IMG/VR virus record: IMGVR_UViG_3300011989_000257
Coordinates: 224,001-288,000 of that record
DNA length: 64,000 bases
From: a virus
Lineage: Duplodnaviria > Caudoviricetes
Strand: one strand, 5' to 3'
Shown: positions 1-64,000 of the stretch, piece by piece
Layout of the letters: the number at the start of each line of letters is the position of its first letter
Numbering within the stretch: position 1 is the first letter of the stretch
Position numbers and translations under genes: made by a program
The notes under the pieces: model-generated
What the model was told of the DNA's origin: nothing
Seen by the model: only the letters and a program-made list of their open reading frames with translations
Database searches by the model: none

Positions 1-21
1 TGAACAAAAAATTAACAATGT

Positions 22-657
22 TTAGTTGGCTGGAGTTTTCTTGACGAAACGTCCATTAGGCGCACGATTTACCGTCTTAGATGCGTTCTCATGAAACTTA
101 CGTAGCAACTTACTAGCAGCTTCATGTGCATGCGAATCCTCAGCCTTAACTTCCTTCTTAGGGGTTGCGGTACGATTAATCTTATACCCCTTTGGCTTTT
201 CCTCTTCAGTTGGCTCTGAGATTGCCTTTGGGATAACCACAGTCATCGTCTTTGTAATCGAATTATACTTTTCAGTTTTCTTCTCAACATCACAATTCTT
301 AGGAATCAAAACTGTTGTTTTATTGGAACGCTCAGTGTTCTCATCCTTAAAAGTGACCTCAACGATTAACTTGTCATCCTCAATTCTTGATTCGAACTTC
401 TCGCCGATGCTTTCGTCAAAGGGAACTGATACCTCAAAATCAGAGATAGTGTTCTTGACTTGTTTCATCAACTCATTAAAATCCCCAAGAAGAGAGTTGC
501 CCTTCTCAATGAGAGAATCCTTCATTTCATTAAGGGAATCAAACTGCTCATCCCAATCAATGGAGTTAATTGTCTCATTCATTCTGTCAACAAGGCTCAA
601 TGCAGCAGATGTGCCGTTATCAATGAGTCCTAACAATTTTTCTTTTAAATTTGCCAT
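22..657 (-). CDS. Hypothetical protein with HSP20/alpha-crystallin-like central domain
   Basis: Beta-rich segment (FEVSVPF...LIVEV...IPKNCDVEK...MTVVIPK) resembles an alpha-crystallin domain; C-terminal RAPNGRFV motif. Confidence 0.45.
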   Translation of the reverse strand: MANLKEKLLGLIDNGTSAALSLVDRMNETINSIDWDEQFDSLNEMKDSLIEKGNSLLGDFNELMKQVKNTISDFEVSVPFDESIGEKFESRIEDDKLIVEVTFKDENTERSNKTTVLIPKNCDVEKKTEKYNSITKTMTVVIPKAISEPTEEEKPKGYKINRTATPKKEVKAEDSHAHEAASKLLRKFHENASKTVNRAPNGRFVKKTPAN

Positions 658-690
658 GTTTTAATAATGTTTAAATAAATTTTTTAACAA

Positions 691-724
691 TGCAAAGATA
701 TAGATAAAAAACGAGAAAAACAAA
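691..724 (-). promoter_or_regulatory. Bacteroidota sigma-A type promoter (-33 TTTG, -7 TATCTTTG)
   Basis: TATCTTTGCA on minus strand with TTTG about 20 nt upstream; the same motif recurs before many units (e.g. near 5162, 7231, 15996, 17391, 22221, 30959, 32192, 37511, 43694, 43801, 45989, 47782, 51374, 51719, 54230, 63652). Confidence 0.8.
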
Positions 725-737
725 TTTTTAACAAATT

Positions 738-1295
738 TTAACTCTTCTGTTTTTCTAAGACATCTTTTATTCTGTTATAATAGCTGCTCAGTGTACCAGT
801 TCTTAATTTCTTGAAACATTCGATTATTGTTTCATAAACATCAGTTCCTTCACACCAAGTACTTGAAAGGCTGTTTCTAGTCGTAACAGCACACTCAACA
901 TGATAAAATATTTTATCTCCAACAAGCATAAGAGGTTTAATATCAACACGGTTTCCTTTTTTTCTCTTAAGTTGTATTAGTGTTTTAACACAATCATCAA
1001 ATTCCACCTCAATCTCTTTAAAATAGTCCCTTAATGGTTCTAAATCCCAAATTGAGCCGTTGCCATCTGTAATTGTCTTCCCATTATCAATTGACTGATA
1101 TATCCAATTAACATGAAAATAGCCTTCATTTCGTGTTAGACAATCATAATTATAATAGGAATCGATATTATAACTATACCTACTACCATAGCTTTTACCA
1201 TTACCAAATGCATATGTTAAAAACGCATTCTCATTATTGTTATTATCTACTAATTTTTCCCATTTTTTAATGCAAGCATAATATCTTACTTCCAT
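738..1295 (-). CDS. Hypothetical protein
   Basis: 185 aa ORF coupled to its upstream neighbour. Confidence 0.7.
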   Translation of the reverse strand: MEVRYYACIKKWEKLVDNNNNENAFLTYAFGNGKSYGSRYSYNIDSYYNYDCLTRNEGYFHVNWIYQSIDNGKTITDGNGSIWDLEPLRDYFKEIEVEFDDCVKTLIQLKRKKGNRVDIKPLMLVGDKIFYHVECAVTTRNSLSSTWCEGTDVYETIIECFKKLRTGTLSSYYNRIKDVLEKQKS

Positions 1296-2599
1296 GTGTA
1301 AATGTTTTTGTAATGTTTTTCAACTTTAGTCAAATTCGGTATTAATCTGTATTTCCACCAAGCAAAGATGGCAGCACACATTATCCCAAATAGTGAAGTG
1401 GTATTTTTTACGACCTTAAATTGATAATGTTTGAAATCATATATAAACGAATCGTCATACATGTCTTCATTGCTTATATCGTTGCCAATAAGCAATATTG
1501 ATACAAGTATATCAAAGAAAAGTATTATAATCAAAAGTGCAATGCTCTGTCCCTTTGTGAGTTCATTCTCAATATAATCGAAATCCTTAAATTCCTTTCT
1601 TTTCCACAAATGTAAATGATTTTCTAGCCATTGTGGATATTTACTTAAATCCATCCTTGGGTGCTCTCTGAAGTATCTCTTTGTAGCAACCTCTAACTCA
1701 GGCTTATCACACCATGAGAATGGATTACACCAATCTATAGTGCCCTTCTTGGTGTTGTAACCAAGACAAAGAACAAATTCATTTTTGTTTCCACCTTGCC
1801 AATAGGACTTCTGTTTCTCAGATATTTCCAATGGTTTATCTCTAAACACAAGCACATATATTCTAAACTGCTTTTTAGGGCCATAGACAGAGTTTATGTA
1901 TTTGTATTGTTTATGTACCTCTTTTCCAGCCTTGAAACCAAGTATAACTGCTTGGTCATTATCTTTAACGTCAGGGTATCTAAACAACCCCAATGAATCT
2001 GCATCATCATCGTCTATCTCCTCAAACTTGAAGATAGAATGAGACGCAAGAATCTTGTTTCTATATGTTTCTGACCATACCAAAGGTCTTATATGTTGTA
2101 CAGTCCCATCATAGAAATAATCTTGAGCATCACCATCAATCCTATAGTAGTTTCGATGCATGTCTCTGAATACCATCTTAGGGTATCCTAATTCTTTCAT
2201 TGCGGCATCGAAATACGACTTATTATAAAAATACTCTTCTCTATTGTAATTGTCAGTGTATGTCCAACACTCAGGATGATAATCCCTATATGAGCAATCA
2301 TATGTTTCTGTGCGATATATAGTGTGCCCTTTGCTATCCCTTCCACAAGGGACTTGTCTAGTACAAGTCTTATGTATCCATTCGTCCCATTCGTCATAAT
2401 GGGTAATTTTGGTAATGTAGCCACCAAGATATTCAGTATCATATTCAAGTGAAGCAATAAACACTGACTTAAGCAACAACGTAAACAAAATGGAGGTCGC
2501 TACCAAACAAATATATTCCCACCATACAATATACTTCTTAAAGAAAATCAGAAGGAATATTGATATGATAAAAGGTAATGAATAAATAATTATTTCCAT
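1286..2599 (-). CDS. Multi-pass membrane protein
   Basis: Two N-terminal and two C-terminal hydrophobic helices around a large soluble domain. Confidence 0.7.
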   Translation of the reverse strand: MEIIIYSLPFIISIFLLIFFKKYIVWWEYICLVATSILFTLLLKSVFIASLEYDTEYLGGYITKITHYDEWDEWIHKTCTRQVPCGRDSKGHTIYRTETYDCSYRDYHPECWTYTDNYNREEYFYNKSYFDAAMKELGYPKMVFRDMHRNYYRIDGDAQDYFYDGTVQHIRPLVWSETYRNKILASHSIFKFEEIDDDDADSLGLFRYPDVKDNDQAVILGFKAGKEVHKQYKYINSVYGPKKQFRIYVLVFRDKPLEISEKQKSYWQGGNKNEFVLCLGYNTKKGTIDWCNPFSWCDKPELEVATKRYFREHPRMDLSKYPQWLENHLHLWKRKEFKDFDYIENELTKGQSIALLIIILFFDILVSILLIGNDISNEDMYDDSFIYDFKHYQFKVVKNTTSLFGIMCAAIFAWWKYRLIPNLTKVEKHYKNIYTWK

Positions 2600-2601
2600 G
2601 T

Positions 2602-2973
2602 TTATCGATTTTCTAAAACCAATTTAACTGTCTTTTTTTCCTTGTCTAAAATTATTGCATCTGTATCATCACAAAAATCATCACTATCAACGTACTCGTT
2701 TGGATAAAATACTCTTAAAAAATTGGCAAATATTTGGTAAGAGCATACATGAGGTTTGAATCTAATTCCTTTTTGCTTTAAAAAATCAGTGAACTTAGTC
2801 TGTCCAAATACATCTACAATATGTTTCTTGTCAGCCCAATGGATTTTACTATCGTATTTGTCACGATTTTTGTGCATAGAGCTATCCAAATATTCCTTCC
2901 AATATGGTAATAGATTGGTCTCTTTTAGAAACCTTAAAACTATTCTTTTGTTGTGAATAATGTTATTGTTCAT
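2602..2973 (-). CDS. Hypothetical protein, paralog family A (RFLKE..L...DKEKK.VK)
   Basis: Motifs shared with 2970, 4170, 32526. Confidence 0.7.
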   Translation of the reverse strand: MNNNIIHNKRIVLRFLKETNLLPYWKEYLDSSMHKNRDKYDSKIHWADKKHIVDVFGQTKFTDFLKQKGIRFKPHVCSYQIFANFLRVFYPNEYVDSDDFCDDTDAIILDKEKKTVKLVLENR

Positions 2974-3335
2974 GTTGGTGCATAGGAAATTTTTTCATCT
3001 ATTTTGACCTTTTTCTTTTCTTTATCAATAGTTACTGGACCGCATACTCCTGATGGTTTTTTCAATGCTGCAAGATAATATTCCAATAATTCGTACATTA
3101 AAAATAAGCCAATTTTTGAATCTCGTTTGTGTTTGTGAACAAAATCAGTAAAATTAGTACCCCCCAATATGTCTGAATATTCAAAGATGTAATCTGATTT
3201 ATCAATCCAATTCTTAGCAGTGTCAGGGTTATATAAATATCTAATCCATAAATCATATAGCCCCACTTCCTTTAGGAAACGTGAGGCTATACGAAGTGCT
3301 TCTTTTTTATTTTTAGAAAAGTTTGACATTATCAT
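2970..3335 (-). CDS. Hypothetical protein, paralog family A
   Basis: RFLKEVGLY...GGTNFTDF...IDKEKKKVKI. Confidence 0.7.
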   Translation of the reverse strand: MIMSNFSKNKKEALRIASRFLKEVGLYDLWIRYLYNPDTAKNWIDKSDYIFEYSDILGGTNFTDFVHKHKRDSKIGLFLMYELLEYYLAALKKPSGVCGPVTIDKEKKKVKIDEKISYAPT

Positions 3336-3858
3336 CTACTCCAGTTTCCATTACTTGTTTACTCTGACTTGATGATATTACAGTATATTCAATCTCAGTC
3401 TGGTTGGTTATGAACCAACGTCCAGGATATGTCTTACACAATGTGCTATGCTGTCTCTTGATGTCAAGCATCCGCTCTTGCTCTTTCTTGAATAGAGTGC
3501 GCTGCACCTCGATAGCATCCATCACATCCTTATATAGACTTGTATCAAAGTTAGGATTGGCTTCCTTAATCCACTTCATCAAAGTACCATCACCTTGAGA
3601 GTAACGGCCAGCGATAATATGAGTATAAATTGAGTCAAACCCAGTACGATACTCTTGAGACACTTGCGCCTTTTGAGAGATAATTTTCCACATTGCATCG
3701 TGAACACCCTCTACCTTACCACGCTGTGCTTCAGCTTGCTCACGAAGAGCAACCTCTTGATTGTTGTAGTTGAAATAACTACCCACTGTTGTGATTACAC
3801 CCAAAGCTACGATGATAATCACCGCAATAACTGCAATTGTTTTTACTCCACTATTCAT
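3313..3858 (-). CDS. LemA-like membrane-anchored helical protein
   Basis: N-terminal TM, YFNYNN, coiled coil, C-terminal YPGRWF similar to LemA-type proteins. Confidence 0.5.
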   Translation of the reverse strand: MNSGVKTIAVIAVIIIVALGVITTVGSYFNYNNQEVALREQAEAQRGKVEGVHDAMWKIISQKAQVSQEYRTGFDSIYTHIIAGRYSQGDGTLMKWIKEANPNFDTSLYKDVMDAIEVQRTLFKKEQERMLDIKRQHSTLCKTYPGRWFITNQTEIEYTVISSSQSKQVMETGVDDNVKLF

Positions 3859-3873
3859 TTTTTTTTATTTTAT

Positions 3874-4173
3874 TTAATCTATAAATTCTATTGTTGTAGT
3901 CACACGAACTTTCTTAAGCTTACCGTTTCCGACTTGTTCAAGAAAACGTTTTTTATTAGCCTCATATGTAAGAGACTCAATGCCATGTTCATCAACATAT
4001 TTTTTCGATGTTTCATTGACTCTTCTCACATTTGACATTGGAACATTAACCGACCACTTTGATTCATTGAATGGTTCAATGTAACCTTCAATCGTACAAT
4101 GTCCATCTTGGTATTCTGTACCGAAGAATTTCCCATCTTTCTCAATGACATAGTATACTTGTTCAATCTTCAT
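3874..4173 (-). CDS. Hypothetical protein
   Basis: ORF in operon. Confidence 0.65.
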   Translation of the reverse strand: MKIEQVYYVIEKDGKFFGTEYQDGHCTIEGYIEPFNESKWSVNVPMSNVRRVNETSKKYVDEHGIESLTYEANKKRFLEQVGNGKLKKVRVTTTIEFID

Positions 4174-4544
4174 CTTTTTTTTATAAATTCTATTTTTATT
4201 GTTCTTTTTTCTTTGTCTATCGTTCGTAGTGCATCTTTATGCGGTTGAACACCAATATCATAATAATTTGGATAAAATACAAATAGCCAAGCTTTAAAAT
4301 AGTCGAAAAGATTGAACCTATTATTTTTTAGTTTGATGTCTTTGTGACCCTCAAGCCAAAATGTTATTTGAGTACCCCCAAAATTCCTAAGTGGACTCAT
4401 TTCCCAAGTTTTAAAACTATATGTACCACCCACATAGCACTTGTCGCACCAATGGCAATACTCTTTAAATTCTTTATAAAGTCCAATCTCTTTAAAAAAA
4501 CGAACAATTATTTTATACTCATCACATATATTTTCAGCACCCAT
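4170..4544 (-). CDS. Hypothetical protein, paralog family A
   Basis: RFFKEIGLY...IDKEKRTIKI. Confidence 0.7.
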   Translation of the reverse strand: MGAENICDEYKIIVRFFKEIGLYKEFKEYCHWCDKCYVGGTYSFKTWEMSPLRNFGGTQITFWLEGHKDIKLKNNRFNLFDYFKAWLFVFYPNYYDIGVQPHKDALRTIDKEKRTIKIEFIKKR

Positions 4545-4980
4545 AAGCCCTTACCTTTCTCCAAGTATATCTACCAAATGAATCTTGCAGATATAATTCT
4601 GGAAATACATACCCGTTTATGAAAAACGTGATTTTTGACCAACCATCATTCCTTGCAAATTTTATGGTGTTTCCATAATATGTATATGTCCATGTCTCAG
4701 TAAACCAATCTGGATTCCTAACAATAGCCATTACAATGTCACAACGTTTCCCATCTAAAAACTTGATTTCTTTCAGTTCCACATTGCCAACAATACAACC
4801 GTAGTCCATTTGCCAAGTCCCTAATAGTTTCTCAGCACAAAAATAATCTTGGTTGTAAGTAATTTTTGCTGTAGTGCCTCGATACTCCCTATATCCATAA
4901 TCATCCCATTCTGCATACGGACACTCACATGATGCAAAACTAATAATTAAGATAATTAATAAAACTATATATCTTCTCAT
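4534..4980 (-). CDS. Lipoprotein, lipocalin-like fold
   Basis: Lipobox (FASC) and LLGTW motif. Confidence 0.6.
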   Translation of the reverse strand: MRRYIVLLIILIISFASCECPYAEWDDYGYREYRGTTAKITYNQDYFCAEKLLGTWQMDYGCIVGNVELKEIKFLDGKRCDIVMAIVRNPDWFTETWTYTYYGNTIKFARNDGWSKITFFINGYVFPELYLQDSFGRYTWRKVRAYGC

Positions 4981-5141
4981 TATCTCACGAATTCAAAACG
5001 TCTATTAACATTGCCATTTGCATCCTTGCATGGCATAAGACCCATAGGGCAAATATCAGCCAATGCGCACTTTTTACATGTGTTTGTATTATCCTCCACA
5101 ATTGTCAATTTTCTACCAAATATTTCAATTACGTTGTCCAT
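4980..5141 (-). CDS. Small Cys-rich protein (53 aa, not in ORF track)
   Basis: MDNVIEIFGRKLTIVEDNTNTCKKCALADICPMGLMPCKD..., first gene after the promoter at 5162. Confidence 0.6.
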   Translation of the reverse strand: MDNVIEIFGRKLTIVEDNTNTCKKCALADICPMGLMPCKDANGNVNRRFEFVR

Positions 5142-5199
5142 ATGACTTTTTTTTAATTCGTTGCAAAGATACGAAAAAATATTGTAGTAACCAAATAAA

Positions 5200-5547
5200 T
5201 TAAGTTTTCTTAACTAATTTGTTGAGTACTGATATGTATTTATACCCCTCTTTTGCTATTTTTTTAATAAATTCAATTTTTTGTTTTTCTGTTGGCAAAT
5301 AAAATTTGAAACCATTTGCAAATCCCCAATTTCCAGGTATCTCGCCGCAATAAAAAACACCGTTCTTCAATCCATAAGAAGCGTATCGATAAATATGTAA
5401 GTCACTAGACCTATTATTTAAGTAATACCTTTCACGCTTAATACTTTCAACAAGAATTAACCATTCTTGTCTTACTTCAACCTCATATTCAGGTTTTGCG
5501 TATAATATAACACCTTTCAAACCCTCATGAACATTAACTTCTTCCAT
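5200..5547 (-). CDS. Hypothetical protein, paralog family B
   Basis: KGVILYAK...GYKYISVLNKLVKK, paralog of 6074. Confidence 0.7.
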   Translation of the reverse strand: MEEVNVHEGLKGVILYAKPEYEVEVRQEWLILVESIKRERYYLNNRSSDLHIYRYASYGLKNGVFYCGEIPGNWGFANGFKFYLPTEKQKIEFIKKIAKEGYKYISVLNKLVKKT

Positions 5548-6070
5548 GTAACAGTGTATTTGTAAGTAATTTGGTTATTCCATCTTTGCCATGCGCTTTC
5601 AAATAAGCTTTTTTAGCAAATTCGATTGCTTTCTTTGCTGCCATTTCAAAATTTTCTATTCCTCTTCCTTCATCGTTTTTAACGTTAAAGGGGTAATTTA
5701 TGTAGAATGAATAATCAAACCAATATCCATCCTCTTTTATATGTGGCATTATTGTAACATCGATGCTTAGTTTTATTTTGAGGGATTGTATCAGCATATC
5801 TATTCTTTTTCCTTTTTGACAGTCATCAACAATGGAAAATATCTTATTAAATTCTTCTATTCTGAAAAAATCATATATATCATTCTCGCCACGCACAAAA
5901 TAGCCAAAACCTAGGCTGCGCACATCGTCTTCAGTTAGAAAACTATTGGGAACATCACAGATGTAAATTGCGATATAATATTTCATTGCAGCATAATAAC
6001 CATCTGTTTTGGTACAGATAACTAGATTGTTACGACATGATTTAATTCTGCTAAAAATCCCCTTTATCAT
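5534..6070 (-). CDS. Hypothetical protein
   Basis: ORF in operon. Confidence 0.65.
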   Translation of the reverse strand: MIKGIFSRIKSCRNNLVICTKTDGYYAAMKYYIAIYICDVPNSFLTEDDVRSLGFGYFVRGENDIYDFFRIEEFNKIFSIVDDCQKGKRIDMLIQSLKIKLSIDVTIMPHIKEDGYWFDYSFYINYPFNVKNDEGRGIENFEMAAKKAIEFAKKAYLKAHGKDGITKLLTNTLLHGRS

Positions 6071-6073
6071 GGT

Positions 6074-6409
6074 TTATTTCTTTTTAATTAATTTATCAAG
6101 TATTGGAACGTATTTGTATCCTCTATGCTTTAGTTCATTAATGATAATTTGTTTCTGCTCATTTGTTGCCTCGTAAAATTCCCAATGTCCAGTGTCTCCC
6201 CACGGCTCAGGTTCATTCTCGTAGAAGTACCATTTATTACTTCCAGTATACTGATAGAAAACATACCCATATAATCTCAATTCATCGGGGGTATACTTTG
6301 AATCTGTAACATCACTTACCAATACAAGCCAATCGTTGTAGTCTATGCTATTGCTTTTTGCATAAACGATTATACCTTTTGTATGTTTATCGATATTAAT
6401 TTTCTTCAT
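6074..6409 (-). CDS. Hypothetical protein, paralog family B
   Basis: KGIIVYAK...GYKYVPILDKLIKKK. Confidence 0.7.
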   Translation of the reverse strand: MKKINIDKHTKGIIVYAKSNSIDYNDWLVLVSDVTDSKYTPDELRLYGYVFYQYTGSNKWYFYENEPEPWGDTGHWEFYEATNEQKQIIINELKHRGYKYVPILDKLIKKK

Positions 6410-6911
6410 GCTTTTCCTCTAATAAATCAATTCTAACCTCATCAAGAACTTTGCCTAGTAGGTTGTCTCCAAGCCAATTCTTTTCATTGTCAATCAATGG
6501 GTCATTTTCACTTAATCCGACACCCCATATAAGGTCCTTGGGACTTGCTTCGCAAAAGTGTTTCCCCTCTAATTCTGGGTTTAAAAGCATTTCCTTTAAG
6601 TCCTTATTTTGAGAATATTTATAATAATTGGCATCAACCATCACGTCATAGCGTAAATCATCCCAAATCTCATTGTCGTAGTTTCTAACTTCTCTGCCAA
6701 GAGCCTTTGCTGTCCTTGGATTGTGACCTCTCTTGAGTATTTTTTTCGCAGTTTCTTCATCGCCAAATGTTTTAGCTTTTTTCCACATAAAATATTGTTC
6801 TGAACTAGAGAAACCAAGTTCTTCACCGTTTTCTTTGACAACAAAGTGGCAAGGATACCAATTTGAGGGCCAATCACCCCAAAAGAAAATATATTTATCT
6901 GTTATTCTCAT
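6396..6911 (-). CDS. NADAR (YbiA/DUF1768) family protein
   Basis: SNWYP, SSEQYFMWKKA, AKALGREV, EASPKDLIWGVG, GDNLLGKVL motifs. Confidence 0.92.
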   Translation of the reverse strand: MRITDKYIFFWGDWPSNWYPCHFVVKENGEELGFSSSEQYFMWKKAKTFGDEETAKKILKRGHNPRTAKALGREVRNYDNEIWDDLRYDVMVDANYYKYSQNKDLKEMLLNPELEGKHFCEASPKDLIWGVGLSENDPLIDNEKNWLGDNLLGKVLDEVRIDLLEEKHEEN

Positions 6912-7228
6912 TTTTTAATCAATCTATTTAGTTTTCTATTATAATAATAACTCCCACCAAGCATTTCAATAGCCTTTTTCACCTCTTTTAAATCATTTTG
7001 CGTTAGTTCTCCGAATTTATCAAAGTCTGTTTGTAGCCCAGCAATAACACCTAATTCTATCGCTCCATCAAAGCAAACTGTAAAATGTGTTTGGAAATTG
7101 AAAGTTTCGCCACTACGTTCCTCCATTGGACATACAATAAGGTAATTCCTAGGATAGCGTCCAACTACTGATGGATGTGAAGATACTAACTTATATATCT
7201 TATCTTTTTCTAATCTCATATACTTCAT
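6908..7228 (-). CDS. Hypothetical protein (family B-like C-terminus)
   Basis: GSYYYNRKLNRLIKK. Confidence 0.65.
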   Translation of the reverse strand: MKYMRLEKDKIYKLVSSHPSVVGRYPRNYLIVCPMEERSGETFNFQTHFTVCFDGAIELGVIAGLQTDFDKFGELTQNDLKEVKKAIEMLGGSYYYNRKLNRLIKK

Positions 7229-7446
7229 AGTGCAAAGATATAAAAAAAGCGTGAGATAAACAAATATTATTTTTTAAATAATGTTAATACTTTTTATTTT
7301 GGGAACGATATACTTGTTGACACAAAATAACGTTCTTACATAAATATACAAAAGATGAGGAATTGTTTCAATACAGTTCCTCATTTTTATTTCACATCAG
7401 ATATTTATTACTATAAGAATAATAATACAAAATAAATATCAAAATT

Positions 7447-8460
7447 ATGAGCGTATATTTAAAACAATTCAGTACTCACTCTGAGTACGAACAGTACATC
7501 AACGGTAGTGGTGCAATTCTGCCTAATGTATCAATCTGCACAACTGAAGGTGATGTACATTATAATCCTTGGGTTGCACCTGAAACAAGAGTGGTAGCAA
7601 AATTCAATGTAACCGACACAAGTAAAATAATCTCAATTGCATATATGAAAAATGTTTTCAGCGCCATTGAGATTGACGGTGTTGAGCAGCCAAGCGTAAC
7701 TACTGGTTATATCTTTTCTACAACAGGAGAGCATACTGTTAAATATACATTAACAGACCCAACAAGTATTGGTAATGGTGCTTTCCAAGATTGTGGTGAT
7801 ATGACAACTTGTACGATACCTAATAGTGTTACAAGCATTGGCCAGAATGTTTTTAATAAATGTAGTGGTATGACATCTTGTACTATAGGTAGTGGTGTTA
7901 CAAGCATTGGTGGTCATACTTTTGAAAATTGTTATGGTCTTACAAGTATAGTTATACCAGATAATGTTACAACTATTGGTAGTTATGCTTTCCAAGATTG
8001 TAGCGGTATGACATCTTGTACTATAGGTAGTGGTGTTACAAGTATAAATGAAAGTACTTTCGGATATTGTAGAAGCCTTACAAGCATAACTATACCTAAT
8101 AGTGTTACAAGTATTGGCGGGTTGGCTTTCAGTTATTGTAGAGGCCTTACAAGCATAACTATACCTAATAGTGTTACAAGTATTGGTAATACTGCTTTCG
8201 CTAATTGTTATGGTCTTACAAGTATAGTTATACCAGATAGTGTTACAAGTATAGGTTGGAGTGCTTTCGATGGCTGTAGTGGACTTACAAGTATAACATC
8301 TAATGTAGTAACAGCCCCTACAATACAAAGTACTACGTTCAGAGGCGTTAAGACAGGTGGTACGTTAACAGTGCCAAGTGGTAGTAGTGGCTATGACACT
8401 TGGATGCAGAATGCTAACTACTACTTAGGATTGTATGGATGGACAAAGGTGGAACAGTAA
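7447..8460 (+). CDS. BspA-type leucine-rich repeat (LRR_5) protein, IS passenger
   Basis: Tandem 23-aa repeats CxGLTSIxIPNSVTSIGxxAF; the only convincing + strand gene in the window. Confidence 0.92.
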   Translation: MSVYLKQFSTHSEYEQYINGSGAILPNVSICTTEGDVHYNPWVAPETRVVAKFNVTDTSKIISIAYMKNVFSAIEIDGVEQPSVTTGYIFSTTGEHTVKYTLTDPTSIGNGAFQDCGDMTTCTIPNSVTSIGQNVFNKCSGMTSCTIGSGVTSIGGHTFENCYGLTSIVIPDNVTTIGSYAFQDCSGMTSCTIGSGVTSINESTFGYCRSLTSITIPNSVTSIGGLAFSYCRGLTSITIPNSVTSIGNTAFANCYGLTSIVIPDSVTSIGWSAFDGCSGLTSITSNVVTAPTIQSTTFRGVKTGGTLTVPSGSSGYDTWMQNANYYLGLYGWTKVEQ

Positions 8461-8507
8461 TAATAGTAGATAACAAAGGGATAGTTCAAATAAGGACTAT
8501 CCTTTTC

Positions 8508-9530
8508 TTATGCCACGTTATTACGTGTGTACCACTCATAGTACACCTTGCTATGGAACTTCCTATACTCAATATCTACAACTGTAGATAGACTGAGTAC
8601 ATCGTTATAGTCAAAGTGCTTTACAGCCTTCTTAAACATATCGTGGAAACGATAGGAACTCTTCTCTTCCCTTGTGTTCCAACGATACATCTGCTCGTCA
8701 ATATAACGAGACAAGTAATCCTTGCTTACCATATGGTAGGTAGAAAACACAACACGCTTGAAGTGTGCCCAAAAGCCCTCAATACCATTGGTGTGAATGT
8801 CACTGCTCCTTACAAACTCACGCTTGCCGTGATTAACGAATAAGTGGTCATAACCCTTCTTCGAAAGGTTATTGTAGATTGATGCCTCGTCGGTGTAGGT
8901 AACAGTACCTTCCTTCACAAACTGCTCCACGATGGGCATAAGGGTTGCACCCTTGGTATCTTCCACCTTCATTGCAATAACCTTGCCATCACGCTGCAAC
9001 ATACCGAAGATAGGAGTCTTCGTCTTGGTACTACGACCTTGTGTACCCTCAGTACGCTTGTCGTTGTGCTTGTTGGTCTCACGACCACCGAGGTACATTT
9101 CATCCATTTCGACCTCACCATCAAGTTCAATCTCGTCAGTGATGCCATAGAGTCCACGAACCTTATGGAGAATGAACCAGGCGGTCTTCTGAGTAACTGC
9201 AAGGTCTCTTGCAAGTTGGTGTGAAGACACACCCTTCTTCGTAGAAGAAACAAGGTACATTGCCATAAACCACTTGCGAAGAGACAACTTGGTGTTCTCA
9301 AAGATAGTGCCAACGGTGACGTTGAACTTTCTCTTGCAGTTAGGACAAGAGTAGCGACCATCAGTGCAAGAGTAGGTGTGGGTGCAACCACAGTAAGGGC
9401 ATACAGCCTCGCCATCACCCCAACGCTGTTGGGCGATAGCAGCCTTGCACTTTGCCTCAGAGTCAAAGTAGTCAACGAGAGCAATGAGTGAGTTGAACTG
9501 TGCGAAATTGATGTGAAGTGTCTGTTCCAT
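8508..9530 (-). CDS. IS1595-family DDE transposase
   Basis: N-terminal Zn ribbon CPYC/CPNC, TVGTIFE, VEMDEMYLGG, YTDE, HTNGIEGFW. Confidence 0.95.
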   Translation of the reverse strand: MEQTLHINFAQFNSLIALVDYFDSEAKCKAAIAQQRWGDGEAVCPYCGCTHTYSCTDGRYSCPNCKRKFNVTVGTIFENTKLSLRKWFMAMYLVSSTKKGVSSHQLARDLAVTQKTAWFILHKVRGLYGITDEIELDGEVEMDEMYLGGRETNKHNDKRTEGTQGRSTKTKTPIFGMLQRDGKVIAMKVEDTKGATLMPIVEQFVKEGTVTYTDEASIYNNLSKKGYDHLFVNHGKREFVRSSDIHTNGIEGFWAHFKRVVFSTYHMVSKDYLSRYIDEQMYRWNTREEKSSYRFHDMFKKAVKHFDYNDVLSLSTVVDIEYRKFHSKVYYEWYTRNNVA

Positions 9531-9722
9531 ATGTCCTTTTTTGCTTAAAATCTAATACAAATATAGGATTTTTCAACTATCGGAACAGTCTTCTCATACA
9601 TATAAATGGACAAAATTTAGTATTTCATTTTACTTTGTAAAATGAGTGTTTTAGTTAATACACCAAAAACTAATACAAAAAAATCTGCAAGATTTCTGAA
9701 TGTCTTGCAGATTAATGTATAT

Positions 9723-10484
9723 TTATTCAAAAGGAACTGCTTGTGTCAACAAGTATATCGTTCCCTTTATTTTTTCACGATATTTTTTTTGAGATTCTTT
9801 AATATGTTTTTTATTGTCTTGATAATATTTTTTTAATTTTTCTTTTCTAGAAATTTCGTATTGTTTTATTTTTTCTTTATGACTTTCACGATATTTTTTT
9901 TGTTGTAATTTTATTTCTTCTCTGTGAGTTTCACGATAGGCTTTCTTTTTTAAATTTATTTCTTCTTTATGACTTTCACGATATTTTTTTTGTTGTAATT
10001 TTATTTCTTCTTTTGTTTTAACGATATGAGGTTTTTTGTGCAACTTGTAATAAGAATGTTGTTTTTCTTTTATTTTTTCAGCATTATTTTTTCTATATAA
10101 TTTACTATAGGCTAATATTTTTTCTTTGTTTTTTTGATAATATTCTTTTCTTTGCTTTAATTTTTCTTCTTCAGTTAATATATTTTTTTGCCTACCCTTT
10201 TGTCCTCCACATGTAATATTTAATACATTATAAGCACTATTGGTTTTATAATAGTCAATCCAATATTTTTCACGTTCAACACCTTCTTCAATGGTTAAAT
10301 CATTTTCAATTATTATCATCTTAGGGTGTTCAACACCATGTTCACTACTGAACTTGTATGTTTTTTCACTTTCTCTATGTTTATGCGTATAATGTCTGCT
10401 TTTTGGATTTATGGTTCTACCAACATAAACTGTATTTAATTCTTCCCATAAATAAATGTAAATGTTATCTCTTCTTATTTCCAT
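9723..10484 (-). CDS. GIY-YIG endonuclease with repeated basic C-terminal tail; last codons replaced by IS end
   Basis: YIY...VYVGRT..P..R, EREKYWI; KKYRESHKE repeats; ORF runs into the IS1595 TIR. Confidence 0.8.
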   Translation of the reverse strand: MEIRRDNIYIYLWEELNTVYVGRTINPKSRHYTHKHRESEKTYKFSSEHGVEHPKMIIIENDLTIEEGVEREKYWIDYYKTNSAYNVLNITCGGQKGRQKNILTEEEKLKQRKEYYQKNKEKILAYSKLYRKNNAEKIKEKQHSYYKLHKKPHIVKTKEEIKLQQKKYRESHKEEINLKKKAYRETHREEIKLQQKKYRESHKEKIKQYEISRKEKLKKYYQDNKKHIKESQKKYREKIKGTIYLLTQAVPFE

Positions 10485-10576
10485 AATATTGTTTTATTAA
10501 TAAATATCATGGAAGTTCAAAAAGTCGCCAGAAAAAAAAAAACGTGAGATAAACAAATATCTCACGTTAATTTTAT

Positions 10577-11770
10577 TTAATTGATTTTCACACCAAGTTC
10601 CTCAAAATGTAGTTCTTTGGCTGCGATACCAAATAACTCTTTATTACCCATGTGTTTCCCAAGGTCATCAGAAATCTTAATGACATACTCCCAGAAGTCA
10701 CGAGGGCTATAACGACATTTGGACAACTTCATTACAATATTTGCCGCTTTATAACCTTCAATACCTAAATCGCATGTAAGATTAGTTCCGATTCCAGCTG
10801 CAACTTTAATTCGTCCTTTAAAGTAACGTGCAATTTCAGCATACTTTTCAAAATTGAGAGCATTACTGAATACAATTGTCTTACTAGTTGGGTCAATACG
10901 CATTTCACGTAACTTATCAATAATCATATTACCAATCTTAAATTCATCGCCACTATCTTGACGGAATCCATCAAGCAACTTAGCTTGCTGAAGCGTGAGG
11001 GTGTGAAGATAAGAAGCAGTTGTGTATGTATCGATAAGACTGATGCCAAGGTCACCACTGTACACCTTAATCCAGTCATTAAGGGCTGTAAGATTAGCAG
11101 TCTTGAAACCACCAATACCAGCATGGAACATAATCCACTCGTGAGCACAAGTACCGCTAGGCATCATGTTATATTTCATTGCAAAATATACATTAGATGT
11201 ACCAACACAGTAGATAGGGCAACGTTCTTTCAAACGTTTCACGATAGCTTCATGAGACATTGCAGAGGCTCTACGTCTCGTGCCGAATTCAGAAAAATAT
11301 AACTGATGCTCATTCGCAAAGTCAATTTTCTTATCTAGGATATCAATTACCTTATTAGCGTCAATAGTAATGCCAAGCCACTTGTTGCGAATTTCAGCAA
11401 CTGTTGCTAGGATAGGTACTTCGTATAAGGTTACTTTATACATCTTGTCAGTTACCTCAATATGAAGATGTCCATTGTCATCAAGCCAAAACTTGATTTT
11501 GTCCAACTCAAACTGGAAGTTTTTAAGCCACTCAGTATAATTGGTAGCCAAGAAACGAATCTGAGACACGTACATGTACTCTTCCAATGTCATCTTGAGC
11601 TGACATAGCCTTGCAAACGCAAGCTGCAACTCTTCCAAGAACTTCTTGTCATAGACCTCATTGTTGCGGTCATTAAATGTAAATGTACCTTCAGCATCTG
11701 GATAAAGCTGATAATATGCATTAGACATCGTAAATTTATAGAGGTCTGAATCGAGTATACTATATATCAT
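10577..11770 (-). CDS. pncB: Nicotinate phosphoribosyltransferase
   Basis: LDSDLYKFTM, EFGTRRR, GTSN, GTCAHEW, RQDSGD, GIGTNLT, KISDDLGK. Confidence 0.95.
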   Translation of the reverse strand: MIYSILDSDLYKFTMSNAYYQLYPDAEGTFTFNDRNNEVYDKKFLEELQLAFARLCQLKMTLEEYMYVSQIRFLATNYTEWLKNFQFELDKIKFWLDDNGHLHIEVTDKMYKVTLYEVPILATVAEIRNKWLGITIDANKVIDILDKKIDFANEHQLYFSEFGTRRRASAMSHEAIVKRLKERCPIYCVGTSNVYFAMKYNMMPSGTCAHEWIMFHAGIGGFKTANLTALNDWIKVYSGDLGISLIDTYTTASYLHTLTLQQAKLLDGFRQDSGDEFKIGNMIIDKLREMRIDPTSKTIVFSNALNFEKYAEIARYFKGRIKVAAGIGTNLTCDLGIEGYKAANIVMKLSKCRYSPRDFWEYVIKISDDLGKHMGNKELFGIAAKELHFEELGVKIN

Positions 11771-12915
11771 ATTTTTTTATAGATTTTTTCTTTTAAAATG
11801 TTCAAATTTGTAATCATATTTTCTCTTTTAAAATTGGAATAATATAGTAAATGTATTTTTTTCTCTTTACATTTTTCCAATTTAATTCTATCATTCTCAA
11901 CTTGTCTAACAAACCTATCAATGCCACCAAAATGCTTTATTGGCTCAAAATGTTGTAAACCTTGGCATTCTATTGCCACATTAAATTTAGGAAGATAGAA
12001 ATCCAATTCTAAATTTCCTAACCACTCAGCATGATATCTATATTCATATTTTATTTTTTCGTTATTTAAAAATGTTATAATTTCTCTTTCCAGTGTACTC
12101 TCGTTACAAATAGGGCATCCTTGACCTTGTAAATGGGCAGAAGGCTTTTGCCAGAATTCTCCATGTTCTGGACAGATTATACAAACTTTAGTATGTGCAT
12201 TGACATACTCGACTTTAGAGTAATCATACTTATGATTGTGTAACTCATCCGCTGTTTTTATCCAATCATCTTGATAAGTTTTTTTGTGCTCAAACCTTAT
12301 TAAATCTCCGCATTTTTTACAACCTTGACCATTTAAGAAATTATCTGGCCTAATCCAAAACTCACCATGTTTAGGACATACTATACAAATTTTTGTTTTA
12401 TTGTTAACATACTCAACCTTAGAATAATCATATTTGTCACCATGAATTTGTTTAGCTTTTTCGATAAAACTTTCTAAGGTGTGTTTTTTCACTAACTTTT
12501 TGTTTTCTACTGTATAATTACTAGCTAATTCTTTCCTAGTTCTGCATTTAGGACAACCTCTCTCCCTAATGTGATTACTAGGAGTTATCCAAAATTCTCC
12601 ATGAATTGGGCATATGATGCATACCTTGGTATTGGCGTTAACATACTCAACCTTAGAATAATCATATTTGTCACCATGAATTTGTTTAGCTTTTTCGATA
12701 AAGGCTTCTGCGGTTATTTTTTTATTTCTACCGCATTCTGGACACCCGCAACCATTCAAATGACTGTTTGGTATTTGCCAGAATTCTCCATGTTTAGGAC
12801 AAATAATGCAAACTTTAGTATGTGCATTGACATACTCGACTTTAGAGTAATCATACTTTTCACCATGTCTTTCTTTTGCCTTTGTTATGAATCTTTCTTT
12901 TCTGTCTATTTTCAT
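11767..12915 (-). CDS. Putative homing endonuclease with DUF723-like Zn-ribbon repeats and C-terminal PD-(D/E)xK/Vsr-like domain
   Basis: Four repeats HGxKYDYSKVEY...KVCIICPxHGEFW...GCPxC; LDFYLP..AIECQGLQH. Confidence 0.85.
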   Translation of the reverse strand: MKIDRKERFITKAKERHGEKYDYSKVEYVNAHTKVCIICPKHGEFWQIPNSHLNGCGCPECGRNKKITAEAFIEKAKQIHGDKYDYSKVEYVNANTKVCIICPIHGEFWITPSNHIRERGCPKCRTRKELASNYTVENKKLVKKHTLESFIEKAKQIHGDKYDYSKVEYVNNKTKICIVCPKHGEFWIRPDNFLNGQGCKKCGDLIRFEHKKTYQDDWIKTADELHNHKYDYSKVEYVNAHTKVCIICPEHGEFWQKPSAHLQGQGCPICNESTLEREIITFLNNEKIKYEYRYHAEWLGNLELDFYLPKFNVAIECQGLQHFEPIKHFGGIDRFVRQVENDRIKLEKCKEKKIHLLYYSNFKRENMITNLNILKEKIYKKI

Positions 12916-13001
12916 ATTGATTATGATTTATATATAAATATTAGATAAATATATAAAAATCTAAATCTTTATAAAAATAAATTGATGTATTTAACGCTAA
13001 A

Positions 13002-13553
13002 TTACAAATCTTTATCTCTTTGAGACTGGTGTCTAATTAAATTTGCAACATCGTAGTAAGTAATTGAAAGCAGTGATAGGTCATTTACTTTTTTTATTTG
13101 GATTGTAACGTGTCCTATGTTTTTGTTATTTTTGAACACTGGAATAAATTTTTCGTATTTTCCATCAAGTTTTTCTGCTTCTTTATTATATTTATTTTCT
13201 AATCTAATAACTAAAGTTTCAAACTTTGGATATAATATATTTTCTTCATCTATATTTGTAACATCTTTCATTTTGAACACGTCTACACAGTAGACTATGT
13301 TTAAATCTTCATCAATTATAGGCATTACTAATGCAGTATCATTGTCGTATAAGCCTTTATACATTTCCGTGTTTCTGAATTTCTTGAAACCTTTTAATTT
13401 TAATTTTTGAACAAAATTCTCGTAAGTTCCATTAATAGGAATACCCATGAATTTAAAGTGTTCTGATGTGTTTTGGGCTAATGCTATTGAAGGTATTAAA
13501 CACATTACAATTGTTAATACTAAATGCGTAACAATTTGTTTAACTTTTCCCAT
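13002..13553 (-). CDS. Secreted hypothetical protein
   Basis: Signal peptide, HFKFMGIPINGT motif. Confidence 0.65.
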   Translation of the reverse strand: MGKVKQIVTHLVLTIVMCLIPSIALAQNTSEHFKFMGIPINGTYENFVQKLKLKGFKKFRNTEMYKGLYDNDTALVMPIIDEDLNIVYCVDVFKMKDVTNIDEENILYPKFETLVIRLENKYNKEAEKLDGKYEKFIPVFKNNKNIGHVTIQIKKVNDLSLLSITYYDVANLIRHQSQRDKDL

Positions 13554-13561
13554 TTTTTTTA

Positions 13562-13975
13562 TTATTTTAAAATTTTATACAATTTTTCTGTCCATTTATG
13601 CGATTTCGAATCACCGAGCGTCCGAAGTTGATGCAATACTATGGTGTGCAAATGGCATCTATTCCTTTTATGGAAATTTGAAAGTGTGATTGCTTGCTCA
13701 TTAACTACTGCGTTTTTACCATCACATGTTCTAATATGATATAGTATGTTTCCATCACTAGGGTGTACTGCCATATTTATTATCTTCCAAATGAACTTAC
13801 TTTCACTAGAAGGTATGTAATAGTTATTGCTATCACCCCAAAAATATTTAAATGCATCTGTGTATGTAGAATACTGGTGTCCTGAGTCCACAACTTTTAC
13901 ATAATCCCCAATTTCGAACTTTGACCTTATTGGCTGTAAATAACCACAACCGCCTCTATATACTATGTAACTCAT
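13562..13975 (-). CDS. Hypothetical protein, paralog family C (IGD.V.V...WKII)
   Basis: Similar to 14233 and 46032. Confidence 0.65.
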   Translation of the reverse strand: MSYIVYRGGCGYLQPIRSKFEIGDYVKVVDSGHQYSTYTDAFKYFWGDSNNYYIPSSESKFIWKIINMAVHPSDGNILYHIRTCDGKNAVVNEQAITLSNFHKRNRCHLHTIVLHQLRTLGDSKSHKWTEKLYKILK

Positions 13976-14223
13976 GGATAATAATCGTTTCTATTTTCAG
14001 TTAAATCTACAGTAATTGTATCATTGCATACTTCTTCTGTTTGTTGATACTCATTATATCCATTTGTATCATATGTGCCATAATAATTAGTTTTGCGCCT
14101 ATTATATGTTGCATAGTCGTTATTTTTTGATATTTGCGCAAAATAATAGATATTGTTTACACATCCTGCTGCTAGGAATAAGCACATAAACATTCTTAAA
14201 ATGATTCTTGTAAATTCTCTCAT
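13972..14223 (-). CDS. Small putative lipoprotein
   Basis: LAAGC lipobox. Confidence 0.5.
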   Translation of the reverse strand: MREFTRIILRMFMCLFLAAGCVNNIYYFAQISKNNDYATYNRRKTNYYGTYDTNGYNEYQQTEEVCNDTITVDLTENRNDYYP

Positions 14224-14232
14224 TTCTTTTCA

Positions 14233-14616
14233 TCAATATTTTGAAGATAGTAAAATATCATCTTCTTCCTTATTAATTTTTCTTAGCAATTCTATTGACT
14301 GATTTTTTTCTGTCCATGACATAACAGCATATTTCCCAACCCTATTCTTTATTAGAACACATAATTCCCAATAAAAATTAGCCCCAAAATCAACTATTTT
14401 CCATTGGTTAATTCCGTTTTTTAATTCTGAGGTTGGATAGTCATTTGGGTCTATCACATTTGGGTCATTTACATCAAATAATGATTTAATATGTCTATAT
14501 GCAAGACATGCTCTACAATTTTTGACCTTAACAATGTCTCCACGTGAAAATGGAATATTGAATGAGGATACCCCCGTTCCCAAGCCACTAGTAATTAAAA
14601 CATGAGTCATTCCCAC
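14233..14616 (-). CDS. Hypothetical protein, paralog family C
   Basis: FSRGDIVKV...QWKIVDFG...KNR. Confidence 0.65.
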   Translation of the reverse strand: MGMTHVLITSGLGTGVSSFNIPFSRGDIVKVKNCRACLAYRHIKSLFDVNDPNVIDPNDYPTSELKNGINQWKIVDFGANFYWELCVLIKNRVGKYAVMSWTEKNQSIELLRKINKEEDDILLSSKY

Positions 14617-15548
14617 TTATTTAGCGTTTCGATATTCTCATGATACCATTTGTCGAACTCATTAAATTCATCATCAGAGAACTGTTTACGTACAGCATCG
14701 TATTTTATGTAATCACAATATTTAACCTTAACGATGATACGATTTCCACCGCTATCACAAAGAGGAATAGTAGGACGTGCAACAATACCTTCCTCAATCA
14801 TTGTTGGGTCAGCAGCATTTTCGAACTTGGTGGTGAAACCAGCACGAACCATATTCTCAATGTCACGTAATGTCATAACACCCAAGAAAGGCACTTGCTC
14901 AAGACCAAGAGTTTTACACATTGCATCACGATTCTCTTTTGGCAACCACCAACCTTGCTGACGTATATCAAACACACGGAAATCATTACCATTTTGAATA
15001 TAGCGAGAACCACATTTCTGAATACCAGTGCCGAAATACTCACCGTAGATATAGATTGGAACTTCCTCAAGTTCTGAGATATAGTCTCCACCAACTTCCA
15101 TAGTCTCAACCTTATTACCACGACAAGGGAGACTACCCTCTGGTATATTCATAACCTCTGGATAGTAGTATACAACTTTGTTATCTTCCTTCACAGGGGC
15201 AAATCTTGCACTCTCTTTGGGGAACATAGCGCAAAGCTGTGGTTTGATACGCTCACCAATCTCTTGAAGCATTTCAAACTGACCATGCTGAGAGCAAGAC
15301 TTATCTGACTTACTGCCAACTTTAATCTCTCTAGTAGATGGGAAGAAAGCAATCTTGGAGTTAGTACCGTCAATTTTGCTGTATGCTTCCCAAGGACAAT
15401 TGAAAAGGTACTCTGCCTCCTTGTTTGAAAATTCGCCAAGAATAATCTTATTCCTAAATTTCAGCCATTCTTTGTTTGGACAATCTTTAGCATCGAAAAC
15501 GTACCTTTTGTACATTGTATTAATTTTTTGATATGTCTGTAACCCCAT
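14607..15548 (-). CDS. RNA ligase, Rnl2-like
   Basis: KIDGTN (motif I), YGEYFG, FRVFDI, EEGIVARP, KVK. Confidence 0.85.
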   Translation of the reverse strand: MGLQTYQKINTMYKRYVFDAKDCPNKEWLKFRNKIILGEFSNKEAEYLFNCPWEAYSKIDGTNSKIAFFPSTREIKVGSKSDKSCSQHGQFEMLQEIGERIKPQLCAMFPKESARFAPVKEDNKVVYYYPEVMNIPEGSLPCRGNKVETMEVGGDYISELEEVPIYIYGEYFGTGIQKCGSRYIQNGNDFRVFDIRQQGWWLPKENRDAMCKTLGLEQVPFLGVMTLRDIENMVRAGFTTKFENAADPTMIEEGIVARPTIPLCDSGGNRIIVKVKYCDYIKYDAVRKQFSDDEFNEFDKWYHENIETLNKWE

Positions 15549-15996
15549 ATATGTTTTGTTTTAATTGTTTAACTACTATTTTGTCTTCAAAGGATAGTTT
15601 TGCTATATCAATCCACCCATTATTATCCCAATAAATAATGAGTTCTCTAAGCCTATTATCTGAGCAAATAGATATGTTGTTCCTTACACAATATAATGCC
15701 CATTTAAGACCAAGCGTACACCAATGCTTCGTAAACGAGGTTTGAACGCCGCCATAAGCCCATTGAAATGACCTAAAGATTAGATGCATTGCTCCAAATT
15801 CATCATAATAGTTTTTACCAGTACCATTTTTGGTATCTTCCATCATTATTTGAATATAGTTGGGAATACGTGAGTTAATCACATGATATGGAGTATTCGC
15901 TTGTTTTCTAAAACATCGCATGAAATTCTCATATTCACCATTCTTTTTCAGAAAAAACCTAAAATGCCTAAACACGTTTATTGTTATTTCTTCCAT
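15520..15996 (-). CDS. Hypothetical protein (family A-like N-terminus)
   Basis: FRFFLKKNGEYENF. Confidence 0.65.
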   Translation of the reverse strand: MEEITINVFRHFRFFLKKNGEYENFMRCFRKQANTPYHVINSRIPNYIQIMMEDTKNGTGKNYYDEFGAMHLIFRSFQWAYGGVQTSFTKHWCTLGLKWALYCVRNNISICSDNRLRELIIYWDNNGWIDIAKLSFEDKIVVKQLKQNIYGVTDISKN

Positions 15997-16032
15997 GCAA
16001 AGATACGAAAAAATCGTGAGATAACCAAAAAA

Positions 16033-16266
16033 TTAACTGTTTTTAACTCCAAATAAATCTTTCAGCGGTTTAGTTACACTACTCCAATTGAACAATCTAT
16101 TTAAAAATCCTTCTCTATCGAGGTCTACTATCAAAGCCCTTGCCTTTTCAAGAAGTTCTTTATTGATAGCAGCCTCTGTTGAGACAGAATTCAAGGCAGA
16201 TTCCAAGTTTTTAATCTTGTCCCTCATGCCTTGATATTCTTTCATGTCAAGGTCAATCCTACTCAT
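16033..16266 (-). CDS. Small coiled-coil protein
   Basis: ORF overlapping the pncA stop. Confidence 0.6.
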   Translation of the reverse strand: MSRIDLDMKEYQGMRDKIKNLESALNSVSTEAAINKELLEKARALIVDLDREGFLNRLFNWSSVTKPLKDLFGVKNS

Positions 16267-16856
16267 ACCAACTCTACTCTTTCTGAACTGTTAATAAAAT
16301 CAATAAAGTTCTTTGCGGTATCTTCAGCAATAGCAGGACAAAATTCTTTAAATACTTTGAATTTCACATTTGGTAGATAACGCAAACCATCTTTAACTGT
16401 ATCTGCGACACAATAATCAAATGCAATACCTCCTATGTGTATTTCATCAATGTTATATGTATTCACCAATGCAAGTATTTTTTTGCGAGAATCTTCATTT
16501 TTGAATACTGAATACTCCTCATGGTCTTCATCACAGCCTTTTGTAAATACCATAAAGTTGGGACAAGTTTTGAGAACGTTATACAATGGTTGATAAATTG
16601 CAGCATCATGTGTAAATTGTTCACAGTGATTTGGCCATTTCCCTCCATTTTCTTTGAAAGAACAATGAGTTAATGGATGCCAATCAACAGTTGCTCCAAC
16701 AACAGCATAAATATTCTTTTTCTCATTCAAGTATTTGGCTTGTAAATCCCCAGATTTAGTGCCACCATCTACTGCGAGGTTTCCTCCTTCCACAAACCCA
16801 TTCTGGGTATCAATCGATATATACATTAAATTCCCCATATTATTTTTTTTAGTCAA
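16263..16856 (-). CDS. pncA: Nicotinamidase/pyrazinamidase (isochorismatase family)
   Basis: IDTQNGF..GGNLAV, DWHP..HCSF, WPNHC, KG, YSVF, GIAFDYCV. Confidence 0.92.
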   Translation of the reverse strand: MTKKNNMGNLMYISIDTQNGFVEGGNLAVDGGTKSGDLQAKYLNEKKNIYAVVGATVDWHPLTHCSFKENGGKWPNHCEQFTHDAAIYQPLYNVLKTCPNFMVFTKGCDEDHEEYSVFKNEDSRKKILALVNTYNIDEIHIGGIAFDYCVADTVKDGLRYLPNVKFKVFKEFCPAIAEDTAKNFIDFINSSERVELV

Positions 16857-17157
16857 TGTTATATTTTTTATAATCTAAAGCTTTATTTAAATTGAAATAT
16901 AGTCCTTTTGCAATACATATATTTGCCCATTCTACACTCCTATCATGCCATTTTTGCCAATTAGAAGGCCAATGGCAAAATGCACTTGAACTTTGAATTA
17001 ATTCAACAGGTTCATATCTGTTGATTACATCAATGAATTTTGTGTGAGAATACTTGAATGGGAGAGACAACTGTTTATATTCTTCCCAAAAACCTTTACT
17101 TCTTGCAAATTTTTTGAACTCATATAAAGTTTTCTTATCAATTCTATCTTTATCCAT
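16849..17157 (-). CDS. Hypothetical protein (family A-like)
   Basis: EFKKFARSKGFWEEY. Confidence 0.6.
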   Translation of the reverse strand: MDKDRIDKKTLYEFKKFARSKGFWEEYKQLSLPFKYSHTKFIDVINRYEPVELIQSSSAFCHWPSNWQKWHDRSVEWANICIAKGLYFNLNKALDYKKYNID

Positions 17158-17377
17158 TTTTCTTTTTTTGAGATTTAGTATTGCTTTTTTTCTTTGGAAC
17201 TTTCACCTCATTCGCTTTTTCTTTGGAGAAATCTTCCAATTCTTTATTAAAAAGCAACTCTGTTATGTCAAGATTGACACAACTGTTTCCGTACTTGGTT
17301 GCAAAAGCAATGGTACAAGGCTGTCCACTTTCCTTATATGAATCCTTAACAGGACAATTCTTACATAATGTTCCCAT
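17150..17377 (-). CDS. Small Cys-containing protein
   Basis: Start moved to MGTLCKNC, downstream of the promoter at 17391. Confidence 0.55.
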   Translation of the reverse strand: MGTLCKNCPVKDSYKESGQPCTIAFATKYGNSCVNLDITELLFNKELEDFSKEKANEVKVPKKKSNTKSQKKKNG

Positions 17378-17505
17378 ATTTAATACTTTTTGCAAAGATA
17401 CTAAAAATATTTTATAATAAAAAATAAATTAATATATATTATTATATTTTATATTATTTTAATATATTATTATATTATTTTAAAATATAAAAAGGCTTGG
17501 CAGTG

Positions 17506-18903
17506 TTAGACCGCCAAGACTTTGATATATTCATCAACCAATTTAAGACATTCCTCCTTTGTAATCTTTGGATTCTCGAAGTATGCTTCTTTCAAATGTT
17601 CCATTACTTTACCTACTGTTGGAGTTCCCCTCTTCAAGCCAAGATGCTTCATTACATCAGTGCCATCAATTGGTAATTTAACATTCTTGGATTCTTCGAG
17701 TTCACCCAACTCTTCAATCCTATTCAGAACATCTAATGCTTGCCTTTTCTTTTTGTCGTATGTTTGAAATTGGTTATTGTAATGCATCAAATCAATTACA
17801 GTACCAATATCATCGCCACAAGCATTTATGAATTTCCTAATTTTTTTATCAGGTGGAACAATACCATCAGCATAGTTTTTGAAAAATCTATGATATTTAA
17901 TTGCATTTTCCACAGCGTTGATTACTGAATTTGGGTATTTCATAGCTTTTAGGTCACTTGCTGCTATATCAGCACTAAAAGAATCTTGCGATATGCCTCT
18001 GTTTATTTCAGTAGCAACCCTACCGACATCATGGAATAACGCAGCTAGCCTATTCTCAATATTAGGTTGTACCTTATCAAGAACTAGCATTGTATGGTCA
18101 AATGATGTTACTGCTGGATTTCTTGATTCATAAGCATTAGTTAAATCATAGATATCTGGCATTATTTTGCTCAATATTCCGCAATATAACAATTTACGGA
18201 TACCAACTGAAGCATTAGGTCCAGTAATGATTTTTGAAACCTCATCTGTTATTCTTTCTTGAGAAATAATCTTAATGCGGCTAGCATTTTTAATCATACC
18301 AAGCCATGTATTTTTCTCAATACCCCAACCATAACGGCAACTGAAACGTATTACACGAAGTATCCTCAATGGGTCATCGCAGAACGTTATATCTGGGTCA
18401 GTTGGTGTCTTAATCACTTGTTTGACTAAATCATCAATACCTTGGTTGAAGTCGTATAATTTTTTGTTACTGACATTATAATACAAGGAATTAATGGTTA
18501 GGTCTCTACGCTTAGCATCCTCTTCAATACTACCGAATACTTGTTCTGGATTTCTGCTTTCCACATGGTATTGTTCCTTGCGAGTCTGTACAAGTTCAAG
18601 GTCAATATCCGATAATTCTTTATCATTACGCAAAGTGACCTTAGCAGTTCCATATTTCGGATATATCACTGGATTAGTGTCTATTTTGTGGCTACCATCT
18701 TTTATGGCTAAGAATGCCGCAAGACCAATTCCGCCACCTTCACGTTCTACAACAATGTCGATGTCCTTGATTGGCTCATCTAAGATTGCATCCCTAACGC
18801 AGCCACCAACAAGAAATACATGATTTTCAAATGCTGTGCCTTTGATGTATTCTTGCAATCTATCGATTAATTTTATATATTTTTCTTCTTTAAATAATTC
18901 CAT
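17506..18903 (-). CDS. cca: CCA-adding tRNA nucleotidyltransferase with HD domain
   Basis: LVGGCVRD, DIDI, RRDLTINSL, DDPLRILRVIRF, ERI, FHDVG; the tRNA genes in the window lack encoded CCA. Confidence 0.92.
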   Translation of the reverse strand: MELFKEEKYIKLIDRLQEYIKGTAFENHVFLVGGCVRDAILDEPIKDIDIVVEREGGGIGLAAFLAIKDGSHKIDTNPVIYPKYGTAKVTLRNDKELSDIDLELVQTRKEQYHVESRNPEQVFGSIEEDAKRRDLTINSLYYNVSNKKLYDFNQGIDDLVKQVIKTPTDPDITFCDDPLRILRVIRFSCRYGWGIEKNTWLGMIKNASRIKIISQERITDEVSKIITGPNASVGIRKLLYCGILSKIMPDIYDLTNAYESRNPAVTSFDHTMLVLDKVQPNIENRLAALFHDVGRVATEINRGISQDSFSADIAASDLKAMKYPNSVINAVENAIKYHRFFKNYADGIVPPDKKIRKFINACGDDIGTVIDLMHYNNQFQTYDKKKRQALDVLNRIEELGELEESKNVKLPIDGTDVMKHLGLKRGTPTVGKVMEHLKEAYFENPKITKEECLKLVDEYIKVLAV

Positions 18904-18905
18904 TT

Positions 18906-19109
18906 TTAATTCAATTTTAATATAATGTCTTTTTCACATTTGTATTTCTTGATTAAAAATACATAGAATTTAGTATAAACTGCATTCCAAAACGCATATT
19001 CTCTACCACTTAGTATTTTTTTATTGCGCCTCATTATTATATACCTTGAATATAGACGCTCTTGTTTCAAGAAATAAGCAAATTCCCTACTTATACACGG
19101 TTTAATCAT
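18906..19109 (-). CDS. Small hypothetical protein (family A-like)
   Basis: EFAYFLKQERLYSRY. Confidence 0.55.
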   Translation of the reverse strand: MIKPCISREFAYFLKQERLYSRYIIMRRNKKILSGREYAFWNAVYTKFYVFLIKKYKCEKDIILKLN

Positions 19110-20077
19110 TATTTCACTAGCTCTAATGGTTTCATATATTTACACAATTCATGGTCACTAGAAAAAACTAGGTCAGAATCGCTTATTTCTATCCCATTGA
19201 GTAGTTTATACACTTGTGGGTAATAAGTGGCAGGAACGCACTTTAAAGTGCGTCTATGGTCATTTAAAAAGTCTTCTTTCTCAAACACATTTAAGCATTT
19301 ATCAGAGAAAGGTCTTTTGAATGTCCTCATGTTGAGTTTGAATTTGCTAACACGGAACTTGAATCCTTCAAATTCCTCGTCTCTAACTGGAAACTTTTCA
19401 AATTCCTTTACAATGTCTTGTCCATCGTATTTTTTAGGCCATCCGTTGAACTTGAAGATAACCTCATCAGTCTTAATTGAGAATGGTTCAAGGAAAAGAT
19501 GGTCATCCATTATCTTACCGAACTTGTTTGAGATAAATTTCTCAATAGCAGCCAATCTCTTACCATTAAGTTTACCCAATACCTCTTGTCTTATTTGTTT
19601 TGCGGAAGCAAGGTATTTCACATCGGTGAAGCAAGCTACGAACTCTTCCCAAGTATCACAATCACGCACAATGCTTGGGTCAACATAGCGAAGCGCTTGG
19701 AAGTTTGCCTTAATCATATCATAAGATATGAATAAGCCACCGTCTTGCTGTTCTGTGTATAACTCATTTGAGCCTACAATAGGCTTAAAGTCCTCTAATG
19801 GGGACTTGTCAACTAACATTGTCTTATAGCCATCAGAATTGAGTATATGACTCAAAATTTGGTCTTTAACGCTATGTCTATGCTCAAGGAATTTCTGCAT
19901 ATTACCATCAAACTTATCTCTGATTGTCTCCATGAGTGAGAGATATTTGAGCTGTACATGGGATTCCCCCTCAAGCATCTTAATTCTTTCATCAAAGTAT
20001 GGGTCTTCAACTACCGTAATTGGCAGTTGGTTATCGTCTATAAATCTACCTCTAAATTGCTTAACTATTAATTCCAT
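19109..20077 (-). CDS. Hypothetical protein with polymerase-palm-like motifs
   Basis: FISYDMIKANFQ (motif A-like) and SIKTDEVIF (motif C-like). Confidence 0.4.
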   Translation of the reverse strand: MELIVKQFRGRFIDDNQLPITVVEDPYFDERIKMLEGESHVQLKYLSLMETIRDKFDGNMQKFLEHRHSVKDQILSHILNSDGYKTMLVDKSPLEDFKPIVGSNELYTEQQDGGLFISYDMIKANFQALRYVDPSIVRDCDTWEEFVACFTDVKYLASAKQIRQEVLGKLNGKRLAAIEKFISNKFGKIMDDHLFLEPFSIKTDEVIFKFNGWPKKYDGQDIVKEFEKFPVRDEEFEGFKFRVSKFKLNMRTFKRPFSDKCLNVFEKEDFLNDHRRTLKCVPATYYPQVYKLLNGIEISDSDLVFSSDHELCKYMKPLELVK

Positions 20078-20090
20078 TTTGTTGTTTTTT

Positions 20091-20474
20091 TTATATTAAT
20101 GTTGTTATTTCTTCGTATTCTCTTTTATATATGAAGTTTTGCCATTCCCCCAACATACTAATCCAATAGTCATATCTATCGTATATACTTGATTCTTTAC
20201 ATGTACCATCATGTCCTTTAATGGTTTTTGGATATTTAGTTTTCGCAAAAGAGAAAAACCCCCCGAAAAGTCCAACAAGCCCCTCATTATTCCAAGCAAA
20301 TTGATTGAATATGTCATTATAGTATTGTCTTCCACGATTATGATTGCTCTTGCTAACCACCTTAGTGTTAAAGTGTTTAGTGTTGGCAACGAAATCCTCG
20401 TATATTCCCCTTCTTTTAAGGAAATATGTTAGGATTCTCCTATATTTTTCTCCATATTCTGACAAACTATCCAT
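20091..20474 (-). CDS. Hypothetical protein (family A-like)
   Basis: YFLKRRGIYEDF. Confidence 0.6.
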   Translation of the reverse strand: MDSLSEYGEKYRRILTYFLKRRGIYEDFVANTKHFNTKVVSKSNHNRGRQYYNDIFNQFAWNNEGLVGLFGGFFSFAKTKYPKTIKGHDGTCKESSIYDRYDYWISMLGEWQNFIYKREYEEITTLI

Positions 20475-20555
20475 TTCATTACAGTATTTTTCTATGCAAA
20501 TATATGAAAAAAAAATGAGACTACCAAAAAAGTAATCCCATATTTAATTTTATTT

Positions 20556-20693
20556 AACTAATCTAGTACAATGCACTTTTTTCCACGATGTATAAAATAT
20601 ATTGTTATAATTATTACTATTAATAAACTAATCTAGTACAATTTGATTATCTTCAAAGCAATTATTATTATTAACAAACTAATTCAGTACAAT
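20556..20693 (+). repeat. Three copies of a 17-bp repeat AACTAATYYAGTACAAT
   Basis: Copies at 20556, 20626, 20677. Confidence 0.85.
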
Positions 20694-20694
20694 T

Positions 20695-22203
20695 CGTGTT
20701 AGATGCGCATGCCACACAACAATTGCAGTTGTATGACATTTTTATTCGTAAGTGAACTGGAGTAAATGACTTCCGTGCATTCTTCTTAAGAATTTAACAT
20801 CAGCACTTCTTACAGTAAAAGGTGTCATCTTACCTTTACCGTTTGGTTTTCTCGTAACAAAATTACCATTAATATCCTTCAGATACAACCTACCATTTGA
20901 ACTTCCACCAACAAAACACTCTATTCCATTCCACAAAACCAAATCACCTTTCTGTAACCTACTTTTACCTATCATATGACTAGTAGTCATGGCCTGACGC
21001 ATACCTCCTTTTTTTGGAACTTGTTTATGTAGAGACCTAGTGTGTCTTCTGTTAAGTTTGTATTGATAATATCCACCAAGTCTCTCGGCAGATGTGTTAT
21101 CAGCTATAACGAATGCATCACTAGTATGTGACTTCTCAATTCCATTTCTTAAACGATTAGCCTTAGTCATATAGCCGTATGTGGTTTTGACATCGCCATA
21201 TGTTTCTTTTGTTTTTTTGAAAAGTATATTACCAATTATTGATACTGAAGTCTGGTTTTTGAGACTAGGGAGTTTTTTAGCATTAAGTTCAAATTCCCCT
21301 TTGTGCAGCCTTTTGTGACATTCTTCACACAATGTGATAAGATTTTCTACAGTATCAGTACCCCCTTGTGAACGATATTTGATATGATGTACATTTAACG
21401 TTTCACATCCACTTTTACCATGACAATGCTGGCACTCATGTCTGTCCCTAGTCAGAACATATTCTCTAGCATTCTCAAAACCAAATAATTCTCCTTGTTG
21501 ATATTCCTCACCTTGAATTTCTGGATTCTTTATTTTTTGAGTGTCAAATGGTGCAACCTCAAGAATAATACTAGAAATAGGAAGAATGTTATAAACACGT
21601 TGGATTGCTTTCTCGTGTTCATTTAACCTATTTCTTGAGGTTGGTGTCAACCACCCATCTTGTCTTTTTCTGTTATCGAAACGTGGCTTTCTATATCTAG
21701 TCTTTCTGCTACGTCTAGTTCTTCTAGATTCGAGTCTAGAAAGCATAAGTTCTGGAATCTCTTTGCTACGAAGTTCTACTTGTGCGGCATAAAGCTCCTT
21801 AGAAGATGTCGAAGCAGATAAACCTATATATTTAGAACCAGTATCAACCCCAAGTTTTATTTCTTGTAGATTTTCCTCAGAAGTGTAATCGAGCTGGATT
21901 GTGAAAGGGATGGTAGAAACAACATGTGCTTTACCTTCCTTTAAAAGCCTCCTAACTTTTCCATGACGAGTTGTTGGCATTATAGGTTTGCCATCTTTGT
22001 TTAACACATAAACCATCTTTTTATCTTATTAAAAATGCTGTAAGCCACCAACTTAATGGTGTTGTGTACCCATCGCTAATGTTGGTTGGAGGTTTTTACT
22101 AGAAAGACATTCTCGCTAGCCGCAGGGTTTGGAGCTTGGGTAACAACTCCAAAGTGCCTATATATTCTCCCTCAACGTAGTCCTCGAAGGACTTAAGCTA
22201 ATC
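20695..22203 (-). mobile_element. Non-autonomous IS200/IS605-type IscB (OMEGA) element
   Basis: omegaRNA + iscB + subterminal hairpin at 20709-20739; ends inferred from the reconstructed empty site. Confidence 0.75.
20742..22016 (-). CDS. iscB: IscB RNA-guided endonuclease
   Basis: PLMP-like N-terminus (GKPIMPT), RuvC-I GVDTG, Arg-rich bridge helix, RuvC-II ILE, HNH (VHHI...ENL..LC..CH), RuvC-III HTSDA. Confidence 0.95.
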   Translation of the reverse strand: MVYVLNKDGKPIMPTTRHGKVRRLLKEGKAHVVSTIPFTIQLDYTSEENLQEIKLGVDTGSKYIGLSASTSSKELYAAQVELRSKEIPELMLSRLESRRTRRSRKTRYRKPRFDNRKRQDGWLTPTSRNRLNEHEKAIQRVYNILPISSIILEVAPFDTQKIKNPEIQGEEYQQGELFGFENAREYVLTRDRHECQHCHGKSGCETLNVHHIKYRSQGGTDTVENLITLCEECHKRLHKGEFELNAKKLPSLKNQTSVSIIGNILFKKTKETYGDVKTTYGYMTKANRLRNGIEKSHTSDAFVIADNTSAERLGGYYQYKLNRRHTRSLHKQVPKKGGMRQAMTTSHMIGKSRLQKGDLVLWNGIECFVGGSSNGRLYLKDINGNFVTRKPNGKGKMTPFTVRSADVKFLRRMHGSHLLQFTYE

Positions 22204-22220
22204 GTACTAAATTAGTCTAG
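22040..22220 (-). ncRNA. omegaRNA (HEARO-like) with about 16-17 nt 5' guide (22204-22220)
   Basis: GATTAGCTTAAGT...ACTACGTT...ATAGGCAC...CCCAAG...AAAAACCT...AACATTAGCGATGGG hallmarks directly upstream of iscB, right after the promoter at 22221. Confidence 0.85.
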
Positions 22221-22334
22221 TGCAAAGATACCAAAAAAACATGAGATAAACAAATATTTCATGCTAAAAAAGATTAATATAGTGCAATTAACATTAGATT
22301 TAAGGTATAGTATATAAACTAATATTAGTACAAT
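22208..22334 (+). repeat. Three more degenerate copies of the 17-bp repeat
   Basis: AATTAGTCTAGTGCAA (~22210), GATTAATATAGTGCAAT (~22272), AACTAATATTAGTACAAT (~22317). Confidence 0.65.
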
Positions 22335-22353
22335 ACCATTATTAACGCTACAT

Positions 22354-23118
22354 TCATGTATTAACGCTACACTCATAGATTGTGACCAATTGATTAGGGT
22401 CTAAGTTTTTTATGAATCTGTCATAAAACGTTGCAATCCAATGTTGTTCCCCTTCCTTATCACTATCTATATCTGTCCAACCGTTCTCATCAACAAAGGC
22501 ATAGTTCCAATAAGATGTACTATATGCAACATAATTCTTTTTATTCTTGAATTTAGAGAAATATACTGTTTTATCTTTCATTGATTCGTATATTTTCTCT
22601 TCTTCATCATTGGTTGGTTCTCTGCCATCCATTACCATTTCCCAAGCAGCCTCGTATAGTCTCGGTGGCTCATTCATGGAATCCCAATCAATGTCACTTG
22701 CCTTTGCTGAATATGACTCACTACCATCTTTTAACTTTAATGGTAAAGAAAAATTTCTTCCCACCCTAGCAGTTTTCCAATGACCTTCAGTGTTTTCAGT
22801 TGATAATGCATTACCATTCTCATCATAATACATGCCATCTGTTAATTCTCTATAGTAGTCAAAAGGTGTTAACTTCTTAAGAATATTTATCCTCTCTGAT
22901 AAACTATTCTTAATAGAGCCATCTATACCGATAGTATCGGCATTAGATAGTATGTTATTCAATGCCTTTATTGCATTATCCAAGTATTTATCAGCTTTAA
23001 GGTATTCATATTTGACATAAGGTTCAATTTCTAAATCCATTGAATACTTTGCCATTATTTCTTTATGGTTTTCTCCAATTACCATGACGGAGAAAAACTT
23101 ACTCGCAGTATTAGCCAT
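22354..23118 (-). CDS. Hypothetical protein
   Basis: 254 aa ORF. Confidence 0.75.
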   Translation of the reverse strand: MANTASKFFSVMVIGENHKEIMAKYSMDLEIEPYVKYEYLKADKYLDNAIKALNNILSNADTIGIDGSIKNSLSERINILKKLTPFDYYRELTDGMYYDENGNALSTENTEGHWKTARVGRNFSLPLKLKDGSESYSAKASDIDWDSMNEPPRLYEAAWEMVMDGREPTNDEEEKIYESMKDKTVYFSKFKNKKNYVAYSTSYWNYAFVDENGWTDIDSDKEGEQHWIATFYDRFIKNLDPNQLVTIYECSVNT

Positions 23119-24379
23119 TATTTGTAACGTTAATTGTATAAGTTAGGTCTTCGATGTTAGCATTAAAGCCTTGCCGTATTTGTTCCATTTGCGCTTCGTT
23201 TAATTGAAAATATCCATGATTAGGAACTTCTGCAATTCCAATATGCGGCTCATCTGCAATTCCTCCATCATCTGCCATTGGTCTATCCATATCAATGTAG
23301 TCACGTTGTTTCCTTGGTGCAGTTTCTTCGCATATTATATTGTCAAATGTGTGACCGTTATTTTCCAATGTCTTGGAGGTATCAATTCCAAAGAATGCCT
23401 CCAATTGAGAGTTTACTTGCATCATTCCATAAGATTGTAATGAGGAGAATACCATGTCATTTATTTTATCAGTGTGCGACATTTTAAACCTTCCATAAAA
23501 CCAAATGTAAGGTTTTGATTCCTCATCTATTAGTCTTTCATATATCTTATCCATTACTTTTCTCTCATTTGAAAAGTTGGATGCAGTTTTTTCATTGTTG
23601 GAAAACCATTTACTTTTTTTAAAAGCATTTGTTCCAGGATATGCAAAACTTGGACATGTGCTAGTTATTACGCAATTAATTTTATATTTACTGAGTATAT
23701 CATTCAGTTCATCTTCTTTATATTGTGGTGCTTCATTCTCCCAATACAACTTTTTGCCATATAACTCTTCTTGAGCAAGTTTCCACTCTTTATCCATTGA
23801 TACACTTCCACCAATACATAGACAATTAAATGTTTTAAGAGAAACTACTGAATAATCTGGTATAGTTTTGATGTGTTCATAGTCAATTTTCTTGTCATTG
23901 AATATTGAAGGATTATCATTATTGCCTCTTAAAAAGAGTATGAAACAATTATTGTCCGAAAGACTTTTTTCTAACTTGGTGAATGTTTCTTCGTAGTATT
24001 TTTTACTTTTAGTACCAATACCACAATTACCACTAACTATTACCACACTGTTATCAAAACTTGAATCTAATTTTTTAGATTTACCGTGCGGAGAAGATTT
24101 AGAGAAAAACGTTTCAAATATTTCATCATTAGGGTTTCTTCTCCTTGCTTGACGTGGACCGTGAATAGGATGTGGCATACCAAATCCACCCAAACCACCT
24201 TCAATAGGTTTTTCGCTACGTTTTTTCAATCTTTCTTGTCTTTCTATCTCTTTTGGGTGCTCTTCTTTTGTGAATTTAGAAATGTTAGATGTTATGCTAT
24301 TAATGAATCTATCCATATTTCTATCTATGTTACCAAACACATAACATTTTTCGATTTTTTTAAAATTATAAACATTCAT
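23111..24379 (-). CDS. Calcineurin-like metallophosphoesterase homolog with degenerate metal ligands
   Basis: Motif spacing kept (VFGNIDR, SGNCGIG, RGNNDNP, IGGSVSMD, ITSTCP, WFYGRFK) but the His/Asp ligands are replaced. Confidence 0.7.
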   Translation of the reverse strand: MNVYNFKKIEKCYVFGNIDRNMDRFINSITSNISKFTKEEHPKEIERQERLKKRSEKPIEGGLGGFGMPHPIHGPRQARRRNPNDEIFETFFSKSSPHGKSKKLDSSFDNSVVIVSGNCGIGTKSKKYYEETFTKLEKSLSDNNCFILFLRGNNDNPSIFNDKKIDYEHIKTIPDYSVVSLKTFNCLCIGGSVSMDKEWKLAQEELYGKKLYWENEAPQYKEDELNDILSKYKINCVITSTCPSFAYPGTNAFKKSKWFSNNEKTASNFSNERKVMDKIYERLIDEESKPYIWFYGRFKMSHTDKINDMVFSSLQSYGMMQVNSQLEAFFGIDTSKTLENNGHTFDNIICEETAPRKQRDYIDMDRPMADDGGIADEPHIGIAEVPNHGYFQLNEAQMEQIRQGFNANIEDLTYTINVTNNG

Positions 24380-24520
24380 GATTTTGTTAGGTTTTAAAAA
24401 TTCAACATATGGTTTACATAAGCAAAGATATGTATATTTTTGTTAATTTCCAAATTTTTTAGTTAAAAAAAAGTGATATGCAAACAAATACATATCACTT
24501 TTTTCCTTTAGAGAGGGTAA

Positions 24521-26581
24521 TTATTCAGCCATAGCATACTCAAGTTCTGACTTACTGTTAGCAGTTACATTTTTGTCATCAGTTTCTTCAAACTTGTAAC
24601 TACCGAATATGCTTTCATCAGGTTTAATATAATCACTGAGATTGATTCCACAAGATTTAGCGAGTTTTTTATCTTCCTCCCTTACCTTTACGTCTGGTCT
24701 CTTACCAATAATCTTCAATGCTTCAAGGTTCTTGCTACGAATACAATCACCAAGTGCAGCGCATTCAAAATCGTTTACAACGTTGATGTCAACGTTCTTT
24801 TTTGATGCAAGAGCCTCAACAACCCAAAGCATTTTTGGGAATTCGCAAGCAATGTTGATTGCTGTGTCGGAATTAAGGTCTTTTACATTGAAATCATATG
24901 TATCAGACTTCAAGATGGCATTAATCATCTTTTTTAATGAGTTTTCCTCTTCCTTAGAAGCTGAAATTTCATCAGAGCTATACAAGTAGATAAGTGACTC
25001 AAGAAGTGTCTCACCAAAGCCATCTTCTATAGATGAATCAAATTTGGGATGTCCAACGATTTTCTCGAACAAAGTATACATCTTCTGATTTACAGCAGAA
25101 ATGATAGGCACTCTATTGTTAAACTCATAGTTGACATTAAAGTCTTTGCCCTCTTTTTCAATCAGTTTGATTGCACCAATTTCATCGTTTTCATCGATGT
25201 ATTTGTGAAGTAATATTTGTGGGTCAATTGCTTCACGGTTCATGTAGTCATCCCTAGTAATACCTATTTTCGACAAATAGCCAACACTAGTTACGTCAGT
25301 GTTAAATGGGTCGTACATCTTCTTTAATGACAGACTTCCATATGTATCTTTTTGGTAATGCATTGCAATAAGTGCTCTGTCATCGTTATATTTCAAATTG
25401 GTATCAATAAGAACATAAACTTTGTTATTAGAGTCAGCAATGAAGTTACCCAAATTAATAAGGGTGTGACCAATAAGAGATTTTATTGCTTGGTTGTTAA
25501 GGATGTTGACAATTAAGCGCCCATCCTTTTCATACGCAATAGCAAAATCGCTTGTTCTTTTCTTAATGAAATCCAAAATAGATTCCATTTCCCACTTATA
25601 ATTCTTCAAAACACCTAAACGTAAAAACAGAGACATGCTGCACCCTGCTTTTTGAAGCGCTTGGTTAATATTCATGGTCTCGTTTCCTTGGGTATAACTG
25701 CCAACCATTCCACAGTTATTACAAGTCTGGGCGCAATAGAACCCCCTACCATTCTCCATAGTGAAACCAATATGTGCAAATGCATCACTTTCTTTACGAT
25801 TGAAATCAAACAAGAAATATTGGTCACGATTTGGATAATCAGTCACATACTGACGGAAATAACTTTCTTCACGTGTGATACACCACTTAGTTCTTCCATT
25901 ACCACACAGAAGTTTACTTGATTTAAATGAAGGAACGTGAACAATCACAAAGTTACCATTATTAAGTACCACCTCACAGTCAGTAGTCACGTTAGCTACA
26001 TAAGCCAATAGGTCTTCTTTATTCCAATCATATGTGGTTTCAAGACAAGTGATAATTGCGTTTTGCAAATCAGCAATGTTCTTTAAACGAGAACAGTTGC
26101 TATAGAACTTATTCTTACGGTCAAATGGAAGACGATTGAACTTTTTGAAAATGTCAGCCCATTTCTTAACTGTCGCATTACTATAGCCTTCGATGGCAGT
26201 AAACTCTTTAGTGAGAATGCTACTAGTAAGCAGTTTTCGCTGGTCAGTGTTAAAATGGTTAATAGTGTTTTTGATAATTGCGAGATTATCAAGACCTTCC
26301 ATTTCTTTGAATAACTGAGTAATTGCTGATTGTGAGGAATAAGATACAATGTTCTGTTTCTCAAGTGATTTCACCAATGTTTGGTTGTTGGTAGCCCATT
26401 CATGAATTCTTTCTAACTGTTCAATCTTAATTGATTTTGAAAAAATCATTTTGACTGCCCAAATCTGATAGTTTGGCTGTCCGTCAAACATTTCAATTAC
26501 TCTAGCGAACAGTTTGTTAGTCTCAGGATTGATAGCATACTTATCAATCAAAGGCTGCATTTGTTTCTTGTTGTAAGTCAT
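24521..26581 (-). CDS. Large protein with T.WCI domain and C-terminal ankyrin-like repeats
   Basis: RTKWCIT..QYFLFDF; DGFGETLL, DLNSDTAINIAC ankyrin-like repeats; paralog of 26880. Confidence 0.65.
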   Translation of the reverse strand: MTYNKKQMQPLIDKYAINPETNKLFARVIEMFDGQPNYQIWAVKMIFSKSIKIEQLERIHEWATNNQTLVKSLEKQNIVSYSSQSAITQLFKEMEGLDNLAIIKNTINHFNTDQRKLLTSSILTKEFTAIEGYSNATVKKWADIFKKFNRLPFDRKNKFYSNCSRLKNIADLQNAIITCLETTYDWNKEDLLAYVANVTTDCEVVLNNGNFVIVHVPSFKSSKLLCGNGRTKWCITREESYFRQYVTDYPNRDQYFLFDFNRKESDAFAHIGFTMENGRGFYCAQTCNNCGMVGSYTQGNETMNINQALQKAGCSMSLFLRLGVLKNYKWEMESILDFIKKRTSDFAIAYEKDGRLIVNILNNQAIKSLIGHTLINLGNFIADSNNKVYVLIDTNLKYNDDRALIAMHYQKDTYGSLSLKKMYDPFNTDVTSVGYLSKIGITRDDYMNREAIDPQILLHKYIDENDEIGAIKLIEKEGKDFNVNYEFNNRVPIISAVNQKMYTLFEKIVGHPKFDSSIEDGFGETLLESLIYLYSSDEISASKEEENSLKKMINAILKSDTYDFNVKDLNSDTAINIACEFPKMLWVVEALASKKNVDINVVNDFECAALGDCIRSKNLEALKIIGKRPDVKVREEDKKLAKSCGINLSDYIKPDESIFGSYKFEETDDKNVTANSKSELEYAMAE

Positions 26582-26681
26582 GTTTTATTTCTATTAATAA
26601 TATGTTTGTTTCAAAATATGTTTATCGATGCAAAGTTATATTTATTTTCTTTGAAAACCAAATTTTTAATGTTAATTAGTC

Positions 26682-26879
26682 TTAAAATAATGAAAAATAT
26701 AATGTCCATAAAACTGTGATACATATCATCAAAAAAATGTCAGCATATGCACCAGCTTGTGTTTCTTCTTCATGATAAGCAATAAACCTTACCGCTTTAC
26801 TAAATTTATAATTAACTGAAAAAACAGTAAAGCCTATTGCTAAAAAAAGTAAAACTGCTTTTATCATTGCATAAAACAT
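26682..26879 (-). CDS. Small two-TM membrane protein
   Basis: Two hydrophobic segments. Confidence 0.55.
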   Translation of the reverse strand: MFYAMIKAVLLFLAIGFTVFSVNYKFSKAVRFIAYHEEETQAGAYADIFLMICITVLWTLYFSLF

Positions 26880-29363
26880 TTAAAACAGTGAGTCAGCTAT
26901 AACATATTCAAAGTCCGAAGCAAGGGAGGCTCTTGTTGGTTTTTTCTTACCAGTTAAAGCCAAATATTTTTCATAATTTTTGCAGTTATCGTCATAAGCT
27001 TCTTTGACTTTGTGATATTCATTGGCTTTTAGTTTGATGAAATTCCGCATATCATCACTACCAAAGTACACTACATATTTGATAAGAGAATAGATACCAT
27101 CATCAAATAACGCATAATCTAATTTATCCATCATAATGGTTAACAATTGATTATATAATTGAGCTTCCTTCCCATCATTTGCAATATAGGTTATTATTCT
27201 TTTAAACATTAAATTGTAATCAGCCTTTGATAGATTTGTTTCATTATCAATTATAGTTTTAATCGCAATAAATAAGCCAATAAATTTGGTATCATCTCTC
27301 CCATAACTGTTTTCATAGAAACCTTTAATATGTTCTTCAGTGACGCATTCAAGTTTGCCAAACATAGTTGTGTACCTACCAAGGTTTCTCATGTCATAAG
27401 CCAATTGTTTTAAAATATCGCTTGTGTATTTTATCGATAAAATAGAAGTCAGATTGAAACCATTATCATAAATAAGATTAAGATAGTCGAAAGATACATA
27501 TTGCCTTATTGTTGTCATAAGTATGTCATAAAACGACTCAGCACCAATATCTCTTGTTATTATTCTCTTGATGTCATCTTTACTGCACTCTTTGATGCTA
27601 TCCTTAATCATTGGCGTATTATAAGAGAATAGACCATTTCTTAATCTTACATAAGGGTTATTAGTTCTCCTTATTGTATTATAGGGTAAACCAAATTCAA
27701 TTAGTTTAGAATCGAAGTTCTGCCTAGAATTAAGTGCTCTTTCATTATACAAGCCAACGCAATAATCTTCATCACCGCTACTTTCTTCTATGATTGCAAA
27801 TTGAAGTTTATTAATGTCATATACATTTTTGCTGAAGTCAATAAAAATAATGTGTTGATAGTTCCAATAATCAGGAGATATATTATCATGGTAAGTATCA
27901 CCAAAGAAGTAACGAATATTCTCATCCATAACTGAGAGAACTATCTTGTTGTCTCCTTTTTTAATAATGTCAACGTTTTCTGGATTCACACATTCATACA
28001 GATAGGTCATTAGACTCTTCTCATCCCATTTGTATGGAGGCATGTCATATTGTACAACAAGAGTAATATCAATACCATCTTCTGCCAACAAAGAATAAAT
28101 GTTCTTGTTGTTGGTGAACCTAGAAATAAATGAATTTAGAAGAACTTGTTCAGCTTCCTCATCACCCATTAGGTTTTCGTTTACAAAATTATGAGCAGAA
28201 GTAATACCTTTGTTGTGTGTAGTGGTAAAACCAATAATTGATAACTTATCGTCTTCTAACTTGGAAAAATCAAACACCATATATTGAGTGGTCATACCAT
28301 GATACCCTTCGATGTAGTTATTCCAATAAGTTTTGTTTTTTGATATACACCAATTGGTAGTTTTTCCAAGTTGTTTGATTGTTTCGTAATCAAGCACTTT
28401 AACTAAAACGACCTTATCATTCTCGAATATTTTTTCGTACTTGATTCCTTCCACATTAGTTAAGAAATCCATAAATGATTCTTTACTCCATGAAAAATGA
28501 ACACTAGTTACAAAGCGGAGTTGTTTGGTCAACTCACAATAGTCTGTAATTGATGAAACCTTTTTAATGAAGTTAATCCTTTTGGTCTCAGAAAGTCGTG
28601 AAAACCTCCACAATGCTTGTTTATCTGTATCTGTAAGTTTGTTATTCTTGAATAGTTTTTTCTGGGCTGTGTTAAATGAATTTATGGAGTCATTTATTCG
28701 TTTCTCTTTTCTTAATTCTCCTAATTCACCTACTAGTTTGAAAATAGAATCCCTACTTGTATATGCAGTAATCGTACCTTTTGATAAATTCTTTGAAAGT
28801 TGCTTGTACGAATCATTCCAAATAAGTATATTTCTCAACAGAGACATTGATATGCCATTGTGGTAATAAGATGTAACAGCCCACTGAAAGAAATTTTTAG
28901 AACCTTCGGAATACATGTATAGCATTTTAACCCTAATGTCATTGGTTGAAATTCCGAATTTATCCCTCAAGGTTGAAACTACTTTATTATTTTCATTCAA
29001 GAACTTTTCATAATCATGCTCAAAAGAATTCGGTAATAAAGTAATCTCTTGGAAATATCCACCCCACGCTGGAAGTTCCTCTTTTCTCATTGACATGACA
29101 CGACAAGTACAAGAACTAACATCAGTTGTTTTAAAATGCTTTTTGAAATCATTAGACATGATTACTGTGTCAAAGCTCCAATTGCCTTGACGAAGATAGT
29201 TATTAAAGATGAATAAAGTTTCGCCGAACGAACTATTTTCTGGAAATTTGACTACTTTACAAATGTCCCATGTGTTTTCCTTAAACTTAACTAAAATTGT
29301 TTTCAAAGAGGTATCAGACACCCTGTATAAGTGTCTGATACTTCTAATACTTGTACCTATCAT
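26880..29363 (-). CDS. Large hypothetical protein, paralog of 24521
   Basis: TTNWCIS..QYMVFDF..IGFT. Confidence 0.7.
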   Translation of the reverse strand: MIGTSIRSIRHLYRVSDTSLKTILVKFKENTWDICKVVKFPENSSFGETLFIFNNYLRQGNWSFDTVIMSNDFKKHFKTTDVSSCTCRVMSMRKEELPAWGGYFQEITLLPNSFEHDYEKFLNENNKVVSTLRDKFGISTNDIRVKMLYMYSEGSKNFFQWAVTSYYHNGISMSLLRNILIWNDSYKQLSKNLSKGTITAYTSRDSIFKLVGELGELRKEKRINDSINSFNTAQKKLFKNNKLTDTDKQALWRFSRLSETKRINFIKKVSSITDYCELTKQLRFVTSVHFSWSKESFMDFLTNVEGIKYEKIFENDKVVLVKVLDYETIKQLGKTTNWCISKNKTYWNNYIEGYHGMTTQYMVFDFSKLEDDKLSIIGFTTTHNKGITSAHNFVNENLMGDEEAEQVLLNSFISRFTNNKNIYSLLAEDGIDITLVVQYDMPPYKWDEKSLMTYLYECVNPENVDIIKKGDNKIVLSVMDENIRYFFGDTYHDNISPDYWNYQHIIFIDFSKNVYDINKLQFAIIEESSGDEDYCVGLYNERALNSRQNFDSKLIEFGLPYNTIRRTNNPYVRLRNGLFSYNTPMIKDSIKECSKDDIKRIITRDIGAESFYDILMTTIRQYVSFDYLNLIYDNGFNLTSILSIKYTSDILKQLAYDMRNLGRYTTMFGKLECVTEEHIKGFYENSYGRDDTKFIGLFIAIKTIIDNETNLSKADYNLMFKRIITYIANDGKEAQLYNQLLTIMMDKLDYALFDDGIYSLIKYVVYFGSDDMRNFIKLKANEYHKVKEAYDDNCKNYEKYLALTGKKKPTRASLASDFEYVIADSLF

Positions 29364-29377
29364 AATTCTCTGTTGTG

Positions 29378-30931
29378 TTAGAATTTAATATCATTACTGA
29401 ATTTCTCACTCACTTCTGTCTCGAATAACGAGAAATCAACATTAGACTTCTCACAAATGCTCTTGATAGCCTCAAGAACCTCATCCTTAATTGCTAAGAT
29501 ATGTCCATCATAACGATTGACTATATACTTAACCATATCAAAAGTAAGTTGCTCATCTTTAGTAGCGGTTGTCTTGTTAGTATTGTAGCTACTGCCAGTA
29601 TTGTAATAACCGCCTCTACGCTTAGAGTCACCAAGGCTTTCTAGCATTTTGGTGTCATCAACATCAACACGAACCAAATAACCGTTTTCCCTCTTGTAAG
29701 TGCCTTTAGATGCGCTCCAAGTGGTAGAGCTATGCTTCAAATAGTGACGTGTGCAACCAATATGGTCAATCAATGCAAGACCCATTCCGCAAGCATGGTC
29801 CATATGCTCCATGATAATGTATTCACTTTCTGAATGGGCAAGATAACCACCATTACCAAAGTTCATGCACATAACCCCAGTCTGCTTGCGAATCTCCATG
29901 ACATCGGTGATTGGTTCTGAATAGAAACAATCCTTAAGACCCCATTCATCGCATACTGGCTTCATCCACTTCTCATAGAACTCATAAGAGAAGAGTTTAA
30001 CACCATTACATGACCATGCTGCTCTAATAAGCTCTGGAGAGTCATAACCAATGCAATAACCTACATCATTGAACCAATCCTTATCCAACTCTTTAGAACC
30101 AAGGCATCCAATTTCTTCGCAAAGGAAGAAACAAGCCTTAAGTTTTTCAAGATGCTCAAACATTGAGAGGCAAATGGCAACGCCACCCTTATCATCAGCG
30201 CCAATACCAATTTTATCTTGCCCCTTATCATCAACATATACTTTATGCTCGTTATCCTTAGTTAATTCACATTTGAAGTCAAGATTTACACCAGCACGGA
30301 TATAAGGTTCTTGCCTATGCTGAACTGTGTCAAGGTGAGAAGTAACGCAAGGATAATATTCGCCCTCAGCAAGTTCACCCTTTGTAAGATATACATTTCC
30401 GTAATCGTCAAAATCATATTTAATGCCGTTACGTCTTGCAAACTGGATAATATAAACTACCAAGCGAAATTCGTTTCTACTATCAGTAGGAATGGACATG
30501 GTTTCCAAAATAAAATCCTTATTGATATATGCCAAATCCATGTCATCATCGATTGGGTTATGTTTCTCTTCAGCTACTACCACATTGTCTTCTTCACTAG
30601 AAGAGGCTTCTGACTCTTTCTGTGCTTTTTCATGTGATACTATTTCAGTAATTACCATATCGCCATTTTTCTTCTCAAGACGAACCTTTACGGTATCACC
30701 AACCATTGGTTTCTCCTTAAACTTATCATAAGGTAAAGTTCCTCTATTCTTGTCATCATTGTCAAATTTGACAGTGACCTCTTTGTCAAGGATTAATGAA
30801 ACAATCACACCGCTTATGATGCTATTCTCTTCATTTGGTGTAACTGTCTTGGTCTCTTTCAGTTCACCTTCTTTTGGAGTGGCATTAACAACACCCTCTT
30901 TTTTCTCGTTTAAATCTTTAGAGTCATTCAT
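29378..30931 (-). CDS. M20/M28 family zinc metallopeptidase with N-terminal S1/OB-like region
   Basis: SHLDTV, GADDKGG, EEIGCLGS, GYD, AH. Confidence 0.85.
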   Translation of the reverse strand: MNDSKDLNEKKEGVVNATPKEGELKETKTVTPNEENSIISGVIVSLILDKEVTVKFDNDDKNRGTLPYDKFKEKPMVGDTVKVRLEKKNGDMVITEIVSHEKAQKESEASSSEEDNVVVAEEKHNPIDDDMDLAYINKDFILETMSIPTDSRNEFRLVVYIIQFARRNGIKYDFDDYGNVYLTKGELAEGEYYPCVTSHLDTVQHRQEPYIRAGVNLDFKCELTKDNEHKVYVDDKGQDKIGIGADDKGGVAICLSMFEHLEKLKACFFLCEEIGCLGSKELDKDWFNDVGYCIGYDSPELIRAAWSCNGVKLFSYEFYEKWMKPVCDEWGLKDCFYSEPITDVMEIRKQTGVMCMNFGNGGYLAHSESEYIIMEHMDHACGMGLALIDHIGCTRHYLKHSSTTWSASKGTYKRENGYLVRVDVDDTKMLESLGDSKRRGGYYNTGSSYNTNKTTATKDEQLTFDMVKYIVNRYDGHILAIKDEVLEAIKSICEKSNVDFSLFETEVSEKFSNDIKF

Positions 30932-31033
30932 TTCTAAAATACGTTTGATTATTTTTTTTGCAAAGATATAGTATTTTTTTAATTAAACCAAAATATTGCG
31001 TAAAGTTTAACATTAATTAAGCATATAAATCAA

Positions 31034-31279
31034 TTATTCCACTATTGCACATTGTACTAATGGTGAACGTGGTAATACGGGCGCAATTTGTATTCTGTAT
31101 TCTTTCCTCTTACCTATCGTAATGGATTTTTCTTTATTGCTCCCTTCTTTTACAATATTAACGCCTATTTTATATCCTAAACTTTTAATTAGACTAATTC
31201 TGAAATCTATATCACGAACATGGTCAATGAAGTAACATATATCTCTATAGTCTCTTTGAAACTTATCTTTTTTGCTCAT
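31034..31279 (-). CDS. Hypothetical protein
   Basis: ORF in operon. Confidence 0.6.
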   Translation of the reverse strand: MSKKDKFQRDYRDICYFIDHVRDIDFRISLIKSLGYKIGVNIVKEGSNKEKSITIGKRKEYRIQIAPVLPRSPLVQCAIVE

Positions 31280-31635
31280 TTTATAATTGAATTAAGCAAA
31301 ATCTTTTTGTCACTAGGGGATAGTCTGAACCATTTGCTTGAAAAAGATGAAAGACCAAATTTATTTTTTAATTTTGTCTTTTCCTTATTCGTCATCGAAT
31401 CATATGTACGAATCAATTCACCTTTTACAAGAATATTAGTTTGATTTTTAGAGAGATTAGAAAATTCATCATCCCAATTAGCCAACGGCAAACCAAGTTT
31501 ATTAAAAATGTGTTTATATTTATGGCTTGAACGAATTTTTTCAGCACTAGATTTTGAATCCCATTTTTCCCTTGCTCTATTTACAATGACCTCACGTGAC
31601 AATAAAGTATCTGTGATTACATTGTTTTCATTCAT
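31276..31635 (-). CDS. Hypothetical protein
   Basis: ORF in operon. Confidence 0.6.
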   Translation of the reverse strand: MNENNVITDTLLSREVIVNRAREKWDSKSSAEKIRSSHKYKHIFNKLGLPLANWDDEFSNLSKNQTNILVKGELIRTYDSMTNKEKTKLKNKFGLSSFSSKWFRLSPSDKKILLNSIIK

Positions 31636-32167
31636 TATCTTTTTTCTTCAATAAAACTTCAAAATAAAATGATTTGTCCACGCCTTCCCAAGAACTTACC
31701 TGAGCCATAGATTTGTAATAAACATACCACTCATCTTCGTTATACTCAGGAAATACAGCATCTCCATCAGCATCATCATTTACAATGGTTAACCTCATTT
31801 CATCAACAAGATTCTCTTCCATGAACTGACGATAAATGCTTTCACCTCCAATAACAAATACTTCCTTATCTCCAAAGAAAGCATCGCATAATTCAACAAC
31901 ATCTTTCACTGAATGTACAATATATACATTTTTAAATTCCGCATTAACACCATATTCCTCATTATTGGTGATTATGATGTTTACTCTGTCCTTCAAAGGC
32001 TCATTATTAGGAAGCGATTCAAATGTCTTTCTACCCATAATTACGACACTGTTTAACGTCTGGCGTTTAAAATTTGCCATATCGTTCCCAATGTGGTATA
32101 AAAGTTTACCCTCATTACCTAAAACCCTTTTTTGGTTAATGCAAGCAATAATCTTAAATTTGGCCAT
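31628..32167 (-). CDS. folA: Dihydrofolate reductase
   Basis: DMANFK, VIMGRKTFESLP, PLKDRVNIIIT, IGGESIY, GDAVFP. Confidence 0.95.
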   Translation of the reverse strand: MAKFKIIACINQKRVLGNEGKLLYHIGNDMANFKRQTLNSVVIMGRKTFESLPNNEPLKDRVNIIITNNEEYGVNAEFKNVYIVHSVKDVVELCDAFFGDKEVFVIGGESIYRQFMEENLVDEMRLTIVNDDADGDAVFPEYNEDEWYVYYKSMAQVSSWEGVDKSFYFEVLLKKKDNE

Positions 32168-32244
32168 AAAATATTTTTAATTAAATGTTTTTGCAAAGAT
32201 ATAAAAAAACTCGTAGAAAAACAAATCCTACGAGTTAATTTATG

Positions 32245-32535
32245 TTAAAACTTATACTTAAATAATCTATTCATGAGCAGTTCATTGAAAAGACGATTCG
32301 CCACCTCATTGATACCCATTTCCTTAACGTCATCGAACATAATCTTCTCATTATCAAGGAATTTTGGCCTTTTGCCCTTCGGATAAGCAACCACTTTTTC
32401 ATAAGAACCTAAATCCTCAACACGCCACTCAACATCAAGTTTGTTATACCATACCAATACTTTTTCGGAAGTATAACCAAACATTTCAAACAATAATGTT
32501 ATGTAATTTTCATCGAGTTCAATTTTTATTTCCAT
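32245..32535 (-). CDS. Hypothetical protein
   Basis: ORF in operon. Confidence 0.6.
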   Translation of the reverse strand: MEIKIELDENYITLLFEMFGYTSEKVLVWYNKLDVEWRVEDLGSYEKVVAYPKGKRPKFLDNEKIMFDDVKEMGINEVANRLFNELLMNRLFKYKF

Positions 32536-33035
32536 ATTCCGCTTTTTTTAAGTTCAAACCAATGGTTCACTATTTTTTCATTAGCAAGATTCGCACCACT
32601 ATATTTTTGAATTTCAATGCTATCAGAAACAAGTTTAACTACATAATGATATATATTTTTATTGGATGCCAAAACATCCATATATTCTTTTTCATCAAAT
32701 AATGCTAGATAAAAGAAAGTCAACTCATATACAGATACTGGCTTGAACCATTTCTTGCTTAAAAACGATTCAAAGTTACAACATCCAAAAACGTCAACAC
32801 ATTTTTTTCTATCACACCAATATGTAGTTGTGTTGTTTTTATTGGCATAATGAGTGGCAAAAAAATCGTAGGCATCTGTGTTTGTATATTCAATGAACTC
32901 CTTAACAAGATTGCATTCTTTCAATACTCTCATTGCTATACGAGCACATTTATTTGCCCTTTCTATGTCTGAAACTGATTTTTTTGTCAAATCCATGTGA
33001 TTCAATATGTTGTTCGTTTGTTCTTGTATCTTCAA
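32526..33035 (-). CDS. Hypothetical protein, paralog family A
   Basis: RIAMRVLKECNL...VDVFGCCNF; true start probably MDLTKK. Confidence 0.65.
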   Translation of the reverse strand: MKIQEQTNNILNHMDLTKKSVSDIERANKCARIAMRVLKECNLVKEFIEYTNTDAYDFFATHYANKNNTTTYWCDRKKCVDVFGCCNFESFLSKKWFKPVSVYELTFFYLALFDEKEYMDVLASNKNIYHYVVKLVSDSIEIQKYSGANLANEKIVNHWFELKKSGIWK

Positions 33036-33756
33036 AATCTTTATCCCTCAATGATGAAATGTATTCATAAAGGTTATTCCAAACTTCATATGCGTCAATA
33101 AATTTCGGGATGTATGTAGAATAAAGAATCGGATTGTCAATCTTCTGCTCCATAGTATCATCATTTATTACAAACTCATCGTTTCCGTTACCGTAAAACC
33201 AACTGTGATTCTTATGGATAACTGGAGCTATACAGATTGGCGCATAGGAAATTTTTTCATCTTTCGAAATATCTTTTTTCCTAATTAACCCATAATTAAG
33301 GTGCAGTTTTGTTTCATCATCATCGTCAAGGTATCTTTCAACTTCAAAGTAATAATGATGAAACCCTATTTCAAGAACAAAATGGAATATTCTTCCTTCT
33401 TTAACCTCTTCCCAAGAACTTCTCACTTTAGACCTCTTCTCGAAACTCATCCCTTTAGTTTCTTCATCTTGTTCTTTATAGGTGAGGACTTTACTAGAGT
33501 TCCATCTTTTCACTGATTCCCTTTTCTTATCACCATAGATACAGTTTTTACTGAACCATTTTTCTATATTACTGTTGTGGAAATCTGACAAAGAGCTAGG
33601 ATACGCATGTCTGCAATTACTACAATCATCCCATTTCTTTGTTGGGTCAATTGGGAAACACTCTCTACGGTCATATACAACCAATTCGTCTTGTCCCAAG
33701 ACACCCATTAGATAATCATAAAAATCCTTGATTTTTCCTCGTGTTATAATTTTCAT
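32950..33756 (-). CDS. Hypothetical protein
   Basis: KDFYDY N-terminus; C-terminal HGFDKKISFR motif shared with 55053. Confidence 0.7.
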   Translation of the reverse strand: MKIITRGKIKDFYDYLMGVLGQDELVVYDRRECFPIDPTKKWDDCSNCRHAYPSSLSDFHNSNIEKWFSKNCIYGDKKRESVKRWNSSKVLTYKEQDEETKGMSFEKRSKVRSSWEEVKEGRIFHFVLEIGFHHYYFEVERYLDDDDETKLHLNYGLIRKKDISKDEKISYAPICIAPVIHKNHSWFYGNGNDEFVINDDTMEQKIDNPILYSTYIPKFIDAYEVWNNLYEYISSLRDKDFEDTRTNEQHIESHGFDKKISFRHRKGK

Positions 33757-33759
33757 AAG

Positions 33760-34512
33760 TTACCTCCAATAACAATATAGGCAGTTGTGTTCACACCTAT
33801 GTGGTTTAACTTTTAATATTTCTGTCTTGTTGGCTGGGCAACCACAGCTATCCCTCTGTTCTGCTGAACCTTCAAGGATTATTTTATCTGTGAGTCCCAA
33901 TATATCAATATCCCTCTGAGATAGACAAGATATGCTTTCGATTCCAGGTTCCCCACACGCCTCAATACTTTCAAAACCACCATCGTGAGCAACTTCCTCA
34001 ATTTTGGCAGCATATTCTTTTCTCAATTCAAGTGGAGCGTGAAATTCACCACCATATAGTTCCTTGATTCCTTCCTCTTTAAAACGTTTCTTAACGTGTT
34101 TATAGTTGTCTAAGAAAGAAAACCTAAGTCTTTTGATTCCAAGCCCACTAAAGGCTGTTATAACACCTAGAGCAGTCTCTATTCCTTTCTCTGTGGGAAC
34201 TATTGGGTCAACTCTAAGAACAACATGAGAAATAGGAAATCCCTTTTCAAGTAATTCCAAAAGTTTCTTATATGTTTCTTCAGTTTTTGGCACGAATGGC
34301 TCTATACGACTTTGACCCATTCCAGTTACAGTAAGGTGCAAAATTATCTTGTTTTGGTGCTCAATTAACTTTTCGATTAAAGCATCTGTCAATCTTTTAG
34401 TGATTATAATATTCCCATCGTATAATTCATCAAATGCTTCAAGGTGAAAAGCGACCTCACTTGATTCCGTAACCCCGATTCTTTGAGATTTTTCTATTTT
34501 CTTTTTAGCCAT
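33760..34512 (-). CDS. DUF1848-like radical-SAM-related protein
   Basis: LRVDPI, C-terminal RDSCGC and CEHNCLYCYW. Confidence 0.75.
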   Translation of the reverse strand: MAKKKIEKSQRIGVTESSEVAFHLEAFDELYDGNIIITKRLTDALIEKLIEHQNKIILHLTVTGMGQSRIEPFVPKTEETYKKLLELLEKGFPISHVVLRVDPIVPTEKGIETALGVITAFSGLGIKRLRFSFLDNYKHVKKRFKEEGIKELYGGEFHAPLELRKEYAAKIEEVAHDGGFESIEACGEPGIESISCLSQRDIDILGLTDKIILEGSAEQRDSCGCPANKTEILKVKPHRCEHNCLYCYWR

Positions 34513-34596
34513 ATTTCCTAAAACAATTAAACGCTAGTTGATAACATTGTTTACAATATCATCAGCTAGCGTTATTTAGTTGCCTTGTAATCTAAA

Positions 34597-34755
34597 TTAC
34601 TTAACAACCACACTGTCAACAGTAACACTGTCAATAGAATCAACAACTGCAATACTATCAGTATCAGTTGCTGTCTGATTTGATGCAGTCTTACCACCGC
34701 AAGCTGCGAATGACATTGCAACCACCAAGGTTGCTACAAATACTAATTTCTTCAT
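34597..34755 (-). CDS. Small lipoprotein (52 aa, not in ORF track)
   Basis: MKKLVFVATLVVAMSFAACGGK...DSIAVVDSIDSV; Bacteroidota-type lipobox and DS repeats. Confidence 0.8.
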   Translation of the reverse strand: MKKLVFVATLVVAMSFAACGGKTASNQTATDTDSIAVVDSIDSVTVDSVVVK

Positions 34756-34818
34756 TTTCTTTTTTTTTTTATTAAAATAATTATTAATTTATTGAATGCA
34801 AAGATATAGAAAAATTTT

Positions 34819-35238
34819 TTAATTTCCAAATAATTCTACTATTTTTTCTATCCTTTTTTTATAAACACCTTTAAATTTATGGTATCTTTTTCTTTCTTCT
34901 TTTGTTAAAGTATAGTTACTATAACCTATATAGTGATTAAGGGCGCTTATGCAAGACCCATAACCAACCATACTATGTTTTATACATAAATAAGTTATAC
35001 CTAATATCCATCTTAAGTTTAAGATATAATAGTATACATACCCTTCTTTAGTTTTAGCCCATGCTATTCTTTCGTTAAATATATGAATAATAACTCTGAT
35101 GTCAGAAAAATCATATTCGCTTGGATAAATTTTTCTTATTGCCTCAGTATTATGTATTTTAGTGAAATGGGTGAATAATTCTTCCATTTCATTTGCCATT
35201 TCCTTACTTTCCATTACTTGTGGTTTTTTGCAAACCAT
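34819..35238 (-). CDS. Hypothetical protein
   Basis: ORF in operon. Confidence 0.6.
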   Translation of the reverse strand: MVCKKPQVMESKEMANEMEELFTHFTKIHNTEAIRKIYPSEYDFSDIRVIIHIFNERIAWAKTKEGYVYYYILNLRWILGITYLCIKHSMVGYGSCISALNHYIGYSNYTLTKEERKRYHKFKGVYKKRIEKIVELFGN

Positions 35239-35588
35239 AATTTGTTTTTGAAATCATACCATTTTACGGTTTCCAAGAAAAAAGAATTAAATTCTTCTTT
35301 CCAGTTAATACTTATAACCTTAAAATAATCATTATTACGGCTAAACTTTATCCCCTTTCCGTCCAAATTATGGCATACATTAAATATTTGTTTGTATGTT
35401 TTTGGCTCAATACCAACTGCATCATGAACAGCTAAATAAATCATGTATTCATCAAATAGTTTTTTGTTTTTTAAAAATTTAATCCATTTTCTATTTAATG
35501 AACTAGTTCTAGTGTTGTATCTAGAATTTTTTATAGCTTGTTCTACTATTGCACTTGATGTTAATGCGTTAAAAATTTTCATGAACAC
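35214..35588 (-). CDS. Hypothetical protein (family A-like)
   Basis: WIKFLKNKKLFDEY. Confidence 0.6.
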   Translation of the reverse strand: MFMKIFNALTSSAIVEQAIKNSRYNTRTSSLNRKWIKFLKNKKLFDEYMIYLAVHDAVGIEPKTYKQIFNVCHNLDGKGIKFSRNNDYFKVISINWKEEFNSFFLETVKWYDFKNKLWFAKNHK

Positions 35589-36085
35589 TTTTCAAAAATT
35601 TCCTTAATACGTTTATCGTGATTAAATGCCCACATGTAATTGTCCACCTCAGATATTTTAATCCATTTGATTTCCCCCACTTCTTTTCCTTCATTGTGAG
35701 CCTTTGAGAATGTGAAATCATCAGTTACGGCATTATCAATGAAGGCAGCAAAACGGAATGTGACATTCTGCCTATTAGCCTCTGGACTATCCTCATAACC
35801 GACTAGAGTCACAATATCTTCATCTATTAGAACGCCAGTTTCTTCATATAGTTCTCGCATGGCACAATCTTTAGTGGTTTCATTAAAATCCAAATAGCCA
35901 CAGCAACAATTCCAAAAACCTCTGAAATCGGCGGCTTCATCGCCACGTTCTGAAGCTAAAATGCACCAATTGCCTTCTTTATCTTTACAGTAGACAAAGA
36001 TGGCACATGCCATTGAACGACTGAACCACCCTATGAAATTACCTTCTTTGTCGTAACAAGGTTGATTAACTAGTTTACTATCCAT
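35579..36085 (-). CDS. Nudix hydrolase
   Basis: Nudix box GYLDFNETTKDCAMRELYEETGV. Confidence 0.9.
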   Translation of the reverse strand: MDSKLVNQPCYDKEGNFIGWFSRSMACAIFVYCKDKEGNWCILASERGDEAADFRGFWNCCCGYLDFNETTKDCAMRELYEETGVLIDEDIVTLVGYEDSPEANRQNVTFRFAAFIDNAVTDDFTFSKAHNEGKEVGEIKWIKISEVDNYMWAFNHDKRIKEIFEKCS

Positions 36086-36624
36086 TATTTTTCTTTTCTT
36101 TTAATAAAAAATATTTTGTCTATTAACTTATCTATAAAATGTGATGATGGCTTACAACTACCTATATATGAGTGATGCGTTGTTTTTGGCGCATCCATAT
36201 GGTATAGTTTCCTTGCCAATATTTTTTTCCTTACATCAAGGTCTCTTTCCATTTCAAATTCTTGGAATATATTACCCCAATAGTGTTTATTGAGTTGAAT
36301 ATCAATATATTTTGCAACTTCTTTTGTTTGATTAACTGTAACAGGTGTAAATATTACTTGGTCGAAGAATTGATACCGACCTAATTTTGCGTCTATAACC
36401 CATACGTCCTTCAAATCATTTACATATTTGTTGTATATATGTCTCTTTTTAATATATTTCAGCCAATCTATATATGGTTTATTTTTTTGTTTTTCCCTTA
36501 TATCATATCTGAGTTTTTTTAGTTTTAATCTTTTAGTCATATCATCATTATATGCCTTTATTCTAAAATGCCCAAATAAGATAAACAGTAAAGAATCATG
36601 TAACATATTATTTTTAAGCCCCAT
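36085..36624 (-). CDS. Hypothetical protein (family A-like)
   Basis: Start moved downstream of the promoter at 36636; WLKYIKKRHIYNKY. Confidence 0.6.
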   Translation of the reverse strand: MGLKNNMLHDSLLFILFGHFRIKAYNDDMTKRLKLKKLRYDIREKQKNKPYIDWLKYIKKRHIYNKYVNDLKDVWVIDAKLGRYQFFDQVIFTPVTVNQTKEVAKYIDIQLNKHYWGNIFQEFEMERDLDVRKKILARKLYHMDAPKTTHHSYIGSCKPSSHFIDKLIDKIFFIKRKEK

Positions 36625-36831
36625 ATAATATTTTATGCAAAGATACAGAAAAAAAATGAGATAAGCAAATATTTTAATAGAGTTTAACATTTAAAATGGT
36701 TAGTGCTTCACAGCACCAACCACCGAAAAGAAATTTTAATATAATCTATAGTACCTATAGCTTTCATTTTTATAAGCCTCTCCAATAGACTTAATGTACC
36801 ATTTAATGCATTTTACAAGTATCCTCATAAC

Positions 36832-37197
36832 TTATTCGATAATGTCAATCTTCCTATTACGTATGGTTGCATTTAAAAGTGTAAGGTACTTATGGTACTG
36901 CTCTTGGTTGAGAATGTACGACATATACTTTATGTTCTTGTCAATTGCATTCTTAGTTACCATAGCACGATTCGTACTGTTGCACTCTACAGCAGCAAAC
37001 ATTAAATCACTTGATAGCTCGTTGACCACTGTTTCAACAGCATCGTACTGGTCACTAGACAACTGCAAACAATCTCCAAGTTTCTTGGCGTTTACCTTAA
37101 CTTCATACTTCTCAATCTCTGCTGCGTTATTGTTCTCTGCATACATGCTAACGCTCATGGTGAACAACATCACCAACATAATTAAATACTTCTTCAT
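36832..37197 (-). CDS. Secreted Bacteroidota-type helical protein
   Basis: Signal peptide; MSYILNQEQYHKYLTLLNATIRNR. Confidence 0.7.
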   Translation of the reverse strand: MKKYLIMLVMLFTMSVSMYAENNNAAEIEKYEVKVNAKKLGDCLQLSSDQYDAVETVVNELSSDLMFAAVECNSTNRAMVTKNAIDKNIKYMSYILNQEQYHKYLTLLNATIRNRKIDIIE

Positions 37198-37608
37198 AAT
37201 AATTTTCCCTTTCTTTAATTTTTACACTTACTTATTTACTTACTTCTTTTTTTTTTTAATGTGGCCGAAATCGGTACACTTACTTCCGATTTTAACCGAT
37301 ATTCAACCACAATGCACTTACTTATAAATTAGCCTAGACTATTAATTTTCCCAAGCCATTGTTCATACATTTGGTCTTGCACTTCACTTAATATATATAA
37401 CCAAATGGCATAATGTTAATCATTTAAAATGCATTTTTTATCGAAAACTATGTACTATTTGACATATGTCAATTTAAACTGTGTGCGAACACATTGTTTT
37501 TATTTAACGATGCAAAGATATGAAAAAAATATGAGAAAACAAAAAACTGCCAAATAAATCGTCATTATTTGGCAGTTATCTTGATATGAATCAAATCATT
37601 GATTTGAA

Positions 37609-39393
37609 TCAATATACCTTATTTTCTATTGGGAATTTATACCATTCATTACTTGTAATACTCATTTTTCCCCATGAGTTGAATTGAGAATAAGCATCTT
37701 TTATACAAACCTTTTCTAATGGGTACTTAAAGTCATATGGTATCATGATTCCATGTGGGTCTTCACCTTTCTTTGATAATCTGATTTCAGTTCCCTTTGT
37801 TTTATTTATAATATAAGGTTGAGTATTCTCATCCAAAAAACTAAAATCGCTTTTAACACTTATAGCTTCAGATATTGGCTTTGCATTTTCACCAACGGTA
37901 TTTATATATTCTAATCCTTTGCCAAATAATGCATGAGCTTCTGTCTTATCATTTATAATGTTGCCGTTTATACCCTTAATGAATAGTTCATCATATGCCC
38001 CACAAGCTACAAGGCTATATTCGACCTTATTACCATTTCGTTTAGCTTTTATAACTATGTCATTCATATCATAATCACCCAATTGCGTATCTTCAAAACA
38101 ATAAGTGTAATAATTGCTTTCTAACTCTGGAATGATTATTATAGGTTCTATTCCACCTTCTACTTCAAGAATTATATCATTAAAATCAGTATCAGTACCA
38201 CTTTCCCAACACATCATAGTCTTACCGTTTATGGTAAGCCAAGCAACACGAGGACCATCAGTTCCAAGTTTAGAACTACTGAAATTAGGCCATTTATTAA
38301 TTTTATTGTTCAACCTTCCGTCTCCATAAAGTTCTCCTTGCTTTTTAGGTGCTTCAAAAGAAGTATTCGCCCTAACCATAAATCCTATCTTATACCCTTT
38401 AGGGAAATGAAATGTTCCTTCTTGAGCACTTACTGGTGCTCCATCACCGAAATAAACAAGAGCATAGGCATTACGTTTTTCAATAATATCGTCTTCGGTT
38501 TCACCGAAGTGCTTATTAAACTTTATTGCTCTATATTTAGGTAAATGACTGATATAATCAATTGGGTCTTTACCCTCTAAATCGGATTCTTTAAAATAGT
38601 AATAATAAAGTTCTGAATTCCATACTTCATTGCCATATTGCTTAGCCTTATCACATTTGTAAATTGGAGAAACAATAATTGGTTCATCACCAGTAGTTAT
38701 AGGATAAGCATTTTCATTGTAAAAACCTGACCTTTTAACTAATGGCAAATTGTTGTAACTTCTTCCATTTTTAAAATAAGAAAAAATAACACTTCTTAAT
38801 ATATCTCTATATTCATCAGAATAATTATTTGCCACCATTTTCCTATAATCATACATTGTATATAAGTATTCTTCATCAATCCACTTCCTTTGCATTGCAT
38901 ATGATTCAATAGGATTAAGAGCTATTTTAGGTGTTTCTGTTGGTAATGCATAATTTGATACACTACTTCTTGTCATTGCTTTATTTGCATATTCAGCAAC
39001 GCCATTTTCAACAACCATAATCTTAAAGTCAGATGACGTAATAAACGAAACAAACAACCCCATGATATCTTTAGGTGCATCATAATATATGGTCATATTT
39101 GTTTCACCATTAATATCATATTCATTTAGAACCTTCATAGAGGTTTCTCCATCCCCTTCCATAATTTTAGCAATAAGCTGAACTTTTTTTGTTCCACTTG
39201 GGATGTTTTTCACTAAAACCTCTCCATTTGCTGTAGTACACCAATCTTGGTCTTCACTAAATTCAGTACCAAACACAGTAACAACGTTATCCCTTATCAA
39301 ACGCTGTTCATAATCATTTTGATTTGGATATTCATGTTTTAAACAACTAGTCAAAATGACACTTACCATTAAAAACAAATATATCTTTCTCAT
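37609..39393 (-). CDS. LruC/DUF4842-domain lipoprotein
   Basis: LTSC lipobox; YCFED...DYDMNDIVI; FKYPLEK..I.DAY.QF..W. Confidence 0.8.
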   Translation of the reverse strand: MRKIYLFLMVSVILTSCLKHEYPNQNDYEQRLIRDNVVTVFGTEFSEDQDWCTTANGEVLVKNIPSGTKKVQLIAKIMEGDGETSMKVLNEYDINGETNMTIYYDAPKDIMGLFVSFITSSDFKIMVVENGVAEYANKAMTRSSVSNYALPTETPKIALNPIESYAMQRKWIDEEYLYTMYDYRKMVANNYSDEYRDILRSVIFSYFKNGRSYNNLPLVKRSGFYNENAYPITTGDEPIIVSPIYKCDKAKQYGNEVWNSELYYYYFKESDLEGKDPIDYISHLPKYRAIKFNKHFGETEDDIIEKRNAYALVYFGDGAPVSAQEGTFHFPKGYKIGFMVRANTSFEAPKKQGELYGDGRLNNKINKWPNFSSSKLGTDGPRVAWLTINGKTMMCWESGTDTDFNDIILEVEGGIEPIIIIPELESNYYTYCFEDTQLGDYDMNDIVIKAKRNGNKVEYSLVACGAYDELFIKGINGNIINDKTEAHALFGKGLEYINTVGENAKPISEAISVKSDFSFLDENTQPYIINKTKGTEIRLSKKGEDPHGIMIPYDFKYPLEKVCIKDAYSQFNSWGKMSITSNEWYKFPIENKVY

Positions 39394-39438
39394 AATAAAA
39401 AAAAATTAGTTGTTGCGTAAATGGGACTTAAACCCATG

Positions 39439-39885
39439 TTAATATAATCTTTTGTACCAATTAATTTTTGGTATAAAACCACATCCTTTAAAAAGGTATA
39501 TTATTTTGGCATCTTTTTCTCTATACCCACCAAAGAAATGCATGTTTTTATATATTTGTTCAAGTATTGAACAGAAATTATAGAAATGTTCCTCATTTCT
39601 AACCCCATCGCCTTCCAACACAATTCTAACATATACGTCATTGTTCCTATCTAAAAAATTCAATATCTTGTATATTGAAGGTGATTTATATGATATACCA
39701 TTATATGAAAAATATGGCTTACCAGAATGAGTAAAAGCAACATGTAAATCAAATGCTCTGACGTTATATAAATCATATTGAACTTCTATATCAGCAAAAT
39801 GACCTTTCCTAAAAAAAGCTTTGAATTTATCAATAAATCCTTTGGGTTTTAGGTAATTCATTGTGTGTAAAGAACCTTTAATCAT
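39439..39885 (-). CDS. PI-PLC-like phosphodiesterase homolog (short, degenerate)
   Basis: GSLHTMNYL, QYDLYNVRAFDLHV, YVRIVLE. Confidence 0.5.
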   Translation of the reverse strand: MIKGSLHTMNYLKPKGFIDKFKAFFRKGHFADIEVQYDLYNVRAFDLHVAFTHSGKPYFSYNGISYKSPSIYKILNFLDRNNDVYVRIVLEGDGVRNEEHFYNFCSILEQIYKNMHFFGGYREKDAKIIYLFKGCGFIPKINWYKRLY

Positions 39886-39999
39886 AATCTAAATTCACTA
39901 AATATTTATTATTTCCCTTTCCAATAAATATCTATGAAATAGAAAAAAGCCACACTGAACCATTATGGAACAATGTGACTTTATATTATTCAAATGAAA

Positions 40000-41334
40000 T
40001 TAATCCTTTTTCCACCAGAAATCATCATCAAATTTACCTTGTACGTAATTTGTGAAATTACCATATTCATTTGAGATGTCCTTGTTCTCAGGAATTACTC
40101 CGAATGTATCATCAACGAGAATTTTACATGCTGGCTTACCTTTGGTAGCTGTCAACTCTATACCATTTTCATAGCTAGGCTTGTAGACGATGATTTTGAT
40201 ATCTTTAATCTCAACGGGAGTCTTATATTCACCATCAATCTGGAATTCCTTGGGTTCATACTCTGGTCCTTTGCCAGTATTAATCATTGGATATGTACCG
40301 TCAGCTTTAGCAGCTTCACCAAATACACCGTGAACCTCAACACCACCTACGGTCAACTTGTAAATACCACCGCAAGCAATAAGTTTCAGAGTGGTCTTGC
40401 CACCTTCTGCCTTAACGACATCGAATACAACATCATTGAAGTCGAAATCAGACTTTTCAGAAGCATTCAAGTCCTCAGCAATTACACGATAGAGTGGTTT
40501 CGTATCATTAGTGACTTTGAGAATCCAGTCCTCAGCATACTGTAAACGCTGATAACCAAGAATCTTATCTCCATTGTCATATTTTGCTCCGTAGAGAGAC
40601 AAACCTACATAACATCCAGTTCTAGCTACGCCATCCTCGAAGCAATCTCCAGGAACTTCGATGTCTGCCATCTTGAAATACCAATAATAGCCATCGCCAT
40701 TAGGTGCTTTATTGTCTTCACCCCAAGAAGAATGATAACCCCATTGTAATGCAGAACCATTTTGAACATATGCCACATCCCATGGTCCACCTGTTTTAGC
40801 ATTAAAGTCTAAAATGTGGTCAGTAGCATTTTGGTCTTGAATTGCACCTACATGCAATTTATCCATACCACCATTATCAGTGAATTCTTCATCATAGTAG
40901 TTTGAAGTTGCACCAGGATGGTTGGCCATGTAGTTTTGGTCATACTTGTGCCATATACCCTTTTTATTAGTTTGGTCGCCAGAAACAAACTGGACATAGA
41001 AATTGGTCCAATTTTTACCAACCTCACTCAAACCAGGATTCTCTTGGAACCATTTTGTAACATATTCAGCCTCTTTTGCTGTGATAGGAGCAGGGTTTCC
41101 TGTTTTAGGATAGCTCGTCATATCTGTCTTTATCACAGTACGTGTGTTTGCCTTCGTGCTACCAAAACCCCAATCAACGTCAGAACCAACAGGACCAAAA
41201 GCCTTAACGAATGCAGCATTGTAATCGTTTATAGCTTTAGTCTGAGGGTCTAGAGTGTAAACCTCAGAATCGTGGCTGCAAGATGCAAATGCGAAAATCG
41301 CAACCAAACTTAAAATAATCTTTTTCATTTTCAC
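40000..41334 (-). CDS. LruC-like lipoprotein
   Basis: FASC lipobox; RVIAEDL...DFDFNDVVFDV. Confidence 0.75.
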   Translation of the reverse strand: MKMKKIILSLVAIFAFASCSHDSEVYTLDPQTKAINDYNAAFVKAFGPVGSDVDWGFGSTKANTRTVIKTDMTSYPKTGNPAPITAKEAEYVTKWFQENPGLSEVGKNWTNFYVQFVSGDQTNKKGIWHKYDQNYMANHPGATSNYYDEEFTDNGGMDKLHVGAIQDQNATDHILDFNAKTGGPWDVAYVQNGSALQWGYHSSWGEDNKAPNGDGYYWYFKMADIEVPGDCFEDGVARTGCYVGLSLYGAKYDNGDKILGYQRLQYAEDWILKVTNDTKPLYRVIAEDLNASEKSDFDFNDVVFDVVKAEGGKTTLKLIACGGIYKLTVGGVEVHGVFGEAAKADGTYPMINTGKGPEYEPKEFQIDGEYKTPVEIKDIKIIVYKPSYENGIELTATKGKPACKILVDDTFGVIPENKDISNEYGNFTNYVQGKFDDDFWWKKD

Positions 41335-41335
41335 T

Positions 41336-41584
41336 TTACTTTTTTATTTTGTTATTCTCTTTAAATTTCTTAATCATCCTCCATGCAGAAACACCACAAT
41401 TTTTGTAGAACTCAATACTGCCTATTTTATCCATAACATAGTCAATTGCACAACTCATTATAAACAAAATCACAATACCAACAAGATACCAATACTGTGG
41501 GCATCCTTCTGCCCATGAAGCCCCAAATAAGGCTGCAAATATCATTGCAATTGGCAATAATAGTTTTGAAATAATTTTAAGCAT
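41336..41584 (-). CDS. Small membrane protein
   Basis: Two hydrophobic segments. Confidence 0.55.
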   Translation of the reverse strand: MLKIISKLLLPIAMIFAALFGASWAEGCPQYWYLVGIVILFIMSCAIDYVMDKIGSIEFYKNCGVSAWRMIKKFKENNKIKK

Positions 41585-41632
41585 ATAAATATTTTTTTAA
41601 TGGTAATAATATAACAGTTGACCTTTAAACAT

Positions 41633-41830
41633 TTAATCAAAAACTTCATTCTCTAACTTAGTACATAACTCGTTGATTTTGTCTTTTGCATTAAGAATGT
41701 TCTTTTTACTTGTAACACCGTTGTAATCAAGCATACAAGTACAATCTGATATTCTTCTTGCTTCTCTTGCCACTTGACTAATTTCTGTCAAAATAGCATG
41801 TATTTTAGTCTTTCTCATATTTTGGGTCAA
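41633..41830 (-). CDS. Hypothetical protein
   Basis: Short ORF. Confidence 0.5.
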   Translation of the reverse strand: MTQNMRKTKIHAILTEISQVAREARRISDCTCMLDYNGVTSKKNILNAKDKINELCTKLENEVFD

Positions 41831-42000
41831 TTTCTATGTTATCACCTTTTTAATATGTTGTCCTATCTAGAAATTCATCATCATCTTCGTCTTTCAATGG
41901 TATACCCATGTCAAAGATGCATCTTTGACGGAGATTCTTGCAATCACATCGATTGTAGAGTTGACAAGTTTCATTGCATATAATCATACCATTACCAATA

Positions 42001-42303
42001 TTAATCCAAAGCCTCGTTAATAGCATCTTTGTTGCCCTTCCTTAGCTTTTTTATTCTTATGTGGTCATCTGCATCTTCCCACTTAGAAGACCACCTTGTG
42101 GATGTTTTTTTGAGCATTTTAGCCTCATGGAAGTCATCAGTATCCAATTCTCTCCAATTGTTTGGGTGTCTTAACTTTCTTGGCGCATTTGGGTCAGATA
42201 CATACCAATGCATCCGTTCTTTTAGTTTTGCAACATACTTTGTGAATGTTTTCCACCTTCTATAAGCTTTACCTCTACTCATATAAAAATAAATATAAGT
42301 CAA
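42001..42303 (-). CDS. Basic hypothetical protein
   Basis: ORF in operon. Confidence 0.55.
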   Translation of the reverse strand: MTYIYFYMSRGKAYRRWKTFTKYVAKLKERMHWYVSDPNAPRKLRHPNNWRELDTDDFHEAKMLKKTSTRWSSKWEDADDHIRIKKLRKGNKDAINEALD

Positions 42304-42494
42304 TAACGAAATGTTACTTTATGTTCAGTGCCATCATCCAATTTAACTCCACCGTCATAAATTGGCATACCATTCATCACCCACTCATCAAAATTAAATG
42401 GTCTCCAATACTCTGCAAATACATCGCCATTACAGCGCATATGCCATAAGTATTCGTGATAATTTTCTTCTATTGTTCTTATAATATGTTTCAT
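42300..42494 (-). CDS. Hypothetical protein
   Basis: ORF directly after a tRNA. Confidence 0.55.
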   Translation of the reverse strand: MKHIIRTIEENYHEYLWHMRCNGDVFAEYWRPFNFDEWVMNGMPIYDGGVKLDDGTEHKVTFRY

Positions 42495-42499
42495 AATAG

Positions 42500-42571
42500 T
42501 AGTCCCACCCAGAATCGAACTGGGAACTAATCTTTAGGAGAGATTTGTTATATCCGTTTAACTATGAGACT
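42500..42571 (-). tRNA. tRNA-Arg(CCT)
   Basis: Cloverleaf; AATCT-CTCCTAA-AGATT; TTCGATT T loop. Confidence 0.9.
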
Positions 42572-42627
42572 AAGAAAAAAAGGTTTATCAACCATTCTCC
42601 AAATTGATAAACCTTTTTGTTTAGATT

Positions 42628-43155
42628 TTAGTGTCTACCAAGTCTGAAGCGGTGTCCACTGATAACAGCAGCGCCCTCGTTGATAACCCTTGTAGGTCTT
42701 GGAGCTGGTGCCTCTTCCTCGAATCTTGGTGGGTCTTGCCTTACAAAGCGACCATTTGCTGCACGAGCAACGTTGTTTGTAGGAGCTGCGACTCTACGAG
42801 CGACTGGAGCGCCATACTCGTTCTCACGAGGCATAACTGCACCATTCATCAGCTCTGTTACTACGCAAAGCAATACTGCTGAAGCCACTGGCAACTCAGG
42901 TACATCCTCAATCTTGTAAACCTCGTTAGTACCAAGGTCAAATGCAAGGATTGCATGATTGTGCTTTGAATCAGCCTTAATGACACGTGCGGTCTCGCCC
43001 AAACGGAACTGCTCAACATTAGGAACAGTTGCACACTCCACATGATTCTCAGAGAGATGGTAAATCACTAGATTGATGTTAGCTTTGCTAGAGCACTTGG
43101 CAAGAATCTCTGCCATAGGACTCTCTCTACGACTAAGTTTTCTGTAATTCCACAT
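42628..43155 (-). CDS. Hypothetical protein
   Basis: GC-richer codon usage than neighbours; RAANGRFV motif. Confidence 0.7.
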   Translation of the reverse strand: MWNYRKLSRRESPMAEILAKCSSKANINLVIYHLSENHVECATVPNVEQFRLGETARVIKADSKHNHAILAFDLGTNEVYKIEDVPELPVASAVLLCVVTELMNGAVMPRENEYGAPVARRVAAPTNNVARAANGRFVRQDPPRFEEEAPAPRPTRVINEGAAVISGHRFRLGRH

Positions 43156-43265
43156 AAGTCTCTTTTGTGTTTCTTTTTGTTAATACTAATTTTTTTTGAA
43201 ATAAAGGTGGGCATTCAAGGTTGAATACCCACCTCGTTTCACAAATCAAGAACTATTGCTAGTCC

Positions 43266-43613
43266 TTACTCAGCTGGTGCAAGTACAGCACCCTCATCAC
43301 CGAAGAACTCCTTGAGAGTTGCCTCAGCAATCTTCAGCTCGATGTTCAGCTCGTAAAGACGAGTCTTAGCATCCTGAAGGCTAGCTGCCCATGTGGTTGG
43401 ATTCCAACCCTTTACACCAGGACGGAGTGACTGAGTGGTGTCTGGAGCGAAGTCGGTGAGGTTCTGAATCTCAATCTCAACCTCAGCGATATCATTCTTC
43501 AACTTCTGAACGATAGTCTCCTGCGCAATCTTGGCCTGAGTGTTAATCTGTGAAGCACGTGCTACAAGAGCCTTAGAGTCATTCTGACTCATCATCTGTA
43601 AAAACTTTCCCAT
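43266..43613 (-). CDS. Coiled-coil protein
   Basis: Two nearby promoters (43694, 43801) and a terminator hairpin at 43204-43235. Confidence 0.75.
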   Translation of the reverse strand: MGKFLQMMSQNDSKALVARASQINTQAKIAQETIVQKLKNDIAEVEIEIQNLTDFAPDTTQSLRPGVKGWNPTTWAASLQDAKTRLYELNIELKIAEATLKEFFGDEGAVLAPAE

Positions 43614-43865
43614 TTTGTTTAAGTTTTAAAAGTTAATAATGTGAATTATAAAAAAAATGTTTATTTGTTTGTTTATTTTGTCTTGTTTGACAGTGCAAAG
43701 ATATGTCTTTTTTTTGTGATTTCCAAATTTTTTGAGAAGTTTTTTTGTTAAAATCTCTTAAGGAAATTATCTTTGTTTATCCTCATTGTCTCATTGACAG
43801 TGCAAAGATATATCTTTTTTTTGTAATTTCCAAATTTGAAATGTTAATAATGTGTTAAAATTTTG

Positions 43866-44474
43866 TTATTCCTTTAAAATCAACCAATTACGCTCGTAAT
43901 CAATACGGAAATTACCTAATTTACGTAAGACATTCATACCAAGTAATAATGGAGCATCTGTTTGAGGCATTACTATGCATTCAACATCATTGATTATCTC
44001 TCCACCTATGCTTACCTCATGGATTTTTGTAGTGTATGCTTGGATAGTATTTCCATCAGCGATTGTTACGTCTACTGTTCCTACTGTCGTATCTGATAAT
44101 AGATGCTGTTTTTTAAGGAACTCATATTCTATTATAGATATTGTAAGATTTGCAGCACCAGTGTCTAGTAACATTTCCATCGGTATTCCATTAAGTTTGA
44201 TACATGGTACAATGTAACAATTATCTTCATGCCTTAACTTAATGTATTTTTTAGGACTTTTTACTTGTGTCCATTGAATGCTGTCTTTCTTAGGTATGCT
44301 GTCCTTTTTCTGAACAACAGTTGTAACACTATCTTCTTTTATACCCAATGCCTTTGCCTCTAATGTGGTATATGCCCTTGGGAATAGACGAGAAAAACCG
44401 TATAAAAACCCCATTATAACGATGACAGCTAAAAAAAGTTTAACTAGACATCCAGATAAAGTTAATTTCTTCAT
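43866..44474 (-). CDS. Membrane-anchored retropepsin-like aspartic protease
   Basis: LLDTGA, IADG, LLGMNVL. Confidence 0.88.
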   Translation of the reverse strand: MKKLTLSGCLVKLFLAVIVIMGFLYGFSRLFPRAYTTLEAKALGIKEDSVTTVVQKKDSIPKKDSIQWTQVKSPKKYIKLRHEDNCYIVPCIKLNGIPMEMLLDTGAANLTISIIEYEFLKKQHLLSDTTVGTVDVTIADGNTIQAYTTKIHEVSIGGEIINDVECIVMPQTDAPLLLGMNVLRKLGNFRIDYERNWLILKE

Positions 44475-45442
44475 TTTTTTCCAAACATGTTAAAAGCATC
44501 GTTTGCCATTTGACTTACTAAATCTATCTGTGCTGAAGCCAATTCGCTTCGATACCCTCTTCTAGATTTTCTTCCTCTTTTTGCTTTATGAGCCTTTACA
44601 ATCTTCGCTGCTTCAGAAGCAGAAACCTTTTTTAGTTGCTCATCTTCAGTAGAGAAACCAATGTGTGTGAATCCCAAGAAACTACCACTCTTCTCAATCT
44701 TGCAGAGGTAAACATGGTTAGCACCATATTTGAACTCACCAGTACGTACCTTAATCTGCTTGATGTATCTCACTGAAGGGTCTTTGATACTCATACCAAC
44801 TGCGAACATTGCATCAAAGAAGTTTGTTAGTTTCTTACTACCACTAAGACTATTCTGTGTTAGCGGAGAACCCAAATTTCTCTTTGGTGTATGAGAAAGA
44901 ACCAAAATACTAGCACCATATTTCTTTTTAATGGTACAAAGTTTTTGCATGAGTTTACCAGCTGTAGTGGCGGTATCTTTCATATTAACCAACCAACTGA
45001 GGTTATCAACAATCAGAATCTTCGAATTGTATTTCTTGATATTGGCTTCAATAGCGTCCATGATGATGTCATCAAAGCTAGCTTTTGTAGTCTCACAATA
45101 CTCTTTTACCTTATCAGCATTAAGTTCCACTCGAATGAATTTATCGTTGAACTTAAAAGTGCTTTTGTTCTTCTCATCGGTGTAACGAAGCTCAAACTGC
45201 TTCTTGCTCAACTCGAAGTCATAATATAAGATGTATTCATCCTTTGGTAGTTTTTCAGCAATGGCATTACTAATCTGTACGGCAAGAATACTCTTACCGA
45301 CATTGGCATCTGCAAACAAGCAGCACACTTCATTCTCAAACCAAAATTCCTTGTAAAGTTTTTTTGGATTCTTCTGCTCTTTTGCAGCCTCAATTGTCTC
45401 ATTGGCTGTCATTGCGCTAAAGATGTCTGTTAATTCTGCCAT
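44471..45442 (-). CDS. AAA_25/RepA-like P-loop ATPase
   Basis: ADANVGKS Walker A, LIVDNL Walker B, HTPK, SGSK. Confidence 0.85.
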   Translation of the reverse strand: MAELTDIFSAMTANETIEAAKEQKNPKKLYKEFWFENEVCCLFADANVGKSILAVQISNAIAEKLPKDEYILYYDFELSKKQFELRYTDEKNKSTFKFNDKFIRVELNADKVKEYCETTKASFDDIIMDAIEANIKKYNSKILIVDNLSWLVNMKDTATTAGKLMQKLCTIKKKYGASILVLSHTPKRNLGSPLTQNSLSGSKKLTNFFDAMFAVGMSIKDPSVRYIKQIKVRTGEFKYGANHVYLCKIEKSGSFLGFTHIGFSTEDEQLKKVSASEAAKIVKAHKAKRGRKSRRGYRSELASAQIDLVSQMANDAFNMFGKK

Positions 45443-45464
45443 TAATAATTTAATAATTGATTAG

Positions 45465-45537
45465 AGTGTGGTAGAGGAATCGAACCTCTCTTTCCAGCGT
45501 CACGCTATTGTTGTCCTAACCGATAGACGAACCGCAC
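45465..45537 (-). ncRNA. tRNA-like RNA with aberrant anticodon arm
   Basis: Acceptor, D and T arms present; anticodon arm non-canonical. Confidence 0.6.
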
Positions 45538-45544
45538 ATATTTG

Positions 45545-45622
45545 AATCTCCTAGAGGAATCGAACCTCTCTTCCCACGTGAGTTACTAGCCCTAGGTGTC
45601 CTAACCGATAGACGAAGGAGAT
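45545..45622 (-). ncRNA. tRNA-like RNA with aberrant anticodon arm
   Basis: D and T arms identical to the 45465 copy; extended irregular anticodon arm. Confidence 0.6.
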
Positions 45623-45628
45623 ATAAAA

Positions 45629-45926
45629 TGGGGAAATGATTTTGCTAGCGTTGCTCACTTCCCCTTCAAGGCAACAGCTGTACTCAGCCAACGAGACGGT
45701 TTAATTAACCCCACAGAGTCGAATTCCGACAACCCACTCAGTTGTTTAAGTCAACCATTCTCTAGGTTTGACACGTCCACCTACGTGTTAAAAAGGAAAA
45801 CCTAGAATCCTTGTATTATCAATGCCTAATCTTAACGCAATCGTGTAAATCCCATTCCACCAATTTCAGTGGACTCTCCCTTACTAATCATTCCAAGGCT
45901 GTACAAAAGCTCTTTTATTTCCTCAG
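45629..45926 (-). ncRNA. Unassigned structured RNA candidate (~300 nt)
   Basis: No good ORF, GC-richer, terminal pairing GAGGAAAT/ATTTCCCC and GTACAGCC/GGCTGAGTAC. Confidence 0.45.
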
Positions 45927-46031
45927 CTTTCTTGCCTTTAATTGTTCTTGTTTTGATTGGCTTCATATTATTTATGTTTTAATTTCGATGCAAAGATATG
46001 AAAAAAAAATCATATAGCCAAATTTTAGTGC

Positions 46032-46466
46032 TTAATTAATGTTAATGAGATAGTAATTATACTGTTTTTTACCCTTTCTAATAAGTTCTAATCCATCATA
46101 TCCACACACCAATATTTCTCCTTTGTTTCTGTTTCTAAGTCTCACGACAAAATACTGTGACGGAAACTTTAAAATTCTATCAATAGTAATTCCTTCAGTA
46201 ATTCTTTTAAACACCCCAATATCTATTATTTTCCATTGCAAATCTTTGAATATAGTATTGCAAATCGTATAATCAGTTTTCATCACATACTTATCGCAAC
46301 AAAATGGAACATTTTTTGACGGAAGTACTGTTCTTTTGAATACCCCTAATTGGTCAGCAGCCCTACTCCCATAATTAGTGACCACAACAATATCGCCAAT
46401 TGAATAAGGGACATTTAACTTCATCGGCATTTCCGCATCATCTTCAGGATTAATAATAATTCTCAT
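46032..46466 (-). CDS. Hypothetical protein, paralog family C
   Basis: YSIGDIVVV...QWKIIDIG...RNR. Confidence 0.65.
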   Translation of the reverse strand: MRIIINPEDDAEMPMKLNVPYSIGDIVVVTNYGSRAADQLGVFKRTVLPSKNVPFCCDKYVMKTDYTICNTIFKDLQWKIIDIGVFKRITEGITIDRILKFPSQYFVVRLRNRNKGEILVCGYDGLELIRKGKKQYNYYLININ

Positions 46467-46468
46467 AG

Positions 46469-46867
46469 TTAATAATTTTGCATGCTTGGTATAACACCTC
46501 TCACTCCCCCTCTAGGATTTTCACAATCTCCATCATAACGAGGAATAATGTGAATATGACAATGCATAACGGTTTGTCCAGCAGCCTCACCACAATTAAC
46601 TCCAATATTATACCCATTTGGCTTGTATTTGCTATCTAATATTGTTTTCACAACACCAATTGTCACTCCAAGAGATTCAAGCTCATAATAGTTTAAATTA
46701 AAATATGTTTTACAATGCCTCTTTGGAATTAATAATGTGTGGCCTTCAGAAACTGGATATTTATCCAAAATTGCAATCCAAGTAGAATCTTGATAAATTA
46801 TTCTTTCTTTTTCAATATTACTGTCAATGTCACAAAATATACAATTATCCATTACGCTTAAATTCAA
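46469..46867 (-). CDS. HIT family hydrolase
   Basis: CIFC, YPVSEGHTLLIPKRH, GEAAGQTVMHCHIHIIPR. Confidence 0.92.
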   Translation of the reverse strand: MNLSVMDNCIFCDIDSNIEKERIIYQDSTWIAILDKYPVSEGHTLLIPKRHCKTYFNLNYYELESLGVTIGVVKTILDSKYKPNGYNIGVNCGEAAGQTVMHCHIHIIPRYDGDCENPRGGVRGVIPSMQNY

Positions 46868-47303
46868 TGTTATAACGTTTTTTTGGCTCTATCAACCCAA
46901 AACTCTCTTGTACTTTCAATATCTTTTTGTTAATCTCTTTCTTCCTATCAATTAATTTTGAAATACAACGTTGATATGCATCTTCCTTAGTTGTGTAAAT
47001 ATCATAGGCTTTGTAACTACTATTGTCATACATATTTAAACAAAATGAATTATGTTTGTGCTGGGTTTCTAACCAATAACTTTTTTCTTCATCCCATCCC
47101 CATACTCTGTTTTTTCCGTTTTTATCAAAAAGCTTTAACTGAATACAACGTTTACCTCGTAGAGGTGTGTAATACCTACTTGATACCTTAACGTTATCAA
47201 TAACTTCCACCATATACATTTTGCATGTACTTCCGTTAACAAAATACAATGGATGCTTGTTTCCATCCATTAAATCAGCAAAAGTAATTTTATTTTCTTC
47301 CAT
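46845..47303 (-). CDS. Hypothetical protein
   Basis: First gene after the promoter at ~47324. Confidence 0.65.
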   Translation of the reverse strand: MEENKITFADLMDGNKHPLYFVNGSTCKMYMVEVIDNVKVSSRYYTPLRGKRCIQLKLFDKNGKNRVWGWDEEKSYWLETQHKHNSFCLNMYDNSSYKAYDIYTTKEDAYQRCISKLIDRKKEINKKILKVQESFGLIEPKKRYNIEFKRNG

Positions 47304-47506
47304 TTCTATATCATTTTATTTTTTGCAAATATATAAAAAAAAACTGAGAAAGACAAATACCTTCCTCAATTTTAATCTTTTTTAACCATCAAAAGTTAGG
47401 ATAAGGGACTAACCCTCATACCGCATTGCTGCTTCATCTGCCATTTCTTAGGTGGCTTGCGCTGTCTCACCTATTTCAGTACCTCACTTGGGTACACCAG
47501 CCGTAG

Positions 47507-47597
47507 TGAGCATAGTGGGATTCGAACCCACGATAGACTCTCTCAAGTCTACGCTGGTTTTAGAGACCAGTGCCTTAAACCACTCAGCCATACGCCC
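47507..47597 (-). tRNA. Amber suppressor tRNA (CTA anticodon), long variable arm
   Basis: CTGGT-CTCTAAA-ACCAG anticodon arm; Ser/Leu-like class II body; A73. Confidence 0.88.
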
Positions 47598-47603
47598 ATA
47601 TTG

Positions 47604-47677
47604 TAGCAGAGATTGGACTCGAACCAATGACCTCCCCATTATGCATAGGGCAAGCTAGCCAACTGCTCCACTCTGCA
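47604..47677 (-). tRNA. tRNA-Met(CAT), initiator-like
   Basis: 1:72 mismatch, TGGAGCAGTTGG D arm; loop TGCATAA (unusual G33). Confidence 0.7.
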
Positions 47678-47876
47678 AAACTAAAACTAAACATGCTTAG
47701 GTCAAACCTCAATGATGACGAACTTCAAACAAACAACGGCCTATTCTTCGTTTGCTCTGTCACCATTAATTATTTGACAGTGCAAAGATACTAAAAAAAA
47801 ATGAAATAACCAAATTTTTTTCGTTAAAAAATAAAAAAAACGTCACAAGCAAAAGCCTATGACGTTTTTATGCTGT

Positions 47877-48176
47877 TTAATCTTCGGTAATAACCTTCAA
47901 CCTTTTGAATAGTTCTTCGTGTCCGAAAACTGCTAGAGCTGTTACTTTGAAATTGAGGTCAGGTTCTTTGAACTCTGTATACTCAACATCCAAGCTTTCT
48001 AGCCTCCTCCTCCACTTAGGTACATCAGCACTTAAGTAAATCAAATAATCATTTTGCCACTCTCTACTGTAAGGATGTTCTAGCATCCATTGCGCAACTG
48101 CATGACCACCTTGTACGCATCCGTACACTGGTTTGAGCGACTTGTCAATCAAAACGTATAACTTTCTCTTCTCCAT
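47877..48176 (-). CDS. Peptidyl-tRNA hydrolase, PTH2-like
   Basis: KLYVLIDKSL...VQGGHAV, F.EPDL...TALA. Confidence 0.75.
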   Translation of the reverse strand: MEKRKLYVLIDKSLKPVYGCVQGGHAVAQWMLEHPYSREWQNDYLIYLSADVPKWRRRLESLDVEYTEFKEPDLNFKVTALAVFGHEELFKRLKVITED

Positions 48177-48553
48177 TACTCTTCTGTTGGGTCTGCATAC
48201 TTGTTATACACCTTGATTACTGCGTTCTTGAATGCTGGGATAACATAACTCTCGGTCATGTCACCACCGCTTACACCCCAACGGCCACTGTGCAACATCT
48301 TGTAACAACGGTTTCTAACCTCATCCTCAAGATATGCATCACGGTCTGCACCCTCAATACGATGCTTAAAAATGTAGTAAGCTACATAGTCAGAATGGTC
48401 TTTGTCGCAATCTGCTTTAATGTATTCTTTAAACTTAAGATACTGTTCCTTCGTGGTTTCCTTATCTGTAAAATTTTTCTTTTCCATATTAATATATTCT
48501 TTAATTTGTTTGTTATTAACTAATGATTTTAACTTTTTCACTACTTTTCCCAT
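48176..48553 (-). CDS. Hypothetical protein (alternative start at 48487)
   Basis: Translationally coupled to the PTH2-like gene. Confidence 0.65.
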   Translation of the reverse strand: MGKVVKKLKSLVNNKQIKEYINMEKKNFTDKETTKEQYLKFKEYIKADCDKDHSDYVAYYIFKHRIEGADRDAYLEDEVRNRCYKMLHSGRWGVSGGDMTESYVIPAFKNAVIKVYNKYADPTEE

Positions 48554-48637
48554 CCAAATTAAAAATACATCAGGACCACGAATCAGTTTCAGCTACCAAA
48601 ATTGGTCACAAATCTACCAAAAACTAATTTTCTTCAT
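48554..48637 (-). promoter_or_regulatory. Putative leader ORF with two in-frame TAG codons and an IRGP motif
   Basis: ATG at 48637: MKKISFW*ICDQFW*LKLIRGPDVFLIW, in frame with the ORF starting at 48553. Confidence 0.6.
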
Positions 48638-48671
48638 AATTAATTAAACTTTAAAATTGTTATTAAAAAAC

Positions 48672-48729
48672 GGAAGCTTTTACATGGTTCAGAATTTGCA
48701 GTTCCAAAAAATACTTGCTGTTAGCTTCC
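48672..48729 (-). ncRNA. ACAGCAA-family RNA carrying a Cys(GCA) anticodon stem-loop
   Basis: GGAAGCT/AGCTTCC stem, ACAGCAA, TGGAA-CTGCAAA-TTCTG. Confidence 0.7.
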
Positions 48730-48781
48730 TTAAATGAAAATAATAGGCTTGTTCCCACTCCCTAAATTTTAATATCTAGTG

Positions 48782-48856
48782 TAGCGAGTGTGAGAGTTGC
48801 ACTCACGTAGAACGGCTTATGAGACCGTGCTGGGACTACCTCCAGTCTAACTCGCA
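48782..48856 (-). tRNA. tRNA-Met(CAT)
   Basis: ACGGT-CTCATAA-GCCGT; TGCAACT T loop. Confidence 0.75.
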
Positions 48857-49112
48857 ATGTTTAAAAACTTACGGATATACTTTATCAGGAATCTGGCTTT
48901 CTCTGCCGAAGACTTATTTTTACCTATCCACTCATAGGAACTTCACAGAGTGCTTCACACACCATTAGGTAGCATCGAATGAGATAGTATTCCATACGCT
49001 AGTGGAACTATATAGACATTGTTACATATCTCAATCTACATTCTTCTTAGTGTGTACCCTTGCGACAAATGTACCCACGCTAGTATATCTACGCCTCTAT
49101 CGTAAGTTTATG

Positions 49113-49187
49113 TGGACAAGATGGGACTCGAACCCACGACCCTCTGAATGCAAATCAGATGCTCTAGCCAAACTGAGCTACAAGCCC
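49113..49187 (-). tRNA. tRNA-Ala(TGC)
   Basis: Canonical cloverleaf, G3:U70. Confidence 0.9.
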
Positions 49188-49251
49188 ATAAACATATTGT
49201 CAGTCACTAGGGAATCGAACCCTAATTTGCCTTTTGTGACCTTTGGAGACC

Positions 49252-49578
49252 CTATAGTTTCTCAACTACTTTTCCATAGATTTGGTTTTTTGATATCCAA
49301 CCATTCATGTGACCATGATTATTTCCAATTAAATACTCTTTATCATTTTTAATTGCGTGTATTAAATGCAAATAGTAATGACCCTTAACCTTGCAAAGTA
49401 CAATATCCTTTTTATTAAGTTTGGTGTCATCTTTAACTGGTTCACAAATAACCTCTTGTCCACTTTTAAGAATTGGAGTCATCGACTGTCCAAATCCTTG
49501 AAGTCTCCCAACCAATCCAGCTTTGAGTTTTTCAGCGCTTTCATGGTTTTCTTTTCCTTTAAAATCATATGGTCTCAT
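49252..49578 (-). CDS. S24/S26 peptidase-like protein
   Basis: GQSMTPILKSG, DIVLCKV, LHLI, GKV; ends in TAG. Confidence 0.7.
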   Translation of the reverse strand: MRPYDFKGKENHESAEKLKAGLVGRLQGFGQSMTPILKSGQEVICEPVKDDTKLNKKDIVLCKVKGHYYLHLIHAIKNDKEYLIGNNHGHMNGWISKNQIYGKVVEKL

Positions 49579-49738
49579 ATATTATTAAATATTAAAGCCA
49601 CATCAAAAATAATTGGTTAAAAACATCACATTTTACGAACCACATGAGTTCAAACTTCCCAATCCATAACAAATAGTAGCTATCTATCGTTAAAGTTTAA
49701 CGCTTTATTAACTTGGAAAAAGCGCTCCAAACGGTACG

Positions 49739-49862
49739 CAGGGATAGAAGGATTCGAACCAACGACCTTTTCATTAACAGTAAAGCATCAATCTGTTCCG
49801 AAGTCGAGATTGTATATAGCTTAAATCGCAACGAAATTACTCTACCACTGAGCTATATCCCT
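49739..49862 (-). tRNA. tRNA-Asn(GTT) with a ~50 nt insertion
   Basis: Acceptor AGGGATA/TATCCCT, D arm and CTGTTAA loop separated by extra sequence. Confidence 0.6.
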
Positions 49863-49874
49863 ATTTAAACACAA

Positions 49875-50665
49875 AAAGACTGAGAACATTGTCTTATTGT
49901 TGATGCCATTTCGCAGCCCTTGGAGACTGTTGTTCACACGCTACCTTACAATAGCCGTAGACACCATGCACGGACAGTTTTGTGAAAACTACCAAACTCT
50001 TACTTGTTTAAACCTTTCGGTACAGCATCATAGATTTCAGTTCTTCGCCAAGCGCTTGCGGCTTCGCAGGATGCCTCCTGTTAACTCAGACGAGTACTTT
50101 TATTTTCTTGTTGGATTCCTTGCGAGTCCCCAACCCCTTCATATTGCAGAAGGATAAGTGCATTTTAGCTGCCAAGTGTCGCACACTTTTGCTATCATTC
50201 ATTTTTGATTCCTATATCAAAATTCTGCACTGTTATGGAAGATGAGGTGCGACTAATAGCTTCGTACCTTTTGAGTACGACCCACTAAATCACCTTCCTA
50301 TGCTGACTCACCACAAGTCAATCATTATATAGTATCATCCTTGCAGTTCTCAAACATTTCTGTCTGAGCAAGATACTATACTGAGCACAACACGCCAACT
50401 GGTGACTATTGCATCATGCTCCATATGGTAATCTGTTATATCACTATTCACCCAAAGATTCCTCACCCTTGAGAGCTTACACCTATGGTATTACCCACAA
50501 TGTAAACCGTACCATATGCTTTTCAGTGAAATACTTGAAGTTTCCCCCAAATATCTGCAACGCTTAACAGCTAATATGCGTCACATTTAATCCCATCACT
50601 GGTTTATCCTTATGGCTACGAAAGCTAGCCAAACCCCTCATTTTCAGCCGAAGCCTACAATGTTG
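49875..50665 (-). ncRNA. GOLLD-like giant structured RNA (~800 nt)
   Basis: Long ORF-free, GC-richer, hairpin-rich region within a phage tRNA array; size and context fit GOLLD; not confirmed by covariance model. Confidence 0.55.
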
Positions 50666-50671
50666 GAATTG

Positions 50672-50783
50672 TTGGTAAGAAGAGATTTGCACTCTTGAAG
50701 ACTCCGAAGAGTCACATCAAGCACGAACTTGATGCCCATTTGTCTACATCAGTCTCTCGACTGTTCTCCTCTGGTACTTACCA
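50672..50783 (-). ncRNA. tRNA-like RNA with expanded D region, copy 1
   Basis: Covarying stems with copy 2. Confidence 0.75.
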
Positions 50784-50989
50784 AAAGGTGGTTTTTATAC
50801 TTGTCCACCACAAGGTGTATTGTGTAGTATTGTAAAGGCTGATTCATTTTTCAGAGCCAATTTAATGGTAAAGGACATCTGCTATATTTCATACAGTTGT
50901 ATGTTTGTCGCAACCTCACTTTCCTCGCCAACCTTTACTGCCGATTGCACCTGAGCATTTATACTACATTAACGCTTAACTGATACTCG

Positions 50990-51122
50990 TTGGTGAAGGT
51001 GAATTTGCATCACCGAAGACTCCGAAGAGCCACATTACTCACGAAAGTAATGCCCATTTGTCTACACCTATCATTTCATAAGCCACAACCGACTCTGATA
51101 GTTTCTCCTCTGGTATTCACCA
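50990..51122 (-). ncRNA. tRNA-like RNA with expanded D region, copy 2
   Basis: Covarying stems with copy 1. Confidence 0.75.
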
Positions 51123-51165
51123 AAAGGTGGTTTTTCTGTTTGTCCACCACAAACAATTAATTATG

Positions 51166-51246
51166 TTGCGGAAGCAGGATTTGCACCTACGCACCTTACG
51201 GACTGGCTTATGAGACCAGTGAATTTGACTACTCTTCCATTCCGCT
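51166..51246 (-). tRNA. tRNA-Met(CAT) with enlarged variable arm
   Basis: CTGGT-CTCATAA-GCCAG; CCGTAAGG variable hairpin. Confidence 0.7.
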
Positions 51247-51260
51247 ATGTTTTAAAAATC

Positions 51261-51328
51261 GGAAACTCTTTTCTAGAATTATTGATTAAAAGTCAAGTCC
51301 TATAAAATTACATTTGCTGTAAGTTTCC
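51261..51328 (-). ncRNA. ACAGCAA-family RNA carrying a Lys(TTT) anticodon stem-loop
   Basis: GGAAACT/AGTTTCC stem, ACAGCAA, TTGA-CTTTTAA-TCAA. Confidence 0.7.
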
Positions 51329-51410
51329 TTAACGCCTATGAAAAAAGATAAATCACTTTTTCTTTTTGACAGTGCAAAGATATAGAAAAAATTTCTAATT
51401 TCCAAATTTT

Positions 51411-51689
51411 TTAAGAAGTTTTTTCAGAATTTTTTTCTTTGTTAAGAAATTCATTCATCTTTGCAAGTTCTGAAAGTATATCATTATACTCTTGAACACT
51501 TAATATAAGTTCATCCTTATCGTTTTCAACGTTATCGGCTTTTGCCCTTAGCTTCTCAACTAAAAAAGCTTTAAGTGCCACAGAATACTTAACGCCAACA
51601 ATCTTCTGCGCTTCCTTTTTCTCGTATCCAGCCTCAACAAGGCTAGTATATAAGTTCTTTCTAAATTCTGAATCTAAAATCTTACTCAT
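51411..51689 (-). CDS. Hypothetical protein
   Basis: Own promoter at 51719. Confidence 0.7.
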   Translation of the reverse strand: MSKILDSEFRKNLYTSLVEAGYEKKEAQKIVGVKYSVALKAFLVEKLRAKADNVENDKDELILSVQEYNDILSELAKMNEFLNKEKNSEKTS

Positions 51690-51768
51690 AATCTCTATCT
51701 GTTTTTTTTTTTTAACAGTGCAAAGATATAGAAAAATTTTTTAATTTCCAAATTTTTTAGGAATTTTT

Positions 51769-52236
51769 TTATCTTCTATAACGATTTCTTATATTGACAC
51801 CGTTAAATCTGTCATACCATTTACCGTAAGCCTCTTTCTTCTGTTTTTTATCAGATTTCAATTGGTTTTTTACGCTATATGCAAATGGGTTTTCATCATC
51901 ATGGTATAAAGTCCATGTGCTACTACTACTTTCTTTCTTTTCAATGTAGCCTTTAAGTTCTCCAAACGTTACTGCTAGATTATACCAATTTTCCGTACCG
52001 TTGTATGGCAAAAACCAATCCATTGTACGAATACTTGACAGAAAATATTCAAAATTAAGAGTATCATCTTTAACTGGAAATATATAGTCAACTCCATTGG
52101 ATAATTTTATACTTATTTTTTCTCGAACCCAAGTTTCACGACTTATATTTGCAGCCCTATGATGAATAATGAATTTAGAAAATAATTTTCTTTTCTTTAA
52201 GAATAAAAACCATTCTCTAAGTATTTTTCCATACAT
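51769..52236 (-). CDS. Hypothetical protein (family A-like)
   Basis: EWFLFLKKRKLFSKF. Confidence 0.65.
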   Translation of the reverse strand: MYGKILREWFLFLKKRKLFSKFIIHHRAANISRETWVREKISIKLSNGVDYIFPVKDDTLNFEYFLSSIRTMDWFLPYNGTENWYNLAVTFGELKGYIEKKESSSSTWTLYHDDENPFAYSVKNQLKSDKKQKKEAYGKWYDRFNGVNIRNRYRR

Positions 52237-52262
52237 AACTATTTAATTTTCAAATATTTACG

Positions 52263-52568
52263 TGGACCTGGTGGGATTCGAACCCACGTCCAAACTACCA
52301 TCCCATAAGAGATTATACAAGCTTAAAAATTGGGGGATGACTGAATCAACCCTCTCCACCACCTCATTTTGAGAAAACGAGGAAAACAAAGTTACTAGGA
52401 TGTTCTGTTCCTAAGAGCCTAGTCTCTCGGCTCACGCTTAGGCTGCGATAGCCATTGCATAAGCAGGAGAATCGATGTTCTCGCCGTTTATATTTTTTCG
52501 CTATTTCTAGTGTATGCCCACTGCTTGTCTCTTACCAAATGCATAGCTGTCTATTCCATTTCAAGCCC
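52263..52568 (-). ncRNA. ssrA: tmRNA, tag peptide (A)GENIDSPAYAMAIAA
   Basis: GGGCTTG/CAGGTCC-A acceptor with G3:U70, T arm, resume context ATAAAC-GGC, tag ORF 52438-52485 ending AA-stop. Confidence 0.92.
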
Positions 52569-52579
52569 ATTATGTTTTG

Positions 52580-52654
52580 TGTTGATGAAGGGACTTGAAC
52601 CCCTGACCCCTACGGTATCAGCGTAGTGCTCTAAGCCTACTGAGCTACATCAAC
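52580..52654 (-). tRNA. tRNA-Ile(GAT)
   Basis: CTACG-CTGATAC-CGTAG. Confidence 0.88.
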
Positions 52655-52795
52655 ATTAAAAAAGCTAGTTTGTGGATTTCCGATTCTTCACCACACAAGT
52701 TTCTCTGAACCTCCTAATATTCTATGTGTTCGTTATAGGAACAACGCTACTGTATACGCTTGCCAATTTATATATCGTACTACGGAACTAGCTTA

Positions 52796-53017
52796 TTATA
52801 AATATACAATTTTAGAATTTTCTTCAAATTCTTCCATTGTTCCATCGAATCTATACCAATGTGATGAACTATCGCCTCTAGTAAAATACACTTTTACTGC
52901 ACTTATTCCGTTTTCTTTATAGGAATAAATATCAGTTATTAAATTTCGTTTAATTCGTGTTATATTACCATCTTTAAATCTAATTTCCAAAAATGGTTCA
53001 GAATAATCGTAATTCAT
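52796..53017 (-). CDS. Hypothetical protein
   Basis: Overlaps the stop of 53014. Confidence 0.6.
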   Translation of the reverse strand: MNYDYSEPFLEIRFKDGNITRIKRNLITDIYSYKENGISAVKVYFTRGDSSSHWYRFDGTMEEFEENSKIVYL

Positions 53018-53574
53018 ACGTCTTGAAATGCTTCAATAAAATGTTTCAAAATAACTGCATTCTCGGCAACACATGTTGGTACTGAGGCTGCTAAAGCCTC
53101 TTCATCGCCTTTAAGAATCATTTGTCTTACCTTTGTAGCTGACAAATTATTATGGATTGCCCCTCTAGCATTTAACTTAAAAGAAACAAAGTCCCTTGTA
53201 ATGAATGGAGGAAACCACTGCATAATTATCTCAAAGCCATCTGAATAATAAATGGTAAATTCAGGTGATTTTGTTATTCCTACAATATGACTATAAAGAT
53301 AAAATCCCCAATCATGAGAATTATCTGATTCATCTGTAAGGTCATTAAGTGGCATTATTTTAATTTTATTAGCATCATCACCAAACTCTTCAGATATTGC
53401 TTTCTTCGCCAAATCCAAACGCATTGCGATAGGAATTGGATTACGTTTGTTCAATTTATCTGCTGAACCAACAAGTATAAGAACCTCATCGTTTTCATTA
53501 ACTGCTTGTCTAACCAACTCAAGATGACCCTTGTGTATTGGCTGAAGCCTTGCTATAATTACACCTACTGCCAT
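53014..53574 (-). CDS. NadM/NadR-type nicotinamide/nicotinate-nucleotide adenylyltransferase
   Basis: ARLQPIHKGH (HxGH), VGSA, RNPI, LSATKVR. Confidence 0.85.
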   Translation of the reverse strand: MAVGVIIARLQPIHKGHLELVRQAVNENDEVLILVGSADKLNKRNPIPIAMRLDLAKKAISEEFGDDANKIKIMPLNDLTDESDNSHDWGFYLYSHIVGITKSPEFTIYYSDGFEIIMQWFPPFITRDFVSFKLNARGAIHNNLSATKVRQMILKGDEEALAASVPTCVAENAVILKHFIEAFQDV

Positions 53575-53604
53575 TATAATTCTTTTCTAAAAGTTAAAAA
53601 AATC

Positions 53605-53738
53605 GGAAACGTTTTTAATATTTTAAGTTGCTCTAAACCAGACTGAGCTACAAGAAGTTTACACCCCTCGATGGGATTCGAACCCATGACCCACTGCTTA
53701 CAAAGCTTATCAGAAAATAGCTGTTGCTGTCTGTTTCC
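53605..53738 (-). ncRNA. YrlA-like RNA with circularly permuted tRNA-Thr(TGT) domain (ACAGCAA family)
   Basis: Order anticodon - T arm - loop-closed acceptor stem - D arm, inside a GGAAAC/GTTTCC stem. Confidence 0.8.
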
Positions 53739-53742
53739 TTGG

Positions 53743-53828
53743 TGCTTGTGGAGAGGATTTGAACCTTCTGTTTCAGTTCGGCTGTTGTCAGCCTCTATCT
53801 GCGTTTGTACCCATTAAACTTCTCAAGC
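53743..53828 (-). ncRNA. tRNA-like RNA with elongated anticodon arm
   Basis: Acceptor, D and T arms; GGCTG-ACAA-CAGCC tetraloop hairpin in place of the anticodon loop. Confidence 0.55.
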
Positions 53829-54438
53829 ATATTCGCACTCTGTACCCATAATCACTTACAAGCCATCGAGCACTTGTCTTGCATTATCGTTGTTAAGACC
53901 AATATACGCCATTCTTTACCTAAAGTATGGTTACGGATGGAAGCACACCTTAATTAATACTATGAAGCTATTTTACTATGAAAAACACATTTTCCTCTAC
54001 TTCCATTTAGAGAACTAAGATAGTTTGTTTTAAGTGTTATTCTACCTCTCAACAAGACCCGAAGGTTTCTTATGACACGACGTTCGTTAATATCAATGAT
54101 TCCTACTATTACGGTTCTCTTGTCCCACTATTTTTGTCCCTATCGGTTAAAATATTTGCAAGCAAACCAACCACCAACGAGACCAACAATCAATTCAATC
54201 ATAATTATTATAGTTTAAAAGTTTAACAATGCAAAGATATATAAAAAAATTGAGATAACCAAATTTTTTAATAATTTTTTGCTAATCATCATACGGATTT
54301 GTTTCAGACTCCAACATGACCAATTCTTGAGTTACATGTGAAAGTTCTAACTTCCTAGCATTTAACCATTCATTCAATGTCCGTATCTCGTTTAACAAAT
54401 TTCCCCTCTTTTTTTGAAGGGAAGAGATTTTTTTCATA

Positions 54439-55056
54439 TTATCCATCTATGCTAATCTTAGATTCTGCCAAAAGTTCTTCGTTCAATTTGTCAAGTTCTG
54501 CCTCTTCACTCTCGTCATATGTAAAATTACGATATTTTTTCTTCTTGATGCTGCAACGTCTCACACATTTCTTGGTGTTATTTTTACTGTCTATGACTGC
54601 ATCCTCTCCGAATTCAACTGAGTTTCTACCATTGCCCCAACGGAACTGAAGCCAACCATCATATTCGCCAACGTCCCATTTGTAACCTTCTGGTACTTCC
54701 CCCTCTTTTCTGAAGAATCTGTCTTTGACCTTTCTTATATCTTCATTCTTGCTAACATACTTAAGTTGGTCATGTCCCCACTTTACAACTCTCTCTTCAT
54801 CAAAGTCTAGAATGACATAACCCCAAAGAGCTTCATCCAAATATGACTCACCCCACTCATGATAATAAGTGCTTCTTCCAGTACGCCAATCGTATCTAGA
54901 TAGTTTCTTCGGACTTGGTGTATCAGCATAGAATTCCTCTAGAAGCTGAGCCTCTTCCATCGCTTCAGCAAGCGTATCGTACTCAGTCTTATCTTCGTGA
55001 AATTCTCTTTTGCCCCATTTCTCGAATATCACCATATATCTTTTTGTATGCTTCAT
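54439..55056 (-). CDS. Hypothetical protein
   Basis: 205 aa ORF. Confidence 0.7.
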   Translation of the reverse strand: MKHTKRYMVIFEKWGKREFHEDKTEYDTLAEAMEEAQLLEEFYADTPSPKKLSRYDWRTGRSTYYHEWGESYLDEALWGYVILDFDEERVVKWGHDQLKYVSKNEDIRKVKDRFFRKEGEVPEGYKWDVGEYDGWLQFRWGNGRNSVEFGEDAVIDSKNNTKKCVRRCSIKKKKYRNFTYDESEEAELDKLNEELLAESKISIDG

Positions 55057-55643
55057 TTCTTCTTCTTCTTTTTAACCTTTCTAAAAGATTCCTTTGGGTC
55101 AAATCCATGAGATATGATTTTTATCTCATTATCAACAGTACTATAACCTTTAGTGTTACCGAATACTTCAGTGTATACCTTCTCCTTAGTTCTAGCAATG
55201 CCTTTGATTGGAGTAGCAGACATGAATAATGCATCAAGAATTTTATTAAGTGCCTTTATAAAATTCTCTTTCATTGACATGTCACCAATACATATATCCC
55301 AAGGTCTTGCATCGAAGCCAATCTTAACATCATTACAAGATATAGGATAACTAATTTTATAATACTTGGTATTTAGATATACGCATATCTGATGAAATTG
55401 TATTGAGACACTAAGCGGAGTTTCCTCCTCATACTTTACCTTTTGTATTGACTCATAATAGAATCCTAATGGTGATTCTTTAACCACATCTTCAGTTTTC
55501 TCCTTTATTTCGGTAATAGACATTCCTTTTGGATATACTCTATCGCAAAATGTAGACCAAGCAACTCTGAACTTGCCATCAGCTCCACTAACGCCACCGT
55601 ATGTTATCTTAATATGGTTTTTGTCAAATATTGTTGTTTCCAT
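55053..55643 (-). CDS. Hypothetical protein
   Basis: C-terminal HGFDPKESFR. Confidence 0.7.
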   Translation of the reverse strand: METTIFDKNHIKITYGGVSGADGKFRVAWSTFCDRVYPKGMSITEIKEKTEDVVKESPLGFYYESIQKVKYEEETPLSVSIQFHQICVYLNTKYYKISYPISCNDVKIGFDARPWDICIGDMSMKENFIKALNKILDALFMSATPIKGIARTKEKVYTEVFGNTKGYSTVDNEIKIISHGFDPKESFRKVKKKKKK

Positions 55644-55645
55644 AT

Positions 55646-55846
55646 TTAATTTTTTCTAATGAATTCCATAACAAAAACTATCGGCCAAAATGCGCACATT
55701 ATTAGCATGTACAAGCATGCAATACTAGAAATCGCATCATTACCAACAATATTATAGTCTTCCTTGTATTTTTTATGAAACCAATAGAGAGCCAATATTA
55801 CTCCTATTGTGACATATATGATTCCACAAATTATTCCAATATCCAT
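55646..55846 (-). CDS. Small two-TM membrane protein
   Basis: Hydrophobic, FWP motif. Confidence 0.6.
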   Translation of the reverse strand: MDIGIICGIIYVTIGVILALYWFHKKYKEDYNIVGNDAISSIACLYMLIMCAFWPIVFVMEFIRKN

Positions 55847-55971
55847 ATCTTTTTTTTATAAAGGTAGGCTTCCTTTACCTACCATGACTGTTAATGGTTT
55901 TTGCTAGTTCAAGGTACTAGTAGACCAAGCGCAGAGCACAGTTTCACCATAAACTCCGAAAAGGATTATTG

Positions 55972-56057
55972 CTCGCAGGGTGCGATTCGAACACACGGTA
56001 GCGCAAAGCTACGGCAGTTTTGGAGACTGCTGGGTTAAACCACTCCCCCACCTGCGA
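55972..56057 (-). tRNA. tRNA-Trp(CCA) with long variable arm
   Basis: GCAGT-CTCCAAA-ACTGC; GTAGC-TTTGC-GCTAC variable hairpin; G73. Confidence 0.8.
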
Positions 56058-56065
56058 ATTTATCT

Positions 56066-56728
56066 TTATCTATATTTAAAGCCATTTTTCTCACAACTTG
56101 CCATAAATTCATCAACATTGCCCATTGATATGTCTATTGGCTTTGAATTGTACTCTTTCTCAAGTTCCTTATCTATTTCATTAGCGTCCTCTTGTCCAAA
56201 CTCCCTTGTTTTTGTATCTACAGCCTTAATAATATTTGGTATTCTATAATCGCCATACATAATCTTAATCATATTTGAATAATGTTCTGCAAGGCAAGGC
56301 TCACTGCACGTTACAAACAATGGTTTTGTTGACTCCAAACCACGCTCAATATCATAACAATCTGGAATCTTCACATGATACCTATTCTTAGCAATACCGA
56401 CAATGGTTATTTTCTCACCATATTTCTCAAGTATTGCTTCTTGAAGATGAGCGCCTAGTCCCTTAGTTAAAGTTTTGCCATCCTCAGAGAGCCATACAAA
56501 TCCATCAACTATTATTAATGTGATGTCTTTAATAGGCAATAATTCCAAACATTGCATTATACAAGGCAACTCACGTTTATATAATTCCCCTGATTTATAC
56601 TCGGCATCTATACATGTCCTTCTACTAGTGGCAAAATAAGAAGTTTCTTTGTCATTCCATGATTTAAACACTCCAGCCACAGTATAGGAATAACCATTAT
56701 AATAATATGTATCAAACGCAACTATCAT
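56066..56728 (-). CDS. Endonuclease V family protein
   Basis: AFDTYY, YKSGELYKRELPCI, IVDGFV, GLGAHL, GIAKN, RIP. Confidence 0.85.
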   Translation of the reverse strand: MIVAFDTYYYNGYSYTVAGVFKSWNDKETSYFATSRRTCIDAEYKSGELYKRELPCIMQCLELLPIKDITLIIVDGFVWLSEDGKTLTKGLGAHLQEAILEKYGEKITIVGIAKNRYHVKIPDCYDIERGLESTKPLFVTCSEPCLAEHYSNMIKIMYGDYRIPNIIKAVDTKTREFGQEDANEIDKELEKEYNSKPIDISMGNVDEFMASCEKNGFKYR

Positions 56729-56729
56729 G

Positions 56730-57098
56730 TTAACTCCAATCTACTATAGCATAAAAATTACCCCTATTACAAACTCTATCAAGAATACAATTGCAATAAC
56801 TCCCCTCATTAAGTCTAACGTAAAAACCAAGCGGAGAGAAATATTTACTGACTATAGTATGAACTTCTCGAAAAGCATCATCTCCAATTTTTTTAGGATG
56901 ATATAGCCTTGGTAACGATATCTCAATCGCTTTGCAATTATAATTCTTATCAATTGCGGATTTTATCTTAGTTTCATATCTAGAAGAAATGTATTCAATA
57001 ATGTTTGATGCAATATTGTTAACATTCTCCTTGTATTTCTCTTCTACAGATTTGCTATAAGTTAAAGCAATATCCTTTGTAAATTTATCTATCTGCAT
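56730..57098 (-). CDS. Hypothetical protein
   Basis: Start moved to MQIDKF. Confidence 0.6.
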   Translation of the reverse strand: MQIDKFTKDIALTYSKSVEEKYKENVNNIASNIIEYISSRYETKIKSAIDKNYNCKAIEISLPRLYHPKKIGDDAFREVHTIVSKYFSPLGFYVRLNEGSYCNCILDRVCNRGNFYAIVDWS

Positions 57099-57210
57099 AT
57101 CTAAATGGATAGCCACAATGTTCACACTTAAATACTTCACCATTCTCATCAATCGCCTTTGCAATATCAATTTCTGTATCGCAATTGCACTTTGGACATT
57201 TTACTTTCAT
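57085..57210 (-). CDS. Small Zn-ribbon protein (41 aa, not in ORF track)
   Basis: MKVKCPKC...FKCEHCGYPF, after the promoter at 57238. Confidence 0.7.
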   Translation of the reverse strand: MKVKCPKCNCDTEIDIAKAIDENGEVFKCEHCGYPFRYADR

Positions 57211-57286
57211 ATTTATTTCAGTTTTAATTATTCATAATGCAAATATACTAAAAAAAAATGAAATAACCAAAATTTTTAAGAATTTT

Positions 57287-57487
57287 TCACTCTTTATCAT
57301 CACTAAACATTATCATAATAACGGCTAGCCAAGACCCCAACGAGAAAATAATCATATAAAATATATCTTCCCAATCTTCAAATACTTGGCCATATACTTT
57401 ATTCTTAATCTTGAATTCGTAATAGTCATTTGTTCCACACATAAATGCGACCAAACAACCTAATGCATAAAATGTCCAAAAATCCAT
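57287..57487 (-). CDS. Small membrane protein
   Basis: Start moved to MDFWTF because the longer ORF overlaps a tRNA. Confidence 0.6.
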   Translation of the reverse strand: MDFWTFYALGCLVAFMCGTNDYYEFKIKNKVYGQVFEDWEDIFYMIIFSLGSWLAVIMIMFSDDKE

Positions 57488-57513
57488 AATATCATTCTCC
57501 TTTTGAAAAATAG

Positions 57514-57585
57514 TACCACTAGATGATTTCGAAACATCGACCTTGTGGATATGAGCCACATGCTCTGCCTCTGAGCTATAGTGGT
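57514..57585 (-). tRNA. tRNA with CAT anticodon (Ile2 or Met)
   Basis: TGTGG-CTCATAT-CCACA. Confidence 0.8.
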
Positions 57586-57591
57586 ATTTAA

Positions 57592-57718
57592 GGGAACAAT
57601 TGAACCAACATTTAGACCCACCCAATTAATTATCTATATTTGCGGGTGGGGTAGGAATCGAACCTACGTTATACAAATTGACAGTTTGCTTTATTTTCGA
57701 AACTTGCTGTGTGTTCCC
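57592..57718 (-). ncRNA. ACAGCAA-family RNA with permuted tRNA-Asp(GTC)-like domain
   Basis: GGGAACA/TGTTCCC stem, CAAA-CTGTCAA-TTTG, T arm, loop-closed CCCACCC/GGGTGGG stem. Confidence 0.75.
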
Positions 57719-57854
57719 ACTAATTAAAACCCAAAGTAACCTTCCCTGATATCGAACCTTTGGCACACCATTACAGACTGATGCGTTCTGTTCTAAGCCC
57801 TTCACCATATAGCACTATGTCTGCACATCTACCATATGACTTCGCCTAGTAGTA

Positions 57855-58631
57855 TCATTGTTGGTAGTATTTCTTTCTACCAGTTCTTCCATTTTTATTA
57901 TGCGACTTGTGCGTTTCTGTCAACGAATGACAATTTGGACACAATACTTGAAGATTCTCTTCTTTGTTATTTGTATAATCACCATCTATGTGATGTATTT
58001 CAAGAGGTATCGTTCCTGTAAATTCGTTTTTCTCTCCCCATCCGCATTTCTCACATTTGTAATTATGCTTCTCTAGGAGATAACGTCTGATATACTTGGA
58101 TAGTCCATATTCACCAGACATACCATTTTCTTCACCATTTTTCCAACGTTCAATATATTGTTTGTATCTGTATTCATTCTGACAATGAGTATCACAAAAT
58201 TCTATTTTATTACCATTTAACTCTTTTCCACAATTTTTACAATATCTTTTTCCACCACCAAATTTATTGTTTAGTGAAATTTTTGAACGAGGTGTAAGTG
58301 GTTTAAATTCACCATTAAAATCTGGATTTTTTTTCTGGAGTGAATGTGATATTTTAATTCTTATTTCTTCAGATAATTCCCTCCTAGAGTTATTGTATTT
58401 AGCAGCACAAGAGCTACTACAGAATTTAGTTTGATGTTTCGTATCTAACTCCTTACCACATTGTAAACAATATTTCTTCTCTTTTACTTTTTTACTCTCT
58501 AACCACTCTTTCCAATCAATACCATCTTCTTCAAGTAATTTCTTACATTTCTCTCTATTTGTGTAATTCGCTTTACCGAATTCTTGCCTAGCAATATCAT
58601 TCAGTGTTTTACAATATTTTAAGTCTTTCAT
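57855..58631 (-). CDS. HNH endonuclease with Zn-finger repeats
   Basis: CxxC...FCS..C repeats; LEIHHIDGD..NN..ENL.VLCPNCH. Confidence 0.9.
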   Translation of the reverse strand: MKDLKYCKTLNDIARQEFGKANYTNREKCKKLLEEDGIDWKEWLESKKVKEKKYCLQCGKELDTKHQTKFCSSSCAAKYNNSRRELSEEIRIKISHSLQKKNPDFNGEFKPLTPRSKISLNNKFGGGKRYCKNCGKELNGNKIEFCDTHCQNEYRYKQYIERWKNGEENGMSGEYGLSKYIRRYLLEKHNYKCEKCGWGEKNEFTGTIPLEIHHIDGDYTNNKEENLQVLCPNCHSLTETHKSHNKNGRTGRKKYYQQ

Positions 58632-58720
58632 ATGTTATATCCTTTTATTATAAATATAACATAAAAAGCCAAAAAATCAAGTCGAACTATATATTTTTTA
58701 TTTTTTTTTTTTCTGCTATG

Positions 58721-58791
58721 AGGCTCGACTCAGAATCGAACTGAGAACTTCTGGTTACAAAGCAGATATTTTACCATTAAACTATCGAGCC
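58721..58791 (-). tRNA. tRNA-Thr(TGT)
   Basis: TTTGTAA loop, TTCGATT T loop. Confidence 0.8.
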
Positions 58792-58856
58792 ATTAAAAGG
58801 TGCTTTCAGCCACTCTAGCGATTAATAATATTCTGAGCTAACGATGTATGAGTATG

Positions 58857-59330
58857 CTACTCAAATCCCTTTGGGAACTCTTTCGCATATAATTCTTCTA
58901 CGTATTCAGACCACTTTTTATCAGCGTTAATGTCTTTTTCTTTTTCCTTGATGACTTTATTCCAAAGCTTCTCAAGACGGTCATGACCAAGTGACATAAG
59001 CTTGCAAGCATATTCTGGAGTTATCTTATGAACTCCACAGTGTTTTGCTGAACAACAGCTACCACCACAATACTCACCCTTACCATTATCTTTTGTGCTG
59101 AAAGCATAATGTGGATAGAATATCAACACATCATCTTCAAAACAATTGTACTTTGGGTCATCGTTGAAACGAATGTTTATCTTCTGTACAATTCCTGGAA
59201 GGAAGTTACAAGTCTCTACCCAATCACCGACCTTATAATCAACACGTGACCAATACTCTTTCAAAGTTTCCTCTATCTCTTCTTTTGACCACCTTGACTC
59301 AGAGTTTTTTTCTAACTTACAATTTCCCAT
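58857..59330 (-). CDS. Hypothetical Cys-containing protein
   Basis: 157 aa ORF, TAG stop. Confidence 0.7.
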   Translation of the reverse strand: MGNCKLEKNSESRWSKEEIEETLKEYWSRVDYKVGDWVETCNFLPGIVQKINIRFNDDPKYNCFEDDVLIFYPHYAFSTKDNGKGEYCGGSCCSAKHCGVHKITPEYACKLMSLGHDRLEKLWNKVIKEKEKDINADKKWSEYVEELYAKEFPKGFE

Positions 59331-59354
59331 TTCGTAACATTATTTAAAAATTTG

Positions 59355-59436
59355 TGCATCGTGTAGGACTCGAACCCACGTTACCGTTTCCAGTACAGAT
59401 TAAGAGTCTGTTGCATAGCCTCTCTGCCAACGATGC
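59355..59436 (-). tRNA. tRNA-Lys(CTT) with long variable arm
   Basis: ACAGA-CTCTTAA-TCTGT; ACTG-GAAA-CGGT variable hairpin. Confidence 0.8.
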
Positions 59437-59446
59437 ATATGAACTG

Positions 59447-59521
59447 TACGCCTGGTGGGATTCGAACCCACGTAGTCACAGATTAAAAGTCTGGTGCATA
59501 AAGCCTCTCTGCCACAAGCGC
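59447..59521 (-). tRNA. tRNA-Lys(TTT)
   Basis: CAGA-CTTTTAA-TCTG. Confidence 0.82.
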
Positions 59522-59533
59522 ATTTGTAAATTG

Positions 59534-59605
59534 TGCGCCCAGAGGATTCTGCCACCTCGACTCCTAGTTTAAAAGACTAGTGCTCTACTTCTGAGCTATG
59601 AGCGC
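59534..59605 (-). tRNA. tRNA-Lys(TTT), atypical T loop
   Basis: CTAGT-CTTTTAA-ACTAG; T loop lacks TTC. Confidence 0.72.
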
Positions 59606-59919
59606 AATTGTTTATATATTTATGCGCTTACATAGACACGTGCTCTACCACTAAGCTACAAGCGCATTTGTTGTATCCTTTAATAACGCTCGTAGTTCAA
59701 CGGAGTTGACACCTAACAGAGCGTTACATCTGTTTCTTACGTTTTATTACCATCACAGTTTTCATATGTTAAACCCAAAATGTTTTAATATTTTTTCTAA
59801 TTCTATTATAACAGTTCCACTATATTCTGTTTCCGAAATAGTTGATTTGGAACTTGACAACTTTTTTTTGTTTATGTTATACCTTTTTAAGATATAATTC
59901 AAAACCTTATTACTATCCG

Positions 59920-60165
59920 TCATTTAATTTCAATTAATGTATCATTCTCGTTTGCCTTTCTAATCCACCTCATAAGAAGGATTGCTTTTTCTATTGGCTT
60001 AAAGGCTGCTGTTTCACCAACATCTTTCTTGTCACTAAGGTCAATCTCAAGCTGATATTTCTTGTCATCAGTTGATGTGATATGATAAACTGCAATTCCT
60101 CCAGACATGATGTACTGAAGCTGTGCAATACCCTTCACGATTGACTTTATATCTTGTACAACCAT
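59920..60165 (-). CDS. Hypothetical protein
   Basis: ORF with LMRWIRKA motif. Confidence 0.65.
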   Translation of the reverse strand: MVVQDIKSIVKGIAQLQYIMSGGIAVYHITSTDDKKYQLEIDLSDKKDVGETAAFKPIEKAILLMRWIRKANENDTLIEIK

Positions 60166-60473
60166 TATTCTATTTTTTTTAACGTCATTATTTCCCTTAA
60201 GAATCTTTCCCTATTGGATAACTTACTTTCTTTGTATTTCCTCTTCCAAAAGAAGAAAAGATATAAATCAAGTATACCTGCACCTATATTAAACAAAGAT
60301 AATATCCATCTTCCCTCAAGAAATATCAGTGCATACGCATTGATAAACATACCTATTGCAAGTAATAGCCATCCAATGTATCGTCCCCTTCTATTCTCCA
60401 TTATTATCATGGACATGGGCATTCCTATGATTATGAATCCCAAAGAGACCATGTTCAACGTGGAACTAACCAT
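60165..60473 (-). CDS. Small membrane protein
   Basis: Three hydrophobic segments. Confidence 0.6.
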   Translation of the reverse strand: MVSSTLNMVSLGFIIIGMPMSMIIMENRRGRYIGWLLLAIGMFINAYALIFLEGRWILSLFNIGAGILDLYLFFFWKRKYKESKLSNRERFLREIMTLKKIE

Positions 60474-60493
60474 AACATTTTTTTTTTAACTTG

Positions 60494-60584
60494 CGGAGGG
60501 TGAGGGACTTGAACCCCCGCTCCGACTCATCGCCGAACTAGCACGTTAGCAGTGTGCCCCCTTCACCAACTTGGGTAACCCTCC
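60494..60584 (-). tRNA. tRNA-Ser(GCT)
   Basis: Class II cloverleaf, G73. Confidence 0.9.
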
Positions 60585-60710
60585 ATTGTCGATACTTTAC
60601 ATTCCACTATCCCGTACAACTGTAACACCTAGCCTTGATGAATGATACTCAGCATTCGTTGCCTACGGTAACTTCTCTAGGTTGCTGTTCCTAGTGTGTC
60701 CTTCAGTATC

Positions 60711-61190
60711 TTATTCCTTTTCAGATTGCTTTTTCAACTCCAAGCATTTATTCATAAGGTAACTGTAGAGTTTTGGCGTTCTGTTACCTGATACATTAGC
60801 AATCTTAGAATTGAAAATTCCGTCAAACGGAAATACTATCCTCTCATATTTATGGATATTATTTTTTATCCATTCAAAATCATCATCAATTACCTTCTTA
60901 AACTCATCAATATCCTCATCATTCCACCTACCAGTCAAACCTTTATGCTCCTTATTATACCAACGTTGTGTTGTAATAGGGTAGGCGTTATCTAGTCCTC
61001 TTATTAATGCAGACGTTACACTAGGATAATGTTTTCCTTTACCATACTTTAGAGAATACCAAGATTCATCTGATATATCACTTTTACCACTATCCCTGTC
61101 AGTGTTGTCCGTGAATATATACATACTAGTGGCATCACTCGCAACTTCTATACGATTGTAGAATTTATCAGCCCTAACTATCTCCTTCAT
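60711..61190 (-). CDS. Hypothetical protein, possibly macro/NADAR-associated fold
   Basis: YIFTDN..R.SG, A.IRGL.NA.PI.T motifs. Confidence 0.5.
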   Translation of the reverse strand: MKEIVRADKFYNRIEVASDATSMYIFTDNTDRDSGKSDISDESWYSLKYGKGKHYPSVTSALIRGLDNAYPITTQRWYNKEHKGLTGRWNDEDIDEFKKVIDDDFEWIKNNIHKYERIVFPFDGIFNSKIANVSGNRTPKLYSYLMNKCLELKKQSEKE

Positions 61191-61464
61191 TTATTTTCCT
61201 TCTGTATCTTAGTTCTCTTATGTTCTTATAATGTATTTTGTACCTAACATGATGCTGGACAAAATTCTTACCATTACATGTATTATACACCCCACTAAAG
61301 ATGAAATACTCACCTCTAATTTCCATTTCATTTGGATGCATCCAATGGTAATCTTTTGGCTCTTTTCCATTATAAGGCATAACGTACCTAACCTCAATTG
61401 GTTGATTTTCTCTTAACCATTCAAATTGTTTTTTAGTCATTTCATAATAACCGCCACCAACCAT
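61174..61464 (-). CDS. Hypothetical protein
   Basis: ORF in operon, TAG stop. Confidence 0.6.
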   Translation of the reverse strand: MVGGGYYEMTKKQFEWLRENQPIEVRYVMPYNGKEPKDYHWMHPNEMEIRGEYFIFSGVYNTCNGKNFVQHHVRYKIHYKNIRELRYRRKINEGDS

Positions 61465-61469
61465 ATTTA

Positions 61470-61880
61470 TTATTCCCTTGATGTTGGAAGGGATGCTTTT
61501 CTAATCATTGTTGGAAGAAGTTCTCCAGTCTTGCGAAATCCAAATTTGCTATAGAAATTTTTTAAATCACTAACGGTTTTAAGTGTATCAGTGTCCTCCC
61601 AACGATGCTGAGGTTCACACAGTAGCACAATATTGTATTCCTTAAATATTCTAATAGTATAACGAAGTAACTCAGATGCTATGCCATTCCCAACATAGTG
61701 TGGGCTTGTTTCTACCCTAATAATTTTTGCGATTTTCTCGCCATTACATAAATTTTTATACCTAGGATATTCGCCACAATCAAGTTCGATTGACACTGTA
61801 CTTAACCATTTGTCATCTTTGTCAAAAGCATGAACAAAACGATGGTTTTTATGTCCCCAACATGTGATTCTAAATTCCAT
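61470..61880 (-). CDS. GNAT family acetyltransferase
   Basis: VETSPHYVGNGIASELL, LKNFYSKFGF. Confidence 0.8.
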   Translation of the reverse strand: MEFRITCWGHKNHRFVHAFDKDDKWLSTVSIELDCGEYPRYKNLCNGEKIAKIIRVETSPHYVGNGIASELLRYTIRIFKEYNIVLLCEPQHRWEDTDTLKTVSDLKNFYSKFGFRKTGELLPTMIRKASLPTSRE

Positions 61881-61909
61881 CTATTCTCAATTTATGAGTT
61901 AATACTAAG

Positions 61910-61996
61910 CGGAGGCAGAGGGACTCGAACCCCCAAGCCGTTATTAGCGACCAGCTGTTTTCAAGACAGCCCGACTACCAATTATCACATACCTCC
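61910..61996 (-). tRNA. tRNA-Ser(TGA)
   Basis: GCTGT-CTTGAAA-ACAGC, long variable arm, G73. Confidence 0.88.
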
Positions 61997-62002
61997 AAAA
62001 AG

Positions 62003-62093
62003 ACACCAACTGTGTACACATACAAGCTGAATCGAACAGTTCCTCAGTCTTCACGACCACGTGCTTCCGTCACACCCCTTGTAAGCTGGTGTT
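62003..62093 (-). ncRNA. Degenerate tRNA-like fold inside an outer stem
   Basis: ACACCAGC/GTTGGTGT outer stem, TTCGATT loop, 5-nt loop in place of the anticodon loop. Confidence 0.4.
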
Positions 62094-62095
62094 TG

Positions 62096-62168
62096 TGGAC
62101 CATATGGGACTCGAACCCCAATTCCAGCTTGCAAAGCTAGCGTGTTAGCCAATTACACTATACAGCCC
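62096..62168 (-). tRNA. tRNA-Ala(TGC), extended acceptor and short T stem
   Basis: CTAGC-TTTGCAA-GCTGG; 8-bp acceptor possible. Confidence 0.75.
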
Positions 62169-62350
62169 AAACAATGCACAGCAGCAGTATCGTTGGCTTA
62201 GTGCTTCCTTACGGCTAGATAAAATGACTGCTACCTTGAACGGACGTATGGCTAACGTTGTGGGTTACTTCGTCCCACTTCACAGTCTAACAACTCTAGT
62301 CACTCATATGTACATCTTTGAGTGTTGTTTGAGACCCACGTCTAGGATTG

Positions 62351-62423
62351 CTGGCCCACTCAGATTCGAACTGAGGCTCGAAGATTAACAGTCTTCCGTG
62401 CTGACCACTATCACTATAGGCCA
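62351..62423 (-). tRNA. tRNA-Asn(GTT)
   Basis: GAAGA-CTGTTAA-TCTTC, G73. Confidence 0.88.
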
Positions 62424-62432
62424 ATTTTTTTG

Positions 62433-62504
62433 CTGGAACGGAGAATTACGATATCTCGACCCCTTGCTTAACAGGCAAGCGCTCTGCCTCTGAGCTACGT
62501 TCCA
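62433..62504 (-). tRNA. tRNA-Asn(GTT), atypical T loop
   Basis: CTTGC-CTGTTAA-GCAAG. Confidence 0.78.
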
Positions 62505-62514
62505 ATTTTTTTTG

Positions 62515-62588
62515 TAGGAAGAGTGAGAGTCGAACTCACCATCATCTGCTTGTAAGGCAGAGGTCCATAGCCGATAGACGGTCTTCCT
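62515..62588 (-). tRNA. tRNA-Val(TAC)
   Basis: TCTGC-CTTACAA-GCAGA. Confidence 0.82.
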
Positions 62589-62708
62589 AACTTATAAGAT
62601 GCTTGCGTGAGTCCAAAATCACCTATGCCGTTATCTACTAATCGTCTCAAAACAACCGTAGCAGCTTTTTACGAATTAACAAGCATCTTTTTTATTTTTT
62701 CTACTATG

Positions 62709-62781
62709 AGCCTTGTGTCGGAATCGAACCAACAACCTGCACTTTACTAAAGTGCTGCTCTGCCAATTGAGCTAACGAGGC
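62709..62781 (-). tRNA. tRNA-Thr(AGT)
   Basis: GCACT-TTAGTAA-AGTGC. Confidence 0.82.
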
Positions 62782-62887
62782 ATATGCGCCCAAGCAATTT
62801 ATTTTCACTCTGTACCTTGGACTATACAGAAACCTTTAAGTGTGGCATCTAGTTTCAACCGACGTCAAATCTAGCTAGACAAACTTG

Positions 62888-62963
62888 TGGATGCAATAGG
62901 ATTCGAACCTATGTTTGTTACCAATCACACGGTCACTCCCCAAAGGAGTCCTTACACGCATCC
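62888..62963 (-). ncRNA. tRNA-like RNA (acceptor and T arm intact, D/anticodon regions rewritten)
   Basis: GGATGCG/TGCATCC-A, ATAGG-TTCGAAT-CCTAT. Confidence 0.55.
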
Positions 62964-62968
62964 ATTTG

Positions 62969-63041
62969 TGTGAGAAGATGGAATCGAACCACCGTTGTCG
63001 TGGGGCTTCAACCCACCGCTAAACCTCTCAGCTACTCCCAC
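62969..63041 (-). tRNA. tRNA-Phe(GAA)
   Basis: GTGGG-TTGAAGC-CCCAC. Confidence 0.8.
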
Positions 63042-63046
63042 ATTTG

Positions 63047-63118
63047 CGGTCTATGGGGGAATCGAACCCCCATCCCCTGATAGACAGTCAGGTATCGTAG
63101 CCGTTGGACCAATAGACC
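63047..63118 (-). tRNA. tRNA-Asp(GTC)
   Basis: CCTGA-CTGTCTA-TCAGG, G73. Confidence 0.88.
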
Positions 63119-63133
63119 ATAATATATGTCTTG

Positions 63134-63216
63134 AGACGAGGGTGGGATTTGAACCCACGTGCCTTGCGGCCAAAGGTTTTGCAGACCTAGGCGATTGACC
63201 ACTCCGCCACCTCGTC
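63134..63216 (-). tRNA. tRNA-Cys(GCA) with long variable arm
   Basis: AGGT-CTGCAAA-ACCT; GCC-GCAA-GGC variable hairpin; U73. Confidence 0.82.
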
Positions 63217-63225
63217 ATTTTGTTG

Positions 63226-63302
63226 TGGGGCGGGGCAGAATCGAACTGCCGCTAACGACCTGGATTTTCAGTCCAGCGCTCTACCAACTGAGCTACCTCC
63301 CC
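63226..63302 (-). tRNA. tRNA-Phe(GAA)
   Basis: CTGGA-CTGAAAA-TCCAG. Confidence 0.88.
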
Positions 63303-63303
63303 A

Positions 63304-63633
63304 TTATACAAACACATAATTTATGAACTTGTCCCACCAAGTTTCTTTTTCATCTTTATCTTCATTATCTATAAATCCAAATTCCTTGAGGAATTGTTTA
63401 AATTCTTTTTCTTCTTCAGCAAACTTTGGATTAGTAATTGTATTTCCGCTATTGCTATTATCTTCGGCTAATTCATCTATTACTTCGAAATGGAGTATGA
63501 AATCTTCCATATTAACTCCAATTGATTCAATAACCCAATAATTTTCATTCACCGCATTACCAATATATTTTTCCCCTACTTTGAAAGTAAATCCATGCTG
63601 TTCAAATTTTTCTATGCACATTACTATCTTCAT
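63304..63633 (-). CDS. Hypothetical protein
   Basis: Start moved to MKIVMC, downstream of the promoter at 63652. Confidence 0.65.
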   Translation of the reverse strand: MKIVMCIEKFEQHGFTFKVGEKYIGNAVNENYWVIESIGVNMEDFILHFEVIDELAEDNSNSGNTITNPKFAEEEKEFKQFLKEFGFIDNEDKDEKETWWDKFINYVFV

Positions 63634-63713
63634 ATTGAATGCTTTTTTTTTTGCAAAGATACTAAAAATTTTCTTATTAGCCAAATTATTTCTCCTAATA
63701 AAAGTTAAGCACA

Positions 63714-63757
63714 TAAAAAAAGCTGCTAAAGACTTTTTGGAGTTCTTCAACAGCTTG
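63714..63757 (-). terminator. Intrinsic terminator
   Basis: AAGCTGTTGAAGA/TCTTTAGCAGCTT stem followed by a U run. Confidence 0.7.
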
Positions 63758-63802
63758 GGAAAATATATAGTGAAGTAAGTGCCTTCTTCTTATATAGATA
63801 TA

Positions 63803-63934
63803 TCATATCTCAGTATCTCCTCTAAGCTGTCCTCCTCCTGCATCAAAATTACACGCAACAGAATCACTCCATTTACTTGATGTAGCAAATGTAGCATTAA
63901 ATTTAGCGATATTAGTAATAACTGTTGTATTCAT
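63803..63934 (-). CDS. Small ORF, possible leader peptide (43 aa)
   Basis: MNTTVITNIAKFNATFATSSKWSDSVACNFDAGGGQLRGDTEI with an A-rich initiation region. Confidence 0.45.
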   Translation of the reverse strand: MNTTVITNIAKFNATFATSSKWSDSVACNFDAGGGQLRGDTEI

Positions 63935-64000
63935 AATTTTAATGTTTTTAATTTATTAATTTTTTCTATAATTATATACAAGATTTAAAAAATATTGTTT

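Follow-up and report, generated by a model that had tools for sequence, protein, structure and literature searches.

What is the use of an amber suppressor tRNA to a phage that otherwise uses TAG as a stop? The question was raised by a stretch of 64 000 nucleotides (the window, positions 224001–288000 of the 412.5 kb, 34.5 % G+C virus record IMGVR_UViG_3300011989_000257), in which a tiny leader ORF with two in-frame TAG codons precedes two small genes and lies close to a tRNA with the anticodon CUA. The record carries 42 tRNA genes and a tmRNA, its promoters look like the Bacteroidota TTTG/TAnnTTTG type, and its relatives come from rumen samples. The downstream genes can probably be translated only when the tRNA overrides the stops; readthrough, stalling and regulation are inferred here and have not been demonstrated by experiment.

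The leader, its neighbours and their conservation

All features described are on the minus strand. The leader opens at ATG 48637–48635 and reads M-K-K-I-S-F-W to a first TAG (48616–48614), I-C-D-Q-F-W to a second TAG (48595–48593), and then L-K-L-I-R-G-P-D; the motif TTT-TGG-TAG thus occurs twice. The core from the ATG to the Pro codon (48637–48572; Pro codon at 48574–48572) comprises 22 codons including both TAGs, and the Arg-Gly-Pro codons (CGT GGT CCT, 48580–48572) form the proposed pause site. The frame runs without TAA or TGA into ORF 48553–48176, which overlaps by ATGA a 99-aa ORF (48176–47877). This is followed by an intrinsic-terminator-like hairpin with a T run (47869–47836), a tRNA-Met (47677–47603) and the 92-nt tRNA(CUA) (47597–47506), about 1 kb downstream of the leader. 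Upstream, a structured RNA (GGAAGCT...AGCTTCC plus T run, 48729–48665) ends 27 nt before the leader ATG; in other lineages a tRNA occupies this place, and the alignment of the relatives shows a conserved GCTTCCG-T run, or a tRNA 3′ end, about 35 nt upstream of the leader ATG. The sequence TTTGGTAG often serves as the −33 part of Bacteroidota-type promoters in this genome, and TAgaTTTG in the leader looks like a −7 box, but this box is not conserved in relatives, and a promoter at this site was rejected. An Rfam search gave nothing on the leader.

Homologues of the protein encoded downstream of the leader (ORF-X) were collected from databases (162 sequences). Most are 101–106 aa long and start at the Met that corresponds to ATG 48487 in the window, not 48553; ORF-X most likely starts at 48487 (48487–48176; a conserved 103-aa core, MEKK...AYYIFKHR...GG[DE]). 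The longer database entries carry Gln where the window has TAG, but these residues are TAG codons that a gene caller read with code 15. A scan of viral contigs anchored on the ORF-X protein alone gave 21 loci, of which 20 have the leader. The long type is M-(K/R)-(K)-(x)-S-F-W-TAG-x4-(F/H)-W-TAG-L-x-(x)-(I/V)-R-(G/S)-(T)-P, and one variant has a single TAG (MRIVCYNGDAT-TAG-LKKIRGP). Distant lineages (49–54 % ORF-X identity) have a short type: MKQFW-TAG-INDLGFP-stop, MKQKW-TAG-IDIRGFP-stop, MKQFW-TAG-IFNNGFP-stop and MRQHW-TAG-ITIRGFP-stop. Three still more distant ORF-X genes have no leader. A specific DNA pattern identified 15 viral and 63 metagenome stretches, of which five were chance hits and the rest were leaders; a looser 14-base pattern gave mostly chance hits. 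The leaders represent 49 distinct DNA versions, each followed by ORF-X wherever the contig is long enough. These pattern-derived loci were selected for TAG, so that only the 21 + 7 protein-anchored loci are unbiased. The leader is far from a chance occurrence.

The 99-aa gene follows ORF-X immediately in all 24 loci examined. The original prediction had called its product PTH2-like, and this holds at the level of the predicted fold only. No Pfam match (PF01981 being the Pth2 family) was obtained at E values up to 1 for the protein and up to 10 for 21 homologues, and there was no PDB sequence hit; PHROG gave phrog_3668 “hydrolase” (3.7e-7). The structural model (pLDDT 83.5) was compared with known structures by using Foldseek, and the 13 best hits are all Pth2 or Pth2-like chains (probability 0.72–1.0, TM 0.5–0.7), headed by 2zv3, 1xty, 1wn2, 3erj and 1q7s (probability about 1, TM 0.6–0.7). 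ORF-X gave a confident, all-helical AlphaFold model (pLDDT 91.6), but no lead was obtained from Pfam, PHROG (E < 0.001), PDB sequence, Foldseek, VIA-align (best Z 4.9) or Atlas searches. No release factor and no bacterial-type Pth were found in the genome.

A homologous tRNA(CUA) lies 0.1–2 kb from the leader in every leader-bearing lineage examined. It is located 0.3–2 kb downstream in the long-leader lineages, in several lineages only about 40 nt after the PTH2-fold gene, and about 100–130 nt upstream of the leader in the short-leader lineages, where ARAGORN missed two copies because the loop reads C-C-CUA-A-A. The tRNA family has G1-C72 and A73, and its variable arm ranges from 5 to 22 nt, so that its amino acid identity cannot be read from class; in this phage, its anticodon arm equals that of the phage tRNA-Tyr except at position 34.

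Contigs assembled from RNA libraries of four rumen studies cover ORF-X, and one bridges the leader and ORF-X (48364–48678). As contigs cannot show transcript ends or exclude DNA carry-over, this is weak evidence and only compatible with expression; several short contigs from related strains end near 48582, and these ends were taken as assembly break points rather than RNA ends.

The TAG codons of the leader

To establish whether TAG is recoded throughout this phage, the genome was analysed under alternative codes. Standard-code ORFs of 150 aa or more cover 72 % of the genome, and reading TAG as sense adds no more than reading TGA as sense does. Only five long ORFs would be joined by TAG, against 23 for TGA and 57 for TAA, and 36 of 424 simple gene calls end in TAG. 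The one joined candidate with a family hit, a sigma factor, is two genes, as relatives have TAA at that place and a separate downstream gene. The genome therefore uses the standard code, the suppressor tRNA is an “orphan”, and the leader TAGs are the only conserved in-frame TAGs that were found.

All leader-bearing loci found through the protein alone carry TAG at the gate positions, and TAA, TGA or a sense codon was never seen there in this set. A second and sometimes a third in-frame TAG is present. By contrast, the true stop of the leader in 27 separate leaders is TAA (14) or TGA (13) and never TAG; this asymmetry is what a UAG-specific reader predicts. Beyond the second TAG, codons change while the amino acids are kept: Arg is encoded by CGT, CGA, AGA or AGG, Pro by all four of its codons (CCT, CCA, CCG, CCC), Gly by GGT or GGC, Ser by AGC or AGT, and Phe by TTT or TTC. 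In the eight codons after the second TAG, synonymous differences make up 32 %, 44 % and 88 % of codon differences in the leader frame in three clades, against 2–20 % in the two other frames. Length differences come in whole codons (MKKNSFW against MKSFW), and the Arg-(Gly/Ser)-(x)-Pro segment is kept at the amino acid level across lineages with ORF-X proteins that are only about 50 % identical. Selection thus acts on the peptide downstream of the TAGs, from which it is inferred that the leader is translated through UAG.

The alternative that the TAGs are plain stops, with a seven-codon uORF as the only translated part and everything downstream conserved as RNA only, is consistent with the helix described below, which includes the CC of the Pro codon (part of the conservation of this codon could therefore be at the RNA level), and with the presumed presence of RF1 in the host. 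It is unlikely, however, because Arg codons lying outside the helix switch between CGN and AGR while Arg is kept, because the synonymous excess is frame-specific, because a plain stop could equally be TAA or TGA, and because of the additional in-frame TAGs and the adjacent tRNA(CUA).

The frame relationship between the leader and ORF-X was then compared in 52 distinct arrangements. In 25 of these the two are fused in frame, as in the window; in 12 the leader is in frame +1, in 12 in frame +2 and in three it is stop-separated in frame 0. The spacing from leader ATG to ORF-X ATG is 107–205 nt, mostly 145–156 nt, and separate leaders end 0–9 codons after the Pro in most cases. The spacer (48571–48488, containing ATG 48553) is open in the leader frame in this phage and closed by stops or frame shifts in about half of the relatives. 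The element is therefore a leader and not an N terminus, and the continuation into the downstream frame, which the original prediction had stressed, is specific to some lineages. A reading in which TAG is simply a sense codon (for example Gln) and the leader is the N-terminal 50 residues of a 153-aa ORF-X gains support from the 25 fused arrangements, from the RGTP clade, in which the linker keeps its frame through indels, and from gene callers that read these ORFs with code 15. It is nevertheless improbable, as the leader is still conserved in the 27 separate arrangements, TAG never alternates with CAA, CAG or any other sense codon over about 50 % protein divergence, the genome shows no recoding, and most homologues start at the MEKK Met. 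In the fused arrangements readthrough would also make an N-terminally extended protein that may matter in itself.

Pairing of the leader with the ORF-X start

Minimum-energy folds of the stretch from the leader ATG to the ORF-X ATG were computed for 13 loci. All pair the segment at or just after the Pro codon with the region just upstream of, and including, the ORF-X ATG, although the paired sequences differ in each lineage; examples are CCGTAATTGT with ACAATTATGG, GATATATTTT with AAAATATATC, and a 17-bp pairing in one locus (L150). For 52 distinct arm pairs, own-lineage duplexes average −19.5 kcal mol−1, against −11.5 for cross-lineage pairs and −8.7 for shuffled arms; in 45 of 52 cases at most 1 % of shuffles reach the own value. 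The helix is A/U-rich and has no single register across all lineages, and global consensus folding with RNAalifold gave no structure; clade-wise folding was needed to find it. In the RGPD clade (20 sequences), 97.1 % of cells are paired, against 33–61 % with slid partners; five pairs show compensatory changes, and 0 of 500 shuffles reach the score. In the RGTP clade (19 sequences), 99.6 % of cells are paired, against 24–54 % when slid, and three pairs are compensatory, including a clean T-A to C-G and G-C to A-T switch.

In the window, the 5′ arm (48582–48556) pairs with a 3′ arm (48508–48477) that covers about 20 nt upstream of the ORF-X start codon (ATG 48487–48485), the start codon itself and the first codons. 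The pairs are TTC 48582–80 with GAA 48479–77, TCC 48575–73 with GGA 48485–83 (including the G of the ATG), and TGTAT/TTT 48569–62 with 48500–93, extending to 48556 and 48508. The 5′ arm is present in both the MFE and the centroid fold (z = −2.0 for the fold), and the pairing of the G of the ATG plus GA with TCC of the Gly/Pro codons is found in all 20 sequences of the RGPD alignment.

The last TAG lies 6–8 codons before the Pro codon in all 52 arrangements. If a ribosome unwinds about 11–15 nt beyond the first base of the P-site codon, as is to be expected from ribosome footprints, it would reach about 48585–83 with UAG 48595–93 in the A site, short of the main helix, and about 48564–62 with Gly and Pro in the P and A sites, which would cover exactly the conserved 5′ arm. 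A trans-acting micropeptide of 13–31 aa, the synthesis of which needs suppression and which is linked to ORF-X only by genomic position, would account for selection on the peptide sequence and for the small variation of its length and C terminus within clades. This is very unlikely, as it does not explain the covarying pairing with the ORF-X start, the fixed distance from TAG to Pro, or the tolerance of fusion to ORF-X in half of the lineages.

A proposed amber-gated switch and related systems

The explanation that we consider probable is a cis-acting, amber-gated leader peptide that controls translation of the ORF-X/PTH2-fold operon. It is proposed that the ORF-X start region is locked in the long-range helix, and that a ribosome starting at the leader ATG meets UAG at codons 8 and 15. 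If release factor 1 wins, the ribosome leaves 18–24 nt or more short of the helix, and ORF-X stays masked. If the phage tRNA(CUA) decodes both UAGs, the ribosome would reach the Arg-Gly-Pro segment and pause there (at Gly-Phe-Pro-stop in the short-leader lineages), thereby freeing the ORF-X start for a second ribosome; the PTH2-fold gene would follow by translational coupling through the ATGA overlap. Two gates in series would make the output a steep function of suppression efficiency. That the tRNA decodes these codons, that the ribosome pauses and that unmasking raises expression are inferences, as is a role in coping with or tuning suppression, for example through peptidyl-tRNA recycling; the physiological logic remains a guess. 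The original prediction of a leader that senses UAG readthrough is supported, and the TAG codons and the Arg-(Gly/Ser)-(x)-Pro segment proved to be conserved in homologues; start-site unmasking by the helix is added here.

The same switch might respond to a different input: release factor 1 activity or host state, the suppressor tRNA of a co-infecting recoded phage, or merely the time needed for the phage tRNA to accumulate. UAG decoding is a competition between RF1 and the tRNA, the genome has no release factor gene of its own, and Borges et al. (bioRxiv 10.1101/2021.08.26.457843) speculated that recoding could let a phage sense the suppressor tRNAs of another. This possibility is considered unlikely, as the strict co-occurrence with the phage’s own tRNA(CUA) points to that tRNA as the key.

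The design resembles leader-peptide translational attenuation of the ermC/ErmCL type and arrest-peptide switches (SecM-secA, MifM-yidC2), in which the 3′ part of a short upstream ORF pairs with the translation start region of the next gene and a ribosome held on the leader opens the helix. It differs in its proposed input, which is the decoding of one to three in-frame UAG codons by a dedicated tRNA(CUA) instead of a drug or secretion activity, and in the absence of a Shine–Dalgarno sequence, the masked element being an A-rich Bacteroidota-type start region. The leader can also be compared with RAPP-like arrest peptides (ApdA and ApdP, RAPP; ApcA, RAPG; SecM, RAGP; RGPP variants; PMC12992588, PMC10951233, PMC10951299), with which it shares a conserved Arg followed by a small residue and Pro near the end of a small upstream ORF. 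However, R-G-P-D in the window, and R-G-T-P, R-S-P-G/N/D and (R/L/N)-G-F-P-stop in relatives, do not fit the core R-[A/G/S/D]-[P/G]-P (PMC12992588), so that a pause is only plausible; there is also no signal or membrane segment, and the downstream genes are not part of the protein-localisation machinery. A TnaC-type leader is not supported either, as the Trp-to-Pro spacing is 6–9 residues (apparently 12 in TnaC), Pro is not the last codon in most lineages, and no rut-like C-rich spacer is present.

Autoregulation of RF2 (prfB; Craigen and Caskey 1986) likewise appears to use an early in-frame stop codon as a sensor of how efficiently that stop is read, but there escape is by +1 frameshifting and the release factor is sensed, whereas here escape would be by a suppressor tRNA and the output would be unmasking of a separate ORF. 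In engineered switches with TAG inserted into tna/trp-type leader peptides (reviewed in PMC6412442, section 6), translation beyond UAG by an orthogonal tRNA(CUA) turns on downstream genes, and multiplexed UAGs sharpen the response; those switches are synthetic and act on Rho-dependent transcription termination, whereas this one is natural, phage-encoded and apparently translational. TAG-recoded (code 15) genes of Lak and crAss-like phages (Borges et al.; PMC9523058) also combine a phage-encoded tRNA(CUA) with in-frame TAG codons that block translation until the tRNA is present, but in the present genome the TAGs sit in a leader and are invariant, and are not scattered through late genes and interchangeable with Gln codons. 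Borges et al. describe suppressor tRNAs in standard-code relatives of recoded phages but no such leader, and no description of this arrangement was found in our literature searches.

The leader would give a concrete, conserved target to the suppressor tRNAs that many standard-code phages carry without an obvious reason. It would be a natural counterpart of the amber-codon switches built in synthetic biology, a compact part that responds to tRNA(CUA), and would bring stop-codon decoding as a new input to the old leader-peptide attenuation design. It is about as likely as not that such phages use their orphan tRNA as the key of a dedicated lock, a two-UAG, ultrasensitive leader that measures the current UAG-decoding state of the cell and switches on a small ORF-X/PTH2-fold module; this would be the first natural sensor of genetic-code state and a plausible first step on the road to full TAG reassignment in phages. 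The finding also bears on how stop-codon reassignment starts in phages; here one regulatory use of UAG would precede any recoding of structural genes.

RNA upstream of the leader and flanking genes

An unannotated stretch of about 250 nt (window 48860-49110, minus strand) was located between tRNA-Ala (49112-49187) and the leader region, and showed the highest depth of RNA-library contigs in four rumen studies (up to about 930). No Rfam match was obtained for this stretch, and its fold energy was not better than that of shuffles. Closer to the leader, a hairpin (GGAAGCT...AGCTTCC; window 48665-48729, minus strand) is followed by a T run and ends 27 nt before the leader ATG. The 3′ half of this element (GCTTCCG plus T run) is conserved in relatives, and in other lineages a tRNA 3′ end sits at the same place, which suggests that the 5′ end of the leader mRNA is made by processing of a tRNA/ncRNA transcript. 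The tRNA/leader region is flanked by a HIT-family hydrolase gene (Pfam, 1.5e-21) and a small S24-peptidase-like gene (window 46469-46867 and 49252-49578, minus strand).

Further TAG codons

In one clade, comprising leaders of the type found in the related loci L007, L008, L009 and L012 (region corresponding to window 48595-48572), a third in-frame TAG was identified three codons after the Pro (..IRGPDIF-TAG-FEWEI-stop), that is, inside the 5′ arm of the helix. The phage sigma-70-family gene (genome 397516-398241, minus strand; locus L224) ends in TAG and is followed in frame by another ORF; relatives have TAA there, so this is not a readthrough site.

tRNA genes

Suppressor-tRNA homologues in two related loci (L021, positions 2646-2716; L023, positions 2621-2693) carry the anticodon loop C-C-CUA-A-A, with C33 in place of U33; they were missed by ARAGORN but were found by using the Rfam tRNA model. 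Across relatives, the variable arm of this tRNA family ranges from 5 to 22 nt. In the window, tRNAs with Trp, Cys, Lys and Met anticodons (55971-56057, 63133-63216, 59354-59436 and 51165-51246, minus strand) carry long paired variable arms (82-87 nt), and keep the discriminator base expected for their anticodon (G73, U73, A73).

Terminator and promoter modules

Recurrent modules consisting of a terminator hairpin plus a promoter were observed genome-wide, for example at genome positions 187360, 181639, 172815, 244528, 26730 and 306876 (minus strand). In these modules TTTGGTAG supplies the -33 TTTG, 20 nt upstream of a TAnnTTTG -7 box, which points to a Bacteroidota host.

What the first reader, a model, noticed from the sequence alone, without database searches (positions are those of the whole stretch)
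50672..51152. Two covarying copies of a tRNA-like RNA with enlarged D domain and a 7-bp/6-nt TTCGTG arm
Seen: the acceptor (TGGTAAG/CTTACCA vs TGGTGAA/TTCACCA), T stem (AAGAG/CTCTT vs GGTGA/TCACC) and anticodon-position stem (CATCAAG/CTTGATG vs CATTACT/AGTAATG) all covary. The loops TTCGTG and TGCAAAT, the CTCTTCGGAGTC variable arm and the D-region segments TACCAGAGGAGAA and TGTAGACAAATGGG are invariant, with a variable-length hairpin inserted between the last two. Each copy is preceded by the same GTGGTGGACAA...AAAAACCACC hairpin. Inference: a structured RNA class under strong selection that is not a standard decoder; it lies immediately upstream of the giant RNA and could be its partner.
Basis: seen in the sequence. 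Interest (0 to 1): 0.75.

Follow-up and report, generated by a model that had tools for sequence, protein, structure and literature searches.

The report
Anticodon-less tRNA look-alikes beside GOLLD RNA
A giant rumen phage carries several copies of a previously uncatalogued small RNA that keeps the whole shape and processing signals of a transfer RNA but has no anticodon, and that always sits next to the cage-forming GOLLD RNA, so it is a lead to what that unexplained RNA works with.

Summary
The two copies (minus strand, 50671-50786 and 50989-51125) belong to a family I call R1.

- **Size of the family:** more than 150 distinct members in rumen and gut phage contigs, plus a third copy elsewhere in this 412-kb phage.
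- **Structure:** all six helices covary. 98.7% of cells are paired, 26 of 33 pairs show compensatory change, and 0 of 500 shuffles reach the observed values.
- **Databases:** Rfam 15, its tRNA model and ARAGORN do not recognise it.
- **Fold:** R1 is a class-II tRNA body with U8, A14, R15, A21, G26 and C48 in place. A D-loop/T-loop contact (18:55) covaries, A with G in 140 members and G with U in 16. A73 and C74 match every tRNA gene of this phage.
- **Departures from tRNA:** a hairpin, mostly GNRA-capped, is inserted in the D loop. The anticodon loop is replaced by a 7-bp stem capped with UUCGUG or GGUAA, so R1 cannot decode.
- **Context:** R1 abuts GOLLD in 10 of 10 GOLLD loci examined, once on the 3' side. 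It also occurs in tandem arrays and in stand-alone operons.

Best reading (inferred, about 0.4): a "dummy tRNA" cut out by tRNA-maturation enzymes, which frees GOLLD and then persists as a stable tRNA mimic acting with GOLLD or a tRNA-binding partner. Expression could not be tested.

The parts
50671..50786 (-). R1 copy 1 as matched by the covariance model. The predicted mature RNA runs from U1 at 50783 to A73 at 50672, with C74 at 50671. GOLLD conservation starts at 50670.
   Evidence: Covariance-model hit of 136.5 bits, E 5e-38; cloverleaf fold; flanks identical in pattern to the phage's tRNA genes.
50989..51125 (-). R1 copy 2. U1 is at 51122, A73 at 50990 and C74 at 50989. Its D-loop insert is longer (35 nt).
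   Evidence: Covariance-model hit of 113.2 bits, E 5e-31; fold.
50787..50811 (-). Leader hairpin of copy 1: a GGUGG/CCACC stem with an A-rich 13-nt loop starting ACAA, ending 3 nt (UUU) before U1.
   Evidence: Present before 65 of 179 distinct R1 contexts. The spacer is UUU in 60 of those 65. The fifth stem pair is G:C in 62, U:A in 2 and A:U in 1; fold.
51126..51150 (-). Leader hairpin of copy 2.
50750..50763 (-). Hairpin inserted in the D loop of copy 1: 5 bp with a GAGA loop.
   Evidence: Four of its five pairs covary. Most loops across the family are GNRA (GCAA, GAAA, GUAA).
50744..50745 (-). A18 and G19 equivalents of copy 1 (the 'AG' in UGUAGAC), which contact G55 and C56 of the T loop.
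   Evidence: A at this position occurs with T-loop G55 in 140 members and G with U55 in 16, with one exception. The neighbouring real tRNA at 51165-51246 has the same A18/G55 combination.
50715..50734 (-). Anticodon-position arm of copy 1: 7 bp capped by UUCGUG (50722-50727). It contains no anticodon.
   Evidence: All 7 pairs covary. The loop is UUCGUG in 97 of 132 members and GGUAA-type in about 25.
50700..50713 (-). Long variable arm of copy 1: 5 bp with a UUCG loop (class-II tRNA feature).
50680..50696 (-). T arm of copy 1: 5 bp with loop UGCAAAU.
   Evidence: All 5 pairs covary. The loop is UGCAAAU in 107 members and UUCAAAU in 15.
50812..50988 (-). Conserved structured spacer RNA of about 160-177 nt between the two copies. 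It is a separate element, not part of R1.
   Evidence: Conserved in 6 loci; 4 pairs show compensatory changes in the consensus fold.
49877..50670 (-). GOLLD RNA directly 3' of copy 1. The 3' domain at 49877-50298 matches RF02032; the 5' domain runs up to 50670.
   Evidence: RF02032 hit of 74.8 bits, E 7.6e-19, below Rfam's cut-off; about 790-880 nt conserved at 69-83% identity in 9 other loci.
51373..51382 (-). Nearest upstream copy of the phage's recurrent promoter-like motif TATCTTTGCA. The next one on this strand is at 47781-47790.
   Evidence: 32 matches in the window against 9.6 expected. The same motif precedes the stand-alone R1 operons. That it acts as a promoter is an inference.

Best explanation
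R1 is a new family of non-decoding 'dummy tRNAs' made by large phages of rumen and gut Bacteroidota.

Shown by the data:
- It is a real RNA. Its G-U pairs exist only on the strand that also carries the tRNA genes.
- It has a complete class-II tRNA architecture: a 7-bp acceptor stem, U8, a 3-bp D stem, A14, R15, an 18:55 and 19:56 elbow, A21, G26, a long variable arm, C48 and a T arm.
- It has the same gene flanks as every tRNA of this phage: U at -1, discriminator A73, then C74, with no encoded CCA.
- Two things differ from a tRNA. A stable hairpin, mostly GNRA-capped, is inserted in the D loop. The anticodon stem-loop is replaced by a 7-bp helix capped with UUCGUG or GGUAA.

Inferred:
- R1 is transcribed inside a long RNA operon in the order promoter motif, Y-like RNA, tRNA-Met, R1, spacer RNA, R1, GOLLD, tRNA-like.
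- It is cut out by RNase P at U1 and by the tRNA 3'-end pathway after A73/C74.
- It is completed with CCA by the phage's own CCA-adding-type enzyme.
- These cuts also create the end of the adjacent GOLLD RNA.
- Because R1 cannot read a codon, the phage can make it, and GOLLD, in quantity without disturbing the tRNA pool.
- The released R1 then persists as a very stable L-shaped RNA. It works stoichiometrically with a partner that recognises tRNA shape plus the inserted hairpin, most likely the GOLLD cage (as cargo or adaptor).
For: - **Family and fold:**
- **Tertiary 18:55 covariation:**. The same A18/G55 pair occurs in the neighbouring genuine tRNA.
- **Shared processing signals:** all 25 tRNA and tRNA-like genes listed in the window have T at -1 and a discriminator followed by C. 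In R1, C74 is present in 131 of 132 members and U at -1 in 122 of 132.
- **tRNA-like packing:** R1 copies sit 2-4 nt apart in arrays of up to five, or directly after real tRNAs.
- **CCA-adding enzyme:** the phage encodes a PF01743 enzyme (90.3 bits) at window 18412-18819.
- **One transcription unit:** no promoter motif or terminator lies between 51373 and the end of GOLLD on the minus strand.
- **Linkage to GOLLD:** GOLLD conservation begins 1-8 nt after C74 in most of the 10 loci, and 33-45 nt after it in four. All 5 complete or near-complete relatives have one GOLLD with an R1 array beside it. In a divergent 229-kb phage, R1 lies 12 nt 3' of GOLLD instead.
- **The other flank:** the other side of GOLLD in this window is also an atypical tRNA-like gene, with a 54-nt insert in the anticodon arm.
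- **Literature:** GOLLD forms a 14-mer cage. tRNAs are sometimes linked to it, and the first GOLLD was found downstream of a Met-tRNA (PMC12286853).
Against:
- Punctuation alone does not explain tandem arrays in which every copy stays intact, or stand-alone operons without GOLLD.
- No base complementarity between R1's conserved single-stranded segments and GOLLD was found.
- The GOLLD linkage rests on about two independent arrangements, because most loci are syntenic relatives.
- The leader hairpin 3 nt upstream of the predicted RNase P site is unexplained and might hinder cleavage.
Confidence: 0.4

Rival explanations
1. Decoy or competitive inhibitor. Mature CCA-ended R1 soaks up a host enzyme that recognises the tRNA acceptor end, elbow or long variable arm rather than the anticodon. 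Candidates are defence toxins that modify or cut tRNA 3' ends, or a tRNA-processing or modifying enzyme. This would protect the phage's many real tRNAs.
For: - R1 keeps every anticodon-independent tRNA feature and lacks the anticodon loop that anticodon nucleases cut.
- It is multi-copy, with paralog-specific acceptor stems, as expected for a stoichiometric binder.
- The phage invests heavily in tRNAs, a tmRNA and other tRNA-shaped RNAs (earlier notes).
- G55 in place of U55 would prevent the usual pseudouridine at position 55.
Against: - No candidate target was identified.
- Neighbouring genes gave no hint.
- Enzymes turn over, so a decoy must bind tightly.
- It does not explain the constant adjacency to GOLLD.
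Confidence: 0.2
2. Non-ribosomal aminoacyl carrier. R1 is charged by a synthetase that ignores the anticodon; the long variable arm plus A73 resembles Leu-type, or possibly Ser-type, identity. It would then donate the amino acid to a transferase, or sequester the synthetase or EF-Tu.
For: - R1 has a class-II body with G15:C48, a C11:G24 pair in most members, an invariant A73 and a CCA-ready end.
- From established knowledge, LeuRS and SerRS do not read the anticodon.
- Paralog-specific acceptor stems resemble isoacceptor families.
Against: - No synthetase of families PF00587 or PF00133 is encoded by the phage.
- No aminoacyl-tRNA-dependent transferase was seen near R1.
- U1:A72 and the D-loop insert are untested for any synthetase.
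- The idea rests purely on analogy.
Confidence: 0.1
3. Pure processing punctuation. R1 has no function after excision. It exists only to recruit RNase P and the 3' tRNA nuclease so that GOLLD and other neighbouring RNAs get defined ends, as mascRNA does for MALAT1.
For: - R1 abuts GOLLD on either side in different phages.
- It lies inside an operon with no internal promoter motif.
- Nearly all invariant single-stranded positions are the canonical tRNA core needed for the L shape.
Against: - Tandem arrays of up to five intact copies with nothing between them to release.
- Operons consisting only of two hairpin-R1 units.
- The sequence-conserved UUCGUG loop and insert flanks are not needed by RNase P.
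Confidence: 0.12
4. RNA subunit of a Ro60/Y-RNA-type or other phage ribonucleoprotein. The tRNA-like body and inserted hairpin would be the protein-binding platform.
For:
- In other contigs R1 is often followed directly by an RNA that starts with the GGAAAC..ACAGCAA 'handle'.
- The 8-mer GURGACAA recurs in both the D loop and the leader hairpin, which could be a protein site.
Against: - R1 has free tRNA-type ends, not the closed terminal stem with a bulged helix that binds Ro60.
- There is no Rfam Y-RNA match.
- I did not verify the Ro60 claim.
Confidence: 0.06
5. A real decoding tRNA with an unusual or intron-bearing anticodon arm.
For: Overall cloverleaf shape, location in a tRNA array, and shared flanks.
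Against: - The loop at the anticodon position is 6 or 5 nt and sequence-fixed (UUCGUG or GGUAA) whatever the paralog. It has no U33-NNN-R37 pattern, and the closing pairs covary up to the loop.
- ARAGORN and RF00005 reject it.
Confidence: 0.02

Closest known systems
Class-II (long-variable-arm) tRNAs, Rfam RF00005
   Same: R1 shares the 7-bp acceptor stem, U8, the D stem, A14, R15, the 18:55 and 19:56 elbow, A21, G26, a 5-bp variable arm, C48, a 5-bp T arm with a 7-nt loop, a discriminator and the phage-typical C74. It lies in tRNA arrays on the same strand. The adjacent tRNA-Met(CAU) shares its odd T loop UGCAAAU and A18.
   Different: R1 has no anticodon loop; instead it has a 7-bp stem with a fixed 5-6-nt cap. 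A 14-35-nt hairpin is inserted in the D loop. RF00005 gives no hit even at E 10, and ARAGORN makes no call.
mascRNA / MEN-beta tRNA-like elements at the ends of MALAT1 and NEAT1 (Rfam RF01684; from my own knowledge)
   Same: These are non-decoding tRNA-shaped modules fused to a long structured non-coding RNA. RNase P and RNase Z cleavage of them defines the long RNA's end and releases a small CCA-ended RNA.
   Different: They are eukaryotic, about 60 nt, single-copy and always at the 3' end. R1 is from phages, is 112-135 nt with a class-II body, is usually 5' of GOLLD, and also occurs in arrays and in stand-alone operons. There is no sequence relation and no Rfam match.
tRNAs linked to GOLLD (PMC12286853: Met-tRNA upstream of GOLLD env-38; tRNAs in the GOLLD linker)
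   Same: A tRNA-shaped unit is physically joined to GOLLD. Here a tRNA-Met(CAU) also precedes the block.
   Different: Those are described as ordinary tRNAs. R1 is a dedicated non-decoder with its own conserved insert, and it lies at the boundary of GOLLD, not in its linker.
tRNA-like domains of tmRNA (RF00023) and of bacterial YrlA Y RNAs
   Same: Acceptor and T-arm mimicry without an anticodon. Short R1 variants get weak tmRNA hits (19 bits, E 6e-4).
   Different: tmRNA has a tag reading frame and pseudoknots, and the true tmRNA of this phage is at 52260-52568. YrlA closes its ends into a Ro60-binding stem. R1 has neither feature.
Phage T4 'species 1' and 'species 2' stable RNAs in the tRNA gene cluster (from memory, not checked here)
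   Same: Small stable phage RNAs of unknown function, encoded among the tRNA genes and matured with them.
   Different: No sequence or structure comparison was made here. This is a lead only.

Membership tests
tRNA (canonical decoder, RF00005) | A 7-bp acceptor stem with a discriminator and gene flanks like the genome's other tRNAs. | tested here: met
   Five of the seven stem pairs (2-72, 4-69, 5-68, 6-67 and 7-66) show compensatory changes. U is at -1 and A73 and C74 are nearly invariant, the same pattern as in the 25 tRNA and tRNA-like genes of the window.
tRNA (canonical decoder, RF00005) | A T arm of 5 bp with a 7-nt loop carrying U54, C56 and A58. | tested here: met
   The loop is UGCAAAU in 107 members, UUCAAAU in 15 and CGCAAAU in 5. 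All 5 pairs covary.
tRNA (canonical decoder, RF00005) | A tertiary core (U8, A14, R15-Y48, 18:55, 19:56, A21, 26) that gives the L shape. | tested here: met
   These positions are invariant in the consensus. The 18:55 pair covaries, A:G in 140 members and G:U in 16, with 1 exception. The three-dimensional fold itself was not determined.
tRNA (canonical decoder, RF00005) | A 5-bp anticodon stem with a 7-nt loop (U33, anticodon, purine 37). | tested here: not met
   R1 has a 7-bp stem with loop UUCGUG (97 of 132) or a GGUAA-type loop (about 25 of 132). None of the 132 distinct aligned members has a 7-nt loop.
tRNA (canonical decoder, RF00005) | Recognised by tRNA detectors. | tested here: not met
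   ARAGORN makes no call. RF00005 gives no hit at the gathering score or at E up to 10.
tmRNA (RF00023) | A tRNA-like domain joined to a tag-peptide reading frame and pseudoknots. | tested here: not met
   R1 is 112-135 nt with no conserved reading frame; in-frame stops differ between copies on inspection. The real tmRNA lies at 52260-52568. Only weak 19-bit hits appear on short variants.
Y RNA / YrlA (Ro60-binding) | The 5' and 3' ends pair into a Ro60-binding stem with a conserved bulged helix. | tested here: not met
   The ends form a tRNA acceptor stem with a free A73-C74. No Rfam Y-RNA hit was found. Binding to Ro60 cannot be tested with these tools.
GOLLD (RF02032), i.e. R1 as a domain of GOLLD | Covered by the GOLLD model and found only as part of GOLLD. 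| tested here: not met
   The RF02032 match ends at 50298, and BLAST conservation of GOLLD starts after R1. R1 also occurs in operons with their own promoter motif and terminator and no GOLLD.
mascRNA-type tRNA-like processing element | Cleaved by RNase P and RNase Z so as to define the end of the adjoining long RNA. | not testable with these tools
   Position and flanks fit, but no read-end data were available.

The most novel reading that the evidence does not exclude
R1 is the dedicated partner of the GOLLD nanocage. It would be a CCA-ended, anticodon-less tRNA mimic whose inserted GNRA hairpin and capped anticodon arm dock it into or onto the 14-mer cage as cargo or adaptor. That would give GOLLD its first identified ligand and a direct link to tRNA biology.
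Probability: 0.2. Interest if true: 0.85.

Novelty: new variant of a known kind. Interest (0 to 1): 0.62.

Why it matters
GOLLD and ROOL are among the largest unexplained bacterial and phage RNAs. Cryo-EM showed that they form empty cages, and their constant placement near tRNA genes is the main functional clue.

This work adds three things:
- **A testable candidate partner.** A specific, abundant, strongly conserved, non-decoding tRNA mimic abuts GOLLD in every locus examined. That makes the cargo/partner and processing questions directly testable with a defined pair of RNAs.
- **A new type of tRNA-derived RNA.** R1 keeps the whole tertiary core and maturation signals while replacing the anticodon loop and expanding the D loop.
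- **A covariance-model-ready alignment.** More than 130 distinct sequences are aligned for a family absent from Rfam.

It also shows that these megaphages encode a shared tRNA-end signal (N73-C74, no CCA) together with their own CCA-adding-type enzyme.

Tried and rejected
- **Rfam search:** at the gathering score and at E up to 10, the only hit over the feature was a spurious cspA match (E 0.46).
- **Pairing with GOLLD:** a search for sites in GOLLD and the RNA island complementary to R1's conserved D-loop segments and AC loop found none.
- **Shine-Dalgarno or start-stop mini-ORF reading of AGGAG...AUG-UAG:** rejected.
  - The downstream frame is not conserved, and stops fall at different codons.
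  - UAG alternates with UGG.
  - The A/G there covaries with the T loop, so these nucleotides are positions 14-19 of a tRNA D loop.
- **Sarcin-ricin-loop mimicry (UACGAGAGGA):** rejected. The C/G in that string is base-paired in the D stem and covaries (C:G, G:C, U:A).
- **Mimicry of the 16S rRNA 3' end (CACCUCCUU):** only 16 of 157 members carry it.
- **Leader hairpin as an intrinsic terminator or sigma-70 promoter:** not supported.
  - It has a 5-bp stem with a 13-15-nt loop.
  - The minus-strand scan does not call it as a terminator.
  - It has no conserved -10 element.
- **Genome-contig scan:** most of the 120 pattern hits were chance. Only two small gut MAG contigs (horse faeces, chicken) passed the covariance model.
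- **Neighbouring ORFs in Pfam:** nothing tRNA-related beyond a cytidylyltransferase-like protein and weak hits.
- **Weak covariance-model hit at 14826-14954:** it shows no tRNA-like fold.
Full report
**1. What is there**

All RNA genes in this part of the window lie on the minus strand: 23 tRNAs and a tmRNA by ARAGORN, and 22 tRNA hits by Rfam. The window is bases 224001-288000 of a 412,514-bp IMG/VR phage record.

Read on the minus strand, the finding holds two copies of one element.
- Copy 1 spans 50671-50786 and copy 2 spans 50989-51125.
- Each is preceded, 3 nt upstream, by a GUGGUGGACAA...AAAAACCACC hairpin (50787-50811 and 51126-51150).
- A 177-nt spacer separates the two copies.

RNAfold gives both copies the same cloverleaf: an acceptor stem, a 3-bp D stem enclosing a large loop with an internal hairpin, a 7-9-bp arm at the anticodon position capped by UUCGUG, a 5-bp variable arm with a UUCG loop, and a 5-bp T arm with loop UGCAAAU.

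**2. It is a large, covarying family that no database knows**

- An exact search for the 17-mer UGUAGACAAAUGGGCAU found 26 viral loci.
- A covariance model (R1) scores family members 60-140 bits. The real tRNAs of this window and its close relatives score 14-34 bits, and unexamined short hits (probably class-II tRNAs) elsewhere reach about 50 bits.
- On 132 distinct sequences, 98.7% of cells form standard pairs and 26 of 33 pairs show changes on both sides. No shuffle out of 500 reaches the observed paired fraction or covariation score, and sliding the partner by 1-3 columns drops pairing to 36-44%. The 36-sequence set gave the same picture.
- Many pairs use G-U or U-G, which would be mismatches on the other strand. 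The structure therefore belongs to an RNA transcribed from the tRNA strand.
- Rfam 15 has no match at the gathering score or at E up to 10. RF00005 and ARAGORN do not call it.
- Full-text searches found no description of it.

**3. Anatomy: a complete class-II tRNA body without an anticodon**

The consensus has the following invariant features:
- U at -1 and a 7-bp acceptor stem, mostly U1:A72, G2:C71 and R3:Y70;
- U8 and A9;
- a D stem of the form CNA/UNG, whose middle pair is C:G in 91 members and G:C in 41, with U:A in a divergent member;
- GAGGAGAAC, then the hairpin, then (A/G)UGU-RG-ACAA;
- G26;
- a 7-bp arm, then U44, then a 5-bp variable arm, then UUC(48);
- the T arm, A73 and C74.

The purine in UGU-R-GAC covaries with the second T-loop base. 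A goes with G in 140 members and G with U in 16, with one exception (Fisher p = 6e-21). The number of independent changes behind this is probably small.
- That is the 18:55 tertiary pair of tRNA. The following invariant G is G19, opposite the invariant C56.
- The neighbouring genuine tRNA-Met(CAU) at 51165-51246 has the same unusual T loop UGCAAAU, and its D loop reads AG where tRNAs normally have GG.
- The 'invariant D-region segments' are therefore largely the canonical tRNA core (A14, R15, 18, 19, A21).
- The truly new part is a hairpin inserted between positions 15 and 18. It has 5-6 bp and a mostly GNRA loop; its stem covaries and its length varies from 14 to about 35 nt.

At the anticodon position the stem has 7 bp, and all seven pairs covary. 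The cap is UUCGUG in 97 of 132 members and a GGUAA-type pentaloop in about 25. None of the 132 distinct aligned members has a 7-nt loop, so R1 cannot decode.

**4. It carries the phage's own tRNA maturation signals**

- All 25 tRNA and tRNA-like genes listed in the window have T at -1. All have a discriminator followed by C and then mostly A or T, and none encodes CCA.
- R1 has the same signature: A73 then C74 in 131 of 132 members.
- In arrays, R1 copies are spaced 2-4 nt apart or follow real tRNAs directly.
- The phage encodes a CCA-adding-type nucleotidyltransferase (PF01743, 90.3 bits) at window 18412-18819. It encodes no class-I or class-II synthetase of families PF00133 or PF00587.
- The phage's recurrent promoter-like motif TATCTTTGCA occurs 32 times against 9.6 expected. 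On the minus strand it lies at 51373-51382 and next at 47781-47790, with no minus-strand terminator-like site between.
- Inference: one transcript carries a Y-like RNA, tRNA-Met, hairpin-R1, spacer RNA, hairpin-R1, GOLLD and a further tRNA-like gene. R1 is excised like a tRNA and receives CCA.

**5. Context**

- The 'giant RNA' is a GOLLD. RF02032 matches 49877-50298 at 74.8 bits (E 7.6e-19, below the curated 150 bits). About 790-880 nt, starting within 1-8 nt (33-45 nt in four loci) of C74 of R1 and running to 49877, are conserved at 69-83% identity in nine other loci.
- Five complete or near-complete relatives (241-413 kb) each have one GOLLD with 1-5 R1 copies beside it. Four of them have one further R1 copy about 100 kb away.
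- This genome's third copy is at G000:C1:168087-168204.
- In a divergent 229-kb phage, R1 (80 bits, acceptor GGAAGGA) lies 12 nt 3' of GOLLD instead.
- The distant copy sits in a stand-alone operon: the promoter motif, a conserved leader of about 150 nt, the hairpin, R1, optionally a second kind of tRNA-like RNA that also ends in A-A-C, and a strong terminator.
- Another phage has an operon made only of two hairpin-R1 units.
- Divergent members occur on small contigs binned with horse-faeces and chicken-gut MAGs. These include shorter variants that lack the inserted hairpin but keep the UUCGUG arm and the A73-C74 end.
- The leader hairpin precedes 65 of 179 distinct contexts, almost always with a UUU spacer. 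Its fifth pair shows G:C, U:A and A:U. Its role is unexplained.

**6. Interpretation**

Secure:
- R1 is a real, strongly selected, tRNA-derived RNA that keeps the L-shape core and cannot decode.

Likely (about 0.7):
- R1 is matured by RNase P, a 3' tRNA nuclease and CCA addition.

Function is inferred only.
- Pure punctuation, as with mascRNA for MALAT1, fits the position on either flank of GOLLD and the fact that GOLLD's other flank here is also an atypical tRNA-like gene (49739-49862).
- It does not fit tandem arrays of intact copies or the stand-alone operons. The mature RNA itself therefore seems to be needed, and in quantity.
- The published GOLLD work shows a 14-mer cage. Its authors propose tRNAs as possible contents, note tRNAs in the GOLLD linker, and note a Met-tRNA upstream of the first GOLLD (PMC12286853).
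- On that basis I rank 'processing module plus GOLLD-linked stable tRNA mimic' first, at 0.4 for the package and about 0.2 for physical partnership.
- The rivals follow in this order: a decoy for tRNA-end- or elbow-binding host enzymes (0.2), punctuation only (0.12), an aminoacyl carrier (0.1), a Ro60/Y-type particle (0.06) and a true decoder (0.02).

**7. Novelty**

tRNA-like non-decoders are a known kind; examples are the tRNA-like domains of tmRNA and YrlA, mascRNA, and viral tRNA-like structures. R1 matches none of their defining features other than tRNA shape, and it is absent from Rfam 15.

I rate it a new variant of a known kind. Its added value is that it is the most specific sequence-level companion of GOLLD found so far in these phages.

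The same stretch was noted earlier in this scan from an overlapping window. That follow-up was withheld, so this report is independent.

Noticed in passing
window 49877-50670 (-): GOLLD RNA of about 790 nt. The Rfam RF02032 match is only 74.8 bits (cut-off 150), as in all relatives (62-86 bits), so this rumen-phage GOLLD clade is missed at Rfam's gathering threshold.
   Followed up: partly
window 49739-49862 (-): A tRNA-like gene 14 nt 3' of GOLLD with a 54-nt insertion in the anticodon arm (RF00005, 42.9 bits). The insertion is too short for a group I intron, so this is possibly another non-decoding tRNA mimic. A 116-nt tRNA with an insertion flanks GOLLD in L058 as well.
   Followed up: partly
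window 50812-50988 (-): A conserved structured RNA of about 160-177 nt between the two R1 copies. It is closed by UGUAGUAU/AUACUACA and GUAAAGG/CCUUUAC helices, with 4 compensatory pairs across 5 loci. It has no Rfam match.
   Followed up: partly
window 51165-51246 (-): tRNA-Met(CAU) with a long variable arm, an A1-A72 mismatch, T loop UGCAAAU (G55) and a D loop with A18 in place of G18. It is syntenic upstream of the R1/GOLLD block in relatives and is the real tRNA of this window most similar to R1 (26 bits here; its apparent counterparts in relatives score 32-34).
   Followed up: partly
window 42499-63302 (-), all tRNA genes; window 18412-18819 (-): Every tRNA gene has T at -1 and a discriminator followed by C, with no encoded CCA. 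The phage encodes its own CCA-adding-type enzyme (PF01743, in an open frame of 475 aa).
   Followed up: partly
G000:C1:168087-168204 (locus L033:1437-1554, -) and flanks: The third R1 copy lies in a stand-alone RNA operon: the promoter motif, a conserved leader of about 150 nt closed by UAAGUAAGG/CCUUACUUA, the hairpin, R1, a second 'type 2' tRNA-like RNA (acceptor UUAGUAAG/CUUACCAA plus C, T loop UUCGAUU, variable middle) and a strong terminator. ARAGORN calls nothing there.
   Followed up: partly
L189, L237, L245, L285, L295, L306, L058 (downstream of R1): In many contigs R1 is followed within a few nt by an RNA starting GGAAAC..ACAGCAA. This is the same 'handle' motif that another first-stage note describes for Y-RNA-like RNAs of this phage (one lies at 51261-51328, just upstream of the tRNA-Met).
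   Followed up: no
L108:2372-2579, 4213-4315, 4567-4671 (-): Short R1 variants (102-105 nt) on a horse-faeces contig lack the inserted D-loop hairpin and the UGUAGACAA block. They keep AGGAG, the UUCGUG arm, a canonical UUCAAUU T loop and the A73-C74 end, so they may be an ancestral or reduced form.
   Followed up: partly
R1 family, acceptor stems: The 5' strand of the acceptor stem is strongly purine-rich (6 of 7 purines in 89 of 157 members; UGGAAGA, UGAAGGA, UGGUAGA and UGAGAGA dominate). The 3' strand is correspondingly pyrimidine-rich. This is unexplained.
   Followed up: partly
L010:11284-11569, L021, L029 (between R1 and GOLLD): In some relatives an extra domain of about 280 nt lies between R1 and the GOLLD homology. 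Its start contains UUUCGUG, GUAGACAA and CGGUAAA, the same short motifs as R1's loops and D region.
   Followed up: no
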